Positions 1-64,000 of a stretch of DNA of 64,000 nt are shown here, one piece after another. The stretch is taken from the sequence record OM386655.1; one strand, written 5' to 3'. This stretch comes from Escherichia phage vB_EcoM_ESCO10. The position numbers and the translations under genes are program-made. The notes below the pieces were generated by a model, which did no database searches, was not told the origin of the DNA, and worked only from the letters and a program-made list of their open reading frames with translations. How positions within the stretch are numbered: position 1 is the stretch's first letter; each line of letters starts with the position of its first letter.

Positions 1-202
1 TTTGGCCTGATGAATCACGTACATGGAATTCGAGTTCATAGACTTTCATTATGATTTCCTCTATTTTTAAGTTTGCCTACTAAAGGGCCATCCGGAATTT
101 TATTTTCCTGGATGTATTTCTCGTTTTCTTCCATCATTTTACTACCAATTTTAAGAAGCAAATCCAGCGCCTCTTTAGCATGTGCTTCAGCTTCTTCAGT
201 AG

Positions 203-406
203 TCATGATTTATCCCCATAGATATCACGCATTAACTTCAAGGTAGAACGTTCAATACGTTTTTCACGTTCAGCCTGGATACCATTAGCAGCCCATTCTT
301 CAGCTTCGTTCTGCATTTCTTTGTTTACTTGGTCAACCCAACCATCGTCGATATACATACCACTCGGTCGGTCCAACCAATCTTTAAGCCATGATAAAGG
401 TTTCAT
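203..406 (-). CDS. hypothetical small protein (67 aa)
   Basis: ORF in the minus-strand gene run; stop overlaps the start of a further small downstream ORF; no recognisable motif. Confidence 0.4.
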
Positions 407-747
407 TAATCACACGAGCCTGACGAAGAGTCACAGCTTCCTGAATCGTAAGAGGAATAAGACGAATCACCGGTCCATGAACTAGCGACAACTGCCGTAG
501 TCACGATGGTAGAAGTATCCAAATCACTTCGACTCCGCCGTTCATCTAAACGCATCCGTTCTAGACGCTCTTTTAATTTTTCTGAATTCAATGGAAGAGC
601 ATCAGGCCCACGAACCCAGTCAGTAGGACGAATAACTTCTTCCATCGTACCGTCGCCCATGTAGACGTATTCCTTTTTAGGCTTGTTGATAGGAACCATA
701 CCTTGACCTGGGGTGGAAGCAAATAACTCTTTGAGCCACTTAAACAT
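406..747 (-). CDS. hypothetical protein (113 aa)
   Basis: ORF contiguous with neighbours; Ser-rich C-terminus; function unknown. Confidence 0.45.
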   Translation of the reverse strand: MFKWLKELFASTPGQGMVPINKPKKEYVYMGDGTMEEVIRPTDWVRGPDALPLNSEKLKERLERMRLDERRSRSDLDTSTIVTTAVVASSWTGDSSYSSYDSGSCDSSSGSCD

Positions 748-965
748 TATAAGAACCCTCTTACAAATGCAACTTTAAGATGTGGTTCGTCTTCGAAATC
801 ACTACGGATTTCAGCATTAAACTCAACAGAACCGTCAGCATGCATCATGAACGAATGCACAACAACTTCAGCATACCATAGTTGAAGATTGTATTTCTGT
901 ATAACCTGACGAGCAATAACTTCATCTAGACCTTTATTAGGTTTAATCCAACGATTTAACATCAT
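747..965 (-). CDS. hypothetical protein (72 aa)
   Basis: ORF abutting the next gene; function unknown. Confidence 0.45.
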   Translation of the reverse strand: MMLNRWIKPNKGLDEVIARQVIQKYNLQLWYAEVVVHSFMMHADGSVEFNAEIRSDFEDEPHLKVAFVRGFL

Positions 966-1034
966 GTTCTCCTCTATAAGATAAAGCTATCTTAACATGG
1001 TCTACTAAGAAAGTAAACCAATAAAACGAAAAAA

Positions 1035-1052
1035 GGAATCCCGAAGGATTCC
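1035..1052 (-). terminator. intrinsic terminator hairpin (GGAAUCC-UUCG-GGAUUCC followed by U-run) downstream of soc
   Basis: perfect 7-bp inverted repeat with UUCG tetraloop on the minus-strand transcript, followed by T-run. Confidence 0.6.
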
Positions 1053-1058
1053 TAATAA

Positions 1059-1292
1059 TTAAACAATATCAGTAGGCGTAAACATTGCCTCGTTTTTGGT
1101 CTTCCAGTCAGCAGCATCAGTCACTACAGTTGAGTAGGCCGCTACCGCCGAAGGGAAAGTCTGATAATGAGCATTGGCAATACGATGTGCATTAGAATAG
1201 ATTTCAAACGGAACAGAAACCTCGGTACCTTTAACTTCTTTACCTACACCAGCTGCATGCGTGAAGGTTTTAATATTAACGAAACCACCCAT
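1059..1292 (-). CDS. soc: small outer capsid protein Soc
   Basis: 77 aa; GxVNIKTF...AHYQTFPS...AAYSTV matches T4 Soc from memory; RBS AGGAG upstream. Confidence 0.85.
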   Translation of the reverse strand: MGGFVNIKTFTHAAGVGKEVKGTEVSVPFEIYSNAHRIANAHYQTFPSAVAAYSTVVTDAADWKTKNEAMFTPTDIV

Positions 1293-1323
1293 AATTAACT
1301 CCTTTGTTGTTTAATTACAGGTG

Positions 1324-1331
1324 TATTTATA
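1324..1331 (-). promoter_or_regulatory. T4-type late promoter box TATAAATA upstream of soc
   Basis: plus-strand tatttata = TATAAATA on minus strand, about 30 bp upstream of the soc ATG. Confidence 0.55.
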
Positions 1332-1334
1332 TCA

Positions 1335-1856
1335 TTAATAACCTCGGTCCTGACGAGCAAAGTTCTCAGCATTTTTCAGATAATACAGTTTAAAGATTTC
1401 TTCAGCAGTCAGACCAAGGCCTTGGAACATATTCAGAACGAAATGGAGAATATCAATCATTTCAAATTTAATTTCGAGCTGGTCTTCAGGAGACAAATCG
1501 TTAATCAAGGTTTCACGACGTTCAGCATGTTGAGCTTTCCAAGGCTTCCATACTGCTGATGCATCTTTTTCACCATTGCTCATACCACCAAGAGAAGTCA
1601 GAAGTTCACGGAATTCATCATCAATATAATCTTTCTGATTACGCAGCCAATCAACAACTTCACCTGCAGTAGCCAAATCATCAGGGTGTCGGTTATATTC
1701 AGGTTTATCTTTAGCCAAACGGACCTGTAAAGATTTCTGCATATCAAGCATAACCTGCAATGGGTCTTTATCTTCGTGAATCAAGGCATTAAAATAAGCT
1801 TCCTCAGCTTTATCAACGCCAGCAATCAAACCACTACACTCATTAAAATGTGCCAT
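1335..1856 (-). CDS. 56: dCTPase/dUTPase (dCTP pyrophosphatase, gp56)
   Basis: 173 aa; strong similarity to T4 gp56 from memory; partner of gene 42 in hmC DNA synthesis. Confidence 0.85.
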   Translation of the reverse strand: MAHFNECSGLIAGVDKAEEAYFNALIHEDKDPLQVMLDMQKSLQVRLAKDKPEYNRHPDDLATAGEVVDWLRNQKDYIDDEFRELLTSLGGMSNGEKDASAVWKPWKAQHAERRETLINDLSPEDQLEIKFEMIDILHFVLNMFQGLGLTAEEIFKLYYLKNAENFARQDRGY

Positions 1857-1860
1857 TATA

Positions 1861-2517
1861 TTATTTCCTATTAAAGTTTTCTATCATTCGTCGATAACAA
1901 ATATCAGGATATCCATTATCGACAGCTATTTTATTAAATTTGGTGCGTTTAGGTTTATTATTATAAACCCATAATTCATAAAGCGCATCATAACTATCCC
2001 ATATTTCTCCTCGCCTAGGATTTGGTAAACCGTATCGAGGTGAATTTTTACCGCTAAATCTTCCTTTTCGAGCTTTACTCATATTAGCCTTGGCTTCATC
2101 GGATATAATTTTATCTTTATGAGCTAGACGCATTTTGGCTTTAGTTTCTTCTGGGGTCTTTTTGCCTTTAATCCATGACGGCTTGCCATATCTAGGATTA
2201 TTTTCACCTGTAACTAATAGTGAATTATTTTCCCTTAATGATGCTATAGTTCTGCTAGTTAATTTAACTCCTTTATTATATCTCATTAAATTAACGGCAT
2301 GATGCAGACCTTTTACTTCAGGATACATTTTTGTTAAAAGCCTATGGGCTATAAAGTGCTCTCTTGGTAATAAAGCCACTAAATTATTTTTATCATCGGA
2401 ACCATTCATACATTTGGGTACAATATGGTGTTCTTCTGTATAATATGGTAAGGACCGCTTGGTACCTCTTAATTTTCCATTAGATATTAATTCATTGTAT
2501 ATTTTTTCATAGTTCAT
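1861..2517 (-). mobile_element. HNH homing endonuclease (mob/I-Tev-like) with NUMOD3-type repeats
   Basis: 218 aa; HNH motif EEHHIVPK...NLVALLPREHFIAH; repeated NPRYGKP / NSPRYG motifs; visibly AT-rich; sits between genes 56 and 61. Confidence 0.8.
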
Positions 2518-2773
2518 GGGATAATTATAAACTGTTTAGATTAAAGCGAATAAATATTAATTTAACAGGAGGATAACATGGGCAGTATTTTTTATCAAAT
2601 CTGGAAATTGGCCGAAAAGAAGACAAGAAAATGATGTTAGGTTTTCTTGCGCTAGACGTATTCCTTTGGAATCTTTTAGTAGTCCCTGTAGCCGCTAGCC
2701 AAGGTGTAGTTTTACCAGCGGTTACAATGGAGCACGTGTTAAGCATAATTGGATTCTTTAGCGGAATTCCTGC

Positions 2774-3802
2774 CTAAATCTTGGAATATTTTGAAAGTCG
2801 CATTTTTGCCATTAAACCTTGTGCGATATTCTCTTTCATATAAGAAAGGATATCGTTTATATTGGCTTTATCTTTCATAACCATATCATTTATATCTTTA
2901 GAAGGCCATGGAGCCTTGTCCCAGAACAGAACCCTTTCACCGGCATCAACTAGTCGTTGCATACGCTTAATTGTGTCAGGATGACGGGGTTCATTGTCCA
3001 TTACCCATGCTCTTGTTTCTTTACATGGAACTATTGATAAGTCTAACGACCCACCAGTAATTGCTATTGCATTAGGTACAAATAATGAATCGATAGGGCC
3101 TTCCATTACCCACACCAACTGACGTTCGTCAACCGTGTCCATTCCATATATTTTTGTAGCTTGGTCGTGAGCTTTAATTGTAATATATTTTTGTGGGGCA
3201 TCTTTACGTAAAGCTCGACCCTGAAAGCTTTCAATTTGTTTATCTTTATTAAAAATAGGAATAACCAAACGAGGCTCAGGTATTTCTTTAGAATAGGTCC
3301 CGGGATTCACTGAGTTAACCAGCGCCGGCCACTCTTTCGTAAACCATAGTCTATTCCATTTGTTTTCGGGAATGCATCGCAGAGTTACATATTTGATAAT
3401 AGGATGGTCTTTAGGCATTCTATCTAATCGTTCACAGAAATTAAGCTTTTCGATGACAGGCATCTTAGCTTTAATTTTTTCAGATATCTCCACCTTAGGT
3501 GTAGCTTGTCTCCCGAACGATTGCTCTTTATGTTTCTCAAGAATATATTCTCGATATAAATCTGGCTCATATTCGTATAGATACTTCTTAATTCCTGCTG
3601 AATAGTCACAATTAAAACAATGCAACATAATAGAACCATCGTTAGCCGGGTAAGCCCAAAATCGAGCTTTGTTCTCATCTTTTTGTGAGTCACCACATAC
3701 ACGACAACGACAGTTTAATTTAAAATCACTACCGGTTACTTGTCTGAATTTAGGTTGGTAATTCAAGGCACGTACAGCAAATTCTTTATCGACATATGAC
3801 AT
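2774..3802 (-). CDS. 61: DNA primase gp61
   Basis: 342 aa; zinc-binding CRCRVCGD...CFNC N-terminus and length match T4 gp61. Confidence 0.9.
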   Translation of the reverse strand: MSYVDKEFAVRALNYQPKFRQVTGSDFKLNCRCRVCGDSQKDENKARFWAYPANDGSIMLHCFNCDYSAGIKKYLYEYEPDLYREYILEKHKEQSFGRQATPKVEISEKIKAKMPVIEKLNFCERLDRMPKDHPIIKYVTLRCIPENKWNRLWFTKEWPALVNSVNPGTYSKEIPEPRLVIPIFNKDKQIESFQGRALRKDAPQKYITIKAHDQATKIYGMDTVDERQLVWVMEGPIDSLFVPNAIAITGGSLDLSIVPCKETRAWVMDNEPRHPDTIKRMQRLVDAGERVLFWDKAPWPSKDINDMVMKDKANINDILSYMKENIAQGLMAKMRLSKYSKI

Positions 3803-4018
3803 TATTTTTCCTTGGGCTCTAAATTAATAGAGCCATTATATCATTCGTTTTTGGATTTTTCTTTACGCTTTTTAGATGGGATTTGTTCAGGCCCTTTGTT
3901 GACGACTGCGCCTGAGGTAGTTCCGGAGGCAATATTAGATGGATTTCCACCCGCATCACCTGCGACCATATCTTCGTTCATGAACTCTTTATACGTTTTC
4001 ATAGGCTCCTGGCCTTAT

Positions 4019-4210
4019 TTATATTACAAAGATTGCTTTGTCACCATTTGCATCAGTGACTTCATAAGTATCTTCGTGGTACAGTGGGATAATCCAAGTT
4101 ACACCATCACCGGCGATAACATGGATAGCTTCTTGGTCTTGTGACACGATTTCATATTCTTCGAACAGTTCGAATACAGAAATATTAGAGCCCGTACACA
4201 TTGCACTCAT
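4019..4210 (-). CDS. hypothetical small acidic protein (63 aa)
   Basis: ORF in the gene 61-41 accessory block. Confidence 0.4.
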   Translation of the reverse strand: MSAMCTGSNISVFELFEEYEIVSQDQEAIHVIAGDGVTWIIPLYHEDTYEVTDANGDKAIFVI

Positions 4211-4406
4211 ATTGTTCCCTTCTTTTAATCAGTTGACGATGCGCCTTTTTAAGCTTACGAATCTGTCTTTTAGTAGGACGTGCAACGTAAGCTTGTGTAG
4301 TTACTCGTCCGAAAACTCCATACTTTGGAGACGGAGTATCAATGAAGACTTCCCATTGACAAGAGTAGCTATATATTGCTTTAGAAAATTGGGTTAAGAC
4401 AAACAT
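4185..4406 (-). CDS. hypothetical small basic protein (73 aa)
   Basis: ORF; Lys/Arg-rich C-terminus. Confidence 0.4.
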   Translation of the reverse strand: MFVLTQFSKAIYSYSCQWEVFIDTPSPKYGVFGRVTTQAYVARPTKRQIRKLKKAHRQLIKRREQYECNVYGL

Positions 4407-4407
4407 A

Positions 4408-4854
4408 TTAACCTCGATTCATGAAGGCGTTAAAAATCTGGTCGTCAATTGAATAAACCGGAGCTTCAAGAATTTTCAAAAGACTGTTTTTGATGTACTT
4501 GCTAGGGATACCCATATTAACGACCTCGTTATTCAATTCATTGTTTGGATTGATGTCTTTAAATTCAAACCCTTCAAACTCAACCTTGTCAGGAATACCA
4601 TCAGCGAAAAAATAAACCAATTGATGTATTGTATTGTACGAAAATAATTTAGACCTCACTGCAATAAGTTCTTGCCAGTGGTTTAATTCTCTATTAAGAA
4701 GTTTATGGGCAAATACAATCCTATCATCGCTATCAACAATAAAATAACCCAGGTATTGATGGTCGTCGCTCCAATACATCCTGTAGGCCTGTGCATTTGG
4801 ATTTTTACAACGAAGCTTTTTAATAACCAAAGTTCTGTTAATCATTTTATTCAC
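4408..4854 (-). CDS. hypothetical protein (148 aa)
   Basis: ORF abutting spackle. Confidence 0.5.
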   Translation of the reverse strand: MNKMINRTLVIKKLRCKNPNAQAYRMYWSDDHQYLGYFIVDSDDRIVFAHKLLNRELNHWQELIAVRSKLFSYNTIHQLVYFFADGIPDKVEFEGFEFKDINPNNELNNEVVNMGIPSKYIKNSLLKILEAPVYSIDDQIFNAFMNRG

Positions 4855-5140
4855 CTGTCACCTCTTTAACAATATTTTTGTTATCGAAATTGGCATCACA
4901 GTACAGAACATAGTTATACTGCATAACACCACCGGATGCCAATTGGTCGGATACTTCTTTAACCATATCAGGACGGTCGCGTTTAGTGATATTCATGATA
5001 TCAGCGTAAATCTGATGTTCAACTGATTCTTGGTCTGCAGTCATTGACCATTCACAAAGGTCTTTATCCATTCCAGCCGTAACTGGAGCTGTACCACATG
5101 ATGCTACTGTAAGGATTGCTGCGATTAATAACTTTTTCAT
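4847..5140 (-). CDS. sp: Spackle periplasmic protein (lysozyme inhibitor / superinfection exclusion)
   Basis: 97 aa; lipoprotein-like signal; DKDLCEWSMTADQ...GGVMQYNYVLYCD matches T4 Sp from memory; RBS GAGGAG. Confidence 0.85.
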   Translation of the reverse strand: MKKLLIAAILTVASCGTAPVTAGMDKDLCEWSMTADQESVEHQIYADIMNITKRDRPDMVKEVSDQLASGGVMQYNYVLYCDANFDNKNIVKEVTGE

Positions 5141-5152
5141 TTTTAACTCCTC

Positions 5153-5198
5153 GTTAGTTGATAGGTCTATAGTATCTCAACCATAGACCGTTGTAAAC
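5153..5198 (-). promoter_or_regulatory. T4-type early promoter (conserved ~45-bp element, -35 GTTTAC)
   Basis: member of a 13-copy repeat family; minus strand reads GTTTAC-spacer-ATACTATAGACCTATCAAC, directly upstream of sp. Confidence 0.55.
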
Positions 5199-5352
5199 AA
5201 CTATTTTTCGCCTTCGATAGAATAACCTGTTAATTTGTAATATTCTGATCGGGCTTCAACCAGGGCCAATTCAATATCACTAACACAAATGCCTTCTGGG
5301 TTTTTAAGTTGGGTTTCGACAACCAAAATAAGGTATTTTAAAATGTCTTCCA

Positions 5353-5493
5353 TTATTCCTCGCCTTCATGTTTATGAGCAAATTCTTCGTATTCACTGTC
5401 ACAGTCTAAACACGTGGCATTGTCCCAAGCATCAAATACCGCTTGGTCTTCACAAACAGAACAACCACATACTACACATTCAAATTCTTCCAT
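5353..5493 (-). CDS. small Cys-rich zinc-ribbon-like protein (~45 aa; absent from the ORF track)
   Basis: hand translation gives MEEFECVVCGCSVCEDQAVFDAWDNATCLDCDSEYEEFAHKHEGEE; start lies immediately after the dmd stop. Confidence 0.4.
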   Translation of the reverse strand: MEEFECVVCGCSVCEDQAVFDAWDNATCLDCDSEYEEFAHKHEGEE

Positions 5494-5697
5494 TTAGATT
5501 TCCTCTTTACGCCAATCAGATTCAAAAACTTTTACATCGTTGACAAAGGCTTTTACCAACGCTTTATTGATTTCAGCAAATTGCGAAGTAGCCCATTCAA
5601 TCATACTTTGGTCACTAACATCCAGCGCGGTTTCTTTGGTAAACATATTACCATTTTCAAACCAACCAATAAACACTACGTTCTCTAATTTGTACAT
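5494..5697 (-). CDS. dmd: Dmd (discriminator of mRNA degradation; antitoxin against RnlA/LsoA)
   Basis: 67 aa; VVFIGWFENGNMFTKE...WATSQFAEINKALVKAF matches T4 Dmd from memory. Confidence 0.8.
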   Translation of the reverse strand: MYKLENVVFIGWFENGNMFTKETALDVSDQSMIEWATSQFAEINKALVKAFVNDVKVFESDWRKEEI

Positions 5698-6015
5698 TTA
5701 GATTTCCTCACAGAACGCCCATTCAGCATGATATACTGTAGCGCCTTTAGTATCATTTAAACAAACCACATCTACCGGAGCAATTACACGATATAAACGA
5801 GGTTCTCCTCCCACTGAACGTGCTGCACGTCCAGCATAAATCTTAGCCAAACCGATATTTTCAGTAAAGAACACACGATTAAGGTTTTTCTTACGACCGG
5901 TTTCAGACAGAACTCCTGTTTCCTCAGGAGGACAAAGCATATTACTGATATTAGCAACACTACAACTTCCGTGATAATACACTTTATATTCTGCTTTACA
6001 GTCGATGGTTTTCAT
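5698..6015 (-). CDS. hypothetical protein (105 aa from ATG; track start is a TTG extension)
   Basis: ATG with RBS GGAGAA at 6013-6015; the track N-terminus MENK is translation of the conserved upstream leader. Confidence 0.5.
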   Translation of the reverse strand: MKTIDCKAEYKVYYHGSCSVANISNMLCPPEETGVLSETGRKKNLNRVFFTENIGLAKIYAGRAARSVGGEPRLYRVIAPVDVVCLNDTKGATVYHAEWAFCEEI

Positions 6016-6027
6016 TTTGTTCTCCAA

Positions 6028-6068
6028 GTTGATAGGTCTATAGTATCATGTTTATAGACGTTGTAAAC
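6028..6068 (-). promoter_or_regulatory. T4-type early promoter (repeat family member)
   Basis: GTTTAC ... ATACTATAGACCTATCAAC on minus strand. Confidence 0.55.
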
Positions 6069-6085
6069 CCCTAAAAACAAAAAAA

Positions 6086-6099
6086 GGAGCCGAAGCTCC
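6086..6099 (-). terminator. intrinsic terminator (GGAGC-UUCG-GCUCC + U-run) after gene 41
   Basis: inverted repeat with UUCG loop immediately after the gp41 stop, followed by T-run on minus strand. Confidence 0.6.
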
Positions 6100-7539
6100 T
6101 TAAAATTTGATAGATGCTGCTAAATCGTCCAAATCGCTTCTATTAACACGTGTCTGGCGATTGACCTCTGCTTGGCGATTCATTTCACCCGTAGCCTCAC
6201 GAACAGTATTCACTGGACCTGGATTGCTATCGTCTTCAACTTCATACCAACGTTGGTTACCTTTCTTAACACCAATCTTAAATTTGTTGTAGTAGCTCTT
6301 ATCACCATATCGAGATTTAAGCTGCTTAACCATCTGCATACCCATCTGAGCAAACTCTTCTGTCTCGACTACGCCTAACATAAAGTCAGCAGTATGAGCA
6401 ATACCAAAGGATTCAGCAATATCAGCCATGTCAATTTCGGCTGCAACGTTCGCACCACGAGTAGTCTGGGCTGCCGTCCACAACAACAATTTCTTCTCTA
6501 CTGCAAGACCGCGAAGTTCTTCTGCAACCATCTTAATTAAACCATAACTGTTTTCAGAGAAAACTTTAGTACGAGATGAAGCACAGATGGCCAAGTAGTC
6601 AACGATAACGACCTGCGGAACAAAGTTTTGTTTCAGTTTGTATTCGTTTAATAATGCACGGAATGTATCGGCATTAGCGCCGCCTGTAGGATACTGTTTA
6701 ATCTTTAAACGACCCAAAGTAGCAGTTGAACGCCACTTATCCATCTTAGCTTTATATTCAGGCCATGAGACATGTCCATCATCAATATCATCTAGTGATA
6801 CATCCAGAAGATTAGCATCGATACGCTTAGCGCATACTTCCTCAGCCATCTCCATGGAGATATAAAGAACATCGTAACCAGATTGAAGGTAATCAGCAGC
6901 CAATGAACATAGCCCAAGAGACTTACCTACGTTTGTTCCTGCCAACAATACGTTTTCAGTACCAAACTCTGCTCCACCCTTAGTAATCTTATTCAGAATA
7001 TTAAGACGGAATGGAATTTTACGGGCTTTGTCCGAATAACTTTTAAAACGTTCTTCATAGTCATCCATCCAATCGTGGCCTAACTCAGAATCGAAACAAA
7101 TCGATAATGCATCACGCATGATATCTGGGATAGCACCAATACCTGGGAGTTTTCTATTTTGTTGCTCAACCGGAAGGTCGGCATTAGTTTGAATTTCAAT
7201 GATTTTTGAAGTAGCATTATACATCGCTGCCTTCTGAACATATTTCTCTGTCTCTTTAACCAACCATTCTTGGTCTTCAGGGCCAGCGTTCAGTGAACTT
7301 AAAAGCTCTTTAGCTCCTTGGTGTTCGACTTCTGAAAGGGGGGTGTTATCTAATGCAATACTCAAAGCATTTTTAGAAGGCACCGCATTATATTCATTGA
7401 CGTGTTTTTTGATTTCTTTGAAAAGGGTCTTTGCTGGACCCTGGTCAAAATAAGAATCATTCATATAAGGCCAGACCTTAGTGAAATAATCACTATTGCC
7501 TAGCAGTTGAGCCAAAATAGTTTCTACCACTTCCACCAC
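6100..7539 (-). CDS. 41: replicative DNA helicase gp41 (DnaB-like)
   Basis: 479 aa; near-colinear with T4 gp41 from memory; Walker A GTNVGKS. Confidence 0.95.
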   Translation of the reverse strand: MVEVVETILAQLLGNSDYFTKVWPYMNDSYFDQGPAKTLFKEIKKHVNEYNAVPSKNALSIALDNTPLSEVEHQGAKELLSSLNAGPEDQEWLVKETEKYVQKAAMYNATSKIIEIQTNADLPVEQQNRKLPGIGAIPDIMRDALSICFDSELGHDWMDDYEERFKSYSDKARKIPFRLNILNKITKGGAEFGTENVLLAGTNVGKSLGLCSLAADYLQSGYDVLYISMEMAEEVCAKRIDANLLDVSLDDIDDGHVSWPEYKAKMDKWRSTATLGRLKIKQYPTGGANADTFRALLNEYKLKQNFVPQVVIVDYLAICASSRTKVFSENSYGLIKMVAEELRGLAVEKKLLLWTAAQTTRGANVAAEIDMADIAESFGIAHTADFMLGVVETEEFAQMGMQMVKQLKSRYGDKSYYNKFKIGVKKGNQRWYEVEDDSNPGPVNTVREATGEMNRQAEVNRQTRVNRSDLDDLAASIKF

Positions 7540-7859
7540 CTCTTAGATTTAATTTTATCCAGTTCTTCTTGTATTTGCATTGTAACACATTTTTCTACAT
7601 GAAGCGCTAGCTCTTCTTTTCGGTCTTCGGAAGGTGTTCCGAAATCAACCGACACTTTTCCATCTTTCTCAATAATAATATTCATCACATAAACGATGTG
7701 AGCAGTGCCATCGGGTAAAGTAAGCATAATTTCCTGCTTAACAGAACCCATTGACTTACGGATTATATCTAGTGATTTCTCATAATACAGAGGGTCACTA
7801 GGACCCTCTTCAGTATCTTTAACAAAATTATCTAAATCAGATAAATCAGTCATGGTCAC
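7524..7859 (-). CDS. 40: gp40-like head vertex assembly chaperone
   Basis: 111 aa; position between 41 and uvsX as in T4. Confidence 0.6.
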   Translation of the reverse strand: MTMTDLSDLDNFVKDTEEGPSDPLYYEKSLDIIRKSMGSVKQEIMLTLPDGTAHIVYVMNIIIEKDGKVSVDFGTPSEDRKEELALHVEKCVTMQIQEELDKIKSKRWWKW

Positions 7860-9027
7860 TCACAAAATTCATGTTTTCTAAATCGTTTTCGATATCAGCA
7901 GCGCTTTGAGCGTCACCATTCAATTTAACTGCAACGTTCTTAGAGACTCGAGAGTTAATAAGGTCGTTCACTGCATCGTCAACTTCTTTAATAGAATTAA
8001 TTGCACCAAGCTTATACTTATTCTCGATTGCGGTACGGAACGGAGCATGTTTAAACAGTGGTCCCCAGAACTCGACACAATCGGTAGCTTTAGCGCGCCA
8101 TGATTTTTCTTCTTGGACCATTTCACCTGTGGTTTCGTCAAGAAATGCACGATTATACCAACCGGCTTTAGGTTTGACAACAAAACCAATTTCAGTAGCC
8201 ATTTCGAGCAGACCACTAAACGGGTCGATACCGCCTTCAAAGTTCACGGTAATTGGGAACGTTGATTTCTCTTTAACCGTACGAGATTTCTCTGCTTTCA
8301 AGGTAAAGTCATAACCGGTGAGCTCAGTACCATCTTTAACTTGGCGCTTAGAAATAAAGAACACGGTAGAAGCAGAATACAGAATACCAGTACCACCACC
8401 CATAATCTCTTTAGGATACATTCCGCCGATTTCCATAGCCGTATGGTTAATTGCTACACAAGGAATGTCCTTGATAGTCAGATATGGGGTAACGATACGG
8501 AACAAGGATTTCAGAGACTTGGCACGAGTCATATCACCTACAACTTTCTCGTTCAAAGCATCTTCGGTTTCTTTCTTAGAAGCTGTGTTACCAATGGAGT
8601 CGATAAAGATAATAACCTTTTCGCCACGGGTAATTTCTTCTAATTGGTTAGTCATGTCAACCTTCAGTTGTTCGACTGACTGGATTGGTGTGTGGACCAC
8701 ACGTTCCAGGTCCACACCCATTGAACGGAAATAAGATTCTGAAGCACCAAACTCAGAGTCATAGAACAAACAAATTGCGTCTGGATATTTCTTCATATAT
8801 GCCGCGACCATAGTTAATCCAAACAGAGTTTTAAAGTGTTTAGATGGAGCAGCAAAGATTGTCAAACCTGATTGCAAGCCTGCATTCAACGCACCGCCTA
8901 ATGCAATATTAAGCATAGGAATACGAGTAGGAACTTCATCGCGCCCATTAAACAATTTAGATTTGGTCAGGTCGGCGGTCATTTTAGAAGTAGAAGCTTT
9001 AATCAAACGGGATTTTAAATCAGACAT
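7846..9027 (-). CDS. uvsX: UvsX recombinase (RecA-like)
   Basis: 393 aa; N-terminus MSDLKSRLIKASTSK and overall match to T4 UvsX. Confidence 0.95.
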   Translation of the reverse strand: MSDLKSRLIKASTSKMTADLTKSKLFNGRDEVPTRIPMLNIALGGALNAGLQSGLTIFAAPSKHFKTLFGLTMVAAYMKKYPDAICLFYDSEFGASESYFRSMGVDLERVVHTPIQSVEQLKVDMTNQLEEITRGEKVIIFIDSIGNTASKKETEDALNEKVVGDMTRAKSLKSLFRIVTPYLTIKDIPCVAINHTAMEIGGMYPKEIMGGGTGILYSASTVFFISKRQVKDGTELTGYDFTLKAEKSRTVKEKSTFPITVNFEGGIDPFSGLLEMATEIGFVVKPKAGWYNRAFLDETTGEMVQEEKSWRAKATDCVEFWGPLFKHAPFRTAIENKYKLGAINSIKEVDDAVNDLINSRVSKNVAVKLNGDAQSAADIENDLENMNFVSDHD

Positions 9028-9104
9028 TATATTTTTCCATAGGCATCATTATATTTTACTCACGTTTTAAGATAGGGTAATTATATCACTTCACAATTAC
9101 AGCA

Positions 9105-9998
9105 TTAAAGGACCACGTCCTCATAACGTGGCATTTCGTACTCGGAATGAATATGAGCACCAAAATAAATGAATTCAGCCAAACCAGGATGGAATACTAA
9201 ACCAGGGTTCTCATGATAAATGATATGTGGTCTTGATTTCAGAATCTGGTAATATTCAACCTTACTCGGTTTGAATTTAATAATCTCTACATCAGGACGA
9301 TAGTCTCCACGTTTAAATGAATCGTTGGGGTCAGTGATATAGAGTCGAGCACCTTCAGCCGCAGCTCGGTCTACAACTCGTTCGAATTGGTAGCATTTAT
9401 CAGAGATACGAAATGGGTGAAAAATACCATCAATTTTAATAGGCGCTAGACCATCAGAGTAACGCTCAATTACTGCCGGATTAATTACCTTTTGGTCTAC
9501 AAAAATCTTATCAGAGGATGCACCTCGTGACACCAGGACGTCTTTCTGGCATTGATTCAGGACTGTAGTATAAATCGAACGTTCGACTGAAGCCACATCA
9601 ATATCAATGAATTCGTCGATATAATAACGAGGAACTTCAGGGTCCATTGTGATATTAAAGTTGAATTGTACAGTCTGGGCACCATCATAACCTGTGATAT
9701 CAGTTACCAACCCTGAGCAGTCATAGTATTCGATTAATGAATCGACTACGAACTCGTTTTCAGACCAGAAATGTTTACGGGTTTCATAAGCATTTTCTTT
9801 ATACCAAAGTGGCACAAAATTCAGTTCAGGGAATAACTCGATGCACTGGTTGATATCGCTCGAATTTCTAGGATAAGCCAGATAATCACCTGGCCGAGCA
9901 CGGTTTAAATGGAGTTGAAAATTGCCGTCCTTAAGGACAGCATATTCACCCGTTTCGTAACTACGCATACTGAAAATAGGAACGATAAACAGACTCAT
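9105..9998 (-). CDS. hypothetical protein in the beta-glucosyltransferase slot; candidate hmC DNA sugar transferase
   Basis: 297 aa; occupies the uvsX-42 position where T4 has beta-gt but does not resemble T4 Bgt; ATGA-coupled to gene 42; function inferred from position only. Confidence 0.6.
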   Translation of the reverse strand: MSLFIVPIFSMRSYETGEYAVLKDGNFQLHLNRARPGDYLAYPRNSSDINQCIELFPELNFVPLWYKENAYETRKHFWSENEFVVDSLIEYYDCSGLVTDITGYDGAQTVQFNFNITMDPEVPRYYIDEFIDIDVASVERSIYTTVLNQCQKDVLVSRGASSDKIFVDQKVINPAVIERYSDGLAPIKIDGIFHPFRISDKCYQFERVVDRAAAEGARLYITDPNDSFKRGDYRPDVEIIKFKPSKVEYYQILKSRPHIIYHENPGLVFHPGLAEFIYFGAHIHSEYEMPRYEDVVL

Positions 9999-10693
9999 TT
10001 CAGGAAACCTCGGACGTAGTCAAAATCACGTTCAAATACGTGTGCACTAACCATGGTGTGAGAATACGTACCCAAACCAACACCACACTGCTCTGCAATA
10101 AAGGCCATCAGTTTGCCCTGCAGATAGAAATCAAGCTGCATAACAACAGCACAGTTCTGTGAACGCATATGGGTATGTGCATACAAACGACCATCACGAA
10201 TGTAATACGTTACCGAATCAGTACAAGGATATTCTAGGGATTCGTCAGAATCAAGGAGAGCTTGGTCTTGTTCTTGGAGAATCTGGAACACAACTCTTCG
10301 CGAGTTAGGCTTTTCTTTAAGCTCTTTAAGTAGGGCTGGGAGCTGGGCCACAATTCGAGGTCCATAGAAAGTGTTGAAGTTTGCAGGCAATACGTCACTT
10401 TTCGGCTTATCAATGAACTTAGCAACATTAGGGTATTCCTTAAATGCTTCGGCGGCATCAGTACCACCGGAAATCATAAACTTCCAGAAAGATTCGGCAT
10501 AATCATAGTTGATACGATTAATACGAGGGTCAGTGAATTTATAGGTGCTTGCATCCAGTACTTCTACCGAAGCAGAACCAACTTCATAACAACGTCCGAT
10601 ACGAGAATCAACTGCAAACTGCGGAGCTTCCAGGATTTCTTCGTTCATTTGTTTAAATGCATTTTCAAAACTAACAGCGGTAATGTGTTTCAT
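9995..10693 (-). CDS. 42: dCMP hydroxymethylase gp42
   Basis: 232 aa; thymidylate-synthase-like; matches T4 gp42 from memory. Confidence 0.85.
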   Translation of the reverse strand: MKHITAVSFENAFKQMNEEILEAPQFAVDSRIGRCYEVGSASVEVLDASTYKFTDPRINRINYDYAESFWKFMISGGTDAAEAFKEYPNVAKFIDKPKSDVLPANFNTFYGPRIVAQLPALLKELKEKPNSRRVVFQILQEQDQALLDSDESLEYPCTDSVTYYIRDGRLYAHTHMRSQNCAVVMQLDFYLQGKLMAFIAEQCGVGLGTYSHTMVSAHVFERDFDYVRGFLK

Positions 10694-11226
10694 TTATTCA
10701 CCTTATTTTCAATATATTCATTCAGACGTTTTAATTCTACCATATCAACATTAAGCAAATTATTATGGCCATCATGATTTAAGATTTTAAACACGTTTTC
10801 AAAACATGTTTCGTATTGTCTGACAGTTAGGTTGAACTCATCTTTAGTTAATTTAATAAGGTCGTCTTCAAAGTCTTCATCCAACGGATTACGAGTTAAA
10901 ATAACCTCAATGATATTGAACTCTTCTTTGAATTCTTTCCAGTCTTTAAGCTCTTCTAATGGGTCCATTTCACCACGAAGGAATCCTGAGTAAACAATAT
11001 TACTAGGATACCCACGGTCTAAGATATAGACAAAATTTGGGTCTAAAAACTTATACAGAGTTTCAACTAGAGCCTTATCATTATCAGTTCCTAATGAAAT
11101 ACATTTACCGTTAATCTTCTTAGGAAAATCAATAAGCTTAAAATTAGTATTATTAAGTAATTTGTTAATTAAAGTAGACTTCCCGGAATTATCCGGGCCG
11201 TCGATAACAATGATTTTTGGTTTCAC
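10690..11226 (-). CDS. P-loop nucleotide/nucleoside kinase-like protein (dNK/TMK-like)
   Basis: 178 aa; Walker A IVIDGPDNSGKST at the N-terminus and DRGY motif; ATGA overlap with neighbours. Confidence 0.7.
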   Translation of the reverse strand: MKPKIIVIDGPDNSGKSTLINKLLNNTNFKLIDFPKKINGKCISLGTDNDKALVETLYKFLDPNFVYILDRGYPSNIVYSGFLRGEMDPLEELKDWKEFKEEFNIIEVILTRNPLDEDFEDDLIKLTKDEFNLTVRQYETCFENVFKILNHDGHNNLLNVDMVELKRLNEYIENKVNK

Positions 11227-11606
11227 GGATGATATGCCTTATAGGTTTCAAGAGTTCCTTCACGAACCATTTCTTTAAAGTGGTCGGGACGGATTGCTCG
11301 GTCATCAATGATAAAATTATAACTCGGCTTGTGTGTAAGCAAATTGTGATATTTCAATCCAATTTTTTCAAGGTTCTTAACCAATGCAGGAACTACTTCA
11401 ACCAAGATTCGACCAGGGCCACATGAAGTCATACCACGGGCGGTGAACAATGTAATCTCGCACCCTTCATCATAAAGCTTGTTAATCATGGACACCATTT
11501 CAGTGTCCGGTTTAAAGTTTTCATAATCACGGTCATGGTTCCAAATCGTGATTGTGTTATCTATATCAAAACATAAATGCGGCTTATTTTCTACTCGATG
11601 GGACAT
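11223..11606 (-). CDS. HAD-superfamily phosphatase (small, capless)
   Basis: HAD motifs I CFDIDNTIT, II LFTAR, III HKP, IV IIDDR; start chosen as the ATG overlapping the upstream stop (TAATG); track ORF begins 5 codons earlier. Confidence 0.75.
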   Translation of the reverse strand: MSHRVENKPHLCFDIDNTITIWNHDRDYENFKPDTEMVSMINKLYDEGCEITLFTARGMTSCGPGRILVEVVPALVKNLEKIGLKYHNLLTHKPSYNFIIDDRAIRPDHFKEMVREGTLETYKAYHP

Positions 11607-13279
11607 TAAATTTTCTTCCATTGTTTGTGGAGTTCAGTAGAACCTGTAGGTTTATATTTTACACCAGTTTCCTGGTCAAGCAAAACCCACTTATCAGGAC
11701 AACGAGTAATAATTTGTGCCGTAATAGGGTCACGAACTTCATCAACGAATTCACCTGTAATAAGCTTACGCTTACGAGGGTGCCGCTTAAGCAACACACT
11801 CAGTTGGTACAAACCATTGTAATAAGCACCTAGAGCTTTCAGAGGATTATTCTTAAAGTAACCCGCTAGCGCCATCCAAATAACAGCAATCCAGAGCTTG
11901 TGCTTAAATGTACACATCGGAATATCGTCTAAAGGCATGACCTTTTCAATATCAACGAATACGCGAGTTCCATTACGGGTTAAGCCACCCCATAGAGGGT
12001 CTGAGTTAAATTTATCATAGCCATCGATAGAATAAAGAACCTTAGCTTCATCATAAATCGCAGGGCCTTTAGAACTATTGCCGAAATAACCACGTGGGTC
12101 GATGATTTTAATATCACCTTCGTCCGACAGCATAATATTACTGTAGTGCGGGTCGCCATGAATAAGTTGATACGGTTCTTTATGTTCAGACAGAATTTCT
12201 AAGGCATGACGAAGAAGTTTTTCTGGATTACCAACCTTGAAATCGTTAACATGGGTGATGCCCTGTGGAGCAAAGCCTTCAATCAATCCAGCAATAGAAG
12301 CATTACGAATCAGGACCTTGTCCAATACTTCTTTCTTAACATCAGAATACCATTGCTCATCAGATGGGTTATCGATAGTTCCGCCAAATGAACGTAATGC
12401 ACTAATGACCTTATAAACCATGAGGACTTTAGTTTCTTTAGACATAAACCGGTAGGCGTCCGCCATAGTACGGCCAAAAATACGTTCCATCTTAATAAAT
12501 TCACCTGGAGCAAAGTCTACAATGCTCGGAACGAATTCAGAATCAATAGAATTATACCAATTGATTTCTTTAGATTGAATTTCTTTACCTAATTCGTTGG
12601 TTGGTACTTTAATAGCCAGATTCTCAGTGAATTCTAATTTATTAAATTCGCGATTAATTTCAGAATCTTCATGAGCCTTGGCCAGTTTCAGTTTATCGCC
12701 AACATCAACTACAAAGTCCAGCTTACGTTCAGTCAAATAAACCATTGAATCCAGATTGTCCGCAAGGTCTTCGCCGTAATTAGAGCGGTCGAATCCTGTC
12801 CAATTCGCCACCTGATACAAACCAACTACACCACCACCTGTACCAATTTCACGTAAGTACGGTTCTTCAAATGTAAAGCGACAATCGGTCCCATAGGTAT
12901 AACAATAATCATTACCCCACTCAACTTTATGGCCTTCAGGAATTATGTCACACCAGTTAAATAGAACGTTATGCCCGATAATATCTTCAGCAATGCAATC
13001 AATAGCATGAGCTGAACCGTTAGCAACATCCACATTACGAATAGTGAATTTAGGCTTATCACTAGTAATCATGTTAATGGATTTAATATAGCCTTTAACG
13101 AGGTCGTTAAATTTGCTGTGAATAACCAGAATAATTTCATCTGATTGGTTACTATACAAATCATACAAATGCTTTAATACCGTATGTTGTTTATAGTTAA
13201 CCAATACCTTAGGGATTTCATTAGTAATTGGATACAACCGTGAGCCAAGACCTGCGCCTAAAATAACAACCTTTTTCAT
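11606..13279 (-). CDS. bifunctional sugar-1-phosphate nucleotidyltransferase (N-terminal) / APH-choline-kinase-fold kinase (C-terminal)
   Basis: 557 aa from ATG with GAGGAA RBS; N-terminal VVILGAGLGSRLYPIT (GlmU/RmlA-type motif); C-terminal HGDPHYSNIML...IDPRG (Brenner catalytic loop of APH/CK kinases). Confidence 0.8.
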   Translation of the reverse strand: MKKVVILGAGLGSRLYPITNEIPKVLVNYKQHTVLKHLYDLYSNQSDEIILVIHSKFNDLVKGYIKSINMITSDKPKFTIRNVDVANGSAHAIDCIAEDIIGHNVLFNWCDIIPEGHKVEWGNDYCYTYGTDCRFTFEEPYLREIGTGGGVVGLYQVANWTGFDRSNYGEDLADNLDSMVYLTERKLDFVVDVGDKLKLAKAHEDSEINREFNKLEFTENLAIKVPTNELGKEIQSKEINWYNSIDSEFVPSIVDFAPGEFIKMERIFGRTMADAYRFMSKETKVLMVYKVISALRSFGGTIDNPSDEQWYSDVKKEVLDKVLIRNASIAGLIEGFAPQGITHVNDFKVGNPEKLLRHALEILSEHKEPYQLIHGDPHYSNIMLSDEGDIKIIDPRGYFGNSSKGPAIYDEAKVLYSIDGYDKFNSDPLWGGLTRNGTRVFVDIEKVMPLDDIPMCTFKHKLWIAVIWMALAGYFKNNPLKALGAYYNGLYQLSVLLKRHPRKRKLITGEFVDEVRDPITAQIITRCPDKWVLLDQETGVKYKPTGSTELHKQWKKI

Positions 13280-13339
13280 TATCTGTTCCTCAAGTGAATG
13301 TAGGTACATTATACACTATTTTTAATAAATTTCTATTGC

Positions 13340-13840
13340 TTAAATCTTATCTTTACCGTATTCCATACACTGTTCTAATGCGGCAGGCACTTTGGTCTTA
13401 AGCTTGTTGATTTGTTTCTTATAATCACGGGCCTTATCAAAGCTTTCAGTTTCGAGCATTTCGTAATAACGGGCCTCATGGATGGAAATCTGTAGATTGA
13501 TATGATTATAACACATTGAGTACAGTTTCTGTTTCTTATATAGGTCGTCTTGTCGCTTCATTTCTGCCTGGTGTTTGGCAAGTACGGCTTCGCGCTTAGA
13601 CTCTTGTTCACGTTGAAATTCAATTTCACGAGCCGCATATTTACCGCAGTTATTTCCGCATTGGTTATTAGCTCGGGTATAAGTAATTCCCGACCCGGCG
13701 CGGAACTTAACTTCACCATCATACTGTTTCTGTTCAGCTGCAATACGAGCTTTACCTACTTCGTCAGCTGTAATAGCTTCACCGTATTGGACTGCACACC
13801 CAGAGAGTAATAATGATGCTGCGATAATTAGCTTTTTCAC
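13340..13840 (-). CDS. lipoprotein (166 aa)
   Basis: signal peptide with lipobox LLSGC; charged coiled-coil-like remainder. Confidence 0.6.
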   Translation of the reverse strand: MKKLIIAASLLLSGCAVQYGEAITADEVGKARIAAEQKQYDGEVKFRAGSGITYTRANNQCGNNCGKYAAREIEFQREQESKREAVLAKHQAEMKRQDDLYKKQKLYSMCYNHINLQISIHEARYYEMLETESFDKARDYKKQINKLKTKVPAALEQCMEYGKDKI

Positions 13841-13983
13841 GATGGTTCCTTAATTAAAACAGTTATACTTAATTTGTGCTATAAGAATAATCCATCCAAT
13901 GATTAGTGTTGGAATCATCGGTGGAATAGCCACTGCCCAATAAACGGTAAAGGCAGTCATTATAAGAAATAAAATAATTATTT

Positions 13984-14220
13984 TCATTGTTTAACAATAA
14001 TGATTTGTGCATTTGATTTACGTTCAGCGGCGATCGCCCAGATTAAAGCCACTACCCAACCAATCATCGTCCAACCCAACAGGAGATTAAGGAAGAAAAT
14101 TCCTACATTACTACGAGTGCCTCGCAGAAGAGCTAGAATCCATGGTAAGAAGTAACCAATGAACATAACGACCAGAGAACCGAATCCTAAAACACCTGCA
14201 CTAACGATTAAAGCTTCCAT
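13984..14220 (-). CDS. small two-TM membrane protein, Imm-like (superinfection immunity) by position
   Basis: 78 aa; two hydrophobic helices; located between genes 42 and 43 as imm in T4. Confidence 0.5.
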   Translation of the reverse strand: MEALIVSAGVLGFGSLVVMFIGYFLPWILALLRGTRSNVGIFFLNLLLGWTMIGWVVALIWAIAAERKSNAQIIIVKQ

Positions 14221-14238
14221 TGTAATTTCCTCTTAAGT

Positions 14239-14282
14239 AGTTGTTAGGAAGGATAATACCACGTTCCGTGTGGTATGTAAAC
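14239..14282 (-). promoter_or_regulatory. early-promoter-like element (variant of the repeat family)
   Basis: GTTTAC plus TATTAT-type -10 on minus strand, upstream of the imm-like gene. Confidence 0.45.
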
Positions 14283-14284
14283 AC

Positions 14285-16996
14285 TTAAAAGTCGAACATG
14301 TCAAATAATGTCGCTTTTTTCTCATAGTTGATTTTAGCAGACTCGGTAAAACCGGTTAGAGGTTTGATAAAGGTCTTTTGGAACAATACGTTGTAGTCCA
14401 TCCAACGGAGAACTTGGTCGCGAATCTGAACTGGAAGCTCAATACCTGACGGCCACGCCATACAAGCTTCACCGAACGGGTTGCCTTCTTTAAGCGGCAG
14501 TACATATACCTTTTCACCGTCAACGATACGAGGCATAGTCAAATCACCTGCAGAAGCACGCATATAAGCTAAGCAACCTTTGATATGGTATGGGCATTTA
14601 GAACCAGGGAAACCGCCTTCATTATATTTCTCAATGTTGTTAGCACTGGATACTGCAGCAATGCTTACGTAGTCCAGTTCGTTGAATTCTTTATTAAACT
14701 GTTTGAAATATTCTTGTAAAGAAGCCTCGCCTTCTTGAAGCATACGACGGATGCATTCTTTCAGTGCTTTCTGAACTGCTTTAGGTGTACTTGATTTCTG
14801 GGTTTCGAGACCCATGATTTTCAAGTGAGGTTCAGCATAACGGGTGCCTTCCATGTCCCAAACGTTAAGTGCATAACGTTTCTTGCCAGTCCAGAATCCA
14901 CCAAGACCTTTAGAACCAAGTGGAGGTCCTGCGATAGCTTCTCGGTCCATGAACATCAAGTGTTGTTTGTTGTTCATGTATTCACACATCTCACGGAAGC
15001 CTACGTCAATAGCTGGTTCCATACGTTCACGTGCAAATTTATCTAAGAAGTCAACCCAGTGGTTAGTATCACGGAATTTTTCTTCGCCTACTTTATTGAT
15101 GATTGCATCTGCCTTAACATAAATGGAGTCAGTATCACCATAGAGCACGAACTTCTGGTTTTCAGTCTTACACACGCTATTCAGATATTCGTTAACCTTA
15201 CGTTCAATCCATTGGAGGGCCATTTGACCAAACAATGTGATTGCAGTGGCATTGCGCAAATCATAGTAACGGAACCATACGTTACCAAGTGCACCATAAA
15301 GGGAGTTGATAAGCAACTTACGGTTAATCTGAGCCGTCATACCTGCGACTTCAGTACGTTCGGCTTTGAACAACATTTTCTCTAGAACAACCCTACTTAG
15401 ATTGCTGAGTTCTTTTTTAATTTCGTCGTTGAAGTCAAAACGGTAATCAACTTCAGGTTCTTTATTAAGAGAGCGAGAAGGATTTTCTAATGCTTCTTTA
15501 ATTAACTCGCCATTACGTTGGGCTGCAAGCATATAACCTTTATGTTCTTTACGCTGTAAGAACACCTTCGTGATTTCTGTAGGAATCACACCATCGCGGT
15601 CTTTAAAATACATCATGCCGTTAGGAGAGCAACTGTAGGTATCGCTAGGACGCGGAGCAGTTCCGGCAATATATTCATGTATCGGCGCGTTAGCGAATGT
15701 CCCTGCGATGGTCTCTGGGCTAATATTCACCTGTCGAATGATACTCGGGTACAGAGATGTAAGGTCGAAACTCATTACATATTTGTAGGCATTAGGAATC
15801 GGTTCCTTAACGAAAGCACCAGGATAAGGTTGAACCATATGCGACCTAGCCTGAGGAATAACTTTACCCTGTTCTTTAAGACTGTTAAAAATGATAGCGT
15901 CCCAAGTCTTAATAGGGCTGAACACCGACTGAATCTGCATCTTAGCATAGTAACCCATGTCTAGGCTCAGAAGAATGAACTGGCGCTTCATATCAATCTG
16001 CACAACACGATATACGTCGATAATGTTATAGGAAATATATCGTTGGTGGTTAGTCTCACGTAATTTAGAGATCGGGCCATCGTATTTCAACTTACCTACT
16101 TTCAATTCATATTCAGAAACATAATCCAGAGAATAAGATGGTTGGTTGGTAAAGCTGAATTTTTTATAAAGGTCGATATAATCCAGAACACTGATACCGA
16201 ACAGTGTAATGATTTCACGAGCACCATACATGTTCTCGATAACTTTAACACGAGTCTTACGATGTGGGCTTAATCGCTTAGCGGTGTTCTCACCAAACAG
16301 ATTTTTCAGACGGTTATAAACATATGGCACGTCAAATGATTCAACGTTCCAACCGGTCAAAATCACAGGAGTTTTCTGTTGCCAGAAGTTTAGGTATTCA
16401 AGCATCATTTCTTCTTCAGAATTAAACGGAAGATAAACGATTTTGTCAATGATTTCCTGTGGAACTTCGTCACCACCTTCGTCTTGGAGTTTCTCAGCGA
16501 TTTTAATCGACCACTCTTCGACCGTACCATAAGGTGAAACTAAAAGGTCAAATACATAGAATTTATCGTCAATCGAGTCGTAGTGAGTAATGGCATCGAT
16601 CGGATGTTTAGCCTGGGCCGGTTCAGGGAATCCATCAGGAGATGTTACCTCGATGTCGAAGTTAGCAATACGAATCTTAGAAGAATCATACTTGATTTCT
16701 TTACGATAGGTATCGGACAAATATGCCAATTTATAGTCGTCCATACCAAGGGCTTCAAGTCCCATATCGTCCATGCGCTTCATCCACTGAGAGGCGTCAC
16801 GCATTGAATCAAATTCTTTCTTAATACAACCTTTACCATAGATGTCAATATATTTTACGGCTTGTTCTGGGTTGGCATGCATAAACATCGTAGGCTTGTA
16901 AGGAACTTCACGACTACGTTCTTTGCCATTTTTATCGATGTATCGTTCGAGAATATTATCACCGATTTGTTCGACTGTCAAATAGAATTCTTGCAT
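14285..16996 (-). CDS. 43: DNA polymerase gp43 (family B)
   Basis: 903 aa from ATG at 16994-16996 (RBS AAAGGAAA); the track ORF to 17170 is an upstream extension overlapping regA; matches T4/RB69-type gp43 from memory. Confidence 0.95.
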   Translation of the reverse strand: MQEFYLTVEQIGDNILERYIDKNGKERSREVPYKPTMFMHANPEQAVKYIDIYGKGCIKKEFDSMRDASQWMKRMDDMGLEALGMDDYKLAYLSDTYRKEIKYDSSKIRIANFDIEVTSPDGFPEPAQAKHPIDAITHYDSIDDKFYVFDLLVSPYGTVEEWSIKIAEKLQDEGGDEVPQEIIDKIVYLPFNSEEEMMLEYLNFWQQKTPVILTGWNVESFDVPYVYNRLKNLFGENTAKRLSPHRKTRVKVIENMYGAREIITLFGISVLDYIDLYKKFSFTNQPSYSLDYVSEYELKVGKLKYDGPISKLRETNHQRYISYNIIDVYRVVQIDMKRQFILLSLDMGYYAKMQIQSVFSPIKTWDAIIFNSLKEQGKVIPQARSHMVQPYPGAFVKEPIPNAYKYVMSFDLTSLYPSIIRQVNISPETIAGTFANAPIHEYIAGTAPRPSDTYSCSPNGMMYFKDRDGVIPTEITKVFLQRKEHKGYMLAAQRNGELIKEALENPSRSLNKEPEVDYRFDFNDEIKKELSNLSRVVLEKMLFKAERTEVAGMTAQINRKLLINSLYGALGNVWFRYYDLRNATAITLFGQMALQWIERKVNEYLNSVCKTENQKFVLYGDTDSIYVKADAIINKVGEEKFRDTNHWVDFLDKFARERMEPAIDVGFREMCEYMNNKQHLMFMDREAIAGPPLGSKGLGGFWTGKKRYALNVWDMEGTRYAEPHLKIMGLETQKSSTPKAVQKALKECIRRMLQEGEASLQEYFKQFNKEFNELDYVSIAAVSSANNIEKYNEGGFPGSKCPYHIKGCLAYMRASAGDLTMPRIVDGEKVYVLPLKEGNPFGEACMAWPSGIELPVQIRDQVLRWMDYNVLFQKTFIKPLTGFTESAKINYEKKATLFDMFDF

Positions 16997-17056
16997 TTCA
17001 TTTCCTTTATAGACGAGTGATTGTCTTTTGTTTGTTGGTGAATCATTATACTCCAA

Positions 17057-17076
17057 AAAGGGACCGAAGTCCCTTT
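17057..17076 (-). terminator. intrinsic terminator (GGGAC-UUCG-GUCCC + UUUUU) between regA and gene 43
   Basis: perfect hairpin with UUCG tetraloop followed by T5 on the minus strand; GGAGTATAAT follows immediately. Confidence 0.6.
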
Positions 17077-17084
17077 GCTTTATC

Positions 17085-17447
17085 TCAATTGCCAATTGTG
17101 TACTTAGACAACAGTTCCCAATCATTTTTCTGTTTAAAGGAAATGACACGGAAGTTATTAGTGATTTCAAACAATTCAGAATCGTCTACAATATCAATAA
17201 GTCCCCAATCCTTAAGAAGTTGAGCGATAGAATCGCGACGTTGGTAGTCTTCACCATCTATATCTACCTGGCGACCGTCCATACGTAACATTTCTTTAAA
17301 GTGGACAATATAATATAGCCCTTGCTTTTGCAAAATGTGGCAGGATTGATATAGTTTCTTTTCTTTATTATTAGCGATACCCATACGAGTTAGGGTTTCT
17401 TTCACTTTTAGGAAGTCTTCAGGTTGTTTCAGAGTAATTTCAATCAT
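17085..17447 (-). CDS. regA: translational repressor RegA
   Basis: 120 aa; MIEITLK.PEDFLKVKETLTRMGIANNK matches T4 RegA. Confidence 0.9.
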   Translation of the reverse strand: MIEITLKQPEDFLKVKETLTRMGIANNKEKKLYQSCHILQKQGLYYIVHFKEMLRMDGRQVDIDGEDYQRRDSIAQLLKDWGLIDIVDDSELFEITNNFRVISFKQKNDWELLSKYTIGN

Positions 17448-17448
17448 T

Positions 17449-18027
17449 TTACCATTCCAATGCTTGCTTTTTAAATTGTTTTTGTTCTTTCACATTCTTA
17501 GTCACTGTTTTTAAGAATTCGTCCGTAACAATACCTTTAACTCGTTTAAGGAATTCACCGAGTTTATTTTTTGCTGTTAACATTTCACGATACATAACTG
17601 CATCATTGTTATTGATTTTATAAAACTTCATCAGAAGATTATTAATTAATCTATTGTCAACCGTATCTTCAGAAGCTTTAGCCCATTTACCAAAGCGCTT
17701 ACCCTTACTTACAGAATTCAAATAATAATTATAATGAGCTTGGTCATCAAGTCCTGCACCAAGTAAATTCATACGGTTGACTGCAATAATACAATCAACG
17801 TGTTGGCTTAAACTATTATCAAGCCAGAATTTGTTATAGTTATCAGATTTGTCAATATCACGGGTGCCTTTATTAAAGGTAATATCATTCATGATAGCAA
17901 ACAATTCGTTTTCAGGTTTTTCTTTAAATGAATCAGCCAGTTCCTGAATCTTAGCCATATCGCGTGATTTCCACGCGAGTTCGTGTTCGTTGAGTTCAAC
18001 GTCGTCATCAAAAAGACTTATAGCCAT
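17449..18027 (-). CDS. 62: clamp loader small subunit gp62
   Basis: 192 aa; position and size as T4 gp62. Confidence 0.85.
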   Translation of the reverse strand: MAISLFDDDVELNEHELAWKSRDMAKIQELADSFKEKPENELFAIMNDITFNKGTRDIDKSDNYNKFWLDNSLSQHVDCIIAVNRMNLLGAGLDDQAHYNYYLNSVSKGKRFGKWAKASEDTVDNRLINNLLMKFYKINNNDAVMYREMLTAKNKLGEFLKRVKGIVTDEFLKTVTKNVKEQKQFKKQALEW

Positions 18028-18977
18028 TGCAGTTCCATCATCAGAAGAGTAAACATATAGGTCAAATGAATTTCGATGTTCGAAGCTAATCCATGGTATT
18101 GGTTGGATTCACCGACGATTTCATACATACGAATCTTAGATGGGCCTGGGAGTTTATCATAAAGCTCTGTAGTTAGTTTAGCAATAAAGTTGTTGTAGTC
18201 GTTTGCATAACGAGGAGCAAAACCACGTAGAGCTTTAAAGTCCTTGGCCTTCAGTGCATCGATAACTTCATCAATAGGAGTTTTGGTATTGGTAATAGTA
18301 CTCAGAATACCAGCATCGATTTTACCTTTCAAAGAGTACTGGTCTAGTTGGTTAATTACACGACGCATATCAGGAAAGTTTTGTTTAACCAATGCACCGA
18401 CTACCTTAAGGTCTTCGATTTCAACAGATTCATTCTTACAGATTTCAATTGAACGTCGAATCATCTGTTTCATCATATCAGTTTGGTCTGTAGGGGTTGC
18501 TTCACCGAATTTGATTACACGACATCGAGATTGGAGCGGAGTAATAATACCATCAATATTGTTGGCAGTAATAACCACCGAACAGTTATTAGAGTAGGCA
18601 TCGATAAACGAACGCATATACCGTTGAGATTCAGCTACACCTTGTGAATCATATTCGTCGATTACAATTACCTTACGGCGGCCTTCCATTGACAAAGATG
18701 AAGCAAAACGAGTAAGCTCTCCACGAACGAAATCAATACGACAGTCAGAACCTTTAACAAAAAGCATCTCAGCATTTGTATCGTTACATAAAGCTCTGGC
18801 CACAGTAGTTTTACCTGTACCTGGAGAAGAGGAAACAAGAATAAGGTTAGGTACTAAGCCTTTTTCAACGATTGCACGAAAAATATTTTTATCGTGTTCT
18901 GGAAGGATACATTCTTCAATAGTTCCTGGGCGATATTTCAATTCCCACATGAACTCGGTATTATCAATTGTTAACAT
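18018..18977 (-). CDS. 44: clamp loader large subunit gp44 (AAA+)
   Basis: 319 aa; Walker A SPGTGKTT, Walker B VIVIDE. Confidence 0.9.
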   Translation of the reverse strand: MLTIDNTEFMWELKYRPGTIEECILPEHDKNIFRAIVEKGLVPNLILVSSSPGTGKTTVARALCNDTNAEMLFVKGSDCRIDFVRGELTRFASSLSMEGRRKVIVIDEYDSQGVAESQRYMRSFIDAYSNNCSVVITANNIDGIITPLQSRCRVIKFGEATPTDQTDMMKQMIRRSIEICKNESVEIEDLKVVGALVKQNFPDMRRVINQLDQYSLKGKIDAGILSTITNTKTPIDEVIDALKAKDFKALRGFAPRYANDYNNFIAKLTTELYDKLPGPSKIRMYEIVGESNQYHGLASNIEIHLTYMFTLLMMELQWL

Positions 18978-19013
18978 ATTAATTTCCTCAGTTGGTTTTA
19001 GATATTATACTCC

Positions 19014-19034
19014 ATGGGAGGATTCTCCTCCCAT
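19014..19034 (-). promoter_or_regulatory. stem-loop in the 45-44 intercistronic leader (candidate translational operator or promoter context)
   Basis: 9-bp perfect inverted repeat ATGGGAGGA/TCCTCCCAT; GGAGTATAAT immediately downstream on minus strand; same architecture as upstream of gene 43. Confidence 0.4.
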
Positions 19035-19038
19035 TTGC

Positions 19039-19737
19039 TTAAAACGAGTGGCTTGAGCCTGCTTCCATGGCCAATACATAAGAAGCCTGCGCGCCTTCAA
19101 ATTTAGCGGCGAATCGAGCATCTTGGCCTTCACCGCGGGCCCATAACAACACATGATAATCGGCCGGCATCATTTTCATATTAGTTTTGTTAATGATGAA
19201 CTTAAAGTCAGGACCGTCATGATCGGCTACTACCAAAGAATACAGTGGACGAGTTAATTCTTTATCGTCGACTTGTTTATAACCGTTGATAACAATTTTA
19301 CCGTCGTCTACGGTGATTGCAAATGTATCAATAGACAAGCCGTTGGATACACGCATAAGTTGCTGGTAGTCTTCAGCTTTAAGGTCAAAGATAACTTCCG
19401 CTACAGGGAATGGAATCTTTTTACTTGGGAATGCGATTGTGCTTGGGTCTGCAATAGGCCATTTAATTGTTGAACGTTGGTCAGTGATAATCAAAGTAGT
19501 TTGGTCAGAAGAAACTGCAACTTCAGCACTTTCAGATACCAATGACAAAATACTTAAGAAACCGTTCAGGTCGTAAATGGCTGCTTCAATATCAATGGTG
19601 TCAGAGATATCAGCCTCACCATAACTTGCACCGGTAACAGATCGAGTCAGAATGGTGTTGCCGGGTTTAAGCATAATGCCAGGGTTAATACCGGAGAAGT
19701 TTTTAAGAATGTTAAGAGTATCTTTAGAGAATTTCAT
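19039..19737 (-). CDS. 45: sliding clamp gp45
   Basis: 232 aa; matches T4 gp45 from memory. Confidence 0.9.
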   Translation of the reverse strand: MKFSKDTLNILKNFSGINPGIMLKPGNTILTRSVTGASYGEADISDTIDIEAAIYDLNGFLSILSLVSESAEVAVSSDQTTLIITDQRSTIKWPIADPSTIAFPSKKIPFPVAEVIFDLKAEDYQQLMRVSNGLSIDTFAITVDDGKIVINGYKQVDDKELTRPLYSLVVADHDGPDFKFIINKTNMKMMPADYHVLLWARGEGQDARFAAKFEGAQASYVLAMEAGSSHSF

Positions 19738-19760
19738 AATGTTTCCTTTTCAAGTCAAAA

Positions 19761-20216
19761 TTAAGCAATAACGATCATTTGTTTGCGAATGGATTCAGGC
19801 AGAGATTCAATATACTCTGGAATTTGTGAAGCAACAATACCACCGGCTTCAAGCAGTTGTTCGTCAAAATCTACACAATAAGCATCTTCGAGACGTTCAG
19901 AACCATCACGGTCGATAACCAGTTTAGCACCTGCAGCCAGTGAGTCATTATAATGGCGGCGCATAATTTCTACCCACTTATCGGATACGTCGTTATCAAT
20001 GATACCGTAGAGCATGAACTTAGTTTCTTGTGGAAGAGACTGCAGACGACGTGCAGAGTCGGTATCAATGTTCAGTACCCATGATTTGCGGATACGGTTT
20101 TGGTTATGCGGATTGGAATCGGTACGGATGGTTTTAACTTGGATATCTTTAACAGTAATAGTGTTAGCAAACATAATATTTTCTCTCATTTGGTTGGTAG
20201 ATGTATTATAAATCAA
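19761..20216 (-). CDS. rpbA: RNA polymerase-binding protein RpbA-like
   Basis: position between 45 and 46 as in T4; true start may be an internal Met. Confidence 0.55.
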   Translation of the reverse strand: MIYNTSTNQMRENIMFANTITVKDIQVKTIRTDSNPHNQNRIRKSWVLNIDTDSARRLQSLPQETKFMLYGIIDNDVSDKWVEIMRRHYNDSLAAGAKLVIDRDGSERLEDAYCVDFDEQLLEAGGIVASQIPEYIESLPESIRKQMIVIA

Positions 20217-20236
20217 TATTTTAAAGCACTTAACGA

Positions 20237-20428
20237 TTAATCAAAGTATTCATAAACGAACCATGCTGGATTTCTATTTGACATGATTTTATCATATTCT
20301 GACTTAAAAGCATTTCGGAGATAATCTTCAGTAACAAGATGTTCGTCTCCAGAGAAGCTGTTAACTAAAACGTATCTCTTTATTTCTGGGACGGCCAACA
20401 AATGCTGGCCTGTTATAAAATCACTCAT
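20237..20428 (-). CDS. hypothetical small protein (63 aa)
   Basis: ORF ATGA-coupled to gene 46. Confidence 0.4.
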   Translation of the reverse strand: MSDFITGQHLLAVPEIKRYVLVNSFSGDEHLVTEDYLRNAFKSEYDKIMSNRNPAWFVYEYFD

Positions 20429-22107
20429 TCCATCACCGTGAATCGTCCAACTTTCTTCATCTGAAGATGCTGGCCATAAGCTTGTGGGTCATGGTCTCGG
20501 TGAGAGATAATGAACACGTTCGTATCTTCAAGGCTATTCAAGATGGTTGCAATGCTCTTAACGCCTTCAGCGTCAGTTGCACTGTCAAATACCTCATCAA
20601 GAATTAGTGTAGATATATTAACACCGGATACCTTAGAAGCAATATCACGCCATGTAAAAAGAAGTGCGATATCAATACGTGCTTTCTCACCCTGTGAAAA
20701 TGAAGCGTAACTAAAGTCTTCACGTCCACGTGATTTAATCGTCTCATTGAACTCTTCGTCAAGTGTAAAGACGTAGTCGGCTTCCATAATCTTCAAATAA
20801 GAATTTATCTGCTTATTAAAGATTGGAATGTATTTCTTAATAATGGAACCTTTAATACCGGTATCCTTCAACATTTCTGTTAGAATTCCACGATGATATT
20901 TTTCCATTACTAAGGACGATTTGGTAGAGACGATTTTATCAAGCTCTGCTTGAAGCGTAGCAATCTCTTCAGCATTACTTACGAACTCAGCTGCCGCTTG
21001 GTCAATTAATACCTTAACCTTTTTAGCTTTCTCTACAGCAGTAACAGCTTGTTGTTTATGAGTAGCTATCTGAGATTTAATGGCTAACGCCTTATTGCGT
21101 TGTTCTGATACTTGGTCTTTAATGAGCTTGAGTTCTTGGTATTGCTCATTAATCTTATCTAAAGATTTTTGAAGCTCAAAGTTTTTATCCTTAATTTTAG
21201 TAAGGATGTTTCCGTGCTCTTCTAACCCTTGCATACACGTAGGACAATGACCGCCGGTTTCATAAAGCTTAACAACCTTAGTAAAGGTAGCCATATCATT
21301 TTTGATTGCAAATCCTTTATTACTTAGGTCACTCATGGAGTCGCTAGGGTCATTGTCCACGATTACATTGAGTAATTCATCAGTTAGTTTTTCTATGTTG
21401 CTCTTGGCAGTCCTAGCTTCTTTAACTAGCTCGTCATACATTAATTGTAGACGTGCGGCATTTTCACCGGATAATTTACGCTGACGTTCTTCGTTGTCAT
21501 TATAAATTTTAATTTGTTGGGTAATAGAATCTTGTTTAACGTCTATTACTTGGATTTGGCTATTAGTCTCACGAATCAAAGATTTGTTCAACTTATCCAT
21601 ATCCGCTAATACAGAAACCTCTAGCAGGTCTTCGACGAGTTTTCTTCTTGCAGGAGTGGATAGGCCCATAAAAGGGGTATATCCAGCCGTGCCGAGTACG
21701 ACAATCTGTTTGAAGCTTGCATAGGACATTCCGATAAGCTGTTCAAATTCTGCTTGGAAGTCTTTACTGCTGGCAGATTCATCAAGACGTTCACCGCCAC
21801 AAGAGATTTCGAAAACATTAGGTTTTTGGCCTCGTTTGATATAGTATTCTTTGCCATCATATTCCATCCACAATTCGACCAAAAGGTCTTTCTTATTACT
21901 TGAGTTAATCAACTGTCCTTTCTTAACGTCACGAAAAGGCTTACCAAACAAAGCAAATGTAACGGCTTCAAGGAAAGTAGATTTCCCTGCGCCATTCTTA
22001 CCAGTGACTAAGGTCTTTTGGACCTTGTCAAGTTCTACGGTAATGGCCTGTTGGCCTACCGACATAATATTTTTATACGTTACTTTCTTTAACTTAAAAG
22101 TCTTCAT
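20425..22107 (-). CDS. 46: recombination nuclease subunit gp46 (Rad50/SbcC-like)
   Basis: 560 aa from internal ATG (MKTFKLKK...); Walker A GKNGAGKST; matches T4 gp46. Confidence 0.9.
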   Translation of the reverse strand: MKTFKLKKVTYKNIMSVGQQAITVELDKVQKTLVTGKNGAGKSTFLEAVTFALFGKPFRDVKKGQLINSSNKKDLLVELWMEYDGKEYYIKRGQKPNVFEISCGGERLDESASSKDFQAEFEQLIGMSYASFKQIVVLGTAGYTPFMGLSTPARRKLVEDLLEVSVLADMDKLNKSLIRETNSQIQVIDVKQDSITQQIKIYNDNEERQRKLSGENAARLQLMYDELVKEARTAKSNIEKLTDELLNVIVDNDPSDSMSDLSNKGFAIKNDMATFTKVVKLYETGGHCPTCMQGLEEHGNILTKIKDKNFELQKSLDKINEQYQELKLIKDQVSEQRNKALAIKSQIATHKQQAVTAVEKAKKVKVLIDQAAAEFVSNAEEIATLQAELDKIVSTKSSLVMEKYHRGILTEMLKDTGIKGSIIKKYIPIFNKQINSYLKIMEADYVFTLDEEFNETIKSRGREDFSYASFSQGEKARIDIALLFTWRDIASKVSGVNISTLILDEVFDSATDAEGVKSIATILNSLEDTNVFIISHRDHDPQAYGQHLQMKKVGRFTVME

Positions 22108-22357
22108 CGTTATAAGCATCCTTGATGCATGATTCGGCCATATGGATTAATGTTTCCGGGGTATCACCTTCCATTACATTAAAACTAAATTCTACAGCCC
22201 AATCAGTCGCAACGTAAACTTTAATAAGCTCGCCTGTATCACGAGCACTCACTGCTTCAAACCAGAACTTAATAATGTTCGTTTGGTTATCGTCATCGAC
22301 AACCAGGCAATCATGTTCAAGCTCAAGGCCTGATTTTTTGAATTCATCTAAAGTCAT
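22094..22357 (-). CDS. hypothetical protein (87 aa)
   Basis: ORF between 47 and 46. Confidence 0.45.
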   Translation of the reverse strand: MTLDEFKKSGLELEHDCLVVDDDNQTNIIKFWFEAVSARDTGELIKVYVATDWAVEFSFNVMEGDTPETLIHMAESCIKDAYNDEDF

Positions 22358-23373
22358 CGTGTAACCTCATTATAAAGTTGGGCCGCCATAGTCTTAAGGG
22401 CTTTAACGTCATCTTCAGTATGGCCATCAGGAAGAGCATCGATATAATCATACATCATATCCAAGAGCGACTTAACTTCGTCTTCCTCTTCAGAATCATC
22501 AATATCAACGCTGTTATCTACCTTAGACACAATGCGTAAAGAATGAACTACCTTTTCAAGTTCAGATTCAAACTTAGTAAGCCCGTCATCGATTTTATCG
22601 ACTATAACACGAACTGCAATATTTGTAAAATCTTTGTAATCGATGGTTGCATTAGGATAATGAATCTTACGATGCCAACAGGTTTCATTGATAACAAAAT
22701 CCATTTTATGGGTTTCAGTATCGAAAATCCAGAAACCTCGAGGGTCGTTCTCATCACCTGCAGTAAGGGTCCATGGAGTACCGATGTACTTAACGTTTGC
22801 GGCATCAGAAATAGTATGGAAGTGGCCAGACCAAACTTGCTTATACTTTTTAAGGAAATCGGGTTCTAAACCGTGAGATTTCATTCCTTTATAGAAATAG
22901 AAACCATTTAATTCCCAGTGACCGATACAGAAATCTGCTGTAGTATTTTTGATATGTTCCATGATATCAGTCGTGTTTTCTTCACACATCCATGGAATCA
23001 AATCAATTTCGGTGCCATCAAAGTTTACTGTTGTAGGTTTCTCGATAACCTTGATATGGTCATATTTACCGAGAACTTCAGAAGCAGCATTAGGAGTTAA
23101 GGTATTTTTGTAGTGCATATCATGATTACCAACAACGGTATACATGGTAATGCCATTAGCTTTAAGCAAATCAGAGATTTCGCGAGCGAATTCCATACAC
23201 TTATGGGTAATTGCTTTACGAACGTCAAAGATATCACCGTATTGAATCCATACAGTAATACCGTTTGCTTTAGAATAATCAATAGCGTCTTGGATACCTT
23301 GGCGTTGGATATTTTGTACCCACACATCATCGGCTTTCACTCCAAGGTGCCAATCACCTGTGTTTAATATTTT
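22354..23373 (-). CDS. 47: recombination nuclease subunit gp47 (Mre11/SbcD-like)
   Basis: 339 aa from MKILNTGDWHLG; phosphoesterase motifs GDWH, GNHD. Confidence 0.9.
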   Translation of the reverse strand, partial: KILNTGDWHLGVKADDVWVQNIQRQGIQDAIDYSKANGITVWIQYGDIFDVRKAITHKCMEFAREISDLLKANGITMYTVVGNHDMHYKNTLTPNAASEVLGKYDHIKVIEKPTTVNFDGTEIDLIPWMCEENTTDIMEHIKNTTADFCIGHWELNGFYFYKGMKSHGLEPDFLKKYKQVWSGHFHTISDAANVKYIGTPWTLTAGDENDPRGFWIFDTETHKMDFVINETCWHRKIHYPNATIDYKDFTNIAVRVIVDKIDDGLTKFESELEKVVHSLRIVSKVDNSVDIDDSEEEDEVKSLLDMMYDYIDALPDGHTEDDVKALKTMAAQLYNEVTR

Positions 23374-23563
23374 CATAAGCCAAGCACCGTTATCGCAATG
23401 CAAAATAAAATTATTGAAATGAACCCATCAGGAGTAGAAAAGAATCCTATCCAACAAGCTCGTGTGAATGTGTAGAATGCCATGAATAACACGACATATC
23501 CTAAAAATAATTCCATATACTCTCCTCAGTTGGTTCATTTTATCATCCCGAATATAAAGCAAA

Positions 23564-23586
23564 AAAGGAAGCACTAGGCTTCCTTT
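23564..23586 (-). terminator. intrinsic terminator hairpin (9-bp stem, U-run)
   Basis: AAAGGAAGC-loop-GCTTCCTTT with flanking A/T runs. Confidence 0.5.
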
Positions 23587-23805
23587 CCAATTAATACACC
23601 GTACAGAGGTTCATGAGAAGACCTGAACTTGATGGGCTTATAGGTAATAGTACCTTCATTTTCTGCTTTAATACGAGCGGCTTCAAATTGAAGTATCATC
23701 TCATTTTTGTCAGATTTAATCTTATCAAAATCCGTCGAACTCGTCATTCATATGACCTCTTAAAAATCTGGGTGTTCGTCTTTCATTAGCCTGCCGTCCA
23801 TGTTA

Positions 23806-24006
23806 TCATCGCTGCCACCATTTCTTAAGCTGATGTGAATCAACCCAAACCTTGGCTACAGGCTCAATCTGAAAAATACCGTCAGAATACTGGCCAATCA
23901 TTTTGTATTCAGTTTCAGACTGCTTAATACAGATATTACCGTACGAGCGAAGTCTGAAAGCGGCTCCAATAAGAAGCCGTTTAAAGGGTTTATTTACTAG
24001 CGCCAT
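23806..24006 (-). CDS. hypothetical small protein (66 aa)
   Basis: ORF. Confidence 0.35.
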   Translation of the reverse strand: MALVNKPFKRLLIGAAFRLRSYGNICIKQSETEYKMIGQYSDGIFQIEPVAKVWVDSHQLKKWWQR

Positions 24007-24301
24007 TGATAATTTCCCAAATCTGTTTACGTGTAGTTTCCCACATAACTCTAACGATTTCGTCGGTAGTTGGTTGTCGGTAAATACTACGCAATTTAAT
24101 TATAGCATATTTGTAAGCTTCGAAATTGTTTTCGAGAACAGCACCCTGTGCATGTTTATTAAGACGTGTAATTTCACGGGCATTCTTTTTAAGGATTTTA
24201 GCAGCCTGTGAAGAGGCTTCTTTAGCATTGTTCTCTTCTAAACGCTTCTGAGCTTCTTCAATCTGCTTATCAGTCAATTGAGAAATGTCGGTGCTTTGCA
24301 T
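23990..24301 (-). CDS. hypothetical protein (103 aa)
   Basis: ORF; charged helical sequence. Confidence 0.45.
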   Translation of the reverse strand: MQSTDISQLTDKQIEEAQKRLEENNAKEASSQAAKILKKNAREITRLNKHAQGAVLENNFEAYKYAIIKLRSIYRQPTTDEIVRVMWETTRKQIWEIINGASK

Positions 24302-24302
24302 A

Positions 24303-24566
24303 TTAATCCTTGTAATTCAATTTTATATAAAAATCTTCGTCAGTAACGTGATAGTTATAAGTTAATGTTCCTTTTTCAGTTTTAATTTCTACCGAATCAG
24401 GGTGTTTCGGGTCTATTACAATAGGAAGTTTGGCAATATCCTTAAGATACATTTTAAGAACATAAGGAATTGCCGAATACTCTCCATCTACTTCTTCTAA
24501 AAGGCCTACCAGGTTAATCTTGAGTTCCATATAAAAAATCCAGCTCACCAACTTTAGATTCAGCAC
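24303..24566 (-). CDS. hypothetical protein (87 aa or shorter)
   Basis: ORF overlapping the 3' end of gene 55; true start probably internal. Confidence 0.4.
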
Positions 24567-25071
24567 TCTTATCAGACCCTGGTGCTTTAACTAAAGAGGT
24601 TTCATACTGAGTCATTTTGTCGTAAATATCCTGGATAAAAGTTTCATCTGCGATACCTACCATGTCGTCGTCATTAGCGTCATAAACGTTATGGACGAAG
24701 TAGCTATATTTCTTTGCCATTTCTTTACGTTCTTTCTTGATACGCTGAACGAAGGCATTAAAACAAGCCATAGTGATATATGCATGTGGGTTGTCGTATT
24801 TTGTTTCGTCGAAGTTGTGAAGACCTTTAATAGAAGCTTCGATTCCATCAGCAATCATTTCTTGCTTCCAGGATTGGGTATATCCGGAGAAGTTAAAACG
24901 TTTACTTAGGCCTTCAGCAATGAGCATAATAGCCAAGCCGATAACGTCGTTCTGACGAACTATTTTATTAGGGTCGGTATTTTCTCGGAGCTCTGTTTTC
25001 CACTGGGTAATGGCTTTAAGAAGCTCCTTATTATTTACATAGTTATTTTTAGTCAGTTTAATTTCGGTCAT
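24514..25071 (-). CDS. 55: late sigma factor gp55
   Basis: 185 aa; matches T4 gp55 in length and sequence from memory. Confidence 0.85.
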
Positions 25072-25137
25072 TGTTACCTCAGATAACTCAAATCATAGGT
25101 CTATTATATCATAGTATTTGGAGACCCATTTAAAGCA

Positions 25138-25401
25138 TCAACGGAGTAAGCAATAAGCCTGAAATACTGTTTCAAGGATTTTTTTGAACTCTTCGAAGGA
25201 AGGGGCTCCTTCAAATCCTTGGCTTTGAATATAAAGGCAGAATTGTTGATAAAGGACCAAATATTCGGATTGGTTGTATTTGGAAATGTGAGACTTCCAT
25301 ACTTCAGAAGTCTCTCCACAAATAAACTCAACATTCATATAGTTATCTATTAAGAAAAATCCAAGACCTTCATAAGCCAATGTTATGGATACAGGTGTCA
25401 T
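25138..25401 (-). CDS. hypothetical protein (87 aa)
   Basis: ORF; an overlapping alternative frame (25104..25334) also exists. Confidence 0.35.
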   Translation of the reverse strand: MTPVSITLAYEGLGFFLIDNYMNVEFICGETSEVWKSHISKYNQSEYLVLYQQFCLYIQSQGFEGAPSFEEFKKILETVFQAYCLLR

Positions 25402-25670
25402 TGTAGGAATCTGGCTCCTTCTAGTGCATCATCAAGGTTATCAAACTCATCAACATAATCAATACCACCAACTTCATCCTTTGCATACAGCCAGTACTGT
25501 TTAAATTCGTATTCGATAATAAAGTGGTCGCCTTCGATTTGAAGTACACCTACATCATTTTCACATACGGCATAACCAACCAGTCGAATGTCGTTCAAGA
25601 GTTCGTTTTTCATAGTAATTGTTTCCAGGTTCTTCTCATAATTAGAGAGTTTAATTTTAGGTAAAGTCAT
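25398..25670 (-). CDS. hypothetical protein (90 aa)
   Basis: ORF, ATGA-coupled. Confidence 0.45.
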   Translation of the reverse strand: MTLPKIKLSNYEKNLETITMKNELLNDIRLVGYAVCENDVGVLQIEGDHFIIEYEFKQYWLYAKDEVGGIDYVDEFDNLDDALEGARFLQ

Positions 25671-25996
25671 TTCGCAGCCTTAACAATTTTCAGGTCAACG
25701 AATTTTTTCTTACGTTGGTTTTTCATACGTCGAATAGTTTTATCTGTGATTTCACCCGGGTGCCAAGCTTTAGATTCAACACCAAAGGCAGCAACGTCAA
25801 ACTCATCAAGGATATATTGAACCAGGATTTCACGAATACCGTTATGGCCAATTTTTTGGTCTTTAGAGCGCATGATTGGTAACAGTTCAGCAACCCATTG
25901 GTCAAGAATCTGAGGAGTTACAAAGCCAGTTTTCATCAGTTCGTTAACTTTATCGAAAGCGAAAGAGTTCAGTACGTTTTTGATTGCTTGTGACAT
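25667..25996 (-). CDS. hypothetical protein (109 aa from ATG)
   Basis: start at MSQAIKNV with RBS GAGGAAATTATT; N-terminal leader shared with the gene at 32687..33532. Confidence 0.5.
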   Translation of the reverse strand: MSQAIKNVLNSFAFDKVNELMKTGFVTPQILDQWVAELLPIMRSKDQKIGHNGIREILVQYILDEFDVAAFGVESKAWHPGEITDKTIRRMKNQRKKKFVDLKIVKAAK

Positions 25997-26064
25997 AATA
26001 ATTTCCTCAGTTTTAAATTTATAATCCATAGGACCATTATACTCTGGTCCCAAGAGTTTGTAAA

Positions 26065-26265
26065 CTATTTTTGTTTTAGTGCACCTTTCCAGCCTTCATA
26101 CATCATTCCAGCGGAAAGTAATAAAGCTCCTGAACAGCTTGAATATTTGTGATTCCAAAACCAATTCAGAAAAACTTCGTCATCAATACCTTGAGCCATC
26201 ATATTTTCAAAGAACTGACGACGAGCTTCAGCAATTCGCTGCGATAATTTAGATTCAGGATTCAT
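26065..26265 (-). CDS. hypothetical small protein (66 aa)
   Basis: ORF. Confidence 0.4.
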   Translation of the reverse strand: MNPESKLSQRIAEARRQFFENMMAQGIDDEVFLNWFWNHKYSSCSGALLLSAGMMYEGWKGALKQK

Positions 26266-26475
26266 TTAAATTTTCCAGTTACCGTTTTCATCAATGAATT
26301 TAACCCAGTCATTTACTGACCACTTGGTGGTATCGCCTTTTGGAGCAGAATTTAAAGTATACAGTCCTTGCTTAAAAAGCATTCGTTTGATATTCATATT
26401 TTCCTCAGCTATAACGATAACATTCGTTTGATTTACGTTTTGCAACTCGATGAGAAGTATTGTAATCAGGTTCAT
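26266..26475 (-). CDS. hypothetical small protein (69 aa)
   Basis: ORF. Confidence 0.35.
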   Translation of the reverse strand: MNLITILLIELQNVNQTNVIVIAEENMNIKRMLFKQGLYTLNSAPKGDTTKWSVNDWVKFIDENGNWKI

Positions 26476-26698
26476 CGTCGTTGTAAACGTCTTTTTTCAG
26501 CTTTCTCACTTCTTTACGAAGTTGGCGATTCATTTCATTCTTAACTTCAGAATCGACACCGCCCATACGTTTCCACTTGTCAGAACGGAAGATATTTTCT
26601 TCAACTCGTTCCTGACTTACACCGTCAGGTGCTTTACGACGTCCTGAATAACAAAAATCTTTTACAGACAATTCTTTACGACGGATAGTTTTACCCAT
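26405..26698 (-). CDS. hypothetical basic protein (97 aa)
   Basis: ORF; Lys/Arg-rich. Confidence 0.4.
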   Translation of the reverse strand: MGKTIRRKELSVKDFCYSGRRKAPDGVSQERVEENIFRSDKWKRMGGVDSEVKNEMNRQLRKEVRKLKKDVYNDDEPDYNTSHRVAKRKSNECYRYS

Positions 26699-26700
26699 AG

Positions 26701-26955
26701 TTACCTCAGCAGTTTGTATCCAATAAGATTTTTGATATACTGAATATCTTTGATATCCAAATCCAACTTAAGGTCTTTCAGACGTTCACTCAGGGTCAAA
26801 AAGGTTACGTGCTTCCAATTCTTCACTGGGCAACAATAAGTCTTAGGACCATTTGCAATTTCAATATTCTTATCAGTGACGGTGATAAAAATCAAACGCT
26901 CGTCATCAAGATTAAGGGTGATGACATTTTTCATTGCGTGTAATTTCAGGCTCAT
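26701..26955 (-). CDS. hypothetical protein (84 aa)
   Basis: ORF. Confidence 0.4.
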   Translation of the reverse strand: MSLKLHAMKNVITLNLDDERLIFITVTDKNIEIANGPKTYCCPVKNWKHVTFLTLSERLKDLKLDLDIKDIQYIKNLIGYKLLR

Positions 26956-27134
26956 GATTTAATTTCCTTTGCTACTGAACAAAACACAGAACGGTCACAC
27001 ACCATCAACGGGGCATCAGGCAGGCTCAAAGGTTGATACCAGACATCCAGATTTGTAACCTTAGTTACCTGGACAGGATAGCCGTTTACTGAATAATACT
27101 GGTCAACTTTAATTTCTTTATCTTGAATAGTCAT
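26952..27134 (-). CDS. hypothetical small protein (60 aa)
   Basis: ORF, ATGA-coupled. Confidence 0.35.
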   Translation of the reverse strand: MTIQDKEIKVDQYYSVNGYPVQVTKVTNLDVWYQPLSLPDAPLMVCDRSVFCSVAKEIKS

Positions 27135-27193
27135 AATGTTCTCCTCATGTGTTGATAGGATAGACTATAACACACAAGGAGAGGAAGTAAACA

Positions 27194-27511
27194 CTAATCT
27201 TCAATTAAATCTCGGTCATAACCAAGTTCAATCAAAAGTGTCTTAAAAGAAGGAATATTTTCTATTTTCTTATTATCAACAAAGATGACAGGATACCGTA
27301 TAGCTAAGCTCTTGAAGCCTGCACGTTTGGCCAATGATACTATAAGAGGCTTGTCATATACTGCACCTGACGGCGTCTGGTTAATCACAGGATAGAAAGT
27401 ATATTGAATGGAAAGGGAATTTAGGAGCTTCAGAACTGCAATGCACCCTGGACAGCGCATGACTGTCTCAGGGATACCGTAGATTTCGATTTTAGTTGAC
27501 TTTTGGTCCAC
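27194..27511 (-). CDS. glutaredoxin-like protein (NrdH-like)
   Basis: C-terminal part of the track ORF has KIEIYG...CPGC glutaredoxin signature; start placed at a GTG after AAGGAG; uncertain. Confidence 0.5.
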   Translation of the reverse strand: MDQKSTKIEIYGIPETVMRCPGCIAVLKLLNSLSIQYTFYPVINQTPSGAVYDKPLIVSLAKRAGFKSLAIRYPVIFVDNKKIENIPSFKTLLIELGYDRDLIED

Positions 27512-27791
27512 AGGAAATAACTCCTTGGTAGTCCCAAGTTTTGATAACTTCTTCATCATCAACGGTTTTATACGGGACGTAAACCTGAATAAGGAAACCG
27601 GTGTCATCGAAAGAGAAATAAACTGTCGGTTTGATTCCATGAATCTCGGATAGAGCATAGATATCTTTAAGGTCTTCTTCTTTATCAGCAAAGAATTCCG
27701 GGTTAAGGTCGCAGTCATGGAAGTACCAGTCATCACCGAACTTGTCCCATGCGGTCCAATTAGTAGCTACATATTCTTCAAAACGTTTCAT
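27492..27791 (-). CDS. hypothetical protein (99 aa)
   Basis: ORF; acidic. Confidence 0.45.
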   Translation of the reverse strand: MKRFEEYVATNWTAWDKFGDDWYFHDCDLNPEFFADKEEDLKDIYALSEIHGIKPTVYFSFDDTGFLIQVYVPYKTVDDEEVIKTWDYQGVISCGPKVN

Positions 27792-28003
27792 TCTTTCACC
27801 TTCAGCATTTTTGCAATAGTAGAATGGATAGCCTGGATTCGTTTGTTGAATTCAGACTCTTCAAGACCCTTTTCAGTACTCAGCCATCCGATAATCACGA
27901 ACAGCAATCCGAACGGAATAGCCAGGATTAAAAGGCATACGATAAACAAGACCAATGTAATGTTAGCCAGGATATCAGAAGCAGCATTACGAAAATTATT
28001 CAT
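27788..28003 (-). CDS. small membrane protein (71 aa)
   Basis: two hydrophobic segments. Confidence 0.4.
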   Translation of the reverse strand: MNNFRNAASDILANITLVLFIVCLLILAIPFGLLFVIIGWLSTEKGLEESEFNKRIQAIHSTIAKMLKVKE

Positions 28004-28124
28004 AGGACAACCCAGGTATTATTGACAACAAATAACCATAGAGCTGGATACTCTACACCCATACGGCGGATAATATCATTCATAGATTCAGCTAGAGCAT
28101 AGAATGTATAGCCATAAAAATTAA

Positions 28125-28598
28125 TCATTTAAGCGATTTCCTCAGTTGTTTTTTAAATGAATCAACCATTTGTTTCTTAGTGTCGGATTCATTATAAGTC
28201 ATTCCATGTGAAAGCATTTCAGCAATCATTTCTTCCTTACCTAATCTACTGAACTCTTTGGTTTTATCAGGAACGAAATTAGGATGAATATTATTTTCAG
28301 TGTAATCGGTTTTCAGATAGACTAGCAAATTCTCTAACCATTCGAGGTAGTCAACGTTTTGACCTTTCAAACCAGAACGGTTGAACTTATGCTTCATTTG
28401 TCCCTCTGCAGCATTGCACAGGTTACATAGTAAACCACGAACCTTACCAGCTTTTGGCCCGTTCAATTCATGGTCGTGGTCAAGGTGATTACTTTGAACA
28501 TCAGGGTTTAATTCACGTTTACAAATCAAACACTTACCGTGCTGTGCATCATAAAGTTTTTGTTTTTCTTCTTTGTATAATTTGCCAGTCAACAACAT
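28125..28598 (-). CDS. 49: endonuclease VII (Holliday junction resolvase) gp49
   Basis: 157 aa; near-identical to T4 gp49 from memory (MLLTGKLYKEEKQK...HLDHDHELNGPKAGKVRGLLCNLCN). Confidence 0.9.
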   Translation of the reverse strand: MLLTGKLYKEEKQKLYDAQHGKCLICKRELNPDVQSNHLDHDHELNGPKAGKVRGLLCNLCNAAEGQMKHKFNRSGLKGQNVDYLEWLENLLVYLKTDYTENNIHPNFVPDKTKEFSRLGKEEMIAEMLSHGMTYNESDTKKQMVDSFKKQLRKSLK

Positions 28599-29099
28599 AA
28601 TAAACCCTTATCATTATTAGATAAGGGTATTTATTAAATCTTATAAAACGAGCGATGCAACCGTTTAAATTGGCGAATCATCTTTTTGGTAGGACGAGTA
28701 TATAATCCTACGCAGGTGGCCATAAACTGGTCAGTAGGACTTCCTTTAATAAGAAGTTTCCAGACTTTGTCACCATTTAACTTTTCGGTATAAACTAATT
28801 TAGTTTTCATCAGAAGGCCTCATCAGAAAAGCGGAGTTGTGCTTCAAGCCAATGGATATAGTCAGCGGCTGCAAAAATTAAATCAGATTCTTCATCAGAC
28901 AACTTACGAGAATCTGAAAGCTCGTAAAGTGAATGTTCAATTAGACGGCCTTTATGCCGACCTACTTCAATTTTTGTACTCATACCCAAACTCTATATCG
29001 ATTAATTCATTGTTTGAAGGTTCATTATATTCTATTTCGGAATCGTTGTAAACCGGTTCCTCTGGCTCGGTGGTTTCCCACCGAGCGACATACCACGGC

Positions 29100-29408
29100 T
29101 TAACGGTCACACCACCAACTACTTACTTCAAAATCAGGTTCGCCATCGTCCCAATACCAAGGACCAACCGGATGCCAATCACCGTGCTCATCTTCTTCAA
29201 ATTCTTCGGATTCAAGTCCAACATATTGCCATTGGACTTCATAAGCAGTGCCACCAATTACAACTGTGTTCTCACCATACGGGTTAGCCACAACAAAGTC
29301 AATACCTTCTGCTTTAGCTAACCAAACCATATATTCATAGAGCTTATATTCTAGGTCATCTTCCGTGCCATCACCTAGAAAAATAGTTTGTTCATTTAAT
29401 TCAATCAT
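29100..29408 (-). CDS. hypothetical acidic Trp-rich protein (102 aa)
   Basis: ORF. Confidence 0.45.
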   Translation of the reverse strand: MIELNEQTIFLGDGTEDDLEYKLYEYMVWLAKAEGIDFVVANPYGENTVVIGGTAYEVQWQYVGLESEEFEEDEHGDWHPVGPWYWDDGEPDFEVSSWWCDR

Positions 29409-29568
29409 TTAAAGTTCCAGAATGAAGCACCGACCAGAAATAAAGGCCAACAAATCATAGACGTCAGCCACCAACAAAAGTCACCTGCACCGAAATCATC
29501 TAATTTAGCTAGGGTCTTAGCATAGCCAATACCAATGATAAGATACAAAACACCTAACATTAATTCAA

Positions 29569-29832
29569 TCATTTGAAATATTCTCGCAACTCATTAAAAC
29601 CGCCAATATGATTTCCATCAGGCGCAAATACTTGAGGCATAGTCAACCCTACCCGGGACTCACGTCCAAGAGCAGCCAAGAGTTCAGAAATCTTCTCTTC
29701 GTCAAATACACCTTTTTCAGGCATCACGTTAATGAATTCGTAAGGTTGTTTTTTAACGTCAAGCAGACGTTTGGCATTATCACAGAAAACACAACGATGA
29801 ATATTTGAATCATAACCATATACTTTAAACAT
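29569..29832 (-). CDS. nrdC: thioredoxin/glutaredoxin NrdC
   Basis: 87 aa; MFKVYGYDSNIH.CV.CDNAKRLL matches T4 NrdC. Confidence 0.85.
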   Translation of the reverse strand: MFKVYGYDSNIHRCVFCDNAKRLLDVKKQPYEFINVMPEKGVFDEEKISELLAALGRESRVGLTMPQVFAPDGNHIGGFNELREYFK

Positions 29833-29833
29833 A

Positions 29834-30076
29834 TTATTCCTTAATTCCTAATACTTGTTTGAAGGTCTCAGTGTAATCAGAGTATTGACCAGTTTGTTCT
29901 TTATGTTTGTCCATAATATCATAAACTTCTGAACGCATATTATTATACGAACGGGTTAAAGCGGATTTCAATACTGAATAACTATCCGGAAATTTACCGT
30001 GTTCTTTATAATAGGCCAGAGTTAATTCACGGACCGCCTTATCAGCAGTCTCAAGATATTCTTTACGCTTTGCCAT
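29834..30076 (-). CDS. hypothetical protein (80 aa)
   Basis: ORF. Confidence 0.45.
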
Positions 30077-30242
30077 TTTCTTCTCGCTTGCTAATTACAA
30101 GTGATTTACCGTCAAGGGCTTCCCGAATTTCCGACACTAAATTATCCGGCATAGGTTGGACTTCACAAATCCGTTTTGCGAAATCATTGATATCGAAAGC
30201 ACACTTTTCTTTAAGCTTTTTTAATTCGTCCAAATTAATCAT
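30063..30242 (-). CDS. hypothetical small protein (~59 aa from internal ATG)
   Basis: track ORF 30063..30374 overlaps the next gene; internal Met gives an ATGA-coupled start. Confidence 0.35.
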
Positions 30243-30540
30243 TTTCGCTTCTCTCAAATCGGTGTTTACAATGTCTGCATTTATAACGAAGATTACTAGT
30301 CTGCCAATGCACCAGTTGGACTTGTTCGGTTCCACATTCCGGACAGTTAGGAACATTCTTGGAAGCTTGTTCACGGCGATGAACCATAGCCATCACAGCA
30401 TCCCAATTAACAGGACTATAATCATCACAGCCATGAATTTTTCCATTCAATTTAACTTCATCGAGCTCGGCTTCTTTAATAAATTTTAATAAACCTGTAT
30501 TAGAGGCTGCAGCAATATCTTCTCTTAAACGATTTTTCAT
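30235..30540 (-). CDS. zinc-ribbon protein (101 aa)
   Basis: CPECG...CRHCKH four-Cys motif. Confidence 0.45.
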   Translation of the reverse strand: MKNRLREDIAAASNTGLLKFIKEAELDEVKLNGKIHGCDDYSPVNWDAVMAMVHRREQASKNVPNCPECGTEQVQLVHWQTSNLRYKCRHCKHRFERSEND

Positions 30541-31544
30541 TTCAGCAGCTCCAGAGCGTGTTCAAGACGGTCTAAACGATTAGTAGACTCTTCCCAAAGT
30601 TTCTTGGCAGCAGTATATTGTCCAGTCAGTTTTTTGTTAATGGCAAGGGCGTCTTTATACGCTTTTTCCAGAGCAATTACTTCCGGCAACTTGGATTTAG
30701 TAATTGGCGTAGGGGCCATGATAGGGCTATTCAAGTCATTAATCAAGTCTTCTAATGTAGCAGGCTCTTTATCAGTGTTCACAATTTCCTCACATTTTTC
30801 TTGGTAAATTTCGGCATCAGTTTTTGGAACAGCGCATTTGATTTCGCAAACTTTTACTAGGACTTCATATCCTTTCCATCCACGGGAATGGTTGATTTCT
30901 TGAGTCTCATATTTCTCTACCGTATCCATCAGGGCTAAAGCCTGTTCGATGGTATTCAGAGTATCATAAGAAATATCTTGGTACTTTACAACTTCCGCTT
31001 CATCTTTAGGTTTCCGGTTTGGTGACCAGATAATAGAAATAAGCACCCTTCCTTTATAAGCATTTGTTTTAATCATGCAATTCGCCAATGGGTGGATAGT
31101 ACGACCATCACCGGCGACTACGGTTTTAGTGGCTGCTTTGAGAATTAATGCAGAGTTAGCCTTAAATTCAGCGGCCCAACGTTGTGGAAATAGGCCACTA
31201 AGGTCCATACCTTTAATTTTGATATACCCTTTTAAAACATCACCGAACCATTTGTAGTTAACATGAGCCGGACTACGATATTTCTCTTTGCCAAAGTCGG
31301 AAAGGAGGTCCTTATTGACCAAGCGTGAAAGCAAACGAGACCCTTTAAAAGTTTCAATGATATCAGAAATAGACAAACGGCCCGCAATCTTTTCGATTTC
31401 AGATTTAAAACACCGTGACAAATCTTCATCAATTTGGTCAACCCATTTACTGATATTAGAAACTATTACCTCATACGGCGTTAATGGCCGTGTATTGGTA
31501 GTAATATACGTGGTAAAGGCTTTGATATATTCGTTACGGGTCAT
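30537..31544 (-). CDS. hypothetical protein (335 aa from ATG)
   Basis: start MTRNEYIKAF with RBS GAGGAG, directly downstream of an early promoter. Confidence 0.55.
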   Translation of the reverse strand: MTRNEYIKAFTTYITTNTRPLTPYEVIVSNISKWVDQIDEDLSRCFKSEIEKIAGRLSISDIIETFKGSRLLSRLVNKDLLSDFGKEKYRSPAHVNYKWFGDVLKGYIKIKGMDLSGLFPQRWAAEFKANSALILKAATKTVVAGDGRTIHPLANCMIKTNAYKGRVLISIIWSPNRKPKDEAEVVKYQDISYDTLNTIEQALALMDTVEKYETQEINHSRGWKGYEVLVKVCEIKCAVPKTDAEIYQEKCEEIVNTDKEPATLEDLINDLNSPIMAPTPITKSKLPEVIALEKAYKDALAINKKLTGQYTAAKKLWEESTNRLDRLEHALELLK

Positions 31545-31560
31545 GATATTCTCCTCAGTA

Positions 31561-31602
31561 GTTGATAAAAGGATTATACTCCATCCGTCCTTGGATGTAA
31601 AC
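31561..31602 (-). promoter_or_regulatory. T4-type early promoter (GTTTAC ... GAGTATAAT)
   Basis: repeat family variant carrying a canonical TATAAT. Confidence 0.55.
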
Positions 31603-31603
31603 A

Positions 31604-32497
31604 CTATTTTAGAGCTTTTACCGCTGCACGAAGCTTGTCACGCTGGATTTCCATATTCTTGATGCGAATCAATACGTCTTGAATACTCTTTTTCTCATCT
31701 TCGATCTGACCGTTTAAACGGTGGATTGATTCCTGGATGTAGTCCTCATGATACTTCTCGATAGGTTTCATCGTAGGGTTAGTAAATGTCATAGAACTAT
31801 CAGGTGCAATTTTCCACTGATACGGTTTGGAATTGAATGGGCTAGGCACCGCGGTGGTTTTGAATTTGTCATAGGCTGCATACTGGCCTACACTATCACA
31901 TGATACTGCAGAGATACGACGTTCCATTTGTGGTTCCTTTTGTTGGGATTGATAAGGGGCATAAGACAAAAGATATTGTCGAGTTAGTTTAACTCTTATA
32001 TACACGGCATCGGCTCGCCCGGAACAATCAGCATATTCATCGGTTGTAACTTTATATGATTCTACTGCCTTAATACGAGTCATTGCTTCTCTGAATAAGG
32101 TTTCAAATGCTTCACGAAGGGCTTTATTACCTTTTGAGGTAGGACGGAAACGAACTTGGATACCGTCAGCCAGAATATTAATGACTAAGTTACGAGCGGT
32201 AAAATTAATATTCTTGATATTAACAGGAACCGTAACAATGCGCCCTGCTGTAGACAAAAGGTCTTTGATATTAGCTCGTAATGTTGCAGCAAATAAATGA
32301 GCAGGGCTACGGCAGTAATCATTCAAAGAAGAGATATAAGTTCCTTTACGACCTACGCCATAAGTATAACTACCATTACAAATATAGCCAAAGTCAGCTA
32401 GCCGGTCAATAGCGATACGACGAGTCGTGTCATGGTCATATATAGAGTATTCTTTACGTGTTTTAATGTTCATATTAAAGTCCAAATAATTTTTCAT
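31604..32497 (-). CDS. hypothetical protein (297 aa)
   Basis: ORF. Confidence 0.5.
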   Translation of the reverse strand: MKNYLDFNMNIKTRKEYSIYDHDTTRRIAIDRLADFGYICNGSYTYGVGRKGTYISSLNDYCRSPAHLFAATLRANIKDLLSTAGRIVTVPVNIKNINFTARNLVINILADGIQVRFRPTSKGNKALREAFETLFREAMTRIKAVESYKVTTDEYADCSGRADAVYIRVKLTRQYLLSYAPYQSQQKEPQMERRISAVSCDSVGQYAAYDKFKTTAVPSPFNSKPYQWKIAPDSSMTFTNPTMKPIEKYHEDYIQESIHRLNGQIEDEKKSIQDVLIRIKNMEIQRDKLRAAVKALK

Positions 32498-32684
32498 AGA
32501 ATTTAGCGATTGGCCACACTATAGCCATAACAATACCGGTAATCCAGAATATAGGCCAGGCGAGGGTAGTGAACACTGCATCATACTCATCACCTCTTTC
32601 AAAACGACTATCATATTTGTGGAGTAATACGGTAGTAATAAATCCTAAAATGAAGTAAGTAATAATATAAGCAATAATTTCCAT
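32475..32684 (-). CDS. small membrane protein (69 aa)
   Basis: two hydrophobic helices. Confidence 0.45.
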   Translation of the reverse strand: MEIIAYIITYFILGFITTVLLHKYDSRFERGDEYDAVFTTLAWPIFWITGIVMAIVWPIAKFYEKLFGL

Positions 32685-32686
32685 GA

Positions 32687-33532
32687 TTAATCCTTAAGAA
32701 GATTTAGAATATCAAGATATTTTTGTCGTTCAGCCTTGGCTTTATCATTCAGACCGGAAAGTCGGAAAATCTCATCGTCTTGGCGCTGGATTTCAACATT
32801 CAAGCAAGTAATCAAATTAGTAAAATACTCAATCTGGGTCTGGTGTTTCTCATTGCTACGCACTGGTACAGGTTCCGCTTTAGGAGCTTGTTCTGAATGA
32901 TTCTTAACTTCATTGCCTGGCCTAATAAGTTTAATACGCCAACCTGTATTGGTGTGAACATTATCGAAGGTAAGAATACCACTACGTTCAAGTTCGGTCA
33001 ACGCTAATCGGAGATGGAACTTCCAGTTGTCATATTGGCAGCCACTAAAAGTTGAAGTAAGATACTCGTTTTCATTTCCTGGTTGGTTAACAATATTAAA
33101 AATAATCCAATCAGCCGAGCCATTAGTCTTAAATGGCATTTGCTTATCTTGACCTGAAGCCATACGCGCACCTAGTGCTAGTAAACGGCGTTGGTTGGTA
33201 CGAAGGTCTTTAACAACTTCATCAAATGTCATCGCCGGGATTAAACGACCATAGAGGTCATAGCCTTTGTTATAATTTTTAAGAATAATTTTGGCATTAG
33301 CACGAGACAACATACCTGCTCTGTTAAGAGATTTCATGACTCGGTCTTCTAACGTAAATAGGCCTTTAGTCTTGTCAAAGATTTTAGTGAATTCATCTAT
33401 AGCAATAGAAACTTCAAACTTTTCCCACATCATGGCCAAAACCTTTCCAACCACTTCTTTAGTACTTGGAATACTGTTAAATTTAATAGCTTTTTTAACT
33501 TCAGAACGAATTTGATTAATTGCTTGAGACAT
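32687..33532 (-). CDS. hypothetical protein (281 aa from ATG)
   Basis: start MSQAINQI with RBS GAGGAAATTATT. Confidence 0.55.
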   Translation of the reverse strand: MSQAINQIRSEVKKAIKFNSIPSTKEVVGKVLAMMWEKFEVSIAIDEFTKIFDKTKGLFTLEDRVMKSLNRAGMLSRANAKIILKNYNKGYDLYGRLIPAMTFDEVVKDLRTNQRRLLALGARMASGQDKQMPFKTNGSADWIIFNIVNQPGNENEYLTSTFSGCQYDNWKFHLRLALTELERSGILTFDNVHTNTGWRIKLIRPGNEVKNHSEQAPKAEPVPVRSNEKHQTQIEYFTNLITCLNVEIQRQDDEIFRLSGLNDKAKAERQKYLDILNLLKD

Positions 33533-33595
33533 AATAATTTCCTCAGTAAGTAAATAAGAACCTAGAACCATTATACCATCCTTGGTATAAAGCGT

Positions 33596-34120
33596 TTATG
33601 CGAGAACCGTCTTTAAACGCTCTTCAAATTTCTGAAGCAGAGCTTGGCGTTCAGCTCGTTGTGATTTGTACTGCTCGATACGTCCTGAAGTGAGGGCGTA
33701 CTGTTCGTTTACTGATTCCCGCATAAATTCAGGAATTTCTTTACAAGCTTTGATTTCGTCAAACTTGTCAATAACAGCTTGTTGTTCAGCAATCATATTA
33801 TCGAAATAAGCGATATCTGATTTAACGTTTGCCAGGTCAGATTCGGTAGGCATTAAACGTTTGTTACGTTCAGCTTGATAAGCTTGGTTGGTTTCACGAC
33901 TCCAGTGAAGAGTACGTTTTTTGTTAGTATTTTTATAGAGCTCTACAATACCTACTGAATCGATGATAGCAATCCAGTTCCAACGGCTTTTGTAAATCTC
34001 TCCTCCAGATACGGTAATCTCATTTCCACAAGCAACATCGTTAAAGAACTTGCTTTGTTTTTCAGATTTGAAATTACCGTTATTAAAATTAATCAGTGAA
34101 AAAATATCTTTAGCGTTCAT
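33596..34120 (-). CDS. hypothetical protein (174 aa)
   Basis: ORF with RBS GGAGG, downstream of an early promoter. Confidence 0.5.
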   Translation of the reverse strand: MNAKDIFSLINFNNGNFKSEKQSKFFNDVACGNEITVSGGEIYKSRWNWIAIIDSVGIVELYKNTNKKRTLHWSRETNQAYQAERNKRLMPTESDLANVKSDIAYFDNMIAEQQAVIDKFDEIKACKEIPEFMRESVNEQYALTSGRIEQYKSQRAERQALLQKFEERLKTVLA

Positions 34121-34133
34121 GTTAACCTCCAGT

Positions 34134-34174
34134 AGTTGATAGGTCTATAGTATCATTCCTACTGGAGATGTAAA
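34134..34174 (-). promoter_or_regulatory. T4-type early promoter (repeat family)
   Basis: GTTTAC ... ATACTATAGACCTATCAAC. Confidence 0.55.
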
Positions 34175-34177
34175 CAA

Positions 34178-34519
34178 CTAATAGAAACTTTTTTCGCCGG
34201 TTTGTCCGCTAAACCAGGCTGATTGGGTATTAGGTTTCCGTTGTTGCTCAATACGGGTACGATATTCTTTTCTGATGGCACAGAGGTCATCCTGGAAGTC
34301 GCCTGCCAACTTTACCTGCTTACGGTCTAGATTTATTAAGGCCTGAGTCTTAGCGGCCAAGGCCAGTCTCTTGTAGTCTCCTTCTTCACAATCAGTTTTA
34401 TAAACTCTATTAGCGTATCCGTCGATAAATTCTTTATCATAGTCTTTGATAGACTGTTCCATGGCATTAGAGTACTTCAACTCTGCTTTTATAAGGTCAT
34501 AACTAAATTGTTCAAACAT
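34178..34519 (-). CDS. hypothetical protein (113 aa)
   Basis: ORF. Confidence 0.5.
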   Translation of the reverse strand: MFEQFSYDLIKAELKYSNAMEQSIKDYDKEFIDGYANRVYKTDCEEGDYKRLALAAKTQALINLDRKQVKLAGDFQDDLCAIRKEYRTRIEQQRKPNTQSAWFSGQTGEKSFY

Positions 34520-34528
34520 AATTTACCT

Positions 34529-35509
34529 TTATTTTAAAAGTGTAACTTCAGCAATTTCAGCCCAATCATTAGAATCAGTAGCAATGAAATCAGCCAAATA
34601 GAGGGCGGTACGCAATGAAACATTACGCAAACGTGATACATTAGCCTTCATCCATGAGAGTGCCTGGTAAGTCTGAGCGTCAGTCAGACCACGCTTCTGC
34701 ATCATATCTGTAGACAGGATAACGTCTTCAACACGAACCATAATCTCTTCGTTAGAGTGAACACCCAGGTCTAAGTAAACTGAACGTGATACTAAAGCTT
34801 GGAGATGCGGAGAAAGTTTAGTTCCACGTTCCAATTCACGGTCAATATCAACGTTAGTGATGAATACGACGGTGCCTTCATACTCGAATTCTTTATCGAT
34901 ATTTTTATCATCAAGATAAGAACTTGAAGTGCTCCAGCATACCTTACGTTTCTCACCGGTGTCCAATGCCGCTTTCAGAAGGTTCAGGATATCCATGTCA
35001 GAGAATACATCAACATCATCGATAAGAAGAACACTATTAGGGCCGCGGTTATTCCAAAGCTGCTCGTAAAGACCGATTCCACTAATCTTTCCGTTGATTG
35101 ATTTATATTCGATAGTTTCATTTTCGTGGGCATTCTGTAATGCTTTATCCAATGAATATGTTTTACCAATACCTGCGGCACCAGAGATGATAAGGGAACG
35201 AATTTTACCATCGATGATTCCATTAGTCATCATGTTCATTACTTTAAAACGTTTGTTGATGCGGTGTTTCATTTCGTCCTGGGATTCAGTTAAGACGGCA
35301 GGGGTTTCAACACCTTCAGTTTCGATATCAGATTTGAACACCCATACACCACGCTCTACACCATCAATCTGAACAAAGACCTTACCATCGCCGAGGTGGG
35401 CTTCTGATTCATGAATTTTATTAGGGAACCAGGTTTTACCTGAACTCATGAACGTACCAGAGATTTCGTTACCGCGGTAGATGCCTTTGTTGATTTTGAT
35501 AGTTAACAT
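34529..35509 (-). CDS. AAA+/P-loop ATPase (326 aa from ATG)
   Basis: Walker A GAAGIGKT, Walker B VLLIDDVD; ATG with RBS GAAGGA; track start is a GTG extension. Confidence 0.65.
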   Translation of the reverse strand: MLTIKINKGIYRGNEISGTFMSSGKTWFPNKIHESEAHLGDGKVFVQIDGVERGVWVFKSDIETEGVETPAVLTESQDEMKHRINKRFKVMNMMTNGIIDGKIRSLIISGAAGIGKTYSLDKALQNAHENETIEYKSINGKISGIGLYEQLWNNRGPNSVLLIDDVDVFSDMDILNLLKAALDTGEKRKVCWSTSSSYLDDKNIDKEFEYEGTVVFITNVDIDRELERGTKLSPHLQALVSRSVYLDLGVHSNEEIMVRVEDVILSTDMMQKRGLTDAQTYQALSWMKANVSRLRNVSLRTALYLADFIATDSNDWAEIAEVTLLK

Positions 35510-35533
35510 TTTATTATCCTTCACTCATTTGTT

Positions 35534-35573
35534 TTGATAGGTCTATCTTAACACGATTAATCAGGTTGTAAAC
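35534..35573 (-). promoter_or_regulatory. T4-type early promoter (repeat family variant)
   Basis: GTTTAC plus conserved downstream block. Confidence 0.5.
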
Positions 35574-35597
35574 AATTTTTTGCACTAAACCCAAAAA

Positions 35598-35617
35598 AAG
35601 GAACCCGAAGGTTCCTT
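35598..35617 (-). terminator. intrinsic terminator (AAGGAACC-UUCG-GGUUCCUU + U-run)
   Basis: 8-bp perfect hairpin with UUCG loop, just after the stop of 35621..35905. Confidence 0.6.
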
Positions 35618-35620
35618 GTA

Positions 35621-35905
35621 TTATTTCTTACAACCTACATATTTAGGCATATGGCAGAAAACAGAATCGGTAACTACTCGACCTTTGGCCCATGCTTCCT
35701 GTGCTTTACCGTGAGTAGTATTCACATAGCTGGATTTAATATTCTCGATACCTTGAGAATGTGATGCGTGTGCAGAACCATTAGAAGGACCTGCTGACTG
35801 ACTTGAACCTTGACCGCCCGGGCCTGATGTGCCTTCAGTAGCCAGTACACCAAAAGACATAACAGCGGCCAACAGGCCTATAGCCACTTTTAATTTTAAT
35901 TTCAT
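35621..35905 (-). CDS. secreted small protein (94 aa)
   Basis: N-terminal signal peptide MKLKLKVAIGLLAAVMSFGVLA; Gly/Ser-rich mature region. Confidence 0.5.
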   Translation of the reverse strand: MKLKLKVAIGLLAAVMSFGVLATEGTSGPGGQGSSQSAGPSNGSAHASHSQGIENIKSSYVNTTHGKAQEAWAKGRVVTDSVFCHMPKYVGCKK

Positions 35906-36163
35906 ATTTTCACCTTTTATTAACTCAACATTGAGTAAGATTATTGTATACTAAAGTTTTAAAGCATTTAAATAGCGCTCCAATAATTATGGAAGCGGAT
36001 ATCATTGATTGCCCAGTTAACAAACCTGCGAGTTTGCTTGGGAGTTGGTTTACATATGTACTTATTGTTGATTCGTCTGCCGGTTTCCCGACAGACTGCT
36101 TCGAGATACCAGCGCCGACCTTTATTGGGTCTTCCATATGATAAGAAGACCTTCATTTCTTCA

Positions 36164-37174
36164 TTAACGATAATAGGAATTGTGGTTGTCAAGATATACC
36201 TCTTCAACAAACTTGTCCCAGAACTTCATGTCTACCTTATCGGGCATACCGTTCTTAGCCGCCCAGACGGCATTGGTTTCGACTTCATCGACGATTGCTT
36301 CAAGTTCAGCTTGTACATCTTTAAAAGCGTGTAGGCCTTGTTTGATTTCAAGGATAAATGGAGCCGTACGTAAAGGATATTGGAGATCGCCGGTTTGGTA
36401 AATTTCTTTCAACTGGTATCCAGCACGATAAGCATGGCTCAGAGCTTTCCAGTCAATACCTTCATTGGCTTCGGCCTTACGAGCACGCTCACCGTATTCG
36501 GCATCGAGCTTATTCAGAGATTGCTTGAGCTCGATTAATGACAAAGTGGTCTGGTATTTGCGTCCTAAGACAGTATAGAACGTTTGTGGGCCGGTTTTCT
36601 CATGGTTATGGAATACCCATTCACAGAATTCGTTTTCAGGGAGTCGATGCTTAATATCTTCAACTTTAGTACGACGTTGTTTAGTCGAACCATCTTCTTG
36701 GTAGTCAACCCACTGTTCAGGAATCTGGTTAACAATTGACAGTACACCACGTAATGCAGCTAAACGAGAACCCTTAACACCATACTTAGAAGCTTGCTTA
36801 CGGACGTACCCTAAATATGCTTTCATGTTAGTTGTATAGAACCGAGAACGGTTGTCTTGGATAAATTTCCATACATCTGGTAAATCGGATTTGACTACCA
36901 GGTTAGCCGGAGTATGAATCATATCCAGAGCTACAGTTTCACCTTCAGCGGCCAGTTTAAAGAAATATTTAAGGCTGTAAAGCTCGTGGTCAACATCGTC
37001 TTTAGTGTTTTTGGATGCCGTGTTATTCGTGTTCAAGTTGGTATGGTTCATAGCCGTACCCAACAGAATATCACGCGGGTGTGGAACAAAGATTTCCTTA
37101 AAATCGATATCAGATTCCGGAGTACTTGTTCCATAAAGATGGCTACCGAAGTAGCCCTTCATAACTGTTCTCAT
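36164..37174 (-). CDS. Pol-beta-superfamily nucleotidyltransferase-fold protein
   Basis: 336 aa; N-terminal GS...DxD signature (YFGSHLYGTSTPESDIDF); RBS GAGG; substrate unknown. Confidence 0.6.
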   Translation of the reverse strand: MRTVMKGYFGSHLYGTSTPESDIDFKEIFVPHPRDILLGTAMNHTNLNTNNTASKNTKDDVDHELYSLKYFFKLAAEGETVALDMIHTPANLVVKSDLPDVWKFIQDNRSRFYTTNMKAYLGYVRKQASKYGVKGSRLAALRGVLSIVNQIPEQWVDYQEDGSTKQRRTKVEDIKHRLPENEFCEWVFHNHEKTGPQTFYTVLGRKYQTTLSLIELKQSLNKLDAEYGERARKAEANEGIDWKALSHAYRAGYQLKEIYQTGDLQYPLRTAPFILEIKQGLHAFKDVQAELEAIVDEVETNAVWAAKNGMPDKVDMKFWDKFVEEVYLDNHNSYYR

Positions 37175-37623
37175 TTCTTCGCCTCAAAATGGATTACCGG
37201 ACAGACCTTAGATTTACGAGCTTTGATATATTGAATGAAAACGTTTTCTTTAGTTTCTCTGCCTTCACGCTCAGCTTTAATTCGTTCCCATTCCTTTTCT
37301 TCTTTACGTGTATCGTACCAGGACCATAAATTCATCAGACCATACACTAAACCAAATGCTACCGCCAGAATAATAGCCATTGTAGCCAGTCCTAAAATAA
37401 ACCCTAACCCTAAACCAACAGGAATACTTAATACAAAGAACTGGTCTAATACACCAGCACCTGCAACAGTTAAGGCGAAGATTGTACTACCTGCAATCAC
37501 AGAACAAATAAAGCAGGCCCATACAATTTTCCAGAAGTAAGCACATAAAGAGTGTGGTCGAGAATAATGGCTATAAAAACGGTCGTGTAATTTAGTGTGC
37601 CAGGCGTTTTCATTAATAATCAT
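37171..37623 (-). CDS. integral membrane protein (150 aa)
   Basis: several hydrophobic helices; basic C-terminus. Confidence 0.5.
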   Translation of the reverse strand: MIINENAWHTKLHDRFYSHYSRPHSLCAYFWKIVWACFICSVIAGSTIFALTVAGAGVLDQFFVLSIPVGLGLGFILGLATMAIILAVAFGLVYGLMNLWSWYDTRKEEKEWERIKAEREGRETKENVFIQYIKARKSKVCPVIHFEAKK

Positions 37624-37632
37624 TGTAATTCC

Positions 37633-38187
37633 TTAAGAGTTCATAGTTGGGATAATAGTGTTCAGGTATTTTACCAGAACTTTTAATTCGTCTTTAGTGA
37701 ATACTACTTCAGCTTCACCGTCGTGGGTCTGGATGATAGATAACATATCGCGACCTTGATGTTGGTAGACACTGAATTCAGTATTATAATCACCTTCTTC
37801 ATCACCTTCAAAGGTTTCGCTTGAATGCATAATAGCATCACAACCAGGGATTTTCCACTCGAGCTCAGGTACACACTCTTCTTGGAACAGTTTAAAAATT
37901 TTCTCTAAAAATTCTGAACGGTTTTTAATGGATAAACAAGCCCATTCGGTTTCCAGATTAAAGCCATTTTCACCTCGATACAACCAAGCCATATCTTCAT
38001 CGTTAATTTTAAAGACCCGATTATGAGTTCGAATATACTGCTCTGCATCAATAACAGACAAGTCGTACAGGTTCTGAATATCCTGAATGGTCAAAACGAC
38101 TGTATCATCTTCTTGTTTAAGCACGATTGCATTATCAATTACATCGGCAGTCAGGTCACCAAACAACCCAGATTTTTCAATAATCAT
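37633..38187 (-). CDS. hypothetical acidic protein (184 aa)
   Basis: ORF. Confidence 0.5.
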   Translation of the reverse strand: MIIEKSGLFGDLTADVIDNAIVLKQEDDTVVLTIQDIQNLYDLSVIDAEQYIRTHNRVFKINDEDMAWLYRGENGFNLETEWACLSIKNRSEFLEKIFKLFQEECVPELEWKIPGCDAIMHSSETFEGDEEGDYNTEFSVYQHQGRDMLSIIQTHDGEAEVVFTKDELKVLVKYLNTIIPTMNS

Positions 38188-38198
38188 TTTCTATTTCC

Positions 38199-38381
38199 TC
38201 ATTTCACATTTTGTTTAATAAAATTTAGTAATTCTTTAAGGGCCTTATCTTCTTCTTTAGAAAGCCTAGTACAATCATCAACCGAGTATTGGTGACAAAA
38301 TGCGGTTTCGAATCTAGCAACTGTACCTGCATAGGCCTCGATAAGCTCTTCAAGCTTTAAGTGCTTTTCTTTAGTTTTCAT
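38199..38381 (-). CDS. hypothetical small protein (60 aa)
   Basis: ORF. Confidence 0.35.
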   Translation of the reverse strand: MKTKEKHLKLEELIEAYAGTVARFETAFCHQYSVDDCTRLSKEEDKALKELLNFIKQNVK

Positions 38382-38384
38382 AAA

Positions 38385-38669
38385 TCACCGGTTATGTTTT
38401 AAAATACTATAAAGCTCTTCAACTTGGCTCGCATCCAGATAAATGACCTCGTCATCTTGTTCTAGGACAATCCCACCCTTAACAATATTCCACTCTACTA
38501 CTTCAACAGTCATATCATCACCAGAGCCTGCTAATGTTTCAGGTTCTAAAACAATAATACCATCTTCAGAATTACCACTCGGGTCATATAACATTACAGT
38601 TTCCTCGCTAACCATGAAAAGAATAAACCAATTAAAACAGGCCCTACAGCCATTGTTAACCAAGCCCAA
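38385..38669 (-). CDS. hypothetical protein (94 aa)
   Basis: ORF. Confidence 0.4.
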   Translation of the reverse strand: MGLVNNGCRACFNWFILFMVSEETVMLYDPSGNSEDGIIVLEPETLAGSGDDMTVEVVEWNIVKGGIVLEQDDEVIYLDASQVEELYSILKHNR

Positions 38670-38685
38670 GGTTCAAGATAGTAAA

Positions 38686-38943
38686 TCATCTCATGCTCCT
38701 ATGCCAACAGTTACGTGGCTCGCGTTTAAAAATTTCATCATGCATCGCTTGACAACCTACACAGTATATCACACCCTTGATAGCTTGACGTCGTGCTTCA
38801 GGAATCTCTTCATCACAATCAAAACAATATTCAGCGGATTCACGTTCAACCGCTACTTGCTTACGAGCGTGTACTATAGCAGCCTGGACGACGGCTTCCA
38901 TTTCGAGCTGTTCGGCTCCATCCTTCGCAAATCCAACAGCCAT
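38686..38943 (-). CDS. TraR/DksA-type C4 zinc-finger protein
   Basis: 85 aa; CFDCDEEIPEARR...YCVGC motif. Confidence 0.5.
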   Translation of the reverse strand: MAVGFAKDGAEQLEMEAVVQAAIVHARKQVAVERESAEYCFDCDEEIPEARRQAIKGVIYCVGCQAMHDEIFKREPRNCWHRSMR

Positions 38944-39125
38944 TATATTTTTATCTCGTTTAGATAAGCGACCAATTTTTCTTTAGAATTCTTTAAGTCA
39001 CGGTTACATGCCTCTATCCCGGAGTATGAATATCCTTCGCAATGTTCAACAGCCAGTTCATAAGAGGTAATTTCAATATCACGAGCGAGTTTAATAATTT
39101 TTTCAATCTGTTCAGTGGTTAACAT
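38943..39125 (-). CDS. hypothetical small protein (60 aa)
   Basis: ORF. Confidence 0.35.
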   Translation of the reverse strand: MLTTEQIEKIIKLARDIEITSYELAVEHCEGYSYSGIEACNRDLKNSKEKLVAYLNEIKI

Positions 39126-39129
39126 AATA

Positions 39130-39366
39130 TCACCAGTATTTGTTGATGGTAGAAATTAATTCTTGGGCTTGAGTAGTCTTCAGCTTACACCCACATCCAT
39201 TTAATGTATCTTTAAGGAGCCATGGCTCCTTGAGCTCGTCCTTTTCTAGACGAATTCTGTATCCTCGGTAATCAGCAAAGATACTTCGGTCATCAAATAT
39301 CTTAATCTCAAGGAGACGGTTATTGATTTCGTATTCCAACGAAACCATAGTACTTGTAAGTTTCAT
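39130..39366 (-). CDS. hypothetical protein (78 aa)
   Basis: RBS GAGGAG; directly downstream of an early promoter. Confidence 0.45.
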   Translation of the reverse strand: MKLTSTMVSLEYEINNRLLEIKIFDDRSIFADYRGYRIRLEKDELKEPWLLKDTLNGCGCKLKTTQAQELISTINKYW

Positions 39367-39381
39367 AATATTCTCCTCATT

Positions 39382-39422
39382 AGTTGATAGGTCTATAGTA
39401 TCATGTTCCTAGAGGATGTAAA
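39382..39422 (-). promoter_or_regulatory. T4-type early promoter (repeat family)
   Basis: GTTTAC ... ATACTATAGACCTATCAAC. Confidence 0.55.
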
Positions 39423-39434
39423 CACCTAAACGAA

Positions 39435-39460
39435 AAAAGGTCCCACCGAAGTGAGACCTT
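39435..39460 (-). terminator. intrinsic terminator hairpin with UUCG loop
   Basis: AAAGGTCCCAC-CGAA-GTGAGACCTTT (one wobble) after the stop of 39464..39850. Confidence 0.5.
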
Positions 39461-39463
39461 TGA

Positions 39464-39850
39464 TTATTCTAACGTTAACAAATACTTAGTTTGGTAAAAG
39501 ACACCAGTGATGTCGTCCAAAGTCGATTGGATGGCCTTAGGAAGATTTTTGTAGATTTTATCAGATGCTTTAATAAGTTCATCAAGAAAATCTATAGGGT
39601 CTTTAGGCAGTTCTGAAGCAGACGGCAGTGATGCTTTATATTCTTTGCCACTAAATCCTAGATACTGCTCACTGAACTGGTCTAGTGGTCCTTGAACTTC
39701 CGTATAATAGAAGTCGTATGCTTTGTGTCTTGCATAGCTTTTGGTTTCCAAATGGGCTGACTTAAAATAGGCTAAAGAAACCAATAGCCAGCCAATATAA
39801 GAATCTACTTCAGTCCCTCGACTAAGTACGAAATCATTGAATTTCATCAT
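39464..39850 (-). CDS. hypothetical protein (128 aa)
   Basis: ORF. Confidence 0.5.
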   Translation of the reverse strand: MMKFNDFVLSRGTEVDSYIGWLLVSLAYFKSAHLETKSYARHKAYDFYYTEVQGPLDQFSEQYLGFSGKEYKASLPSASELPKDPIDFLDELIKASDKIYKNLPKAIQSTLDDITGVFYQTKYLLTLE

Positions 39851-40127
39851 CTACCTTCATTAGTTTAGCGTATCGTTCTCCGACCGCCCGACCTTCAATC
39901 GAGCAAGACTCTATTGTATTGCAATTTGAAAGTTTCCAAGAAGCAGTTACATAAGCCCAGTAGTCTTCAGAGGCCTTTACGCTAGGTTTACTCATTTGCG
40001 CATAAACTGGCATCGCACTACTAGCAAAGGCGTCCATCAATTTAGGATCGGATTTGTTTGCTAGTGAAACTGTTGGGCTTAAACATCCAATCATAAGGAT
40101 ACAAGCCACTGTACGGAAAATACCCAT
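39834..40127 (-). CDS. rI: lysis inhibition regulator RI-like (antiholin)
   Basis: 97 aa; signal-anchor N-terminus; C-terminal part resembles T4 RI from memory (SEDYWAYV...CNTIESC...RYAKLM); adjacent to tk as in T4. Confidence 0.6.
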   Translation of the reverse strand: MGIFRTVACILMIGCLSPTVSLANKSDPKLMDAFASSAMPVYAQMSKPSVKASEDYWAYVTASWKLSNCNTIESCSIEGRAVGERYAKLMKVDDEIQ

Positions 40128-40220
40128 ACAAAAGTCCTTTGTTATTTTATACGAATTTGCCTTTCGGCCTTAACCGATAGCGTTTTCCAAAAGCAAAAGC
40201 TCTATGGTTAGTAATTGTAT

Positions 40221-40499
40221 TTATAGCTTTTTAAGCTTACTACAATAAGCATAAAATACATCGTTAAAATTTTCAGAAACCCATCCACGCTGTATAGGCG
40301 AAGTAATTGAAAGCAGATAATGTGCTTTAATTAACTCCATCCCATTTTTATTAGGGCATTCTTTATTATTAGCATTATACGTCGCTGCTACAACCTCTAT
40401 CTCTCTTTTGTAAGCCGTATCATCCATGATAGGCAAAAGAACAATATAAGAAATAGCCACAGCTACCGCTAGAATTAAAATCTTTGAATTTAGGTCCAT
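40221..40499 (-). CDS. small membrane protein (92 aa)
   Basis: N-terminal TM helix. Confidence 0.45.
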   Translation of the reverse strand: MDLNSKILILAVAVAISYIVLLPIMDDTAYKREIEVVAATYNANNKECPNKNGMELIKAHYLLSITSPIQRGWVSENFNDVFYAYCSKLKKL

Positions 40500-40506
40500 A
40501 GTACCC

Positions 40507-41079
40507 TCAACTCGTTATTTCTATCCAATGCTTCCTGCACAATGACACGTAAGAATCGTTGCCACCTATAGAAACTTGGTCGCCGTCCTTAATTGCGATA
40601 CCATTTTGGATACGAGCTGTCATAGTAGCCTTACGTCCACAATGGCACACACCTTTGTACTCAACGAGTTTATCTGCTGTAGCTAATAATTCAGCAGAGC
40701 CAGGAAACAGTTTACCCTGAAAATCAGTTCTTAGACCGTAACACATGACCGGTATATTATAATTATCTACTATCTTTGCTAATTGTTTTATTTGCAAAGG
40801 TTCTAAGAACTGTGCTTCATCCACAAACACACAGTGGATATCTTTTTGAGATTCAGCCCAACGATAGAACTCGTATAGGTCCATATCTGGAGTCACTGCA
40901 TTAGCCTCTTGGCTAATCCCTATACGAGACGAAATTCTATGGCTTGATTCTCTATTATCTATCGCAGGCTTTAAAAGGAGTACACCCATACCACGTTCTT
41001 TGTAGTTATGGGCCGCCGTTAGCAATGAAGAGGTCTTCCCAGAATTCATCGCAGCATAATGGAAATAAAGTTGGGCCAT
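40507..41079 (-). CDS. tk: thymidine kinase
   Basis: 190 aa; P-loop MNSGKTS and C-terminal zinc motif CHCGRKA...SLCRKH; matches T4 Tk. Confidence 0.9.
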   Translation of the reverse strand: MAQLYFHYAAMNSGKTSSLLTAAHNYKERGMGVLLLKPAIDNRESSHRISSRIGISQEANAVTPDMDLYEFYRWAESQKDIHCVFVDEAQFLEPLQIKQLAKIVDNYNIPVMCYGLRTDFQGKLFPGSAELLATADKLVEYKGVCHCGRKATMTARIQNGIAIKDGDQVSIGGNDSYVSLCRKHWIEITS

Positions 41080-41088
41080 ATTACCTTC

Positions 41089-41292
41089 TTAAAGACTATT
41101 TACATAAGCAATTAATTCGTTTTCTTTCTCATCAAACTGTTCGGCGATTTTTTCGTAATCTTCAGCGCTCACAGGACCCCATTCATCGTATGATTGCATT
41201 CCAGAATTCTCTTCTAGAAGCTCATGGATAAGCTCAAACAATTTATCTTTTTGTTCTTTACTTAGACTCATAACCATTGCACCTTTAAACAA
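41089..41292 (-). CDS. hypothetical small acidic protein (67 aa)
   Basis: ORF. Confidence 0.4.
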   Translation of the reverse strand: MFKGAMVMSLSKEQKDKLFELIHELLEENSGMQSYDEWGPVSAEDYEKIAEQFDEKENELIAYVNSL

Positions 41293-41480
41293 TATTCATC
41301 TACGTGTTGGACACGTTTGTTTTTGTCAATAAAAGTATATTCAACATACTCGCCAATATACCGCTTATCCACATTGTGAGGACTTTTTATAGGACACTTG
41401 GTTACTCGGGTTTCAGTCCAGTGTCGAATAATTTCTGCTTTGTTTTTAGGGTCAAACGGATGTGGGTAATGGGCTTTCAT
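41268..41480 (-). CDS. hypothetical small protein (70 aa)
   Basis: ORF. Confidence 0.4.
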   Translation of the reverse strand: MKAHYPHPFDPKNKAEIIRHWTETRVTKCPIKSPHNVDKRYIGEYVEYTFIDKNKRVQHVDEYCLKVQWL

Positions 41481-41922
41481 AATCTACCACCACTAAATTA
41501 ATATCAGGAGTAAACAAATTAATCAATTGATAAACATTGTCCCAATCACCACCAGCAATACCACAGCCAATGCGAGGAATATAAATTCTCGGTTTAAACA
41601 AAAGACCCTTTGCAGTACGGTTTAATTCTATCATACAGTTTACTAAAGCACCATAATCAAGATTAGGACCTGGTTCATATTGCGTATAAAGATTATAGCA
41701 AATTTGGCCATTATTGCCTGTGGCTTGAGTAAATGTCCCAAGTTTTGCCGCATCACCTAAATAAGTGGCTTCTCTATCAATGGCAAGAATAGGTGAATAA
41801 GCCTTAGCCAATTGACCTGCTACGCCCGAACCCATAGTATGAAAACAGTTACACCCATGAGCAACGTTATTACCTTGAAGAAACAGGGCGACGATATCGC
41901 CCTTAATATAATCAATAATCAT
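41452..41922 (-). CDS. macro-domain protein (ADP-ribose binding/processing)
   Basis: 156 aa; macro-domain-like motifs VAHGCNCFHTMGSGVAG and IPRIGCGIAGGDW. Confidence 0.65.
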   Translation of the reverse strand: MIIDYIKGDIVALFLQGNNVAHGCNCFHTMGSGVAGQLAKAYSPILAIDREATYLGDAAKLGTFTQATGNNGQICYNLYTQYEPGPNLDYGALVNCMIELNRTAKGLLFKPRIYIPRIGCGIAGGDWDNVYQLINLFTPDINLVVVDYESPLPTSV

Positions 41923-42275
41923 TTAGAGTTTAGTCCTCGGTTGTAAGAGTCAACGAGTCTGTCTACCATAGACGCGCACATTTCTTTATACTTTTTATCA
42001 GATGGAACACATTCAGTAACATTTAGACGTTGCTCGTATCTTTTAGAAAGGGTTTTCTCTTTCATTCGACGATGCTCGACGTCATTCTGCCCGTCTTTAA
42101 AAGCAGCTGTTATTTTTGAACTGAATTCAATAACACATTCAGTATTACTTGGATGACAATAATCTTTTGCTGTACGGGTAGCATACTCGACAATTGAATT
42201 ATTGGTATCATCAACCTGTGACGCTAATACTCCCGGAGCAATCAACATAAGCGCTATAGTCATCTGTTTAATCAT
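41919..42275 (-). CDS. periplasmic protein with signal peptide (118 aa; possibly Vs-like)
   Basis: N-terminal signal peptide; position next to regB. Confidence 0.45.
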   Translation of the reverse strand: MIKQMTIALMLIAPGVLASQVDDTNNSIVEYATRTAKDYCHPSNTECVIEFSSKITAAFKDGQNDVEHRRMKEKTLSKRYEQRLNVTECVPSDKKYKEMCASMVDRLVDSYNRGLNSK

Positions 42276-42815
42276 TTAATATACCGCCTCAAACATCTTT
42301 TTAGATTTTAGGTAATTGGCCTTTTCTAGAACTTCCGAAGCATATTTACTACCTGCTTTGGCATTCCAGCCTGCATTATAAGAAGCAATCGCTTTTCTCA
42401 GGTCACCTTTGTGAACATTAATCCAATACGACAGTTCAATGTAGGCCCAAGAGGCACTGTTCTGTCGGTTTTGGACCATACGAATTATTTCTTTATCTGA
42501 CATCTTCCAACCTACCTGTTTAACACGACTTCTTAACGTAGGCAAGTAATTTTGGAACATGCCATAAGCATGGTGCTTATCTTTATTTAAACCTTGATTA
42601 ATCCCAGCAGATGATTCCTGCCATAATAATCCAGCCATTATATATCCTAATCCTTTTTGATTAGGGGTTTCTTTGAACTTTCCCGACTTTTGGTATTGTT
42701 CACCGAAAGCATACGCGTAATGTAAATTATCGAGTTGTTCATTACTGAAAGTAGGCTCTACGCTATAGGCAGACATACTAACTGTCAATAGTAAAGTGGC
42801 TAATACTTTTTTCAT
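42276..42815 (-). CDS. secreted lytic transglycosylase-like (SLT domain) protein
   Basis: 179 aa; signal peptide; catalytic-region motifs LWQES and AYNAG. Confidence 0.6.
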   Translation of the reverse strand: MKKVLATLLLTVSMSAYSVEPTFSNEQLDNLHYAYAFGEQYQKSGKFKETPNQKGLGYIMAGLLWQESSAGINQGLNKDKHHAYGMFQNYLPTLRSRVKQVGWKMSDKEIIRMVQNRQNSASWAYIELSYWINVHKGDLRKAIASYNAGWNAKAGSKYASEVLEKANYLKSKKMFEAVY

Positions 42816-42827
42816 GAGACCTCATTA

Positions 42828-43286
42828 TTAAAGATAGATTACTTTAGTGCTCGTTTTACCTTCTAAACGTTTAGAGTTAACAAATGCCATACGACATTTT
42901 AATGAATATCCTTTATCAGGATGTTTACGATCTACAGTCATACCTAACCATAAGGTTTTATCGGTAATCTCGAGACGCAGTGGACGATACACTTTACCTG
43001 GGACAATTTCAGATTCTACATCAGGCATAGGTTCCTGGATTAAAAATTCATGGATTTCTTTAACATGGTTATGGAGTTGCTTGAATAAAGCAAAAACGTA
43101 TTTTTCGTCAATTTCACGTTGGATAGCACGGTCCAATAGGTGATTAGAGTACTTAATAAAGAAAGCTGGGACTCCACTCTTAATGGCGGCTTTTTTGATG
43201 GATGTATTCAGTTCACGAAATTCGGTTTCGAACTGACGACGTAATTTGTTGCGGCGGATGAATACTTCTGAATTAATTTCTGACAT
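42828..43286 (-). CDS. regB: endoribonuclease RegB
   Basis: 152 aa; EVFIRRNKLRR.FE.EFR...HLLDRAIQREIDE matches T4 RegB. Confidence 0.85.
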   Translation of the reverse strand: MSEINSEVFIRRNKLRRQFETEFRELNTSIKKAAIKSGVPAFFIKYSNHLLDRAIQREIDEKYVFALFKQLHNHVKEIHEFLIQEPMPDVESEIVPGKVYRPLRLEITDKTLWLGMTVDRKHPDKGYSLKCRMAFVNSKRLEGKTSTKVIYL

Positions 43287-43301
43287 TTTGTTTCTCCTGT
43301 A

Positions 43302-43342
43302 GTTGATAGGTTTATAGTATCATGCCTACAGGAGATGTAAAC
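43302..43342 (-). promoter_or_regulatory. T4-type early promoter (repeat family)
   Basis: GTTTAC ... ATACTATAAACCTATCAAC upstream of regB. Confidence 0.55.
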
Positions 43343-43346
43343 TGCT

Positions 43347-43598
43347 TTATTCTTGGAATGGTGTGAGTTTTCCAGCTATCGAACAAATTTCTACCATTGC
43401 AGGATAAAACTCTTTCACTTGTTCAAGGCGCTGGACAGCGTACCGCATTTCGCCTTCTTCAAGACAAGCAACCTGGTCATCGAGCAAATATTTGTGGTAA
43501 CCGGTACAGGCTTCGCTAATGATACGTTGGAATTCTTGCAAACTTTCAATTTTCACTAGTATTTTTCCTCGGGTCGAAATACTGCACGACATGCCCAC
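43347..43598 (-). CDS. hypothetical protein (83 aa)
   Basis: ORF. Confidence 0.45.
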   Translation of the reverse strand: MGMSCSISTRGKILVKIESLQEFQRIISEACTGYHKYLLDDQVACLEEGEMRYAVQRLEQVKEFYPAMVEICSIAGKLTPFQE

Positions 43599-43819
43599 AT
43601 GCTGGCTTCTTTTAGATGTTGCTTAGCATACTTAAGAGCCTGCACCGCATCCATATCTTCTTTGGTTTGTTGCTCTGTTTCATTTTCTTTCAAGATATAT
43701 GCTTCTTCAATCAGAGCATCAAACATCAATCCAAGACGGACTTCTGCATCTTTAATAGCGTTCACTTTACCGATTTTATCGTCGGTATGCGGCTTGTAAC
43801 CTTTGATGTCTTCAATCAT
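43556..43819 (-). CDS. hypothetical helical protein (87 aa)
   Basis: ORF. Confidence 0.45.
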   Translation of the reverse strand: MIEDIKGYKPHTDDKIGKVNAIKDAEVRLGLMFDALIEEAYILKENETEQQTKEDMDAVQALKYAKQHLKEASMWACRAVFRPEEKY

Positions 43820-44073
43820 TTCACTTCCTCACCAGTTGCGATATCATATTCTACCAAACGAAGCCCATCCGTCCAACCTTGTACGGAGATATAAGTGGTC
43901 GGATAAACCATTTCTTTACCATTCCATTGACCACCGTCCCAGACTTCCAGAAAGTCTTGTTCACCGGGTCCATTAAACCATTCAACGAATCTTTTCAAGG
44001 CTACATCAGAGCCTTCAATCGTCAGTTTAGACATATTTTTTCCAGTCATTAACCATACGAATCTCTTGGTCAT
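43816..44073 (-). CDS. hypothetical protein (85 aa)
   Basis: ORF, ATGA-coupled. Confidence 0.45.
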   Translation of the reverse strand: MTKRFVWLMTGKNMSKLTIEGSDVALKRFVEWFNGPGEQDFLEVWDGGQWNGKEMVYPTTYISVQGWTDGLRLVEYDIATGEEVK

Positions 44074-44323
44074 ATGTCAAGAGGCTACGAGTTATAATAC
44101 CCTTACATGGTCCTGAGATGAACTCTAGAGTGAAGTAAGGAACTTGTTTCATTAATCGGATACTTGGGGCATGGCATCTAAAACGAGAGCCTGTAAATGG
44201 CCCTGACATGAACACGTATTCTAATGGATAGAAATATGCGTATTCAAAATTTATAGTAAGGTCTTCTCTTCGAACCTTACGTGAGAAATAGCAGAACTCA
44301 AAAAGCTCTTCATCAGTCATCAT
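44027..44323 (-). CDS. hypothetical protein (98 aa)
   Basis: ORF. Confidence 0.4.
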   Translation of the reverse strand: MMTDEELFEFCYFSRKVRREDLTINFEYAYFYPLEYVFMSGPFTGSRFRCHAPSIRLMKQVPYFTLEFISGPCKGIITRSLLTYDQEIRMVNDWKKYV

Positions 44324-44910
44324 TGCATTCCAATCACAAAAAATTGAGGTCGAGTATTACCACCAATGCAAAATTTACTATCGCAGCAGTACTGTACAGT
44401 GTCAATATGGGCACTATAAATCTTATCCATATCAGGAGATTTAATAGGCTCATCAATTATATACAAAATTCGCGAAAGCTTTAAACCTCTGAACTTGCTT
44501 CCTTTATTACCGATAAAGCTACGTAATGAATCATGGAAAAGCCGGTAACGAATATCTTCCGCGCTAAAACGAATAAAATCATTTTTGATAGAATCGGATG
44601 AAATTTTAGCGTAAGCTGAAGTATTAGAAAGAACAATAACTGTTCCGCCATCATATAACCAATTGGCAGCAAAGTTAGTCACAGCAATTGATTTACCGGA
44701 TTGACGTCCACCATCTATACGAAGTGTGCAATACTGTTTAAGTACGTCTTCAAATGGCGGGATATAATCGTTTTTACAAAGTTCTTCTATTCGAGCATCA
44801 GAATGGTGGGTAAAAGCATTCATCAGGGATAGATAAGGTCCGGTTAAAAAAGTTCTCATATTGTTTCTCTTAAGGTTTTGGGGCCATTCCTTGGCACATA
44901 ATTCATCCAT
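44320..44910 (-). CDS. P-loop NTPase-like protein (196 aa)
   Basis: Walker A-like GGRQSGKS. Confidence 0.5.
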   Translation of the reverse strand: MDELCAKEWPQNLKRNNMRTFLTGPYLSLMNAFTHHSDARIEELCKNDYIPPFEDVLKQYCTLRIDGGRQSGKSIAVTNFAANWLYDGGTVIVLSNTSAYAKISSDSIKNDFIRFSAEDIRYRLFHDSLRSFIGNKGSKFRGLKLSRILYIIDEPIKSPDMDKIYSAHIDTVQYCCDSKFCIGGNTRPQFFVIGMQ

Positions 44911-45021
44911 GTATCCGTATGTAACCCTTTACCGCACTTGGGCTCGACCTTATTACAGGTAGGGAAAGGTCCATCACTCAGAGGACGCGACGTTCATGAG
45001 GAGAGGGCCGGCTTGCCTTTA

Positions 45022-45321
45022 TTAGAAAGAACCAGAGCCTTTAATTGTATTCTGACGTCCTTTATTTTCTACTTCAGAGTGGTCGATTTCGTAAGCTTGT
45101 GCTACACCAAAGGATTTTTTAATTTTAGCCAATGAGCCTTTAGAAATAACAATGTTAAAGGTGTTGCCTTTAGAAAAATCAACCAACTCTACAGTAACAC
45201 CGTTATTGGTTAAACTATTAACAATAGCATCAACATATTGCTGGTCTAAAGTTCCCTGAACGCCAATTTGAAAAGCTTTAGGTGCTTTAGCTTCAGTGAT
45301 AAATTCTTGATATGTTTTCAT
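45022..45321 (-). CDS. internal protein (IP) with capsid targeting sequence
   Basis: N-terminus MKTYQEFITEAK matches the T4 IP capsid-targeting sequence (MKTYQEFIAEA). Confidence 0.65.
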   Translation of the reverse strand: MKTYQEFITEAKAPKAFQIGVQGTLDQQYVDAIVNSLTNNGVTVELVDFSKGNTFNIVISKGSLAKIKKSFGVAQAYEIDHSEVENKGRQNTIKGSGSF

Positions 45322-45329
45322 ATTATTCC

Positions 45330-45689
45330 TTAAAGATGGTCAAGGGCTGGGTTATGAGGTTTTTCTGCTTTAGTAGTGTTTTTATGCCAATCTGATTTAG
45401 AAACACGGATGGCATCAGCGCCATAAGAACTCTTAAGGAGACCTTTTTTATTGTACACACTTATTGAAGTAAGAGAATCACCATTCCATGTAGCATGAAT
45501 GAAGTTAGATTTAGATTTAAGTTCTTTAGCCAAGCTCTGGTTAGTGGCCATGGAAGCAAAGTCTATACCTGTAACTTTAAAAACTTCAGATGGGTTCAGC
45601 CCTTCTTTAGCCTTAGCCAATTGTTCAGGAGACATACCTTCGTTAATGCGCTGAGTAGATTCAGTAATAAATTGTTTGTAAGTTTTCAT
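45330..45689 (-). CDS. internal protein (IP) with capsid targeting sequence
   Basis: N-terminus MKTYKQFITES. Confidence 0.65.
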   Translation of the reverse strand: MKTYKQFITESTQRINEGMSPEQLAKAKEGLNPSEVFKVTGIDFASMATNQSLAKELKSKSNFIHATWNGDSLTSISVYNKKGLLKSSYGADAIRVSKSDWHKNTTKAEKPHNPALDHL

Positions 45690-45731
45690 ATTATTCCTTA
45701 AGTTGATAGAAGTATTCTATCACGGATTTAA

Positions 45732-46148
45732 TTAAGCGTAAATAGCCTTACCATAATGTTTGTACCAGGTAGGGCGTTGTGCAATTTTTTCGTCTAAACG
45801 GGCTTGTGATATAGCGATAGAAGCTTCATGGGGAATATAATCACCACGGAATTCCTGAGGAATATCACTAATATCCTGGACTGTAGTATCCTTGATATTA
45901 AACCCGCGTTTTAGACATTCGGCTATAAGCTCAATTTGACGTTTACGTAAGAACTCAAGCTTATCGTAAAAGAATGTAACATGACCCGTGCCAAGGATAA
46001 AACCTGAGCTGATTTTAAAATCACGAACACGTTTACCATTAGCAACATGCTTACGAACTGCACTGAAAACACGTGGTAATTCACGATATTCAGCCATTAA
46101 GTGTTGGTCAGCCAATTCAGATACTAAAGTAAGGTTGATACGAGTCAT
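45732..46148 (-). CDS. denV: endonuclease V (pyrimidine-dimer DNA glycosylase) DenV
   Basis: 138 aa from [26 protein letters not shown] (near-identical to T4 DenV from memory); track ORF is extended 59 codons upstream; RBS AGGAG. Confidence 0.9.
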
Positions 46149-46162
46149 TTTTAATCTCCTGT

Positions 46163-46205
46163 GTCGGTATGAGAGTATCATATCACAACTACAGGAGATG
46201 TAAAC
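46163..46205 (-). promoter_or_regulatory. early-promoter-like element (divergent member of repeat family)
   Basis: GTTTAC with conserved spacer; located between e and denV. Confidence 0.45.
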
Positions 46206-46209
46206 AACT

Positions 46210-46704
46210 TTATAGATTTTTATACGCGTCCCAAGTACCAGTTCTAAACGTTGAAATGACTCGCTTAGCTCGGTTGGGGGTCTGTTTGTACCAACGAGAC
46301 TGTGCCAGGTTAACTGCGGCCTCATCCCAACGTTTTTGTTGGAGCATACGAAGAGAGTTAGTAAATCCTGCTACACCAGCTTCACCCATTTGGAAGACCA
46401 TATTAATTAGTGCGCAACGACGAACTTCGTCAAGCACATCATAAACAGGTTTCAATTTAGGATTACGCAGAATAGCTCTACGAGCATTTTCCACTGAACG
46501 ATTAAAGAGTTGTTCTGCTTCAGTCATTGTAATACGACCATTACAAACTCGACCCATAAGTTTATCAAGTTCAGCACGAGCAACATCTTTAGAAGGATTC
46601 TTGGTTATCAATTGACCGATGCCAATAGTCCAATAACCTTCGGTGTCTTTATAAAGATTTAAATCAAGACCTTCGTCTTGACGTAACATATCAAAAATAT
46701 CCAT
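46210..46704 (-). CDS. e: endolysin (T4 lysozyme)
   Basis: 164 aa; colinear with T4 lysozyme including catalytic E11 and D20 context and the C-terminal [19 protein letters not shown]. Confidence 0.95.
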
Positions 46705-46705
46705 A

Positions 46706-46729
46706 ATACCTCCTGAGTATAGGAGGTAT
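46706..46729 (-). promoter_or_regulatory. SD-sequestering hairpin in the gene e leader, with late-promoter-like AATAAATA just upstream
   Basis: inverted repeat ATACCTCCT / AGGAGGTAT; the 3' arm is the Shine-Dalgarno and the ATG follows 2 nt later. Confidence 0.6.
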
Positions 46730-46738
46730 TTATTATTC

Positions 46739-47188
46739 TTAGAACATCGAGCTCAGAACCTTATACATCGACTGGCCCATGACATATTCCCATTGTGGAC
46801 GTTTAATCAAGGCGAAAGCATCGAACTCAGGAATACTACGACCGTCAGGGAACGTATGATAAGCAGTACATTTGCAATTCTTGAACTGCTCGTGTTCCAC
46901 AGGCACAGTATATAAGAACAGGTGTAGATTCTTATTGCTAGAATATTTGAACTCACCTAGGTCTTTCAGGAACGCAGGGTCATATGCAGTGAATCCAATC
47001 TCTTCTTCGGTTTCACGCATAGCGGCTTGAATTGGTTCTTCACCCAGTTCAACATGACCTTTAGGAATGTCCCATTTATGACGCATATTCTCTGGATTAC
47101 GAGAACCTGTTACACGGCCCATGACTAGTTCTTTATCAACGGTCATGAACAAAATACCTGCTGATAGTTCTTTAACTTTCTTACTCAT
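46739..47188 (-). CDS. nudE: Nudix hydrolase NudE
   Basis: 149 aa from MSKKVKEL; Nudix box [22 protein letters not shown]. Confidence 0.75.
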
Positions 47189-47426
47189 CGTCTCGTTTCC
47201 ATGATTGGTTAAAAATATCTTGCATAATAATTTCAAGGCGGGTTTCTGTTGATGGACTTTCACTATTAGATACTTGAACCATATAGTCGGAAATAGGACG
47301 GAACATATCCAAGTCACTTTCTAAATCTTCTTTTATTTTCTCTTCCGATGCTCCAGTATCATAGGAATACAGATAAGAATCGCATGATTCAGATTTAACA
47401 TAAATCGCAATACTCATTTTCGACAT
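47181..47426 (-). CDS. hypothetical acidic protein (81 aa)
   Basis: ORF. Confidence 0.4.
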   Translation of the reverse strand: MSKMSIAIYVKSESCDSYLYSYDTGASEEKIKEDLESDLDMFRPISDYMVQVSNSESPSTETRLEIIMQDIFNQSWKRDDE

Positions 47427-48007
47427 TCCTCAATAAAATCATTTAAATTCTGTTTAGTTTTACCTTCGTCATAAAGACGTTGTTGACGACGTAATCGCCA
47501 TGGCATTTCAATAGCCAAACACCAGATACTTAAAGCAGCACCAGCAGTAAAAAGGTTCATTAACCCAGCGCCAATAATAGTTCGTTCTAACGCATCATTC
47601 CAGTTGACATCAATTAAAAACGAGCTCAGCACTAGCATCGGAAATAAAGTAATAAGATATGCCACTACATATCGTCCAAACGTAAGCCATTCAGTATCAA
47701 TGAGCTTGGCCTTCCCATCTTGGAGGCAAATATACTTATCGTCAGTGCGAGTAATTTTCTTTGCGGGTTGCCATCCATTAACGATATATCCCATTTTATA
47801 TTCCTCAATTAAAAGCTCTTTCATATGACGGTTACAGTGCGACCAATCTACTGTACTGGCTGAAAGACCTTCATCACCATCATCAAGATTTCGCCAGGAC
47901 TTTTTAATAACCATATTTTCACCGCTTGGTACAATGATTCCGGCGTTTTCAGAACGCCGGACGAAGTTCACATCAAGGCCCATACATCCGGGTTCATAAA
48001 GAGCCAT
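47414..48007 (-). CDS. membrane-associated protein (197 aa)
   Basis: C-terminal hydrophobic helices. Confidence 0.45.
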   Translation of the reverse strand: MALYEPGCMGLDVNFVRRSENAGIIVPSGENMVIKKSWRNLDDGDEGLSASTVDWSHCNRHMKELLIEEYKMGYIVNGWQPAKKITRTDDKYICLQDGKAKLIDTEWLTFGRYVVAYLITLFPMLVLSSFLIDVNWNDALERTIIGAGLMNLFTAGAALSIWCLAIEMPWRLRRQQRLYDEGKTKQNLNDFIEECRK

Positions 48008-48693
48008 TACCAGCCCTCCATAGGGAATTCAAGATAAACCTGAGCATTAACACGAATTTCATTGGTAATATTTTTAACACGGTCAGTGTTACGAGATACA
48101 CGACCAAACCAACGCCATCCATTACTTACCGTACGAGAACCAGTATGCCAGGTTTGCCAATCAAACTGCAAGAGTGTACGGTCTGGAGCTTCCCACTGCT
48201 CTAATTCACCTGATTCAATTTTAGCCAAGACTTCTTTGTGCCATTGACGATAAATCAATTCACCTTCCGGGATTTCACTAAAGGTAGCTTCACCTGTAGC
48301 AAAATGGGTAGGACACACATCAGCGTTAACAAGACCAAGAATGTGTTCAGATAAATAGAGAGGATTGTCATAATCAGGTTGTCCTGCAGTAATAAAATGT
48401 TGGCCTGTTGGAATAGGTGGACGAGGAACATCGTCGTGGTGATAACCTGGGATAGCCGGATACCAGCCAGGCATCAACATATGCACACGCGAATCAAACA
48501 CTACTTGGTCATTGTTCCAATCATCAGGCAAGTTCATAATAAAAGAGCGCGTAATAGGGCCGCCATTATTATAAGCAAATTCTAAACTACAGTTGAAGAA
48601 CATCGGTTCGTTCTTGATTTTATCATTAGAAATGCCACCAGCAAAACCACCTACTGCACGAGCTTGACTATTAAAAGTTTTAGGACCGTTCAT
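48007..48693 (-). CDS. hypothetical protein (228 aa from ATG)
   Basis: start MNGPKTF with RBS GAGGAAAA; several His/Asp clusters; function unknown. Confidence 0.5.
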   Translation of the reverse strand: MNGPKTFNSQARAVGGFAGGISNDKIKNEPMFFNCSLEFAYNNGGPITRSFIMNLPDDWNNDQVVFDSRVHMLMPGWYPAIPGYHHDDVPRPPIPTGQHFITAGQPDYDNPLYLSEHILGLVNADVCPTHFATGEATFSEIPEGELIYRQWHKEVLAKIESGELEQWEAPDRTLLQFDWQTWHTGSRTVSNGWRWFGRVSRNTDRVKNITNEIRVNAQVYLEFPMEGW

Positions 48694-48706
48694 AATATTT
48701 TCCTCA

Positions 48707-48919
48707 TTACTTTTTATTGAAAAAGTACATTTTACCTTTAGGAGATAAAGATACACGAAGTGCGTTACCGATACCAACTGAACATTTAACCAGGTCGGCA
48801 GATTTCAATTCACCGAACGCTTGACGAAGGTCACCATCACGAGTGTTAACCATCAGGCATTTAGCACCAGCTGCACGAACTTCGTTTAACATGTTGATTG
48901 CTTGGTTAGAAAGTTTCAT
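48707..48919 (-). CDS. hypothetical small protein (70 aa from ATG)
   Basis: RBS GGAGAA; track start is a leader extension. Confidence 0.4.
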   Translation of the reverse strand: MKLSNQAINMLNEVRAAGAKCLMVNTRDGDLRQAFGELKSADLVKCSVGIGNALRVSLSPKGKMYFFNKK

Positions 48920-48943
48920 TTTATTCTCCATTTCACTCTGTTG

Positions 48944-48984
48944 TTTTGATAGGTCTATAGTATCACACCTATAGACCTTGTACA
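48944..48984 (-). promoter_or_regulatory. early-promoter-like element (-35 GTACAC variant)
   Basis: repeat family member with conserved downstream block. Confidence 0.45.
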
Positions 48985-48997
48985 CTGTTTTGTGCAT

Positions 48998-49957
48998 TTA
49001 TTTTGTGAAAGGACGAATTAAATGATGGTTATCTTGGAACCGCTTGATGTAATCATTTTCACCTAAAGCCTTATACATATTCACTACAGCTTGATAGTTT
49101 TCCCACGCGTATTCGCGGAACCATCCGGAAGTGATAGAGGTACACACTTTCTCAAGAGCCATATAGAAACTTGTGGCCGCCGGAATATTGAAGTCATTAG
49201 GAACCTGTGAACGTTCTAGCGCTAAGACACAAGTTTCTTCGTATACACCAGCCAGTTTAATAGCTTCAGGCAAAGCTTCAAACTTCTCACGAGAGGTCAT
49301 GACTTCAGAGCCTTCTTTAATATAAAAGGTATACGCCGGACGGCCTGCTAGCGCGACGGCTTCATGGATAGAGTCGTGGTCCAGAGTATAAATTGTGTCA
49401 TTAAAGAATGAAGATTTGTTAACGTCCAGTTTAGGATGAGAATAGCTCAACGTTTCTTTCTGACGTTGCAGCATGATTTCTTGGAGCTCTTCGTTCAGGG
49501 TTACACCCTTATTACGAAGGTATTTTATATGGGACATCGTCTTCAGAAAGAATGGGTTGTTCTTTAGGAAACGATGAGAGGTTTTAATAGCCAGACAGAT
49601 ATCAGGAGTAGCCCAATAGAAACCTGTCATACGATCTTTCTTAATATGATTTTCAGCATATTTCAGAAGACGATAGCTTGAGGTGATGTCTTCGTCTTGA
49701 AGCTCATCGGTGATTTCTCGTACGTTAGTAAGGGCCCGTACAATATAAGCTTCGAAATAGGTTTCTTTACCGTTGTGCATGCATTTAAAAGCTTGGACAT
49801 CAGGGTTGTCTACGTGTACATGAGCGCCGAACATCTGCGCTTTAAAGTTATTCCATGACCCTTGGTCAGCAATGAAATCCCAATCAGAATTTTCGATATA
49901 TTTACTTTCGATCAAACCTGCGTGGTGTAGAGCACGAGAACCAATAACTAACATCAT
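48998..49957 (-). CDS. hypothetical protein (319 aa)
   Basis: large ORF of unknown function. Confidence 0.55.
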   Translation of the reverse strand: MMLVIGSRALHHAGLIESKYIENSDWDFIADQGSWNNFKAQMFGAHVHVDNPDVQAFKCMHNGKETYFEAYIVRALTNVREITDELQDEDITSSYRLLKYAENHIKKDRMTGFYWATPDICLAIKTSHRFLKNNPFFLKTMSHIKYLRNKGVTLNEELQEIMLQRQKETLSYSHPKLDVNKSSFFNDTIYTLDHDSIHEAVALAGRPAYTFYIKEGSEVMTSREKFEALPEAIKLAGVYEETCVLALERSQVPNDFNIPAATSFYMALEKVCTSITSGWFREYAWENYQAVVNMYKALGENDYIKRFQDNHHLIRPFTK

Positions 49958-49978
49958 AATATTTTCCTCAGAATTAAA

Positions 49979-50215
49979 TTAAATGTCCCAGCGGGCGCTA
50001 TCATATTCATCCCATAGAGCTTCATGGGAGTTACAAACGATAGGAGCAATGACTCCGTTAATATCTTCGTTGTAAGGGCAGATAGTACAAAATGCATCTT
50101 CGAAACGAACACCGTAATCAGACTTCTTATACGCAATGTCAAAAATCTTTTTAAACTTTTCACGAGTAATGGTTTTAGCAACCACTTCAGTACCAATACT
50201 TTCGTAATAAATCAT
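49979..50215 (-). CDS. hypothetical small protein (78 aa)
   Basis: ORF; an alternative overlapping frame exists. Confidence 0.4.
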   Translation of the reverse strand: MIYYESIGTEVVAKTITREKFKKIFDIAYKKSDYGVRFEDAFCTICPYNEDINGVIAPIVCNSHEALWDEYDSARWDI

Positions 50216-50225
50216 GGTTATCTCC

Positions 50226-50426
50226 TCAGATAGGACCGTAAAGGTATGTCCAACGTTTAACGAAAGAAACTACTTCTTCCAAGGTATCGAAGACCTCTGT
50301 AGTGCCCGGAACGCCATCACCACTGATGGTTACTTTAATGCCATCTGAAACTTCCTGGAGATTAACCTCCAGTCGGTTGGCTTTGGCTTCATTTAGAACT
50401 TTGATTAATTCGTTTGCGATAGACAT
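50226..50426 (-). CDS. hypothetical small protein (66 aa)
   Basis: ORF. Confidence 0.4.
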   Translation of the reverse strand: MSIANELIKVLNEAKANRLEVNLQEVSDGIKVTISGDGVPGTTEVFDTLEEVVSFVKRWTYLYGPI

Positions 50427-50490
50427 TTTTATTCTCCTGTTCTGATAACGTGATTGTCATCAGTTGATAAGAGAATAGTACCACAGTTTT

Positions 50491-50820
50491 CTAGAGTTGT
50501 ACATCACTTCTGCAATATTCTAAAAATAATTTATTGTTGTCAACTGTATCCCAACGTCGCCAAGATGGATTCCAGACCAATGCGTTGTCACCACAATCAT
50601 TGAGCTTAAAATGGTCATAGTACATAGCTATATGTCTAGTCTCGTCACCAGAGAACCCTAGTATAGGCTCGCCGTGGGTGTGATACATATGATGGTGCAT
50701 TGAGAGGTCGCATTTATAAAACATTTCACGTTTACCGCGAATGAACAAGAATGCTTGCCCGTTCATATAAAATTCTTTATCTGTTTTCAAAAGATATTTG
50801 AATACTGAATCTTTGTGCAT
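50491..50820 (-). CDS. hypothetical His-rich protein (109 aa)
   Basis: ORF. Confidence 0.45.
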   Translation of the reverse strand: MHKDSVFKYLLKTDKEFYMNGQAFLFIRGKREMFYKCDLSMHHHMYHTHGEPILGFSGDETRHIAMYYDHFKLNDCGDNALVWNPSWRRWDTVDNNKLFLEYCRSDVQL

Positions 50821-50857
50821 AAGTCCTCCTTCACATCCGTGTGATTATTATATCCTA

Positions 50858-51082
50858 TTAACAGCTACTTGGATACCAGATTTTACCATCAGCTTGAGCA
50901 ACGAAGGTTCGACCAGCTTCTTCACCGTAACAAGAGCTATTCAGCCAATCTTCAAGACGAACTTCACCATCATAATCGTCGAGCTCGACACCAAAATCTT
51001 GAGCAGAAGCCATATCTTTAACTTTCTTATACAATGCGGCCAGTTCAAGAGCTGCTTTTTCTAATTCATTAATATCAGACAT
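50858..51082 (-). CDS. small paralog E of a tandem family (C-terminus ...WYPSSC)
   Basis: shares the terminal W-x-x-SS-C tail and upstream leader with the four neighbours. Confidence 0.55.
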   Translation of the reverse strand: MSDINELEKAALELAALYKKVKDMASAQDFGVELDDYDGEVRLEDWLNSSCYGEEAGRTFVAQADGKIWYPSSC

Positions 51083-51091
51083 TTTTATTCC

Positions 51092-51304
51092 TTAGCAAGA
51101 CATAGAGGAAGTAAACCAAAAACCTTCACCATCATTAATACCATAATCACCGCGAACCCAGCCATAATCTTCGTATTCAGGATTCTTCGGTGAAATATAT
51201 TGCCCACGTCCAGAAACATGGAAATCTTCACCAGTTTCATCAGCCACGCTCTGACCTTTACGTACCAGTTCACGGATTTGTTTTTCAATTTCATCAATAG
51301 TCAT
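51092..51304 (-). CDS. small paralog D (C-terminus ...WFTSSMSC)
   Basis: conserved tail and internal ADxxG..F..G..Y.SP motif. Confidence 0.55.
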   Translation of the reverse strand: MTIDEIEKQIRELVRKGQSVADETGEDFHVSGRGQYISPKNPEYEDYGWVRGDYGINDGEGFWFTSSMSC

Positions 51305-51313
51305 TTTATTACC

Positions 51314-51511
51314 TTAACATTCGTAAGAGGAGGACACCCAAGAGGTACCGCTAATAGTAATGCATCCATTATAAAGCGTAATATGCCTGTCTAAGTCACG
51401 AACACCATCAATATAGATATCAGCTTCTTCACGTTCTTCTTTACAAATCTGGATAACATTTTCAATAGCTGCGGCTGCAGTACGGATTGCACAATCTAAT
51501 TCACGAGACAT
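51314..51511 (-). CDS. small paralog C (C-terminus ...WVSSSYEC)
   Basis: conserved tail. Confidence 0.55.
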   Translation of the reverse strand: MSRELDCAIRTAAAAIENVIQICKEEREEADIYIDGVRDLDRHITLYNGCITISGTSWVSSSYEC

Positions 51512-51520
51512 ATAATTTCC

Positions 51521-51802
51521 TTAACATTCAGAAGAAGAGGACACCCAACCACCTTTTTCAAGGTCTGTGGTGTAGTCGTGGGTGTTAACAATGGCGTATT
51601 GAGGCTCACCATAGTTTTCCCAATGAGCAAGGTCGGCTTTCAGGGCGCCAGGAGAATAATAGTCACCGCCCATACCGCGAGCAGGGTATATATTAAAATG
51701 AGTCTCATATTTGTCTGCAATTTCCTCAGCTCGGCGAATAGCTTTATGGATTTCATTTACTGCGCTGGCCAGTTCTTTATTTTTACTATAATCGTTCATC
51801 AT
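51521..51802 (-). CDS. small paralog B (C-terminus ...WVSSSSEC)
   Basis: conserved tail and IADKY motif. Confidence 0.55.
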   Translation of the reverse strand: MMNDYSKNKELASAVNEIHKAIRRAEEIADKYETHFNIYPARGMGGDYYSPGALKADLAHWENYGEPQYAIVNTHDYTTDLEKGGWVSSSSEC

Positions 51803-51811
51803 AATAAACCC

Positions 51812-52105
51812 TTAACACATCTCAGAAGAGGAGACCCAAGCACCAGAAGTAACGATACCGTTTTCATCGACTTCGCCGCCCTTGTTTTCAATTTCATCAC
51901 GCATCCAGCGAGAGCATTCATAACCAACCGGATAATAGGTACGTCCAGAACCATATTCACCTACGTCAAACGAGACACCATACTTATCTGCAATAATGGT
52001 AGCTTCATTCTCGATATGGTCTTGGGCCCGAAGAAGTTTGCTGATAGCGTCCGTTGCGGTTTGAACGTCATTGTATTCAGGGATTACGATTTCAATTTTA
52101 TTCAT
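51812..52105 (-). CDS. small paralog A (C-terminus ...WVSSSEMC)
   Basis: conserved tail and IADKY motif. Confidence 0.55.
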   Translation of the reverse strand: MNKIEIVIPEYNDVQTATDAISKLLRAQDHIENEATIIADKYGVSFDVGEYGSGRTYYPVGYECSRWMRDEIENKGGEVDENGIVTSGAWVSSSEMC

Positions 52106-52473
52106 GATTTACATTCCTTAATAAAGGTTTCAAGTTCATTACATTTGGTTTGTTTTACATACTCATTATAATTAGCCATCGATACAGCAAATCTCTTTTT
52201 ACGTGGCTTGTTTATTTTATTGGTTTGGATGATATCCAAGACCAATGGGATAAAGTATCCTACTAAAGCAGGAACCCAAAGCCATGCAAGGCCCAGAACT
52301 TCAAATGGATGTCGAGGCATATCATTGATAATACCGCCGACAAGGAATCCAACTATTCCTCCAACCATACCAACAGGAAGTCCCATTAATAATGTAATAG
52401 TGATATCGTAATCGGCTAATGCATAACCTGGATCGGTTTTACTAGGCTTATACATTTTGAACCTCTTTAGCAT
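52102..52473 (-). CDS. membrane protein (123 aa)
   Basis: Gly-rich hydrophobic helices. Confidence 0.45.
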   Translation of the reverse strand: MLKRFKMYKPSKTDPGYALADYDITITLLMGLPVGMVGGIVGFLVGGIINDMPRHPFEVLGLAWLWVPALVGYFIPLVLDIIQTNKINKPRKKRFAVSMANYNEYVKQTKCNELETFIKECKS

Positions 52474-52984
52474 ATTCGCGGCATTCTTTAATAAAACGAT
52501 TAAGCTTACGTTGCTGTTTACGACTTTCTAATGTATACTCGTCGGCCAAAATAGTAAGCTCATCTTTATCATAATTTTTAATATCAGAGTAAGATGGTCG
52601 CCGGTCGACCATACCGAAGAGGTCGCCATTTTCTAACATCAAATAACATACTAAGTGATAATCGTCATCAGCATTAATAAGCTGCTTATAATCGCTAGGT
52701 TCGTTTAAAGCGTATACCGAATATCTTACTCCGGCGAATTCAACTCGCTTTATATCTAATCCAAGGTCAATAATTTCTAAAGCTTCTGCAAAAGAAAGGT
52801 CTTCAGCTAAAGCAAAGATAAAGGGTAATTTAGTAGTATAGCCACGGGTATTTGTTCTGCTTAAGAAATCATTAGAATAACCTAGGTCCTGGCGAATTCT
52901 ATAAAGAACTGCATTAGTTTCATGGGCAAGGCCACTATGTTTAAACCAATCAATATTTGATATAAGGTCATCATATAAGCTCAT
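52448..52984 (-). CDS. hypothetical protein (178 aa)
   Basis: ORF. Confidence 0.5.
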   Translation of the reverse strand: MSLYDDLISNIDWFKHSGLAHETNAVLYRIRQDLGYSNDFLSRTNTRGYTTKLPFIFALAEDLSFAEALEIIDLGLDIKRVEFAGVRYSVYALNEPSDYKQLINADDDYHLVCYLMLENGDLFGMVDRRPSYSDIKNYDKDELTILADEYTLESRKQQRKLNRFIKECREYAKEVQNV

Positions 52985-53032
52985 AATATTCTCCTCTCCT
53001 CCAAAGAGGGAGACTTCGGTCTCCCAGTAACA

Positions 53033-53626
53033 TTACTTAAGTGAATTGATGTAGTCTTCGATATCAGCTGAAGTCGTATCCATTCCAACTTGAGGGCCTT
53101 TAAACGTTTCTACACGCATCAGGGTATCTTCAATATCAATCTTGGTCAGTGCAGCGATTTCAACAACATCATCGGCAGTCGCAATACCAAGGGCAGCCAT
53201 ATTACGAGTTTCACGGATGTATTCCAATTTAACCGCTAGTTCCTGGCGAGAGTCATCAAGTTCCTTGACCTTCAATTTGATTTCGTTACGCATCTCGATA
53301 TAATCGTCAGCTTTCTTACGAAGTTGAGTAGCTGTTCGACGATAAAGGAGACCGAGTTTAGCATGTACCTGGACATCGGCACCTTCAGCAATCAATTTAC
53401 GGATTTCACGTTCTTTAGAACTAGCCAGTTGGTCCTTTTCGTTAGCGAGTTCACGAATACGTTTTTCTTCACTTACAGACTTAACATGAGCAGTCTGGAG
53501 TTCAGTGATTTTATCAATCAGAGTAGAAGCAGCTTTAGTGTATTGGTCTTCAATTGACAGGTTCTGAGCCATTGCGGTGCCAAGTTTAGAGCGGATGAAT
53601 TCAACGATTTTCTTTAAAGTGTTCAT
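53033..53626 (-). CDS. coiled-coil protein (198 aa from ATG), PspA/IM30-like?
   Basis: start MNTLKK with RBS GAAGGAAA; long charged heptad-like helices; family assignment tentative. Confidence 0.45.
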
Positions 53627-53702
53627 AGTATTTCCTTCAGTTAGATGGCATTTTGTAATCCATGAGGGCATTATACCCTGCCCTCGGAGGTTTGTAAACA
53701 TT

Positions 53703-54101
53703 TTATTTCATTTTTGCTAGGCAGATTTCATTGGCTTCCCATTGAGCTTGCTTAATAATAGCTTTGGACACAGGAACCTTTTGACCATAAGTGTTTGACG
53801 TCGAGAGAACAATATATTTGTTTGCCTCATTATGCCATCCCCGTGATTTTTCGCCATGAGTACCTTTAATTACAGCTGACACCTCAACAGAGCAGCCATC
53901 AGAACTAATCTTGGTGTCTACAATCCATTCATTTCTCTCGGCGGCTTCAATTTCCGATCTCATTTTTTCTTCATACACGGCAGCCCAATCAGTTTGTGTC
54001 AATCTTAAACTAAGAGCTTTCTTTAATTCTTTGGCAGCTTTTTGTTGTTCAGGTGTTAATGAATTATATAACTCTCGCATTTCTTTATCTTCGATATTCA
54101 T
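53703..54101 (-). CDS. hypothetical protein (132 aa)
   Basis: ORF. Confidence 0.45.
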
Positions 54102-54158
54102 TATGTTCTCCTCAAATTATGGGCTCATAATATCTCAATCATGAGCCCATGTAAACAA

Positions 54159-54432
54159 TTATTTCATATTATTGAAATATTCTTCTGCGATTTCATCGTT
54201 ATCATGGTAAATTTTAGTAGACAATTTAACATAACCTTCAGCAGCAAACATATTAACCACAACCTTTACAGTATACCACTGACCGTCGTCATTACCCATT
54301 ACTGCATAGGTTTCAAATATGGGATGGTCTTCACCAACAACTTTAATATCGTTAACAGTAGCACCAAATTCTTCCGGAACACATTTCATAAAGAAATTAA
54401 ACAGTTCACCGTAATTATCCATTTCATTCTCC
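54159..54432 (-). CDS. hypothetical acidic protein (87 aa from ATG)
   Basis: ATG after GGAGAA; track start is a TTG leader extension. Confidence 0.45.
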
Positions 54433-54464
54433 AAGTTGTTTTTCTGTATCAGTAGTTGATAGTT

Positions 54465-54506
54465 GTATAGTACCATGGAAGAACAGGGATGTAAACAGTT
54501 TTGTGA
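54465..54506 (-). promoter_or_regulatory. T4-type early promoter (repeat family variant)
   Basis: GTTTAC ... TACTATACAACTATCAAC. Confidence 0.5.
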
Positions 54507-54634
54507 AAAATTTTTTAAAAAGTTTTAGGGAATTCTAGGGAAGGGTGGGGCAATTAAAAGATAGGATAATATATTATAAAGGGTAGAAACTAAATGATGC
54601 CTAGAGAGGCCCAGAAAGGCCTAGATACCAAAAA

Positions 54635-54656
54635 GCCCCAACCTTTCGGTTGGGGC
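54635..54656 (-). terminator. intrinsic terminator (GCCCCAACC-GAAA-GGUUGGGGC + U-run)
   Basis: 9-bp perfect stem with GAAA loop on the minus transcript, a few nt after the stop of 54665..55126. Confidence 0.6.
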
Positions 54657-54664
54657 TAAGAATG

Positions 54665-55126
54665 TTATTTGATTTGTTTAGCAGACCAAATGCGGTCTTT
54701 GATGATTTTTTGGAGGTCTTCAACATACTCTAGGTCATGAGCATGTGGATTATCTTTAAAACTATGAGCTCGCGCAAGTTTCTGGCCTTCAGTCTTAATT
54801 ACCAAAAGTTCTTTAAGAATTGCTTCATATCTAGAGATAATTCCTTTAGCAATATTTTTTTCTTGTGCTGCTTTAGGGTCAGCCTTAGGAGCAGGTTTAC
54901 CAGAAGGTTTTTCGAAAGCCGCCCCAGTAGCAACCAGGCTTTTCCAGGCGGTGGTAACATAGTTACCCACAAAGCCTTCAGCTCTCATATCGTCGTAGAA
55001 CTTGTACCGAGATTCGTCAGAAGCATCTTTATAAGAATATTTACCTGCTTGGATAGCTGCTTGAGCTGCTGCACGAACATCAGAACTAGATGCTTCGGTC
55101 ATTAAAAATTCGTTGTAAGTTTTCAT
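54665..55126 (-). CDS. internal protein (IP) with capsid targeting sequence
   Basis: 153 aa; N-terminus MKTYNEFLMTEA; late promoter box about 29 bp upstream. Confidence 0.6.
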   Translation of the reverse strand: MKTYNEFLMTEASSSDVRAAAQAAIQAGKYSYKDASDESRYKFYDDMRAEGFVGNYVTTAWKSLVATGAAFEKPSGKPAPKADPKAAQEKNIAKGIISRYEAILKELLVIKTEGQKLARAHSFKDNPHAHDLEYVEDLQKIIKDRIWSAKQIK

Positions 55127-55154
55127 TATTGTTTCCTGTGATAATTAACTTATC

Positions 55155-55162
55155 TATTTATA
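55155..55162 (-). promoter_or_regulatory. T4-type late promoter box TATAAATA
   Basis: exact TATAAATA on minus strand upstream of the IP gene. Confidence 0.55.
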
Positions 55163-55166
55163 CCAA

Positions 55167-55194
55167 AAAGGCCCAACCTTTCGGAAGGGCCTTT
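55167..55194 (-). terminator. hairpin terminator (8-bp stem AAAGGCCC/GGGCCUUU with inner GNRA-capped helix)
   Basis: inverted repeat; could terminate in either orientation. Confidence 0.45.
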
Positions 55195-55334
55195 AACCTA
55201 GGGTAACCTTGTCGGGGTTCCACCTGCTAGGCAAGTGTTCGGGGCGCCGTTTCAGCTGTGATATAAGGGGGCATTAACAAAACATAAAGATTTATTAATG
55301 CCAGTCCTTAAACAGGGAACTTCAGTCCGACGAC

Positions 55335-55889
55335 TTACCGGTAGCGACCCGGTTTCTTGTTTGGTATTTCAAATTTTGTAGATTTAATATCTAATTTTTT
55401 AACTATAGAACTTATGTCATGAAAGAAAAACCATTCCCCATTTATATGATCTCTACTATAAATTGAGTGCATATATTTTTCAAGTTCTACCGCATCTTGT
55501 GAATATCTAAATGATACTATTTTAAAACTTCTAAACGGTGAAAATGTGTTGGCCGTTATAGCTCTAATATCAGGTTCTATACTTCTTCCTATTTTATAGT
55601 AATTAGGATTTGTAGTGTCTACCATTATGTATACAAAGGCCTGACGATAACTTTTTTCTATATCGAATTCATCTTTAAATTTCAATAGATTTAGAGCAGC
55701 CGTTCTACAAAATATTCCCCATATCGACGAGCGTTTAGCTTCGGTCATCGAAAAGAATTTTTTCTTATCTATGATTTTAAGAAAAGCCACCTTTTCAATT
55801 AGTTCTTGTGTTATTTCAAAATTACCATGGTGTATTAATCCAGCTTTTATAGCCAAATTAATTTGGTCCCAGTCTACATCACTTCTCAT
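55335..55889 (-). mobile_element. GIY-YIG/T5orf172-like putative homing endonuclease
   Basis: 184 aa; C-terminal VYIMVDTTNPNYYKIGRS...GEWFFF motif; visibly AT-rich; immediately adjacent to the tRNA genes (segB-like context). Confidence 0.55.
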
Positions 55890-55908
55890 AATATTATTCT
55901 CATTAATT

Positions 55909-55985
55909 TGGTCGGGGTGAAAGGATTCTAACCTTTAACCTGCGGTTTAGAGGACCGCTACTCTATACAATTGAGTTACACCCCG
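55909..55985 (-). tRNA. tRNA-Arg (anticodon UCU)
   Basis: hand-folded cloverleaf: acceptor CGGGGTG/CACCCCG, D-stem ACTC/GAGT, anticodon stem GCGGT/ACCGC with loop CCUCUAA, T-stem AAAGG/CCTTT, encoded CCA. Confidence 0.75.
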
Positions 55986-55989
55986 TGTT

Positions 55990-56064
55990 TGGTGGCCCTT
56001 GCTGGTTTCGATCCAGCTACCTATCAGTTATGAGCTGACAGCTCTCCCATTGAGCTAAAGGGCC
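55990..56064 (-). tRNA. tRNA with CAU anticodon (Met, or Ile2 if lysidine-modified)
   Basis: hand-folded cloverleaf: acceptor GGCCCTT/AAGGGCC, anticodon loop CUCAUAA, T-stem GCTGG/CCAGC, encoded CCA; 4 nt from tRNA-Arg. Confidence 0.75.
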
Positions 56065-56071
56065 TTAATTA

Positions 56072-56491
56072 TTAACTTGACCATCCCCAACCTTCGGAAG
56101 GACCATCGTAGTGTACACAAATATCAGGTGAAATATTAAAATTGGCTTCGTTCGAAGAAAAAACACCCAACTTTTTACCAAACTCACTGAAGCAGAATTG
56201 TTCGCCGCCTGGAGCCCAAACATCTTCAAATAAAACAGTGAATAGCCAGCCGGCAATTTCATCTGCATCAAATTCTGTTACACCTGAGCACATTTCATAT
56301 AACTCGTCATCACAGACTGTAGCCACGATATGGGCCGAATGTTCTTCAGATTTTAACCAGATGCGAATTAAATTACCATCAAAACAATTGTAGTTAATTT
56401 CGGATGGCCGGCAGTTATAAAATACTTCTGTAGCGATTTCTGGATTTTCCCAGGTTTCGTCGTTAAAATTGATAAGAATAGGAGTAATCAT
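56072..56491 (-). CDS. hypothetical acidic protein (139 aa)
   Basis: ORF with RBS GAGGAAAA. Confidence 0.5.
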   Translation of the reverse strand: MITPILINFNDETWENPEIATEVFYNCRPSEINYNCFDGNLIRIWLKSEEHSAHIVATVCDDELYEMCSGVTEFDADEIAGWLFTVLFEDVWAPGGEQFCFSEFGKKLGVFSSNEANFNISPDICVHYDGPSEGWGWSS

Positions 56492-56603
56492 ATTTTCCTC
56501 ATTAGTTGATTATTCTATTATGAAAGGCTCTTTGAGGGAAGAACCTTTGGTAATAGAGGGTACTTATTAATAATAACACACTGCTCTTAAAGCATATTAC
56601 TTG

Positions 56604-56984
56604 TTAACCTTCGTCAACAATAGTATGGGTGTTGGCATTAACAATCTGCCACCAGTCAAAACGGTTGGAACCATATTGAGGCTTATTCTCGTTTTCTTTA
56701 ATGATATCACGCAGTTCGTCTTCAGTAGCAGCTTTTGCAATTAAATCTGCATAACCGCCACGGGGATAATAGCTATCGCCAGCAAAGAGTAAAAAGTTTG
56801 TTTTAATATTCTTGAATTCTTCAAGAGTAATAACCGTTCCAGATGGTTGAACAATATCTACGTAACTATATCCTAATTTCTGGGCTTCATTTACTGCTTC
56901 AAGCAGGGTGTCATGGGCCCATCCGATTTGACAATCCGGTTTTTCAGATGGGTTGGCTTGATAATCTGCGTACACTTTATACAT
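56604..56984 (-). CDS. hypothetical protein (126 aa from ATG)
   Basis: start MYKVYADYQ with RBS AAGGTGA. Confidence 0.5.
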   Translation of the reverse strand: MYKVYADYQANPSEKPDCQIGWAHDTLLEAVNEAQKLGYSYVDIVQPSGTVITLEEFKNIKTNFLLFAGDSYYPRGGYADLIAKAATEDELRDIIKENENKPQYGSNRFDWWQIVNANTHTIVDEG

Positions 56985-56985
56985 T

Positions 56986-57171
56986 TTACTCACCTTTAGA
57001 GATTTTATCCATAACGAAAGAGATTGAACCAATTAAAAATGCCACTACTAAAGAGATTGTATTCTCAGAAGTTGAAAGCAAATTCAACATGAATCCTGCA
57101 AACATACTAAAACCAAAAGCAGTAATAGCGACCAGTGCAGTAACATTTCTAATTAATTCACAACGTTTCAT
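56986..57171 (-). CDS. small membrane protein (61 aa from ATG)
   Basis: ATG after GGAGAA; two TM helices. Confidence 0.45.
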   Translation of the reverse strand: MKRCELIRNVTALVAITAFGFSMFAGFMLNLLSTSENTISLVVAFLIGSISFVMDKISKGE

Positions 57172-57193
57172 TTTATTCTCCAATCACTCATTT

Positions 57194-57238
57194 GTTTTGA
57201 TAGGGCTATAGTATCATCACTAGAGCCCGTTGTAAACA
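57194..57238 (-). promoter_or_regulatory. T4-type early promoter (repeat family)
   Basis: GTTTAC ... ATACTATAGCCCTATCAAAAC. Confidence 0.55.
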
Positions 57239-57240
57239 AT

Positions 57241-57465
57241 TTATTCAACACCAGCTGCTTTCAAAAGTTTTTTAAGATTGGCTGTGCCCTGAGCAGAAAA
57301 CGTGACCTTGCCACCTTTTTCACTGATAGAACCAACCAATTTGGCAAGTTTATCATTAGGAATTTTTTTAAAATCGGCCAATGTTCCATCAAAGGTTTTT
57401 GAAACAAAAGGCAGTTCGTCTTCGTGTCTTTTAGCTTCTGTGATAAATTCTTGATATGTTTTCAT
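57241..57465 (-). CDS. small internal-protein-like protein with capsid targeting sequence (74 aa from ATG)
   Basis: N-terminus MKTYQEFITEAK from internal ATG; track start is a leader extension. Confidence 0.55.
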   Translation of the reverse strand: MKTYQEFITEAKRHEDELPFVSKTFDGTLADFKKIPNDKLAKLVGSISEKGGKVTFSAQGTANLKKLLKAAGVE

Positions 57466-57490
57466 TTTGATTTCCATTTGGTTGGTTTGT

Positions 57491-57531
57491 TTTGATAGGG
57501 TAATAGTATCATATTTATAAATGCTGTAAAC
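57491..57531 (-). promoter_or_regulatory. T4-type early promoter (repeat family)
   Basis: GTTTAC ... ATACTATTACCCTATCAAAAC. Confidence 0.5.
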
Positions 57532-57543
57532 AACTTTTTGAAA

Positions 57544-58221
<678 letters not shown>

Positions 58222-58229
<8 letters not shown>

Positions 58230-58980
58230 TTTTATTTCCTAATAATTTATCAATAGTAGTGTATAGTTCAGAAAGGGTTCCGTTATTTTCAATAACAACG
58301 TCACCCGGTAAAATTGGTAGACCCGCTTCAGTAATGTGCGAGTCTTGTACTTGACCGGTATCAGCGCGAACTACGTGAATAATCGTAGCACCCATCGCCC
58401 TGAGCGAATCAATTTCATGTGTTTGACGAACATCAGGTACGACATAGTATTTCGCATCAGAATATATTCTATCAAAATAGTCTAAAGCGAATAACTTAAC
58501 CCAATACATCTTATCAAATTGGTTAACAATAACATCGGTCCCAAGGGTCTGCATGAGACGACGTACTGACCAATTGTTAATATTATTTATTACTTCAAAC
58601 AGGTAGTCTTTTGTTTCTTCAGACAAATACTGGATAGTAGGGCCGTAATGATACTGGGTACAGACATCAATTCCTTTAATAGGAAGTATATTATTCAGTT
58701 TAACGATAGCATGTTCAAAGATGTCAATAACATCATATGGTTTTAAAGGAAGGATTTCTTCGCGGTTGTATCCAATACCTTCAAAACAATTAAAATCTAA
58801 TTTAGGCATATAGCTACGATCGAATACGGGGTCATCAGATATGTATTCGTAAGCTTCTGCTAGATACTTTTTAATAGGCCCAGCGAGCTGGAATTTAACA
58901 GAATCCATATTCTCAATTACATAGTTAGCAACGGTGTCCTTACCGCTACGTTTGAGTCCTACAATTGATATTAGTTTCAT
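58222..58980 (-). CDS. 1: deoxynucleoside monophosphate kinase gp1
   Basis: 252 aa; P-loop GLKRSGKDT; position as T4 gene 1. Confidence 0.85.
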
Positions 58981-59570
58981 TATTTTCTCATAGATGGATG
59001 CATAGACATACGTGCCACACGTTGTTCGGCATACGAATCAATTTGTGGACGACCTGTAACTATTGTACCATCTATTTCTACAGCAAACGACTTGAAGTTG
59101 AATGTTGCTGTGGCAATTATTGCAGGGTCAGAATCTTCTTTATAAGAGTACTGGATCTCGGAAAGGTCCGACGGCCATCCACCATAGTAATGGATGCTCA
59201 TTACGATTTTCTGTTTATTGTTATCAAGGATATGAAGCGTAATCGCTTCAGGCAGGCCTTTAGGATGCCATGCTTCAGATTCATGGGTTACATAGTTGTT
59301 TAATGATAACATCCATTTATAAATGTCCATCCATGATTTCAATTCACGGTCTACAAGAAAGTTTACAATCAAGGGGTCGAATTCTACAGTAGAACCTGGC
59401 AGCTTAGCACGATGTATACCCTGGGTCGATCCTGGGACATCTGAAATCGGAATATGGATACCTGGTAGTGTTACATCTTGCACGTTTAATTTGAATGACT
59501 GAGTCATTCCAGAGTCACTAACCTCTAAGATAAAGTTAGTAGTGTTAGTTTGGTTAAATAAACCGTTCAT
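58980..59570 (-). CDS. 3: tail completion / sheath stabiliser gp3
   Basis: position between genes 1 and 2; an internal Met would give 175 aa. Confidence 0.7.
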   Translation of the reverse strand: MNGLFNQTNTTNFILEVSDSGMTQSFKLNVQDVTLPGIHIPISDVPGSTQGIHRAKLPGSTVEFDPLIVNFLVDRELKSWMDIYKWMLSLNNYVTHESEAWHPKGLPEAITLHILDNNKQKIVMSIHYYGGWPSDLSEIQYSYKEDSDPAIIATATFNFKSFAVEIDGTIVTGRPQIDSYAEQRVARMSMHPSMRK

Positions 59571-59658
59571 AGTATTCCTATATTGCTTAAACCCTAGCCA
59601 GTGTATAATGGTCCTAGGTCTGTTCCATTCAATAACTGGCTGGGATAATAGATTAAGA

Positions 59659-60495
59659 TTATGCGTTCTTCCAAACTTTCTGAGCTGAGTAACGCTTACC
59701 TTTAGACATGAACTGCTGGAGAGGCATCATTACTACATTAGCCCAATCAGATGGTTTTATCTCTACCAAAGGACCTTTTATATTTCCTGGGATATAAGCT
59801 TTAATCATCATGTCGGCACCAGCGAATCCTTTAACTTTACTCCAATCGATTTTTAATTTTGTCGAGTTAGTAATGGTAGGCGTACTCGCGTATTGCTTCA
59901 GCAATTCTTCTAGAAATTGTTGGCGTGCTTTAGGTGGAATATAGTGTAAGTTCAACCCGTACATAAGATTATGCTTACCAAGCCCTAGATAAATGATTAA
60001 AGGATATTTGTCCCAATACGGTAATGTATCCTTGTGTTTGGCATCATAAATATAAGCATAAAGCTTGCCAGGAGACGGTTTAGATACCTGGTGTCCACGA
60101 ATTCCTTTCTTTAACGTTTCTGTAAACCATTTAGCCGATTTATTGTTTACAGCAGCGCCTTCATTAGCAATCTTATCACGAATACTCTTTCTAAAACTAT
60201 TTACCAAAATTAATTGACGTTCAGCTTTGGTTAATTTATTGCCAGGTTTCTTCTGGAGTTTTTCGACTTGTACAGCGGTTTTAATTCGACTCGAGTATCG
60301 AGACATCGCAGATGTAAAGCTAGAATACTTGATGCCTTTATCTTCAGCGAATTTCTTAGCCGAGGCACCTTTAGCCTTAGCTTTGGCATATTCAACACCT
60401 AAAGCTATCCATTGTTGTTCCGAACGAGTAGGCTTAGAACCTTTTGTGGTTTCAGTAGCCTCATTGATGTAGGAAAATATACTCATCCTTTCCAT
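59659..60495 (-). CDS. 2: DNA end protector gp2
   Basis: 278 aa; basic; position as T4 gene 2. Confidence 0.75.
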
Positions 60496-60932
60496 CCTAA
60501 TTTTTTCAGTGAGTTTTCAGTTATCAATCTAAAATTGATTCCCATTTTATCTGCTGTAGCTTTAGCAGCTTTCCATTTATCTTTATTTACACTCCATGTA
60601 TAATGTTCGTTGATATATCTCTTTTTAGCGGCTGTAGTCATTTTAGCAGGCGCCGCTGGAGGATGGGTTTCTTTAAAAGGTTTGACTTCAAAAAAGAATT
60701 GTTGGCCATTATCAAACTTAACCCAGAAGTCCATAAAATAACGACGTTTCTTTCCATCCGCATTACTAAAATATGGGATAACCACCTCTTCAGAGTTCCA
60801 TTGGACCACGTTAGGATGGTTATCAAGCCAACGCATGAGCCATGCTTCCCATGAAGAACGATATTGGATTTTCTTCCAGTCACCTTTATATTTTTGTAAG
60901 TTAGTAGGTTTAAATTTCCCTGAGTAAGCCAT
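60483..60932 (-). CDS. 4: head completion protein gp4
   Basis: 149 aa; position and size as T4 gp4; late promoter upstream. Confidence 0.75.
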
Positions 60933-60943
60933 AGTTGCCTCCT

Positions 60944-60951
60944 TATAAATA
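60944..60951 (+). promoter_or_regulatory. T4-type late promoter TATAAATA for gene 53
   Basis: exact TATAAATA 28 bp upstream of the gene 53 ATG; SD GGAGG. Confidence 0.6.
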
Positions 60952-60958
60952 TTAATAT

Positions 60959-60966
60959 TATTTATA
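60959..60966 (-). promoter_or_regulatory. T4-type late promoter TATAAATA for gene 4 (divergent)
   Basis: plus-strand tatttata about 27 bp upstream of the gene 4 start. Confidence 0.55.
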
Positions 60967-60978
60967 CTCGGAGGCCCT

Positions 60979-61581
60979 ATGCTCTTCTCATTTTTCGATC
61001 CTATCGATTACGAATCAAAAACAGTCAAGCCGGATTCGGGCTCATTAACTAATGCCGATGTATTGAGCGTGCCGATGACTGATATATTTAGAAATTATAA
61101 AGAATATTTTGATAAAGTGGCTAAAAATTATACACTAAAAACTTATTACATCAACGGAGCCCCTCGCCCAGAAGAATTAGCTAATCAACTTTATGGTAAC
61201 GTTCAATTGTATTGGGTCCTTTTGATGTGTAACAATATCTATGACCCATATTACGGATGGATTACAGGACAGGAATCTGCCTATCAAGCGGCCATTCAAC
61301 GTTATGCTACCGCAGGTGGAAACCAAGTCCTTTATCATGTTAATGAAAAGGGTGAGAAATTCTGGAATCTTGTTAACACACCAGAAAATCCATATACTTG
61401 GTATGACAAAGGTGATACAGAAAAACGTTATCCTCAGTACGAAGGCCCATTGGCCGCAGTAGATATTTACGAGGATGCTATTCGTAAAAATGAATATAAG
61501 CGCGAAATAAAAATAATCGACCCTAATGATATTGAGTCTTTTATTTCTGCTCTTATTCGCGAAATGGAGAAAGCCCTCTAA
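60979..61581 (+). CDS. 53: baseplate wedge protein gp53
   Basis: 200 aa; directly precedes gene 5 as in T4. Confidence 0.8.
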   Translation: MLFSFFDPIDYESKTVKPDSGSLTNADVLSVPMTDIFRNYKEYFDKVAKNYTLKTYYINGAPRPEELANQLYGNVQLYWVLLMCNNIYDPYYGWITGQESAYQAAIQRYATAGGNQVLYHVNEKGEKFWNLVNTPENPYTWYDKGDTEKRYPQYEGPLAAVDIYEDAIRKNEYKREIKIIDPNDIESFISALIREMEKAL

Positions 61582-63323
61582 TGATTAACATGTCTGATAA
61601 CGTAAGTTGGTTCGTCGGTGTAGTTGAAGACCGAATGGACCCACTACAACAAGGCCGAGTACGTGTACGTGTATGGGGTATGCATCCGTATGAAAAAGTA
61701 CAAGGCCCTGTAAAAGGCCTTCGTACAGAAGATTTACCATGGATGTCTGTATTGATGCCTACATCTTCTGCATCTGTTTCAGGTATCCAAACTGCCATGA
61801 CAGGCATGGTCCCAGGCACACAAGTTTATGGTCATTTTCTTGATAAATGGAAATTAAACGGGCTTGTCCTCGGTACATATGGGTCTGCTTCAAAACAAAA
61901 AGCAAACCCTAATGAAGGTTTTAGTGACCCTACAGGACAGTATCCACTTTATTTAGGTAATGACGCTGCTGCACTAAACAGAGGTGGTGAAGTTGGATAC
62001 GACGCCACGTCTAATATAATACAAGATGCAAACACCGATGTAGGTATTAATCCTGATGGATTAGACTTAAGCCAAGTCAAGCCTGATGATAATCCTAATT
62101 TCACAATAGAAAACATGCTTCATCGTGATGAGGGCCTTCGTCTTAAGGTATATTGGGACACAGAAGGATATCCTACTATAGGTATAGGCCATCTTATTAC
62201 TCCACAACCTATTAGAGATATGAACCAGATAAACAAAATATTATCTAATCAGGTAGGACGAGAAGTTAAAGGTAACCCCGGTGCAATATCAATGGACGAG
62301 GCTTCTAAATTATTCCAAGAAGACCTTAAAAAAGTCCAAAATGATATAGGCCGGCATAGTGTTGTAGGTCCTGTTTACAATAAAGAAAACCGTTCAAGAC
62401 AAATGGCTCTTGAAAACATGGCTTTCCAAATGGGATTAGGTGGATTGGCTAAATTCCGTGGAATGCTTAGTGCAATGCTAATAGGCGATTATAAAAAGGC
62501 ATTTGAAGAAGCTCGTAATTCAGTGTGGTTTAACCAAACTAAGGGGCGTGCATCAAGGGTGTCAATGATTATCCTCACAGGTAACGTGGAATCATATGGT
62601 ATTATGGCCCCTAAAGAAAGAGAATTTAAAGGGCGCTCATATAGAATGATTCAAACCTTTGCAGCTCCTGCGAATTCCGACCCAGCAGATCCGTGGACGC
62701 CAGAAGATACAAGAATTCTTTTTAAAGAACCTGATTCTAGTTATAAAGGTGAATACCCATATGTCCAAACCATGCAGACCGAAGGTGGACACATCCAAGA
62801 ATTTGATAACACCCCAGGGCAAGAACGTTATCGTTTAATCCATCCAACCGGTAGTTATGAAGAGGTTGCTCCTGATGGTCGTAAAACTTCTAAGACGGTG
62901 GCTGATGGGTATTATATGACCCAAGGCGATTCTAATACTTATGTTGGCGGTAATAATAAAGTCAACATAGGTGGTGATGAAACATATTATAATATGGCAA
63001 ACGTGCGCCGTCAAACTGACGGGTCTGAAAGCATCCATATTCGTGGTAATGAAACCAAAACAGTAGAAGGTGATGGAACCCTTATTGTTAAAGGAAACGT
63101 CACAATTCTTGTTGAGGGTAATGCAGATATAACTGTTAAGGGTGACGCAAAAACATTAGTTGAAGGCAACCATGATTATACAGTAAATGGAAACGTTAAA
63201 TGGTCTGTAAATGGAAACGTTGATATGGCTGTTGCAGGCAATTGGTCTGAAACAATGAGTACGATGAGTTCAATTGCTTCAGGCCAGTACACTATTGATG
63301 GTTCGAGGATTGACATTGGCTAA
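61581..63323 (+). CDS. 5: baseplate hub / cell-puncturing protein with lysozyme domain gp5
   Basis: 580 aa; N-terminal OB-fold region WFVGVVEDRMDPLQQGRVRVRVWG, central T4-lysozyme-like domain (DEGLRLKVYWDTEGYPTIGIGHLI), C-terminal VxGxxxxx beta-helix repeats; TAATG overlap with gene 53. Confidence 0.95.
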   Translation: MINMSDNVSWFVGVVEDRMDPLQQGRVRVRVWGMHPYEKVQGPVKGLRTEDLPWMSVLMPTSSASVSGIQTAMTGMVPGTQVYGHFLDKWKLNGLVLGTYGSASKQKANPNEGFSDPTGQYPLYLGNDAAALNRGGEVGYDATSNIIQDANTDVGINPDGLDLSQVKPDDNPNFTIENMLHRDEGLRLKVYWDTEGYPTIGIGHLITPQPIRDMNQINKILSNQVGREVKGNPGAISMDEASKLFQEDLKKVQNDIGRHSVVGPVYNKENRSRQMALENMAFQMGLGGLAKFRGMLSAMLIGDYKKAFEEARNSVWFNQTKGRASRVSMIILTGNVESYGIMAPKEREFKGRSYRMIQTFAAPANSDPADPWTPEDTRILFKEPDSSYKGEYPYVQTMQTEGGHIQEFDNTPGQERYRLIHPTGSYEEVAPDGRKTSKTVADGYYMTQGDSNTYVGGNNKVNIGGDETYYNMANVRRQTDGSESIHIRGNETKTVEGDGTLIVKGNVTILVEGNADITVKGDAKTLVEGNHDYTVNGNVKWSVNGNVDMAVAGNWSETMSTMSSIASGQYTIDGSRIDIG

Positions 63324-63357
63324 TATTTTACCTATGAGCACAGATTTAGGAGATTCC

Positions 63358-63855
63358 ATGGAAGGAAGCTCTATCGATGTTACGTTTACAGCTCAATTAG
63401 AAACAAACGAAACATTAGTTGAAATAAATATAACAGAATATGAGCCTACAGAAGGCATTATTGTCGATGGAGCTCGTTTATATGGAACCTACGAATCTGT
63501 ATTTGGATTCTCTGAGGATGCATTAAAATACCGATTAGGAGATGAATTTAAAACTGCCGGTTCATGGAAAGACCTACCAACTGATAGTAATGCTCAATTA
63601 TACCTCTGGAAAGCTCCTGGTAATCTTCAGAAGACATTTTCTTACACAGTCACATTAACCTATGACTTTCAAGAAGAGACGTCAGGAGGCGATACAGGGA
63701 ACTCAGGCGGCAGTAACTCTAGGGCTGGCGCTGAAACCGATCCACCTCCTGCTCCTGTAAGAAAAACTCTTACCAAGGTTTATACCAAGGTTATAGTCGG
63801 AAATTGGAGCAAGTGGGCTAACCAATTAAGAGAATATGTATATGCGAGGCCATAA
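63358..63855 (+). CDS. 5.1: gp5.1-like protein
   Basis: ATG at 63358 preceded by GGAGA; an alternative ATG at 63334 is possible; track start is further upstream inside gene 5. Confidence 0.5.
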
Positions 63856-64000
63856 TGTCTGGGTTAAGTTATAACCAATGTGTGACAGCAGGTCATGAAG
63901 CATGGCCTCCTACCATAATTAACGCCACCCAAGGTAAAGTATTTACCGGTGGAATTCCTGTATTAGTTGATGGGGACCCTATTACAGAACATACAGAAAT
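63855..64000 (+). CDS. 5.4: PAAR-like spike tip protein gp5.4 (5' part; truncated by window end)
   Basis: TAATG-coupled start; [49 protein letters not shown] has a PAAR-like character. Confidence 0.6.

Follow-up and report, generated by a model that had tools for sequence, protein, structure and literature searches.

An RB69-type gene cassette predicted to make glycosylated 5-hydroxycytosine in a Dhakavirus lacking T4-type glucosyltransferases

The interval between genes 47 and 55

The window, a stretch of 64,000 nucleotides from Escherichia phage vB_EcoM_ESCO10 (OM386655.1), belongs to a Dhakavirus (JS98/VR5 group), a T4-like coliphage. It is collinear with positions 13.3-76.7 kb of its closest relative, phage VR5, at 84-98% identity, with 93-98% identity in every block longer than 700 bp. 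Statements on this isolate refer to the 64-kb window, and those on the remaining ~106 kb are drawn from the complete VR5 genome. The segment 23374-24513 is 97.9% identical to VR5 and extends exactly from the start of gene 47 to the stop of gene 55; all open reading frames (ORFs) of the interval lie on the minus strand (Table 1). In T4 the gene order is 47, 47.1, a-gt, mobB, a-gt.2 to a-gt.5, and 55. Here, 47.1 and a-gt.2 are only 57 bp apart at the place where T4 carries a-gt and mobB, and this spacer contains a hairpin and a promoter but no gene. The RB69 layout is likewise devoid of a-gt. A sequence-only reading of the window had reported that the interval holds small ORFs and a terminator and that alpha-gt is missing; both points were confirmed by tblastn and by a full ORF inventory of 23374-24513, which comprises five ORFs of the a-gt/47.1 type, the hairpin, and additionally the putative middle promoter.

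Table 1. Features of the 47-55 interval and genes with a predicted role in DNA modification (positions in the window)
Feature	Position	Strand	Similarity and family
Gene 56, dCTPase/dUTPase	1335..1856	-	69% to T4 gp56, full length
Compact GT-B glycosyltransferase, 297 aa, T4 b-gt slot	9105..9998	-	Orthologue of RB69 gp46:47 (66%)
Thymidylate synthase (TS)-family enzyme in gene 42 position, predicted 5-hydroxy-dCMP synthase	9995..10693	-	78.8% to RB69 gp48
Thymidylate-kinase (TMK)-like P-loop nucleotide kinase, 178 aa	10690..11226	-	37% to RB69 gp45; phrog_761
HAD-type sugar-phosphate phosphatase, 132 aa, DxDxT motif	11223..11621	-	63% to RB69 gp51
Bifunctional sugar-1-phosphate nucleotidyltransferase (N-terminal) and APH-type sugar kinase (C-terminal), 557 aa from MKKVV	11606..13279	-	
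Gene 47 (SbcD-like recombination nuclease subunit), left boundary	22354..23376	-	71% to T4 gp47 over 339 aa
47.1 homologue, predicted membrane protein, 47 aa	23373..23516	-	82% to T4; 100% to VR5; phrog_6693
Single regulatory cassette in the place of mobB and a-gt (stem-loop and putative MotA-type middle promoter)	23537..23588	-	
a-gt.2 homologue, 57 aa	23574..23747	-	55% to T4 a-gt.2; phrog_2140
a-gt.3 homologue, 66 aa	23806..24006	-	46% to T4 a-gt.3; phrog_1648
a-gt.4 homologue, 103 aa	23990..24301	-	44% to T4 a-gt.4; phrog_951
a-gt.5 homologue, 75 aa, overlaps 3' end of gene 55	24303..24530	-	51% to T4; 100% to VR5
Gene 55 (late sigma factor), right boundary	24514..25071	-	78% to T4 gp55
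Gene 1, dNMP kinase	58222..58980	-	95% to VR5 CDS annotated as T4 gp1 homologue

The terminator-like hairpin (23588..23562, minus strand) has an 11-bp stem, a 5-nt loop, and a T run, and its MFE is -14.8 kcal/mol (56-nt context; z = -1.9). It is followed by a putative MotA box, TTGCTTTA (TGCTT at 23561..23557), a 12-nt spacer, and the -10 box TAAAAT (23542..23537). The strict Mot-box pattern occurs twice in the window, against 0.23 expected occurrences. The same composite of hairpin and promoter is found at the a-gt.2|47(.1) junction of JS98, VR5, and RB69, whereas T4 has two copies, one at each junction flanking mobB and a-gt; the stems of these composites vary by paired changes. In this interval, the site of the T4 mobB and a-gt module stands empty. 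The single cassette here, as opposed to the two flanking cassettes of T4, fits a module that would have been gained or lost via recombination between such cassettes. The arrangement resembles the PeSL/PmSL cassettes of T4-like phages, in which a stem-loop terminator also directly precedes a promoter and which likewise recur at the edges of variable gene modules (Arbiol 2010; Comeau 2014). It differs in that the promoter is of the MotA (middle) type. The a-gt locus is not mentioned in this literature (Arbiol 2010; Comeau 2014), and a role of the cassette in a-gt gain or loss is suggested here by the sequence layout alone.

Neither the window nor the complete VR5 genome contains a homologue of, or a significant tblastn match to, T4 Agt or T4 Bgt. 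The best E values in the window are 0.03 for Agt (a 36-residue match within the HAD phosphatase gene) and 0.59 for Bgt, and in VR5 nothing falls below 0.088 and 0.1, respectively. A permissive tblastn for remnants of either gene (word size 2, E up to 100) returned chance-level matches only, the best being the short, N-terminal 36-residue match in the HAD phosphatase gene already named. Ten further large ORFs of the window with no assigned function were scanned against Pfam; this revealed no hidden glycosyltransferase, the matches being to DUF7235, DUF7275/7277, AAA-like, and RlaP families. The 657 phage records with an Agt homologue belong to Tequatrovirus-like and Klebsiella groups. The absence of both enzymes from JS98-type phages is already known: the missing gt genes of JS98 were published in 2010, and JS98-type phages are stated to be without them (PMC2993671).

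A five-gene cassette between DNA polymerase and uvsX

The region between the DNA polymerase/imm genes and uvsX contains a cassette of five genes. The enzyme encoded in the gene 42 position belongs to the TS family (Pfam Thymidylat_synt, E = 4e-14) and matches PDB entries 9iqu/9iqc (E = 1e-125), but it is 78.8% identical to RB69 gp48 and only 24% to T4 gp42. In an alignment with E. coli ThyA, T4 gp42, and RB69 gp48, it keeps the catalytic C146 and carries L143E, N177D, D169N, W80A, and G173V, the same active-site pattern as RB69 gp48. L143E and N177D are common to this enzyme and T4 gp42, whereas positions 169/80/173 read N/A/V here and D/W/G in T4 gp42; W80 is also kept in ThyA and in VR5 Td. 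The enzyme thus has the TS fold with Cys146 and the dCMP-selective N177D in common with T4 gp42 but not the D169 and W80 that a T4 gp42 orthologue would retain. It has the complete D169N, N177D, and L143E signature of 5-hydroxy-dCMP synthases of the RB69 gp48/DLP3 gp80/HY126 type (PMC13326640). For RB69 gp48 and nine further D169N enzymes, formation of 5hodC has been demonstrated; O2 supplies the oxygen, and flavin is the cofactor (PMC13326640). The product of the homologue in the window, a predicted 5-hydroxy-dCMP synthase, is most likely 5-hydroxycytosine and not hydroxymethylcytosine.

The slot of beta-gt had been read as holding an unrelated 297-aa protein. An ORF of this length does lie between uvsX and the TS-like gene, but its product is modelled confidently as a GT-B glycosyltransferase of a family different from that of Bgt. 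It is the orthologue of RB69 gp46:47, the predicted first arabinosyltransferase, and its gene is syntenic with the synthase gene, as in arabinosyl-5-hydroxycytosine clusters.

The three remaining genes encode a bifunctional kinase/nucleotidyltransferase, a HAD phosphatase, and a TMK-like kinase, the first two forming an AfhE/AfhF-like pair. Pfam places NTP_transferase at residues 13-110 and APH at 361-427 of the 567-aa ORF at 11606-13309 (10 must be subtracted for the 557-aa protein), which is 42% identical to the fused RB69 gp53:52 and 81% to its Klebsiella homologue. The TMK-like kinase is 90% identical to the homologue of Klebsiella Marfa-like phages. The phosphatase matches the structures 9iqw (E = 1e-54) and 1xpj (E = 8e-12) and, below cut-off, TIGR01689 (capsule biosynthesis phosphatase). 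Relatives carry it under the mistaken annotation "phosphoheptose isomerase". This function, annotated in VR5, was considered for the 132-aa protein as a stand-in isomerase and rejected in view of the HAD DxDxT motif and the match to the phosphatases 9iqw and 1xpj. RB69 additionally possesses the isomerase gp55, the U32-like gp50, gp49, and the second transferase gp3, of which no homologue was detected in the window or the VR5 genome. The slot between rIIA.1 and gene 39 holds two small ORFs. Of the missing proteins, gp55 is the phage-encoded arabinose-5-phosphate isomerase, and gp3, like DLP3 gp76/77, is an additional transferase for a second or third arabinose.

Predicted base and sugar

The homology of the synthase, the GT-B orthologue, and the neighbouring sugar-activation genes together indicate that the DNA is most likely glycosylated 5-hydroxycytosine. 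It is likely that the phage, without Agt and Bgt, makes an O-glycosylated 5-hydroxycytosine by means of an RB69-type five-gene cassette; the alpha- and beta-glucosyltransferases would be absent because the phage does not use the glucosyl-hydroxymethylcytosine system of T4. Dhakaviruses are named among the clades with a conserved 5hodC cluster (Lee et al., 2026). A literature search found no chemical analysis of Dhakavirus DNA.

In the proposed pathway, gp56, an orthologue of the T4 enzyme, would convert dCTP to dCMP, and the TS-like enzyme would hydroxylate dCMP to 5-hydroxy-dCMP, as its 79% identity to gp48 and D169N suggest. The gp1 dNMP kinase and the host NDP kinase would yield the triphosphate, to be incorporated by the polymerase. 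The 557-aa enzyme and the 132-aa phosphatase, by homology to AfhE/AfhF and to the RB69 gp52:53/gp51 scheme, would take a pentose-5-phosphate via the 1,5-bisphosphate and the 1-phosphate to an NDP-pentose. Since the phage is without an isomerase of its own, the starting sugar would most likely be host arabinose-5-phosphate from KdsD/GutQ. The small GT-B enzyme, judged from its fold, would move the sugar, probably arabinose, onto the 5-hydroxyl. Given a single transferase, a single sugar per cytosine would be expected.

The identity of the sugar rests on weaker homology than that of the base, as the kinase/nucleotidyltransferase (42%), the phosphatase (63%), and the TMK-like kinase (37%) are much less similar to RB69 proteins than is UvsX (91%). 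The base could be 5-hydroxycytosine and the sugar either not arabinose or made otherwise (e.g., from ribose-5-phosphate, or xylulose/ribulose-derived) by a distinct, "type B" module. The kinase/nucleotidyltransferase does stand apart: 51 records, including every Dhakavirus listed (JS10, dhaeg, WG01, AnYang), show at least 95% identity to it, Klebsiella Marfa-like phages ~81%, and Providencia phage PSTCR6 72%. In the other 287 records, among them those of the arabinosylating RB69/Mosigvirus, Serratia LC53, and Acinetobacter phages, identity is at most 47% among the matches listed and below 60% throughout by identity band. The isomerase is missing from all three type B loci examined; matches to it occur in 276 records, whereas the transferase has matches in 352. 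The same split is followed by the HAD and TMK-like proteins but not by uvsX and gp41. However, the transferase is about equally similar (66-68%) across both module types, which argues for the same donor, and the kinase-phosphatase-nucleotidyltransferase logic is unchanged. Moreover, Kdo synthesis in E. coli, Klebsiella, and Providencia alike runs through arabinose-5-phosphate, so a phage isomerase would be dispensable. A different sugar, or a different route to it, is unlikely.

The type B module pairs with a 5-hydroxy-dCMP synthase and a single GT-B transferase and is seen in no chemically analysed phage, so its adduct could carry a sugar other than arabinose. A tentative and rather doubtful proposal is that Dhakaviruses, Klebsiella Marfa-like phages, and PSTCR6 share a distinct isomerase-less module whose adduct could be a non-arabinose glycosyl-5-hydroxycytosine, or else a minimal, five-gene version working from arabinose-5-phosphate. 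A different sugar would extend the glycosyl-5-hydroxycytosine family, while arabinose from host arabinose-5-phosphate would make this the smallest gene set for the modification and tie phage DNA modification to Kdo metabolism.

From genes 42 and 56, both taken as intact, the sequence-only reading had concluded that the phage makes hydroxymethylcytosine and probably modifies it further with something other than glucose; on this model, a non-glucose sugar would sit on the hydroxymethyl group. Gene 56 does encode a true orthologue of T4 gp56, but the supposed gene 42 is not an orthologue of T4 gene 42. The shared N177D and L143E in the gene 42 position and older literature listing JS98 with a gene 42 allele (PMC2993671) speak for hydroxymethylcytosine, which was also the 2018 view of RB69 DNA (arabinosyl-hmC). 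That assignment has since been corrected to arabinosyl-5-hydroxycytosine (PMC13326640, PMC13390438). With 79% identity to a proven 5-hydroxy-dCMP synthase against 24% to T4 gp42, with D169N, and with the W80 of ThyA, Td, and gp42 lost, hydroxymethylcytosine is very improbable; the earlier interpretation survives as to the missing glucosyltransferases and fails as to the base. Equating genes 42 and 56 with hmC DNA leads to the wrong annotation of an entire set of T4-like phages, and the practical value of the result lies in correcting this.

Still less probable is a modified base without a sugar, the 297-aa protein serving another role. In its favour, Petrov et al. (2010) considered that JS98 DNA might be unglycosylated, the first transferase family has been demonstrated to be active in vitro in no phage, and individual DLP3 transferases showed no activity on 5hoC DNA. 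However, more than 350 phage genomes conserve a complete NDP-sugar module and the GT-B gene together beside the gene of the base-modifying enzyme, and all chemically analysed phages with this transferase are glycosylated (PMC13326640). A canonical Agt or Bgt encoded in the ~106 kb of the isolate's genome beyond the window deserves almost no weight, given the complete, collinear VR5 genome (mostly 93-98% identical) without a match below E = 0.088 and the absence published for JS98-type phages.

Comparison with other phage systems

The chemistry of their DNA decides how Dhakaviruses, which are employed in phage-therapy cocktails and defence-system screens, fare when faced with restriction enzymes, type IV nucleases, CRISPR, or DNA glycosylases. 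It also governs whether sequencing and engineering them is feasible.

The closest analysed counterpart is RB69 (Mosigvirus), whose DNA was chemically shown to contain arabinosyl-5hoC. Its system (synthase gp48, transferases gp46:47 and gp3, gp52:53, gp51, gp55, and gp45) lies in the same slot between gene 43 and uvsX. Both phages have an orthologous 5hodCMP synthase (79%), the first GT-B transferase (66%), a TMK-like kinase, a kinase/nucleotidyltransferase and a HAD phosphatase of the same domain architecture, and a 47-55 interval without a-gt. They differ in gene order, the TMK-like gene being upstream of the synthase gene in the window, and in the sugar-activation proteins, which are only 37-63% identical. 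One sugar per base is predicted here, compared with one or two in RB69. The T4 system (gp42, gp56, gp1, Agt, and Bgt) is more distant: its base enzyme sits on a different branch (24% identity; D169N and loss of W80 in the window) and adds a folate-derived hydroxymethyl group, whereas the enzyme of the window, by homology, would add an O2-derived hydroxyl via flavin. T4 uses host UDP-glucose, while the sugar donor would here be made by the phage, which has no sequence homologue of Agt or Bgt.

Compared by gene set and size, a similarly minimal set is found in the pentosyl-cytosine system of Shewanella phage Thanatos (TH1_060, TH1_062, TH1_063), with a nucleotidyltransferase/kinase of ~560 aa, a TS homologue of ~235 aa, and a GT-like protein of ~300 aa. 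Lee et al. describe Thanatos DNA as mono-arabinosylated by a single transferase, whereas the Thanatos authors describe the sugar as a deoxypentose and assign pyrophosphorylase activity to the 300-aa protein. Klebsiella Marfa-like phages and Providencia PSTCR6 have the same gene order as the window (kinase/nucleotidyltransferase, HAD, TMK-like, synthase, transferase) and the same type B proteins (81-90% in the Klebsiella phage), again without an isomerase. Unlike the Dhakavirus cassette, they keep the U32-like gene (85-89% to RB69 gp50). A 199-aa Providencia ORF considered as an isomerase candidate was rejected, as it encodes a second TMK-like kinase.

The gene 47-gene 55 interval and its relatives

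The 2.9-kb stretch around 23374-24513 shares 97.9% identity with Escherichia phage vB_EcoM-VR5 and ~94% with JS98 and JS10, all of the genus Dhakavirus. VR5 13.3-76.7 kb is collinear with the whole window at 84-98% identity (93-98% in every block >700 bp), and the minus strand carries nearly all window genes. Adjacent denV-region and ip7-region blocks stand in swapped order (window 44843-46209 versus VR5 58081-59007), and several short stretches, e.g. 35624-36163 and 53641-55117, lack an equivalent in VR5, which indicates local rearrangement or replacement in hyperplastic regions. The HNH homing-endonuclease gene beside gene 56 matches T4 MobB over its N-terminal half at 41% identity and carries the annotation MobE in VR5. 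In T4 this region has segF and dam; the window showed no dam homologue at its gene 56-primase locus.

The interval fills exactly the space that separates gene 47 (22354-23376) from gene 55 (24514-25071), and, as the sequence-only reading had it, holds only small ORFs. Those identified by tblastn with T4 proteins and the ORF list (see table) follow one another as a-gt.5, a-gt.4, a-gt.3, a-gt.2 and 47.1 in the direction from gene 55 to gene 47, and share 44-82% identity with the corresponding T4 proteins. T4 has the 1.2-kb a-gt and the homing-endonuclease gene mobB between a-gt.2 and 47.1, where the window has a 57-bp spacer. The tblastn check that had been proposed, with T4 Agt and Bgt at very permissive settings, gave no significant match in the window or in the full VR5 genome (assembled from five pieces); the RB69 layout likewise lacks a-gt. 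The absence is thus correctly observed but is not new for phages of this group: JS98 and RB69 have gene 42 and 56 homologues without glucosyltransferase genes, and which modification they carry has been posed as a question (Petrov et al., 2010; PMC2993671).

Homology to T4 a-gt.2 runs upstream of the annotated ATG (23748-23801, minus strand; MDGRLMKDEHPDF*EVI*M...). Because it continues 5' through two in-frame stops, the Dhakavirus gene looks N-terminally shortened relative to that of T4 (57 versus 63 aa), and the stretch before its ATG looks like a degraded leftover of the 5' end.

Coordinates of the modification genes, the interval genes and related loci
Feature	Coordinates	Strand	Identification
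HNH homing-endonuclease gene	1861-2517	-	between gene 56 and primase gene
297-aa protein	9105-9998	-	b-gt slot
'Gene 42'	9995-10693	-	thymidylate-synthase family (Pfam E = 4e-14)
Thymidylate-kinase-like (TMK-like) kinase	10690-11226	-	37% identity to RB69 gp45
132-aa HAD phosphatase	11223-11621	-	DxDxT motif; 63% to RB69 gp51; PDB 9iqw, E = 1e-54
557-aa nucleotidyltransferase/kinase	11606-13279	-	N-terminal sugar-1-phosphate nucleotidyltransferase, C-terminal APH-type kinase domains; 42% to fused RB69 gp53:52
166-aa predicted lipoprotein	13340-13840	-	MKKLIIAASLLLSGC lipobox; phrog_1754; between sugar module and imm
47.1	23373-23516	-	T4 protein tblastn, ORF list
a-gt.2	23574-23747	-	T4 protein tblastn, ORF list
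a-gt.3	23806-24006	-	T4 protein tblastn, ORF list
a-gt.4	23990-24301	-	T4 protein tblastn, ORF list
a-gt.5	24303-24530	-	T4 protein tblastn, ORF list
'Type B' genes, window	10690-13279
'Type B' genes, Klebsiella Marfa-like locus L013	2295-4933
'Type B' genes, Providencia PSTCR6 locus L014	6001-9265
U32-like gene gp50, RB69 locus L005	6837-8006
U32-like gene, L013	5084-6244
U32-like gene, L014	9493-10656
Lipobox protein, L014	5525-6004		position equivalent to the 166-aa lipoprotein

The predicted modified base

Genes 42 and 56 had been taken as intact. This stands for gp56, a true orthologue (69% identity to T4; gp47, gp55, gp56 and 47.1 span 69-82%), but not for 'gene 42', whose product is 24% identical to T4 gp42 and 78.8% to RB69 gp48. 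Among PDB entries, 9iqu, 9iqc and 9ir2 match it at E = 1e-125, and T4 gp42 (1b49) at just 6e-6. The names of the former are silent on source, but the entries appear to belong to a phage HY126 series because of the adjacent accession 9iqz and what Lee et al. relay of He et al. In an active-site alignment with E. coli ThyA, VR5 Td, T4 gp42 and RB69 gp48, the protein keeps the catalytic Cys146 and shares L143E and N177D with gp42; D169N, W80A and G173V are exactly the RB69 gp48 pattern, T4 gp42 having D169, W80 and G173. RB69 gp48 and DLP3 gp80 turn dCMP into 5-hydroxy-dCMP, drawing the oxygen from O2 and using a flavin that they bind; D169N is diagnostic, and nine further D169N enzymes produce 5hodC (Lee et al., NAR 2026; PMC13326640). 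The step from gene 42 to hmC DNA therefore fails, as this enzyme shares D169N with the 5-hydroxy-dCMP synthases, and the base is predicted to be 5-hydroxycytosine.

That the modification is probably not glucose was rightly judged. Arabinose was found in RB69 DNA (Thomas et al., 2018), the structure of which is now corrected to arabinosyl-5-hydroxycytosine (Lee et al., 2026, PMC13326640; Readshaw et al., 2026, PMC13390438), and eleven clades, Dhakaviruses included, are listed as having the conserved cluster (PMC13326640). The literature searched contained no report of Dhakavirus DNA having been analysed chemically. The defence system PD-T4-3 acts against CLB_P2, a Dhakavirus, and not against a Mosigvirus, which hints at a phenotypic difference between the genera but cannot be attributed to DNA modification.

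Predicted sugar activation and transfer

The b-gt slot does hold a 297-aa ORF, with no Pfam, NCBIfam or PDB match by sequence, yet the protein is not unrelated: it is 65-68% identical to RB69 ORF046c and ORF047c, one gene split by a sequencing error, whose product gp46:47 is the proposed first, base-proximal arabinosyltransferase (PMC13326640). Its matches are sucrose-phosphate synthase 6kih (score 17.8), BshA (16.9), PimA (16.2), the phage HY126 glycosyltransferase 9iqz (14.0) and T4 Agt 1y6f (13.5). For gp46:47, too, 6kih is the top match (PMC13326640). The protein is thus likely the replacement transferase. Homologues occur in 352 phage records and 117 clusters of a large protein database; all lack annotation, and Serratia phage 92A1 is one source.

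Three further cassette genes lie upstream, following gene 43, imm and the lipoprotein gene in transcription order. In the scheme of He et al., as far as relayed by Lee et al. (PMC13326640), the bifunctional enzyme converts arabinose-5-P to the 1,5-bisphosphate, the HAD enzyme takes off the 5-phosphate and the nucleotidyltransferase domain forms UDP-arabinose. The nucleotide branch would be completed by gp56 and gp1. The window and the whole of VR5 lack homologues of RB69 gp55 (arabinose-5-phosphate isomerase), gp50 (U32-like), gp49 and gp3 (second transferase); the rIIA.1-gene 39 slot holds gp3 in RB69 and two small ORFs in VR5. With no phage isomerase the pentose phosphate would have to come from the host, and E. 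coli makes arabinose-5-phosphate for Kdo via KdsD/GutQ. With a single transferase, one sugar per cytosine would be expected, as reported for Thanatos. The best-supported model is thus mono-glycosylated 5-hydroxycytosine DNA, most likely arabinosylated, that would be made by a minimal five-gene cassette.

By sequence, the sugar-activation proteins stand apart as a lineage of their own, 'type B'. For the bifunctional enzyme, identity reaches 95% or more in 51 records, including every Dhakavirus listed (JS10, dhaeg, WG01, AnYang), ~81% in Klebsiella Marfa-like phages and 72% in Providencia PSTCR6; in the other 287 records, RB69/Mosigvirus, Serratia LC53 and Acinetobacter phages among them, it is at most 47% among the matches listed and <60% throughout by identity band. 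Together with the HAD and TMK-like proteins, this enzyme is 72-90% identical among the three groups and 37-66% to RB69. The HAD protein and TMK-like kinase split likewise (86% and 90% versus 63% and 37%); uvsX, gp41 and the transferase show no such split. The isomerase is absent from all three 'type B' loci. The U32-like gene is kept in the Klebsiella and Providencia loci, where the RB69 U32 'peptidase'-like protein is 85-89% conserved, above any other cluster protein. Members of the U32 family include enzymes that hydroxylate RNA pyrimidines and ubiquinone without O2, and so, speculatively, this protein might supply 5-hydroxycytosine anaerobically, by a route dispensed with in Dhakaviruses. 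Of the whole locus, this lineage co-variation alone was not found discussed in the literature searched; because of it the sugar, or the way it is made, may yet differ, and the isomerase-less module, as read from sequence, is the remaining novelty.

Across the window, VR5, RB69 and Klebsiella records, several public labels mislead: the HAD phosphatase is a 'phosphoheptose isomerase' (PHROG 1238, several GenBank records), the 5-hydroxy-dCMP synthase a 'thymidylate synthase' or 'dCMP hydroxymethylase', and the transferase a 'hypothetical protein'. The lipoprotein, whose place in Providencia PSTCR6 is taken by another lipobox protein, may have a superinfection-exclusion or envelope function near imm.

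Putative terminator-promoter cassettes at the a-gt position

The terminator noted in the interval is real as a sequence feature: a hairpin at 23588..23562 (coding strand), with an 11-bp stem, 5-nt loop and T run, overlaps the a-gt.2 stop codon. Directly after it stands the MotA-box-like TTGCTTTA (TGCTT at 23561..23557), followed twelve bases on by TAAAAT (23542..23537), a Shine-Dalgarno and the 47.1 start. Box and TAAAAT suggest a putative T4-type middle promoter, a reading that leans on the MotA box and -10 consensus. It also draws on PMC4122927, where promoter-stem-loop cassettes are described. The composite (stem-loop, T(T/A)GCTTTATA, ~12 nt, TA(A/T)AAT) recurs at the a-gt.2|47(.1) junction in JS98, VR5 and RB69, and twice in T4, at the a-gt.2|mobB and a-gt|47.1 junctions. 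Stem sequences vary between phages with pairing kept (GGAAGC/GCTTCC, GGAGC/GCTCC, GGAACTC/GAGTTCC, GGGC/GCCC). T4 mobB and a-gt are therefore bracketed by two cassettes, and the phage studied here has the single-copy, empty site of a module so bounded. The layout is as would be expected if mobB and a-gt were gained or lost via recombination between cassettes; such module exchange has been proposed for PeSLs of other T4-like phages, and here only the layout points to it.

The pattern TGCTTTA-N12-TANNNT occurs twice in the window versus 0.23 expected by chance; the second exact match, at 56570-56594 (minus strand) in the tRNA/internal-protein region, is a candidate middle promoter.

Follow-up and report, generated by a model that had tools for sequence, protein, structure and literature searches.

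A Dhakavirus ortholog of phage T4 tk.4 encodes a probable anti-DarT2 macrodomain with a predicted SCO6735-type active site

Introduction

The macrodomain hydrolases TARG1, DarG and SCO6735 all remove ADP-ribose linked to N3 of thymine in DNA and to N3 of uracil in RNA (PMC13036486). SCO6735 takes thymidine-linked ADP-ribose off DNA, and cells exposed to DarT are rescued by it. Its Q85A mutant is inactive and its N27S mutant nearly inactive, while the backbone carbonyl of V25 was proposed to hold the water molecule that starts catalysis (PMC9411070).

Phages carry macrodomain proteins as well. When a genome-wide T4 transposon library was grown on a host expressing DarTG2 (HIDEN-SEQ), tk.4 was the single significant gene, and a clean T4 tk.4 knockout was sensitive to DarTG2; the gene was renamed adfM, for anti-DarT factor Macrodomain (10.1101/2025.11.20.689424, preprint of November 2025). 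The evidence on tk.4 in that preprint is genetic, and enzymatic removal of ADP-ribose from DNA is worded there as what "seems likely" (10.1101/2025.11.20.689424). Independently, gp104 of phage PhiKZ was also named AdfM, in Cell Reports in 2026; DNA de-ADP-ribosylation by gp104 was obtained in vitro, and earlier work, as the authors state, contains no report of a macrodomain Adf (PMC13309987). T4 also has AdfN (gene 30.3, NADAR), which counters DarTG1, not DarTG2, and erases guanine-linked ADP-ribose (PMC11825919).

Here we describe a macrodomain gene in a stretch of 64,000 nucleotides from Escherichia phage vB_EcoM_ESCO10 (OM386655.1), called the window below.

Results

Genomic context of the gene

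We compared positions 38000-46000 of the window with known genomes by megablast. The closest genome was Escherichia phage vB_EcoM-VR5 (Dhakavirus, Tevenvirinae; 96.6% identity, 85% coverage), and the next matches were other phages of the JS98/JS10/IME08 type. By nucleotide similarity, the window belongs to a T4-like Dhakavirus. VR5 has a gene for a 245-aa intron-like homing endonuclease between tk and tk.2 (3566-4303 of the VR5 stretch). This gene is absent from the window (site 41079-41292), where only 1870-2289 is related to it, with 33% identity, and its presence in VR5 explains part of the 85% coverage.

The gene under study is located on the minus strand at 41452..41922, stop codon included. 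It starts with ATG and encodes a single-domain macrodomain protein of 156 amino acids. The initial annotation had listed this open reading frame, giving no strand, together with two glycine-rich motifs in its product; both motifs, HGCNCFHTMGSGVAG and IPRIGCGIAGGDW, were matched to the raw DNA. The gene sits in a dense block of minus-strand genes, and the leftward block consists mostly of small genes, vs, tk and tk.4 among them. The upstream gene, at 41919..42275 (minus strand), is vs, the valyl-tRNA synthetase modifier, whose product is 100% identical to VR5 Vs. Downstream, at 41268..41480 (minus strand), is tk.3, which encodes 70 amino acids and was recognized as an open reading frame and from gene order.

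The TGA stop codon of vs and the ATG of tk.4 share the letters ATGA at 41919-41922, and the same 4-nt overlap is present in T4. This overlap suggests that translation of vs and tk.4 is coupled. The start of tk.3 lies inside the 3' end of tk.4, with an overlap of 29 nt (4 nt in T4). A scan of positions 40400-45200 was uninformative both for promoter-like sites (17 against 15.2 ± 3.4 expected) and for terminator-like sites (4 against 3.5 expected).

In VR5 the counterpart is gp107, which is 98.7% identical to the window protein, is labelled "phosphatase; similar to Tk.4 of phage T4" and has vs on one side and tk.2/tk on the other. The gene order in T4 is vs, tk.4, tk.3, tk.2, tk.1, tk; the order in the window (vs, tk.4, tk.3, tk.2, tk) matches T4 and Dhakavirus records. 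Along its whole length the window protein has 52% identity to T4 Tk.4 (E = 4e-63), and it also matched PHROG 335 (E = 5.9e-65). On a profile made from homologs of the window protein, T4 Tk.4 scored 201.7 bits. The full-length identity, taken together with the same gene order, identifies 41452..41922 as the syntenic ortholog of T4 tk.4.

We also compared alleles of the gene among related phages. VR5, MX01, IME08 and JS10 have alleles 94-99% identical to the window Tk.4. JS98, although of the same genus, reaches only 75%; certain T4-like phages (slur02, teqhad) reach 73%, and T4 has 52%. For a syntenic gene the alleles appear unusually mosaic, which fits exchange of, or diversifying selection on, an anti-defence gene. 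The window protein ends in 7 residues (PLPTSV tail; 41452-41480) that have no match in VR5, as the alignment stops at residue 149. This tail is probably disordered and dispensable, because pLDDT in the predicted model is only about 52 there.

Fold and class of the protein

The window protein matched the Pfam Macro family (PF01661) with 29.3 bits against a gathering cut-off of 22 (E = 8.9e-7; profile positions 2-117 of 118). An AlphaFold2 model built on an alignment of 64 sequences was of high confidence (mean pLDDT 95.1, pTM 0.89) and has the three-layer alpha/beta/alpha arrangement of the macro fold. The initial annotation had called the product a macro-domain protein, and both the Pfam score and the model bear this out.

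The best Foldseek match to the model was TARG1 (E = 4e-10, TM 0.75-0.85), and sequence searches of the PDB recovered the same group. Since the two kinds of search agree, the window protein is placed in the ALC1/TARG1-like class of macrodomains. MacroD and YmdB, which the initial annotation had named for comparison, were only second-tier structural matches. We therefore rejected the MacroD/YmdB type, as the nearest neighbours in structure and in sequence are ALC1/TARG1-like.

Active-site residues

We examined conservation in an alignment of 64 sequences (A1) and among 258 relatives. Of the latter, 120 came from a word-indexed search, and the other 138 are additional sequences among the 150 matches listed by an exhaustive search of 1.84 billion cluster representatives. 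The 258 relatives reach down to about 37% identity. Reference sequences were checked against PDB chains (Mtb DarG, 5m3i; TARG1, 2lgr; SCO6735, 5e3b; Poa1p, 6lfq; and BT1257) and aligned by hmmalign.

Three segments were delimited by conservation, profile and alignment, all on the minus strand. Loop 1, the catalytic loop HGCNCFHTMGSGVAG, comprises residues 22-36 (41815..41859). Its residues H22, G23, N25, G33 and A35 were invariant in A1, and N25 was found in 257, C26 in 256, G23 in 255 and H22 in 252 of the 258 relatives. The motif N77-L-Y79-T80-Q81 (41680..41694) was defined by the profile and the multiple alignment; here Q81 and Y79 were each present in 257 of the relatives and N77 in 256, while none of the 258 had lysine at position 81. 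Loop 2, the diphosphate-binding loop IPRIGCGIAGGDW, comprises residues 115-127 (41542..41580) and aligns with PRIGCGLDRLQW of TARG1 and PRIGCGLAGGTW of SCO6735. P116, I118, G119, G121 and G125 of this loop were invariant in A1 and near-invariant in the 258 relatives. Both glycine-rich loops are thus intact and near-invariant, and they are predicted to bind ADP-ribose.

In the alignment of the profile to TARG1, Q81 stands opposite the catalytic K84 and A123 opposite the catalytic D125. The multiple alignment places Q81 opposite K80 of DarG, the lysine of FPTKD in PhiKZ gp104, Q85 of SCO6735 and a glutamine of BT1257. It also places H22-G23-C24-N25 opposite H24-V25-C26-N27 of SCO6735, with N25 opposite N22 of DarG and N23 of PhiKZ gp104 as well. 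Counterparts of loop 1 residues have been mutated in SCO6735 (PMC9411070) and in PhiKZ gp104 (PMC13309987). Taken with the near-absolute conservation of Q81, N25 and H22, this residue alignment indicates that the Tk.4 family has a Gln/Asn/His catalytic centre of the SCO6735 type, and not the lysine chemistry of DarG and TARG1.

Legacy labels of the family ("phosphatase", "contains A1pp phosphatase motif") would make the protein an ADP-ribose-1''-phosphate phosphatase, like yeast Poa1p acting on the by-product of RNA 2'-phosphotransferase. The HSCNC of Poa1p resembles HGCNC of the window protein. Two residues of Poa1p were mutated in PDB 6LFS and 6LFT, H23 and S30; the first is matched by H22, and T29 occupies the position of the second. 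However, the region around Q81 has no reliable, only an ambiguous, alignment to Poa1p, and on the Tk.4-family profile Poa1p scored 49.6 bits, below BT1257, TARG1 and SCO6735 (62.8-73.5 bits). We know of no source of Appr-1''-p in T-even infection. The labels themselves come from motif-level transfer and fold similarity to Poa1p, not from experiment, and the only phenotype of tk.4 in the literature we consulted is sensitivity to DarTG2. We therefore consider a phosphatase very improbable.

Relation to DarG and PhiKZ gp104

We scored the proteins against profiles of DarG. On the PADLOC DarG model PhiKZ gp104 reached 132.9 bits, T4 Tk.4 36.0, SCO6735 34.5 and the window protein 21.8, and on the NCBIfam DarG model NF048014 the window protein obtained 17.3 bits against a cut-off of 250. 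On the Tk.4-family profile, PhiKZ gp104 scored 31.9 bits, the lowest of the hydrolases compared, and the non-hydrolase ALC1 domain 13.5 bits. In identity, too, PhiKZ gp104 is nearer to DarG macrodomains (32-36%) than to the Tk.4 proteins (18-20%). Since the DarG-profile scores, the family-profile scores and the identities all differ in this way, the name AdfM covers two non-orthologous subfamilies of one class, namely T4 Tk.4 (Gln-type) and PhiKZ gp104 (Lys-type, DarG-like).

The preprint on T4 framed Tk.4 as a DarG homolog. We rejected membership in DarG, as the window protein fails on the catalytic lysine, the C-terminal domain and the profile score, and kept the functional analogy. DarG has a C-terminal DarT-binding domain and an adjacent darT, whereas the window protein has neither and its neighbours are vs and tk.3. 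In two phage-like contigs that we examined, no darT was present beside the family members.

Function against DarTG2

The initial annotation had proposed that the protein might reverse ADP-ribosylation by host toxins. Orthology to T4 tk.4, which is needed against DarTG2, supports this proposal. We estimate with a probability of about 75% that the window protein is a Dhakavirus Tk.4/AdfM, an orphan "antitoxin" that hydrolyses the thymidine-linked ADP-ribose left by DarT2 on phage DNA and does so through a SCO6735-type site. That an ortholog with 52% identity acts like T4 Tk.4, and by catalytic DNA de-ADP-ribosylation, is what we infer.

The proposed course of events is as follows. As is known from the literature, DarT2, once host DarTG2 has been triggered by infection, ADP-ribosylates thymidines in single-stranded phage DNA, by which replication is blocked. 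The Tk.4-type macrodomain would then bind the ADP-ribose via its two glycine-rich loops, with Q81, held by N25, positioning the distal ribose in a site that has no catalytic lysine. Water held by the backbone at G23, the equivalent of V25 in SCO6735, probably starts the reaction. Hydrolysis of the N-glycosidic bond between thymine and ribose would release free ADP-ribose and restore the base.

We searched six-frame translations of phage genomes with the family profile. Phage T5, which served as the DarTG2-sensitive control in the preprint on T4, had no family member (best score 8.7 bits, E = 0.08); the same search gave 213.6 bits for the window and 201.7 bits for T4. The T5 result is a single data point that is consistent with the anti-DarTG2 model.

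We also found a fusion protein, P0208, of 472 amino acids (6001-7419 on two phage-like metagenomic contigs), in which a Tk.4-type macrodomain with the motifs HGCNC, NAYTQF and PLIGCGLAGG is joined to NADAR and DUF4326. Because the eraser folds for thymine-linked and guanine-linked ADP-ribose lie in one chain, P0208 may be a dual factor against DarT1 and DarT2. The fusion is independent evidence that the Tk.4 type acts on nucleic-acid ADP-ribosylation.

DarT2, or another ADP-ribosyltransferase, might also be countered in a non-catalytic way: the protein could bind the toxin and inhibit it, or could cover the modified site. Stoichiometric inhibition of DarT2 is conceivable because the Q85A mutant of SCO6735, K80A of DarG and K84A of TARG1 all inhibit DarT in vitro, SCO6735 most strongly (PMC9411070), and the T4 tk.4 genetics are compatible with catalysis and with inhibition alike. 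However, the window protein is a single domain and has no counterpart of the DarT-binding C-terminal domain of DarG, and fusion with a NADAR hydrolase suggests an enzyme. The near-absolute conservation of Q81, N25, H22, G23 and both glycine loops across many phage groups is also easier to reconcile with a conserved chemical step than with adaptation to the varied surfaces of toxins. For these reasons we regard a purely non-catalytic action as quite unlikely.

A further question is the substrate. The main one could be another ADP-ribose conjugate, such as U-ADPr RNA, protein ADP-ribosylated on Glu/Asp, or the marks left by phage Alt, ModA or ModB, in which case the action against DarT2 would be only part of what a broader eraser does. 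SCO6735 and TARG1 cleave U-ADPr on RNA too (PMC13036486), as well as Glu-linked protein ADP-ribose (PMC9411070). The window protein is acidic and does not have the DNA-binding lysines of SCO6735, and VR5 carries modA and modB just beyond the stretch that matches the window. To our knowledge, however, Alt and Mod enzymes modify arginine, and macrodomains of the ALC1/TARG1 class are not known to cleave that linkage. The T4 screens also speak against a different main substrate, as the conditional need for tk.4 was specific to the host with DarTG2 (10.1101/2025.11.20.689424). SCO6735, moreover, was reported inactive on RNA ADP-ribosylated at the 2'-OH; for ADP-ribose on the 5'-phosphate of RNA the paper with this result describes SCO6735 as inactive in its results and as active in its discussion. 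We consider it unlikely that another conjugate is the main substrate, though worth keeping in mind. That the protein serves as a sponge or eraser of ADP-ribose-derived immune signals, for instance gcADPR-type molecules of Thoeris, is a reading to which we attach hardly any weight.

The charge of the protein was considered as well. It has a pI of 4.9, with 9 Lys+Arg against 13 Asp+Glu, and among 201 family members with a single domain, 73% had a pI below 7. In contrast, basic values (pI 8.5-9.5; SCO6735, 9.5) were obtained for SCO6735, TARG1 and T. aquaticus DarG. PhiKZ AdfM, which de-modifies DNA in vitro, is similarly acidic (pI 5.05). Since a DNA-active protein is equally acidic, we no longer count net charge against DNA as the substrate.

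Other anti-defence and ADP-ribose genes in the window

The slot of T4 AdfA (gene 61.2, 208 aa) is taken in the window by an open reading frame of 145 amino acids (4411-4845, minus strand). Only its 14 C-terminal residues match T4 61.2 (4411-4452, 100%), and the rest is dissimilar; the phage may therefore have no functional AdfA, or may have a replaced module. The gene for AdfN was not present in the 64,000-nt window.

About 5 kb from tk.4 there is an ortholog of nudE, which encodes a Nudix hydrolase (46742-47188, minus strand; 99% identical to VR5 NudE). T4 NudE hydrolyses ADP-ribose, so the ortholog could dispose of free ADP-ribose released by the macrodomain. An ortholog of gene 57B lies at 57547-57999 (minus strand; 100% identical to VR5), and 57B of T4 is the anti-CBASS nuclease Acb1 (10.1101/2025.11.20.689424). 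With tk.4 and this ortholog, the window therefore has at least two anti-defence enzymes.

Discussion

The tk.4 ortholog of the window is genuine, but it is an ordinary anti-defence gene that is in essence known, as the role of its T4 counterpart was already worked out genetically. The finding is confirmatory and leaves the picture drawn by the literature of 2022-2026 unchanged. The family is large. The exhaustive search gave 17,949 cluster representatives at E <= 1e-3, and 9,266 relatives lay at E <= 1e-10. At E <= 1e-30 the family formed 1,272 clusters at 50% identity, and matches were found in 2,667 phage records. The gene helps to explain how T-even phages plate on E. coli that carries DarTG2, and the widespread label "phosphatase" should become [quoted passage not shown].

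The anatomy of the active site is the one point at which our analysis goes past the published papers on Tk.4 and AdfM. What is new here is the Gln-type site with family-specific motifs, together with the collision of two proteins under the name AdfM. The family is also of use to enzymology, as a small Gln-type variant that occurs in nature and with which the water-mediated mechanism proposed for SCO6735 can be probed.

A bolder reading would make the Tk.4 family a third mechanistic subtype of thymine/uracil-ADP-ribose glycohydrolase, apart from the Lys-type (DarG, TARG1, PhiKZ AdfM) and from SCO6735. It would be marked by a Gln site with its own near-invariant H-G-C-N-C and N-x-Y-T-Q motifs, by glycine where the water would be held, and by a short loop and acidic surface, and its substrates would perhaps be broader than DarT2-modified DNA (e.g. 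U-ADPr RNA or what other toxin ADP-ribosyltransferases produce). If this were true, phages would have acquired the two proteins named AdfM independently, and their chemistry would differ. We put this forward tentatively and hold it to be possible, but doubtful.

In comparison with known systems, the closest in active-site residues is SCO6735 (Streptomyces coelicolor, PDB 5E3B), which has the Gln, and the Asn and His of an H-x-C-N motif, in common with the window protein and is among its nearest relatives of solved structure. However, SCO6735 and BT1257 of Bacteroides (PDB 2AFC/2FG1) are only 26-30% identical to it. In the phage family the loop after the Gln is shorter by about 6 residues and does not have K89 and K94, with which SCO6735 binds DNA, and the DNA-binding K34 is replaced by S32. 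V25 of SCO6735, where Val/Ile was called SCO6735-specific by its authors, corresponds to G23 in 255 of the 258 relatives; as the role proposed for V25 is one of the backbone, the change to Gly may be tolerated and may not matter to function.

Human TARG1/OARD1 (PDB 4J5S) resembles the window protein in its PRIGCG loop and in the shortness of the loop that follows the catalytic position, but both residues of its Lys84-Asp125 dyad are replaced in the window protein (Q81, A123), and identity is 21-25%. DarG (Mtb 5M3I, T. aquaticus 5M31/5M3E) and PhiKZ gp104 are of Lys-type, with FPTKK and FPTKD, respectively, where the window protein has Gln; their identity to it is 18-22%.

T4 Tk.4 is nearly equal in length (155 aa against 156 in the window) and has the motifs HGCNCFHTMGSGVAGQL, NLYTQ[YF]xPGPN and PRIG in common with the window protein. 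About half of the residues differ, the pI is 5.9 against 4.9, and the diphosphate loop reads GAGIGKGNW in T4 against GCGIAGGDW, the family consensus, in the window protein. T4 AdfN has a fold unrelated to Tk.4 and acts on guanine-linked ADP-ribose, but it follows the same strategy, in which a phage carries an orphan "antitoxin" enzyme that removes DarT marks from DNA.

Follow-up and report, generated by a model that had tools for sequence, protein, structure and literature searches.

Two short open reading frames lie in tandem on the minus strand at 45,022 to 45,689 of the window, the whole 64,000-nucleotide stretch of DNA analysed here, and they raise the question of whether they encode internal head proteins of the T4 class and, if so, what the injected proteins would do in the host cell. 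A preliminary description of this DNA had claimed that both proteins start MKTY(Q/K)(E/Q)FITE, that this motif matches the T4 capsid-targeting sequence, and that the remainder of each protein is new. The two genes, referred to here as A and B, and the elements that accompany them are as follows.

45330..45689, minus strand: gene A, 119-aa precursor from the open reading frame list; starts MKTYKQFITESTQ / MKTYKQFITESTQRINEG; matches PHROG 3966, no named family
45022..45321, minus strand: gene B, 99-aa precursor from the open reading frame list, assigned to the Ip7 family of internal head proteins; starts MKTYQEFITEAKA / MKTYQEFITEAKAPK; matches PHROG 2667
45660..45689, minus strand: putative capsid-targeting sequence of A, MKTYKQFITE, predicted cut after Glu10 (ITE/S)
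45292..45321, minus strand: putative capsid-targeting sequence of B, MKTYQEFITE, predicted cut after Glu10 (ITE/A)
45639..45659, minus strand: A residues 11-17 (STQRINE), with a second Ile-x-Glu at the end, from a motif scan and alignments
45690..45701, minus strand: ribosome-binding site of A, 12-nt TTAAGGAATAAT, from sequence comparison
45322..45333, minus strand: ribosome-binding site of B, the identical TTAAGGAATAAT as a conserved junction that holds the TAA stop of A (45330-45332)

Both reading frames were confirmed to start with the claimed motif, at exactly the bounds given for them. The T4 proteins IPII and IPIII both open with MKTYQEFIAE (translated from the T4T record), which B matches at nine of ten positions and A at seven, and the N-terminus of T4 IPI is MKTFKEF, with a leader longer than that of the IPII/IPIII type. 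In IPIII, the N-terminal ten residues are enough for incorporation into the head, positions 4 and 7 being important for targeting and positions 8 and 10 for cleavage (PMC9026906). Tyr4 and Phe7 are kept in both A and B, at the first ATG, and the motif recognised by the prohead protease gp21, Ile/Leu-x-Glu, is found as ITE at residues 8-10 of both, so the match to the T4 capsid-targeting sequence extends to each of the targeting and cleavage residues. A regular-expression scan of the 64-kb window in six frames with the strict pattern M[KR][TS][YF]xx[FL][ILV]xE gave only three occurrences, in all of which the methionine is the start of the listed reading frame. The same 12-nt copy of TTAAGGAATAAT, with its Shine-Dalgarno sequence, stands ahead of both starts, and the gap between the genes is 8 nt, with the TAA of A sitting within the ribosome-binding site of B. 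The position of the tags at the starts of the reading frames, together with the identical TTAAGGAATAAT ahead of each, rules out a chance origin of the tags. Against the orthologues in KIT01, ABTNLsp5 and VR5, dN/dS is 0.07-0.27 for A and 0.02-0.10 for B; both are therefore genuine genes under purifying selection.

The record nearest to the window is VR5 (Dhakavirus), with 94.9% identity over 81% of a 24-kb query, which places the window by sequence as a Dhakavirus-type T4 relative within the Tevenvirinae. The order of genes around A and B was compared with that in related phages.

Window, minus strand (PHROG and Pfam assignments): nudE, e (lysozyme), denV, A, B, vs.8
45732..46148, minus strand: denV, endonuclease V, the conserved anchor gene of the locus (PHROG 1183, E 3.8e-62; Pfam Pyr_excise)
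T4: e, ipIII, ipII, denV, vs.8
VR5: e, ip3, ip7, denV, vs.8
KIT01 and ABTNLsp5: e, two tag-bearing reading frames, denV, the A orthologue, the B orthologue, vs.8
APCEc01 (Mosigvirus): one tag-bearing reading frame before denV and three after it, the last being the A homologue

The slots ahead of denV are empty in the window, and a search of the phage collection gave no record collinear with this exact arrangement. Comparison across related phages, which had been suggested as a check, located other tag-bearing genes at the same site in T4, VR5, KIT01, ABTNLsp5 and APCEc01; by this comparison A and B occupy a known variable internal-protein locus (e/denV/vs.8), of which there are two, the other being 57B/tRNA, and the pair is unexceptional for a locus well known for gene shuffling. 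The tag, the locus and the conservation of both families together support the assignment of the pair to the internal-protein class well. In APCEc01, the reading frame adjoining denV (2343..2597 of the extracted locus) starts MYQEFIIE, the two residues after the methionine being missing; it could be an internal-protein gene in decay, or its start could have been miscalled.

Protein B is matched end to end (residues 1-99, E 5.7e-42) by PHROG 2667, "internal head protein", and is 99% identical to VR5 Ip7, about 88% identical to VR20 Ip7 and 52% identical to T2 Ip7; the sequence comparison thus identifies B as a member of the long-named Ip7 family, whose name dates from a 1990s database record. 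Relatives of B are found in 283 phage records, and the RB15 record also carries an ip7. The tag, the length and a C-terminal RxNT motif are all alike between B and the family, and in an alignment of 19 sequences M1, T3, E6, F7, I8 and E10 of the tag are invariant, with K2, Y4 and T9 nearly so. The genomic position is what differs: T2 ip7 belongs to the ipI locus, flanked by 57B and the tRNA genes, and VR5 ip7 lies between ip3 and denV, whereas B follows denV and A and stands just before vs.8. The mature protein is predicted to comprise residues 11-99 (9.5 kDa, pI 9.0), starting AKAPK, and its predicted model is ferredoxin-like.

The DNA around gene B shows a mosaic pattern. Similarity between the window and VR5 ip7 (96.3%) spans exactly 45023-45321 and stops at the borders of the reading frame; VR5 ip7 is located on the opposite side of denV. 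KIT01, on the other hand, is nearly identical to the window at 44900-45040 and at 45346-45750, with 6 differences in 357 nt of gene A, yet diverges by about 17% across the body of B (45050-45345). Since the flanks of B follow KIT01 and its body follows VR5 ip7, the B allele appears to have been replaced, by what resembles an allele swap with a single crossover within the approximately 45 nt of ribosome-binding site and tag DNA. This segment recurs, with 81-97% DNA identity, ahead of other internal-protein genes (blastn, five loci). The locus displays at nucleotide resolution how internal-protein genes are swapped as ORF-sized units through shared ribosome-site and tag DNA.

Protein A is outside the Ip7 family, sharing with B by BLASTP only the tag, or 11 N-terminal residues. 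It is matched over its full length by PHROG 3966 (E 2.4e-25), for which function is unassigned. Relatives were found in 89 phage records, 12 at >90% identity and 77 at about 35%; the former include orthologues in KIT01, WG01, PSD9, AnYang and ABTNLsp5 (92-97%), and the latter comprise homologues that share the locus and the tag, in APCEc01 and phages like it. In the 40 of these 89 records that were listed, the protein is "hypothetical" or unannotated, and none names it an internal protein. Both a word-indexed search of 5.8 billion proteins and an exhaustive HMMER search of 1.84 billion representatives yielded two sequence clusters only. Six additional HMMER matches, all in large proteins and each made up of 5-10 stretches (E 8e-9 to 5e-4), were set aside as chance matches inflated by repeats: in the four that were scanned, Pfam found unrelated domains (galaxin repeats, helicase, FAD-binding, InlB repeat), and in one match, P0025, BLASTP aligned many short segments, at about 20 bits, with a tandem repeat.

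The distant homologues of A keep the tag MKTYQEFITE despite a whole-protein identity to A of 36-37%. Mature A is predicted to comprise residues 11-119 (11.9 kDa, pI 9.4) with the N-terminus STQRINEGMSPEQLAK, or residues 18-119, starting GMSPEQLAK, if a second Ile-x-Glu is also cut. This second motif, INE at residues 15-17, is aligned by BLASTP with the ITE/A that ends the longer T4 IPI leader, and A residues 13-18 (QRINEG) are absent from the Mosigvirus homologues. Its position opposite the end of the IPI leader, within a segment mostly missing from the Mosigvirus homologues, makes a second gp21 cut possible, and residues 11-17 may represent an extended propeptide.

The claim that the bodies of the two proteins are new held only in part. 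Both are unlike T4 IPI, IPII and IPIII, as six BLASTP comparisons of A and B with these proteins align essentially the leader only, and A belongs to a family without a name; B, however, is Ip7 by its 99% identity to the VR5 protein and 52% identity to that of T2. In three of the four pairs formed by IPII or IPIII with A or B, similarity ends at residue 12-18, and A with IPIII gives a weak alignment of 29% identity that reaches residue 33. Searches of Pfam, NCBIfam and PDB sequences with A and B returned nothing significant. A structure search with the model of A found no match to any solved fold, and IPI* was not among the top 60 structural matches listed for the A or B model; the predicted folds of A and B suggest no activity.

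Of the characterised proteins, T4 IPII and IPIII resemble A and B in their e/denV neighbourhood and near-identical tag, their early promoter and ribosome-binding site are likewise of one type with those of A and B, and IPII (100 aa) is also of similar size. Unlike A and B, ipII and ipIII precede denV rather than follow it, and their GmrSD targets are established. T4 IPI/IPI*, the inhibitor of the GmrSD of E. coli CT596, is likewise small, packaged, processed and injected, but its gene lies in the different 57B-tRNA locus and nothing is alike past the leader. Bas37_0260 of phage KarlGJung is tag-bearing (MKTYQEFIAE) and inhibits McrBC (preprint 10.1101/2025.11.20.689424), and at 77 aa it is small like A and B, though its gene is in the ipI locus. 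Its activity demonstrates that inhibition by tag-bearing proteins can extend to Type IV enzymes beyond GmrSD. Membership of A or B in its family was considered and rejected: the gene, located in MZ501089, encodes a protein with no similarity to A or B past the tag, and after trimming of the tag it gave no BLASTP match to A, B or the tag-like reading frames at 57241..57465 and 54665..55126. By sequence comparison, A and B carry the delivery signal of the class and belong to no family with an established target.

For A and B to be packaged they would have to be made when heads are assembled, and expression is the weakest step of the proposal. The following candidate signals were found.

46177..46204, minus strand: T4-type early promoter GTTTACA...TATGAT (GTTTACATCTCCTGTAG...TATGATACT), upstream of denV; 10/12, TG present
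45714..45742, minus strand: promoter-like site TTTACG, 17 nt, TAGAAT, with TG, across the denV stop and just upstream of A; 9/12, a weak consensus match only
46727..46734, minus strand: near-consensus late promoter AATAAATA, upstream of gene e; the sole candidate for late transcription through denV, A and B

The early promoter is likely the start of a denV-A-B message. Promoter-like sites in the A/B region are no more numerous than expected from shuffled sequence, and no terminators beyond chance expectation were found between denV, A and B. The canonical late promoter TATAAATA is absent from the minus strand between 43 and 48 kb; at the position that AATAAATA occupies before gene e, T4 has two copies of TATAAATA, KIT01 one exact copy and VR5 AATAAATA. 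A unit of approximately 36 nt containing the early promoter is also present ahead of T4 ipII, ipIII and denV and of KIT01 regB. Repeats of this unit could mediate loss of genes between e and denV, which are absent in the window. The lysozyme gene e has its ribosome-binding site within a hairpin, AATACCTCCTGAGTATAGGAGGTATT (46705..46734), whose 5' arm is overlapped by the late promoter; this corresponds to the known early/late translational switch of T4 gene e.

An early promoter upstream of denV-A-B with no dedicated late promoter is what would be seen if the tag were a relic of recombination, with A and/or B being early cytoplasmic accessory proteins that are not packaged, or having no function, and the truncated MYQEFIIE of the APCEc01 neighbour indicates that tags can decay. 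Yet both families retain the tag at the protein level despite synonymous changes in the DNA and large divergence elsewhere, dN/dS is far below 1, and T4 ipII and ipIII have the same kind of early promoter although about 360-370 copies each of IPII and IPIII are reported per head (PMC9026906, Table 1). We consider a relic tag highly improbable, and it is very probable that A and B are both packaged and processed.

In the scheme that we propose, the early promoter at 46204-46177 would drive transcription of A and B along with denV, and read-through from the late promoter of gene e would supply their transcripts late in infection. The ten-residue tag would bind each protein to the scaffolding core, probably through Tyr4 and Phe7 and as shown for the T4 IPIII tag, so that it is built into the prohead, where gp21 is predicted to cut after Glu10 of A and B and possibly after Glu17 of A. 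The cleaved proteins (11.9 kDa for A and 9.5 kDa for B), being small and basic, would stay in the head with the DNA and be ejected into the cell together with it. There, by analogy, they would bind and block one variant of a host Type IV nuclease that attacks the hypermodified cytosine DNA of the phage. The genes for gp21, gp22, gp67 and gp68 lie outside the 64-kb window, and VR5 encodes all four. When fused to the T4 tag, foreign proteins enter the head and reach the host cell (PMC9026906). A literature search for virion proteomics of phages carrying Ip7 or A found nothing usable.

The last step draws on what has been established for other members of the class. The T-even internal proteins are viewed as a diverse injected anti-restriction set with the tag alone in common (PMC3012670), and T4 Ip1, Ip2 and Ip3 each block a different GmrSD enzyme with no cross-protection (PMC12373910). 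According to the proposal of the latter study, GmrSD variants are the targets of the accessory proteins encoded at both Ip loci. The anti-restriction role suggested for A and B is based on analogy with these three GmrSD inhibitors and with Bas37_0260, the inhibitor of McrBC, and we regard inhibition of Type IV restriction as having an even chance of being their function. Taken as a whole, the scheme of packaged, processed and injected Type IV restriction inhibitors appears moderately probable.

A DNA-binding or structural role has long been proposed for the basic T4 internal proteins, and A and B, with mature pI values of 9.4 and 9.0, could similarly serve in core or head assembly or bind and neutralise the packaged DNA. 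T4 IPIII mutants do show slower head assembly, a smaller burst and more polyheads, but the T4 internal proteins are dispensable on laboratory hosts (PMC9026906), and each of the three has since proved to be a specific GmrSD inhibitor (PMC12373910). Ip7, the family of B, is without any target found, as would fit a structural protein; the differences in gene content between close relatives and the swapped alleles fit an arms race better. A purely structural or physical role is thus unlikely in our estimation.

The same lack of partners bears on whether injected A and B might be aimed beyond Type IV restriction, at another immediate-early threat to the DNA or at abortive infection. Among the newly active GmrSD systems tested, the seven genes ip4-10 of T4-like phages gave no new partner, and an interaction of ip7 with CLS_011 was not reproducible (PMC12373910). 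Moreover, T4 Alt is packaged and processed by gp21 and is an ADP-ribosyltransferase, not a nuclease inhibitor (PMC9026906), and A has no detectable fold relative. Against such a target, all four internal proteins for which one is established inhibit Type IV enzymes, and neither A nor B has a catalytic domain or a Pfam or NCBIfam match. We judge an anti-defence target other than Type IV restriction to be unlikely.

The following genes of the window bear on which DNA modification would be protected.

9105..13840, minus strand: non-T4-like cluster between uvsX and the DNA polymerase gene, with a thymidylate-synthase homologue (232 aa), a P-loop kinase-like reading frame (178 aa), a 567-aa nucleotidyltransferase plus sugar-kinase-like reading frame, and three reading frames without a family match

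A Pfam search of six reading frames of this cluster, two of which were without any match, found no glucosyltransferase. A 297-aa reading frame stands where we presume T4 beta-gt would be expected, and it gave no match whatever. By its gene content the cluster resembles the RB69-type cytosine arabinosylation cluster of PMC13326640, in which Dhakaviruses and Mosigviruses are among the phages listed with cytosine arabinosylation genes. The non-T4-like cluster and this listing of Dhakaviruses make it plausible that the phage has modified DNA that needs protection, and the modification may differ from that of T4.

A 2026 paper proposes arabinosylated 5-hydroxycytosine, not glucosyl-hydroxymethylcytosine, in the Dhakavirus-type and Mosigvirus-type lineages, and in the records inspected A is found only in Dhakavirus-type and Mosigvirus-type T4 relatives. 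A could accordingly be imagined as the start of an unrecognised internal-protein family with a novel fold, injected to inhibit an undescribed nuclease that recognises arabinosylated cytosine DNA; in this specific form the suggestion is improbable.

The result leaves current understanding unchanged and adds to it one unnamed family and one clear allele swap. Tag-bearing internal proteins constitute a ready list of proteins delivered before any phage gene is expressed, and each of the four with an established target has exposed a specific modification-dependent restriction variant. The orphans (Ip7 and the A family) can therefore serve as practical probes for further host nucleases, and also for explaining the strain-level host range of T4-like therapy phages. 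The chief value of A and B is as an orphan pair for defence-inhibitor screens.

Three further tag-like reading frames were observed in the window, each with its own TATAAATA late promoter directly upstream, unlike A and B.

57241..57465, minus strand: tag-like reading frame, 74 aa, MKTYQEFITEAK; PHROG 8765, "internal virion protein"
54665..55126, minus strand: tag-like reading frame, 153 aa, MKTYNEFLMTE, with the Leu-x-Glu spacing off by one; PHROG 2280, function unassigned
3841..4002, minus strand: tag-like reading frame, 53 aa, MKTYKEFMNED; PHROG 1823, function unassigned

The primase gene lies immediately upstream of the last of these, which falls outside the two classical internal-protein loci. 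A group II intron candidate at 44130-44310 scored 24 bits (E 0.086) against a gathering score of 40 and was taken as chance. Between B and the likely start of vs.8 is a 160-nt non-coding spacer (44860..45021) of raised G+C content (44-48%), of which 44900-45021 is almost identical in KIT01. An RNA element was rejected for 44860-45021, which has no Rfam match and a fold energy equal to that of shuffled sequences (z = -0.01); the spacer may be a remnant of the longer, T4-type 5' end of vs.8. Finally, a homing-endonuclease reading frame (PHROG 655; 1861..2517, minus strand) lies between a nucleoside triphosphate pyrophosphohydrolase gene and the primase gene, and the pyrophosphohydrolase gene beside it is probably T4 gene 56, dCTPase.

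Follow-up and report, generated by a model that had tools for sequence, protein, structure and literature searches.

The leader of the lysozyme gene e in a JS98/VR5-like phage is very probably orthologous to the translational timing switch of T4 gene e

Organization of the gene e region

The window analyzed here is a 64,000-nt stretch (64 kb) of Escherichia phage vB_EcoM_ESCO10 DNA (OM386655.1) in which a T4-type lysozyme gene, e, is located downstream of nudE (e.1). This is an orthologous context, and the same gene order is found in the T4 annotation. Both gene e and the hairpin in front of it lie on the minus strand (Table 1), a point on which the original prediction has to be corrected. The e protein shares 99.4% identity with its counterpart in phage vb_EcoM-VR5 and 79% with lysozymes of the T4 group, and roughly 1,900 phage records match the lysozyme. 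Over 1.3 kb around e the best DNA match is again VR5 (93.5%), and the source phage is a JS98/VR5-like T-even phage. Whereas in T4, VR5, and JS98 internal-protein genes (ipIII/ipII) are found between e and denV, ESCO10 lacks them. A promoter-like site of denV itself (TTTACA, 16 nt, TATGAT with TG) begins 6 nt past the e stop codon. Farther away on the same strand, two adjacent tRNA genes and two similar terminator-type hairpins are present, one of the latter being followed immediately on its 3' side by a TATAAATA box.

The nudE-e spacer of 34 nt reads, from 5' to 3' on the minus strand, TAA(nudE stop)-G-AAT-AATAAATACCTCCT-ATACTC-AGGAGGTATT-ATG. The nudE stop codon is 4 nt ahead of a late-promoter-type box and for this reason nudE transcripts include the entire hairpin.

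Table 1. Positions of features in the 64-kb window (position 1 is its first letter).
Feature	Position	Strand	Remarks
nudE (e.1)	47188..46739	minus	Nudix hydrolase; NUDIX domain and PHROG nudix hydrolase match
Late-promoter-type box AATAAATA	46734..46727	minus	T4 consensus TATAAATA; here A at -13
Hairpin, 5' arm AATACCTCCT	46721..46730	minus	10/10 complementary to 46714..46705
Predicted late transcription start	46720..46721	minus	Box end + 6, ±1, from the -13..-6 rule (PMC1524935)
Hairpin loop ATACTC	46715..46720	minus	6 nt, without a second late box
Hairpin, 3' arm AGGAGGTATT	46705..46714	minus	Contains Shine-Dalgarno AGGAGG (46714..46709)
Gene e	46704..46210	minus	T4-type lysozyme, 164 aa; PF00959 match
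Promoter-like site of denV	46204..46177	minus	In the e-denV spacer
denV	46148..45732	minus	Directly after e; gap of 61 nt (46209..46149)
Early-promoter-like site nearest upstream of e	48946..48985	minus	GTGTACA, 14 nt, GATACTATAGACCTATCAA; signature itself 48964..48946
GATACTATAGACCTATCAA signature sites	5158, 6029, 34136, 35534, 39384, 43303, 45703, 48946, 50464, 54456, 57197, 57492	minus	
Terminator-like pattern at the hairpin	46705..46740	plus	
soc leader	1331..1290	minus	PF16855
Gene 49 leader	28635..28596	minus	Endonuclease VII; PF02945/PF09124
Gene 4/53 intergenic region	60930..60981	both	Head closure (4) and baseplate wedge (53)
Terminator-type hairpin agccccaaccgaaaggttggggcttttt	~54660..54625	minus	
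TATAAATA box	55162		3' of the following hairpin
Terminator-type hairpin ggcccttccgaaaggttgggccttttt	~55200..55165	minus	
Two tRNA genes	55912..56064	minus	Adjacent

A hairpin predicted to sequester the Shine-Dalgarno sequence of gene e

A repeat search revealed two arms of 10 nt that are 100% complementary and separated by 6 nt, with the e ATG following right after the 3' arm. Within the 5' arm, ACCTCCT is the complement of the Shine-Dalgarno (SD) sequence. The hairpin with a 6-nt loop that had been predicted directly upstream of the e ATG, pairing the SD, is therefore borne out by this inverted repeat; the proposed 9-bp stem (ATACCTCCT/AGGAGGTAT) was paired correctly but is longer by one A-U pair, which gives 10 bp.

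Folding of the 56-nt RNA gave -16.7 kcal/mol (z = -3.2), and 1 of 200 dinucleotide shuffles folded equally well. Three perfect 10-nt inverted repeats with loops of 3-10 nt occur in the window, compared to 1.2 ± 1.3 in dinucleotide shuffles, so that such a repeat on its own is not statistically unusual in 64 kb; what supports the hairpin is its position, its energetics, and its conservation. No Rfam family exists for the e leader; at the gathering score only the two tRNAs matched in the whole window, and all local matches near the hairpin were far below threshold.

Late-promoter box and predicted start of transcription

In T4, the late-promoter motif sits at -13..-6, and T4-like phages commonly have A or T at -13 (Nolan et al., PMC1524935). 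The box AATAAATA was expected just 5' of the hairpin; it is present, but shares its last 4 nt with the start of the 5' arm. Assigning it to -13..-6 makes the final base of the 5' arm (46721) the +1 position, and hence the whole 5' arm would be missing from a late RNA. The (T/A)ATAAATA motif is thus positioned for a predicted start 3' of the SD-complementary strand. A late start within the 5' arm that frees the SD had been anticipated, and the predicted +1 agrees with this except that it falls at the 3' end of the arm, so that the arm would be lost entirely.

Only one ATAAATA is found within 60 nt of the e ATG, which corrects the number of late boxes from the two known in T4 to one, and a scan of more than 8 kb upstream on the minus strand (46734-55162) gave no ATAAATA besides the e box. 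The window as a whole contains 14 copies of ATAAATA compared to 28 ± 5.5 expected from dinucleotide shuffles, and this about two-fold depletion fits with stray late promoters being selected against in a region that is mostly early.

Likely source of the read-through RNA

A signature of 19 nt, GATACTATAGACCTATCAA, which often follows GTTTACA at a distance of about 15 nt, occurs 12 times in the window compared to 0.7 expected, in all cases on the minus strand. A generic sigma-70 scan left the 48946 site unflagged; the phage-specific signature was found by inspection and then tested for enrichment. As its copies occupy intergenic gaps ahead of minus-strand genes, GATACTATAGACCTATCAA probably represents the -10 region plus the initial transcribed region of the early promoters of this phage. 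A perfect 10-nt inverted repeat includes the copy at 48951. The site at about 48.95 kb, the nearest one upstream of e at a distance of about 2.2 kb, is the likely source of the read-through RNA, if it acts as a promoter.

Between this signature and e lie five closely packed genes, the gaps being 13, -1, -4, -8, and 34 nt, and a pattern scan of the minus strand from 50043 to e detected no terminator-like site. Therefore, any transcript covering nudE would hold both hairpin arms. Judged by its layout, gene e closes a tightly packed operon of the early type, through which early transcripts would run.

Energetic cost of opening the ribosome-binding site

The opening cost was calculated as the free energy needed to make positions -16..+3 single-stranded, and in a survey of the 131 gene-like starts of the window 100 nt of upstream context were included. 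With 15.9 kcal/mol, the ribosome-binding site (RBS) of e ranked sixth among the 131 (median 6.0, sd 3.7). At four of the eight top-ranked starts, those of e, gene 49, gene 4, and gene 53, an ATAAATA box is found immediately upstream.

Folding of early versus late 5' ends had been suggested as a check of the switch, and the two kinds of RNA differed clearly. For read-through RNAs with 5' ends 30-300 nt upstream of the ATG (46734 to 47004), the predicted opening cost was 14.5-16.1 kcal/mol and the mean probability of the SD being unpaired was 0.013. For predicted late RNAs starting at 46721 or 46720, the cost dropped to 4.2 or 3.8 kcal/mol, respectively, the former value being lower than that of the median gene start in the window, and the mean unpaired probability of the SD rose to about 0.21-0.23, with weak alternative pairing remaining. 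When every possible 5' end was scanned, RNAs beginning ahead of the stem (at 46731 or farther upstream) cost at least 14 kcal/mol, and those beginning no later than the end of the box at least 11 kcal/mol (11.0 kcal/mol on its last base, 46727); the cost was 9.3 kcal/mol for a start 1 nt past the box and at most 5.0 kcal/mol for starts 3 nt or more past it. The transition from closed to open is therefore sharp and takes place 1-3 nt after the box.

The same calculation for T4, employed as a positive control, gave 15.6 kcal/mol for the read-through RNA, 4.0 kcal/mol from the upstream box, and 1.2 kcal/mol from the second box. In 14 further distinct box-bearing leaders (15 with that of the window) read-through and late RNAs differed by 8-13 kcal/mol.

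Comparison with phage T4

In T4, an inhibitory structure forms in the long early transcripts and lowers lysozyme synthesis from them about 100-fold, and efficient translation is seen with RNAs that begin at one or the other of two late promoters close upstream of the RBS and are devoid of the 5' portion of the structure (Uzan and Miller, PMC3014915, section 29 and Figure 5, where McPheeters et al. 1986, NAR 14:5813, is cited). According to the same 2010 review, close T4-type relatives have similar leaders, in each of which the DNA for the 5' strand contains a late promoter (PMC3014915). Recent mapping of the T4 gene e start site was sought in the literature, without a relevant hit.

Like ESCO10, T4 has nudE upstream, the SD in the 3' arm (AGGAGGTATT-ATG), and an xATAAATAC box overlapping the 5' arm in equal register. 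The energetics are nearly identical as well (from 15.9 to 4.2 kcal/mol in ESCO10 and from 15.6 to 4.0 kcal/mol in T4), and every computable element of the T4 control to which the locus had been likened is thus present. The differences are small. In T4, the boxes are located at -34..-27 and -21..-14, the second TATAAATA being in a loop of 8 nt, whereas ESCO10 has a loop of 6 nt and a single box; tandem late promoters are a T4 detail and no strict requirement. The T4 stem contains a G-U pair (CCTTCT) while that of ESCO10 is perfect (CCTCCT), and the first base of the box is T in T4 and A in ESCO10.

Conservation among relatives

Leaders were taken from IMG/VR loci found with the lysozyme and from annotated phages, which gave 15 distinct leaders with a box. 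The conservation that the original prediction had assumed holds across several genera of the Tevenvirinae: box and hairpin are combined in this way in Tequatrovirus, the JS98 group, Kanagawavirus, Kagamiyamavirus, and Jiaodavirus, among others, and the leaders taken include one of a Muldoonvirus. The VR5 leader shows no difference from that of ESCO10 over a stretch of at least 43 nt ahead of the ATG (-45..-3), AATAAATA included. JS98-group (Dhakavirus-type) loci have an identical hairpin but differ in the box, which is the consensus TATAAATA, and in the 3' end of nudE, and JS98 itself shows one extra base between SD and ATG and one changed loop base. Across the 15 distinct relatives the last seven bases of the xATAAATAC box are invariant and the first base varies (T/A/G), A at -13 being found in other relatives too.

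Two stem registers were observed. In the window, T4, and the JS98 group the stem extends outward via ATA of the box and TAT between SD and ATG, and in a group of Klebsiella and Enterobacter phages it extends inward (CTCCTATC/GATAGGAG), leaving GTCCT unpaired. A plain MAFFT alignment put these registers one column out of step and was replaced by an N-padded, register-corrected alignment, in which 79% of the cells pair and five pairs are changed on both sides, counts that are biased towards the structure by an alignment set by hand with the structure in mind. The double changes include one from U-A to C-G within the SD core (leader L006). The covariation score of 0.100 compares to 0.055 ± 0.009 in shuffles (0 of 500 reached it) and to at most 0.05 in slid controls. 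Covariation support for the helix is modest, and much of the helix cannot covary because SD and promoter box are each under a functional constraint of their own.

When leaders were compared, the device was found neither in the Aeromonas phages PX29 and 50AhydR13PP nor in Stephanstirmvirinae; the absence from the two Aeromonas phages agrees with the published absence of the e-leader device from several Aeromonas T4-like phages (Aeh1, 44RR, 25, and 31; PMC3014915). The hairpin also accompanies e behind other upstream genes, a hypothetical gene in Klebsiella phage 311F and different genes in Serratia phage WSPA, and in the compared leaders the stem always includes the e SD or AUG and abuts the late box.

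In WSPA (L084, 365..406), the stem GTCATGTTA...TAACATGAC comes after a TATAAATA box and hides the start codon and not the SD; a similar switch is predicted, from 13.7 to 1.2 kcal/mol. Rearranged versions of the leader occur in unclassified IMG/VR viral contigs (L021 and L033-L037) whose lysozymes are about 40-66% identical. In these, an SD complement (CCTC/CCTCT) precedes or surrounds a box of the type CATAAATA, CTAAATA, or TTAAATA, which itself belongs to the 5' arm, and the predicted opening cost falls from 9-23 kcal/mol in read-through RNA to 1-5 kcal/mol in box-initiated RNA. For L035/L036, no close relative was found among deposited phages, the best protein identity being 52.5%.

Similar arrangements at other genes of the window

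An SD complement combined with a late box is found at five gene starts of the window (e, 49, soc, 4, and 53). The gene 49 leader reads AATAAATA-CCCTTATC-taataat-GATAAGGG-tttatt-ATG and has the AATAAATAC variant in common with the e leader; its predicted opening cost is 16.4 kcal/mol in read-through RNA (rank 4 of 131 starts) and 3.8 kcal/mol from the predicted late start. Upstream of soc, a TATAAATA box is present and a stem pairs the region around the AUG (11.1 versus 3.5 kcal/mol). Both are known T4 cases (PMC3014915). Genes 4 and 53 diverge from back-to-back TATAAATA boxes, a layout equal to that of T4, and each SD complements CCTCC just upstream of the box of the other gene. Read-through RNA on either strand would therefore have a closed RBS, with predicted values of 20.0 and 15.3 kcal/mol for genes 4 and 53, respectively, compared to 4.6 and 4.1 kcal/mol from the boxes.

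The same logic is known for genes 49, soc, I-TevI, and segB of T4 and for mobE of Aeh1 (PMC3014915; PMC2988022, section 12), where, as in e, the late RNA lacks the RBS-sequestering strand. Being different genes with unrelated stems, these are analogues and not orthologues of the e leader. That the arrangement is a modular device, rebuilt repeatedly and not only inherited, is an idea that we put forward tentatively and regard as rather doubtful.

Other readings of the palindrome

The palindrome might mainly be an intrinsic terminator for plus-strand (antisense) or bidirectional transcription, its overlap with the RBS being secondary. On the plus strand, 46705..46730 with the following TATTATTCTT scored as terminator-like in the pattern scan, the plus-strand RNA folds with -13.9 kcal/mol (z = -3.2), and weak sub-threshold Rfam matches to leader/terminator-type families occur. 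However, the T-rich tail UAUUUAUUAUUCUU is the mere complement of the invariant ATAAATA box and is broken by A residues, terminator-like sites in the region are at chance level (6 versus 5.4 in shuffles), and with 114 of 131 ORFs on the minus strand no convincing plus-strand gene ends at the hairpin. Such a terminator would also leave unexplained that the e SD is always in the stem across relatives with different stems. We consider this reading improbable, and the plus-strand pattern is probably a by-product of a palindrome beside an A/T-rich box.

Protection of bacterial and phage mRNAs by stable 3' hairpins is common, and since the present hairpin starts 9 nt past the nudE stop codon, it could be a stabilizer or processing site of the nudE mRNA 3' end (exonuclease protection or RNase target) with no role in the timing of e. 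That is very improbable in view of a hairpin that stays with e where the upstream gene is not nudE (311F, WSPA), that always includes the e SD or AUG and abuts the late box, and that has no adjoining U-tract on the minus strand.

Just as remote is the reading that the complementarity is functionless, or that AATAAATA is no working promoter and e is expressed otherwise, for example by coupling to nudE translation: perfect 10-nt inverted repeats (about 1.2 per shuffled window) and ATAAATA (28 expected per window of AT-rich DNA) do arise by chance and the first position of the box is A instead of T, but ATAAATA is depleted in the window and yet stands in front of e at T4's distance from the stem, the combination of box and hairpin is kept across genera with changed stems, and the same AATAAATAC variant precedes the analogous hairpin of gene 49.

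Discussion

Taken together, position, folding energetics, and conservation argue that the e leader of ESCO10 is very probably an orthologue of the T4 gene e leader and would act as a timing switch on lysozyme translation. The promoter use, transcription start, and translational effect that we infer would be as follows. Early and middle transcripts would start far upstream, pass through nudE into e, and contain both arms, so that the 5' arm (ACCUCCU) would pair with the SD. With the SD paired, 30S subunits could not bind and no lysozyme would be made before progeny are ready. After the onset of replication, a gp55-type late RNA polymerase would recognize the AATAAATA box and initiate about 6 nt downstream of it, at 46721/46720, and the resulting RNAs, devoid of the 5' arm, would present an open SD for the translation of lysozyme. 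Ribosomes that finish translating nudE, whose stop codon precedes the stem by 9 nt (8 intervening bases), might open the outer pairs and cause some early leakage; however, T4 has an equal nudE-stop geometry and yet shows strong repression (PMC3014915).

The device is already known and has been described in close relatives; it is real but ordinary, and the finding raises no new question. As a classic case of temporal control via alternative 5' ends, the switch would hold back a lethal, cell-wall-degrading lysozyme early in infection although e lies in an early operon. Its intact presence confirms that the e start codon and one late promoter are correctly annotated in a JS98/VR5-like phage. The two stem registers and the compensatory changes provide comparative support for a mechanism tested only in T4, and if the versions from WSPA, L021, and L033-L037 are independent, lysozyme timing by a promoter within a hairpin would be convergent well beyond the T-even phages.
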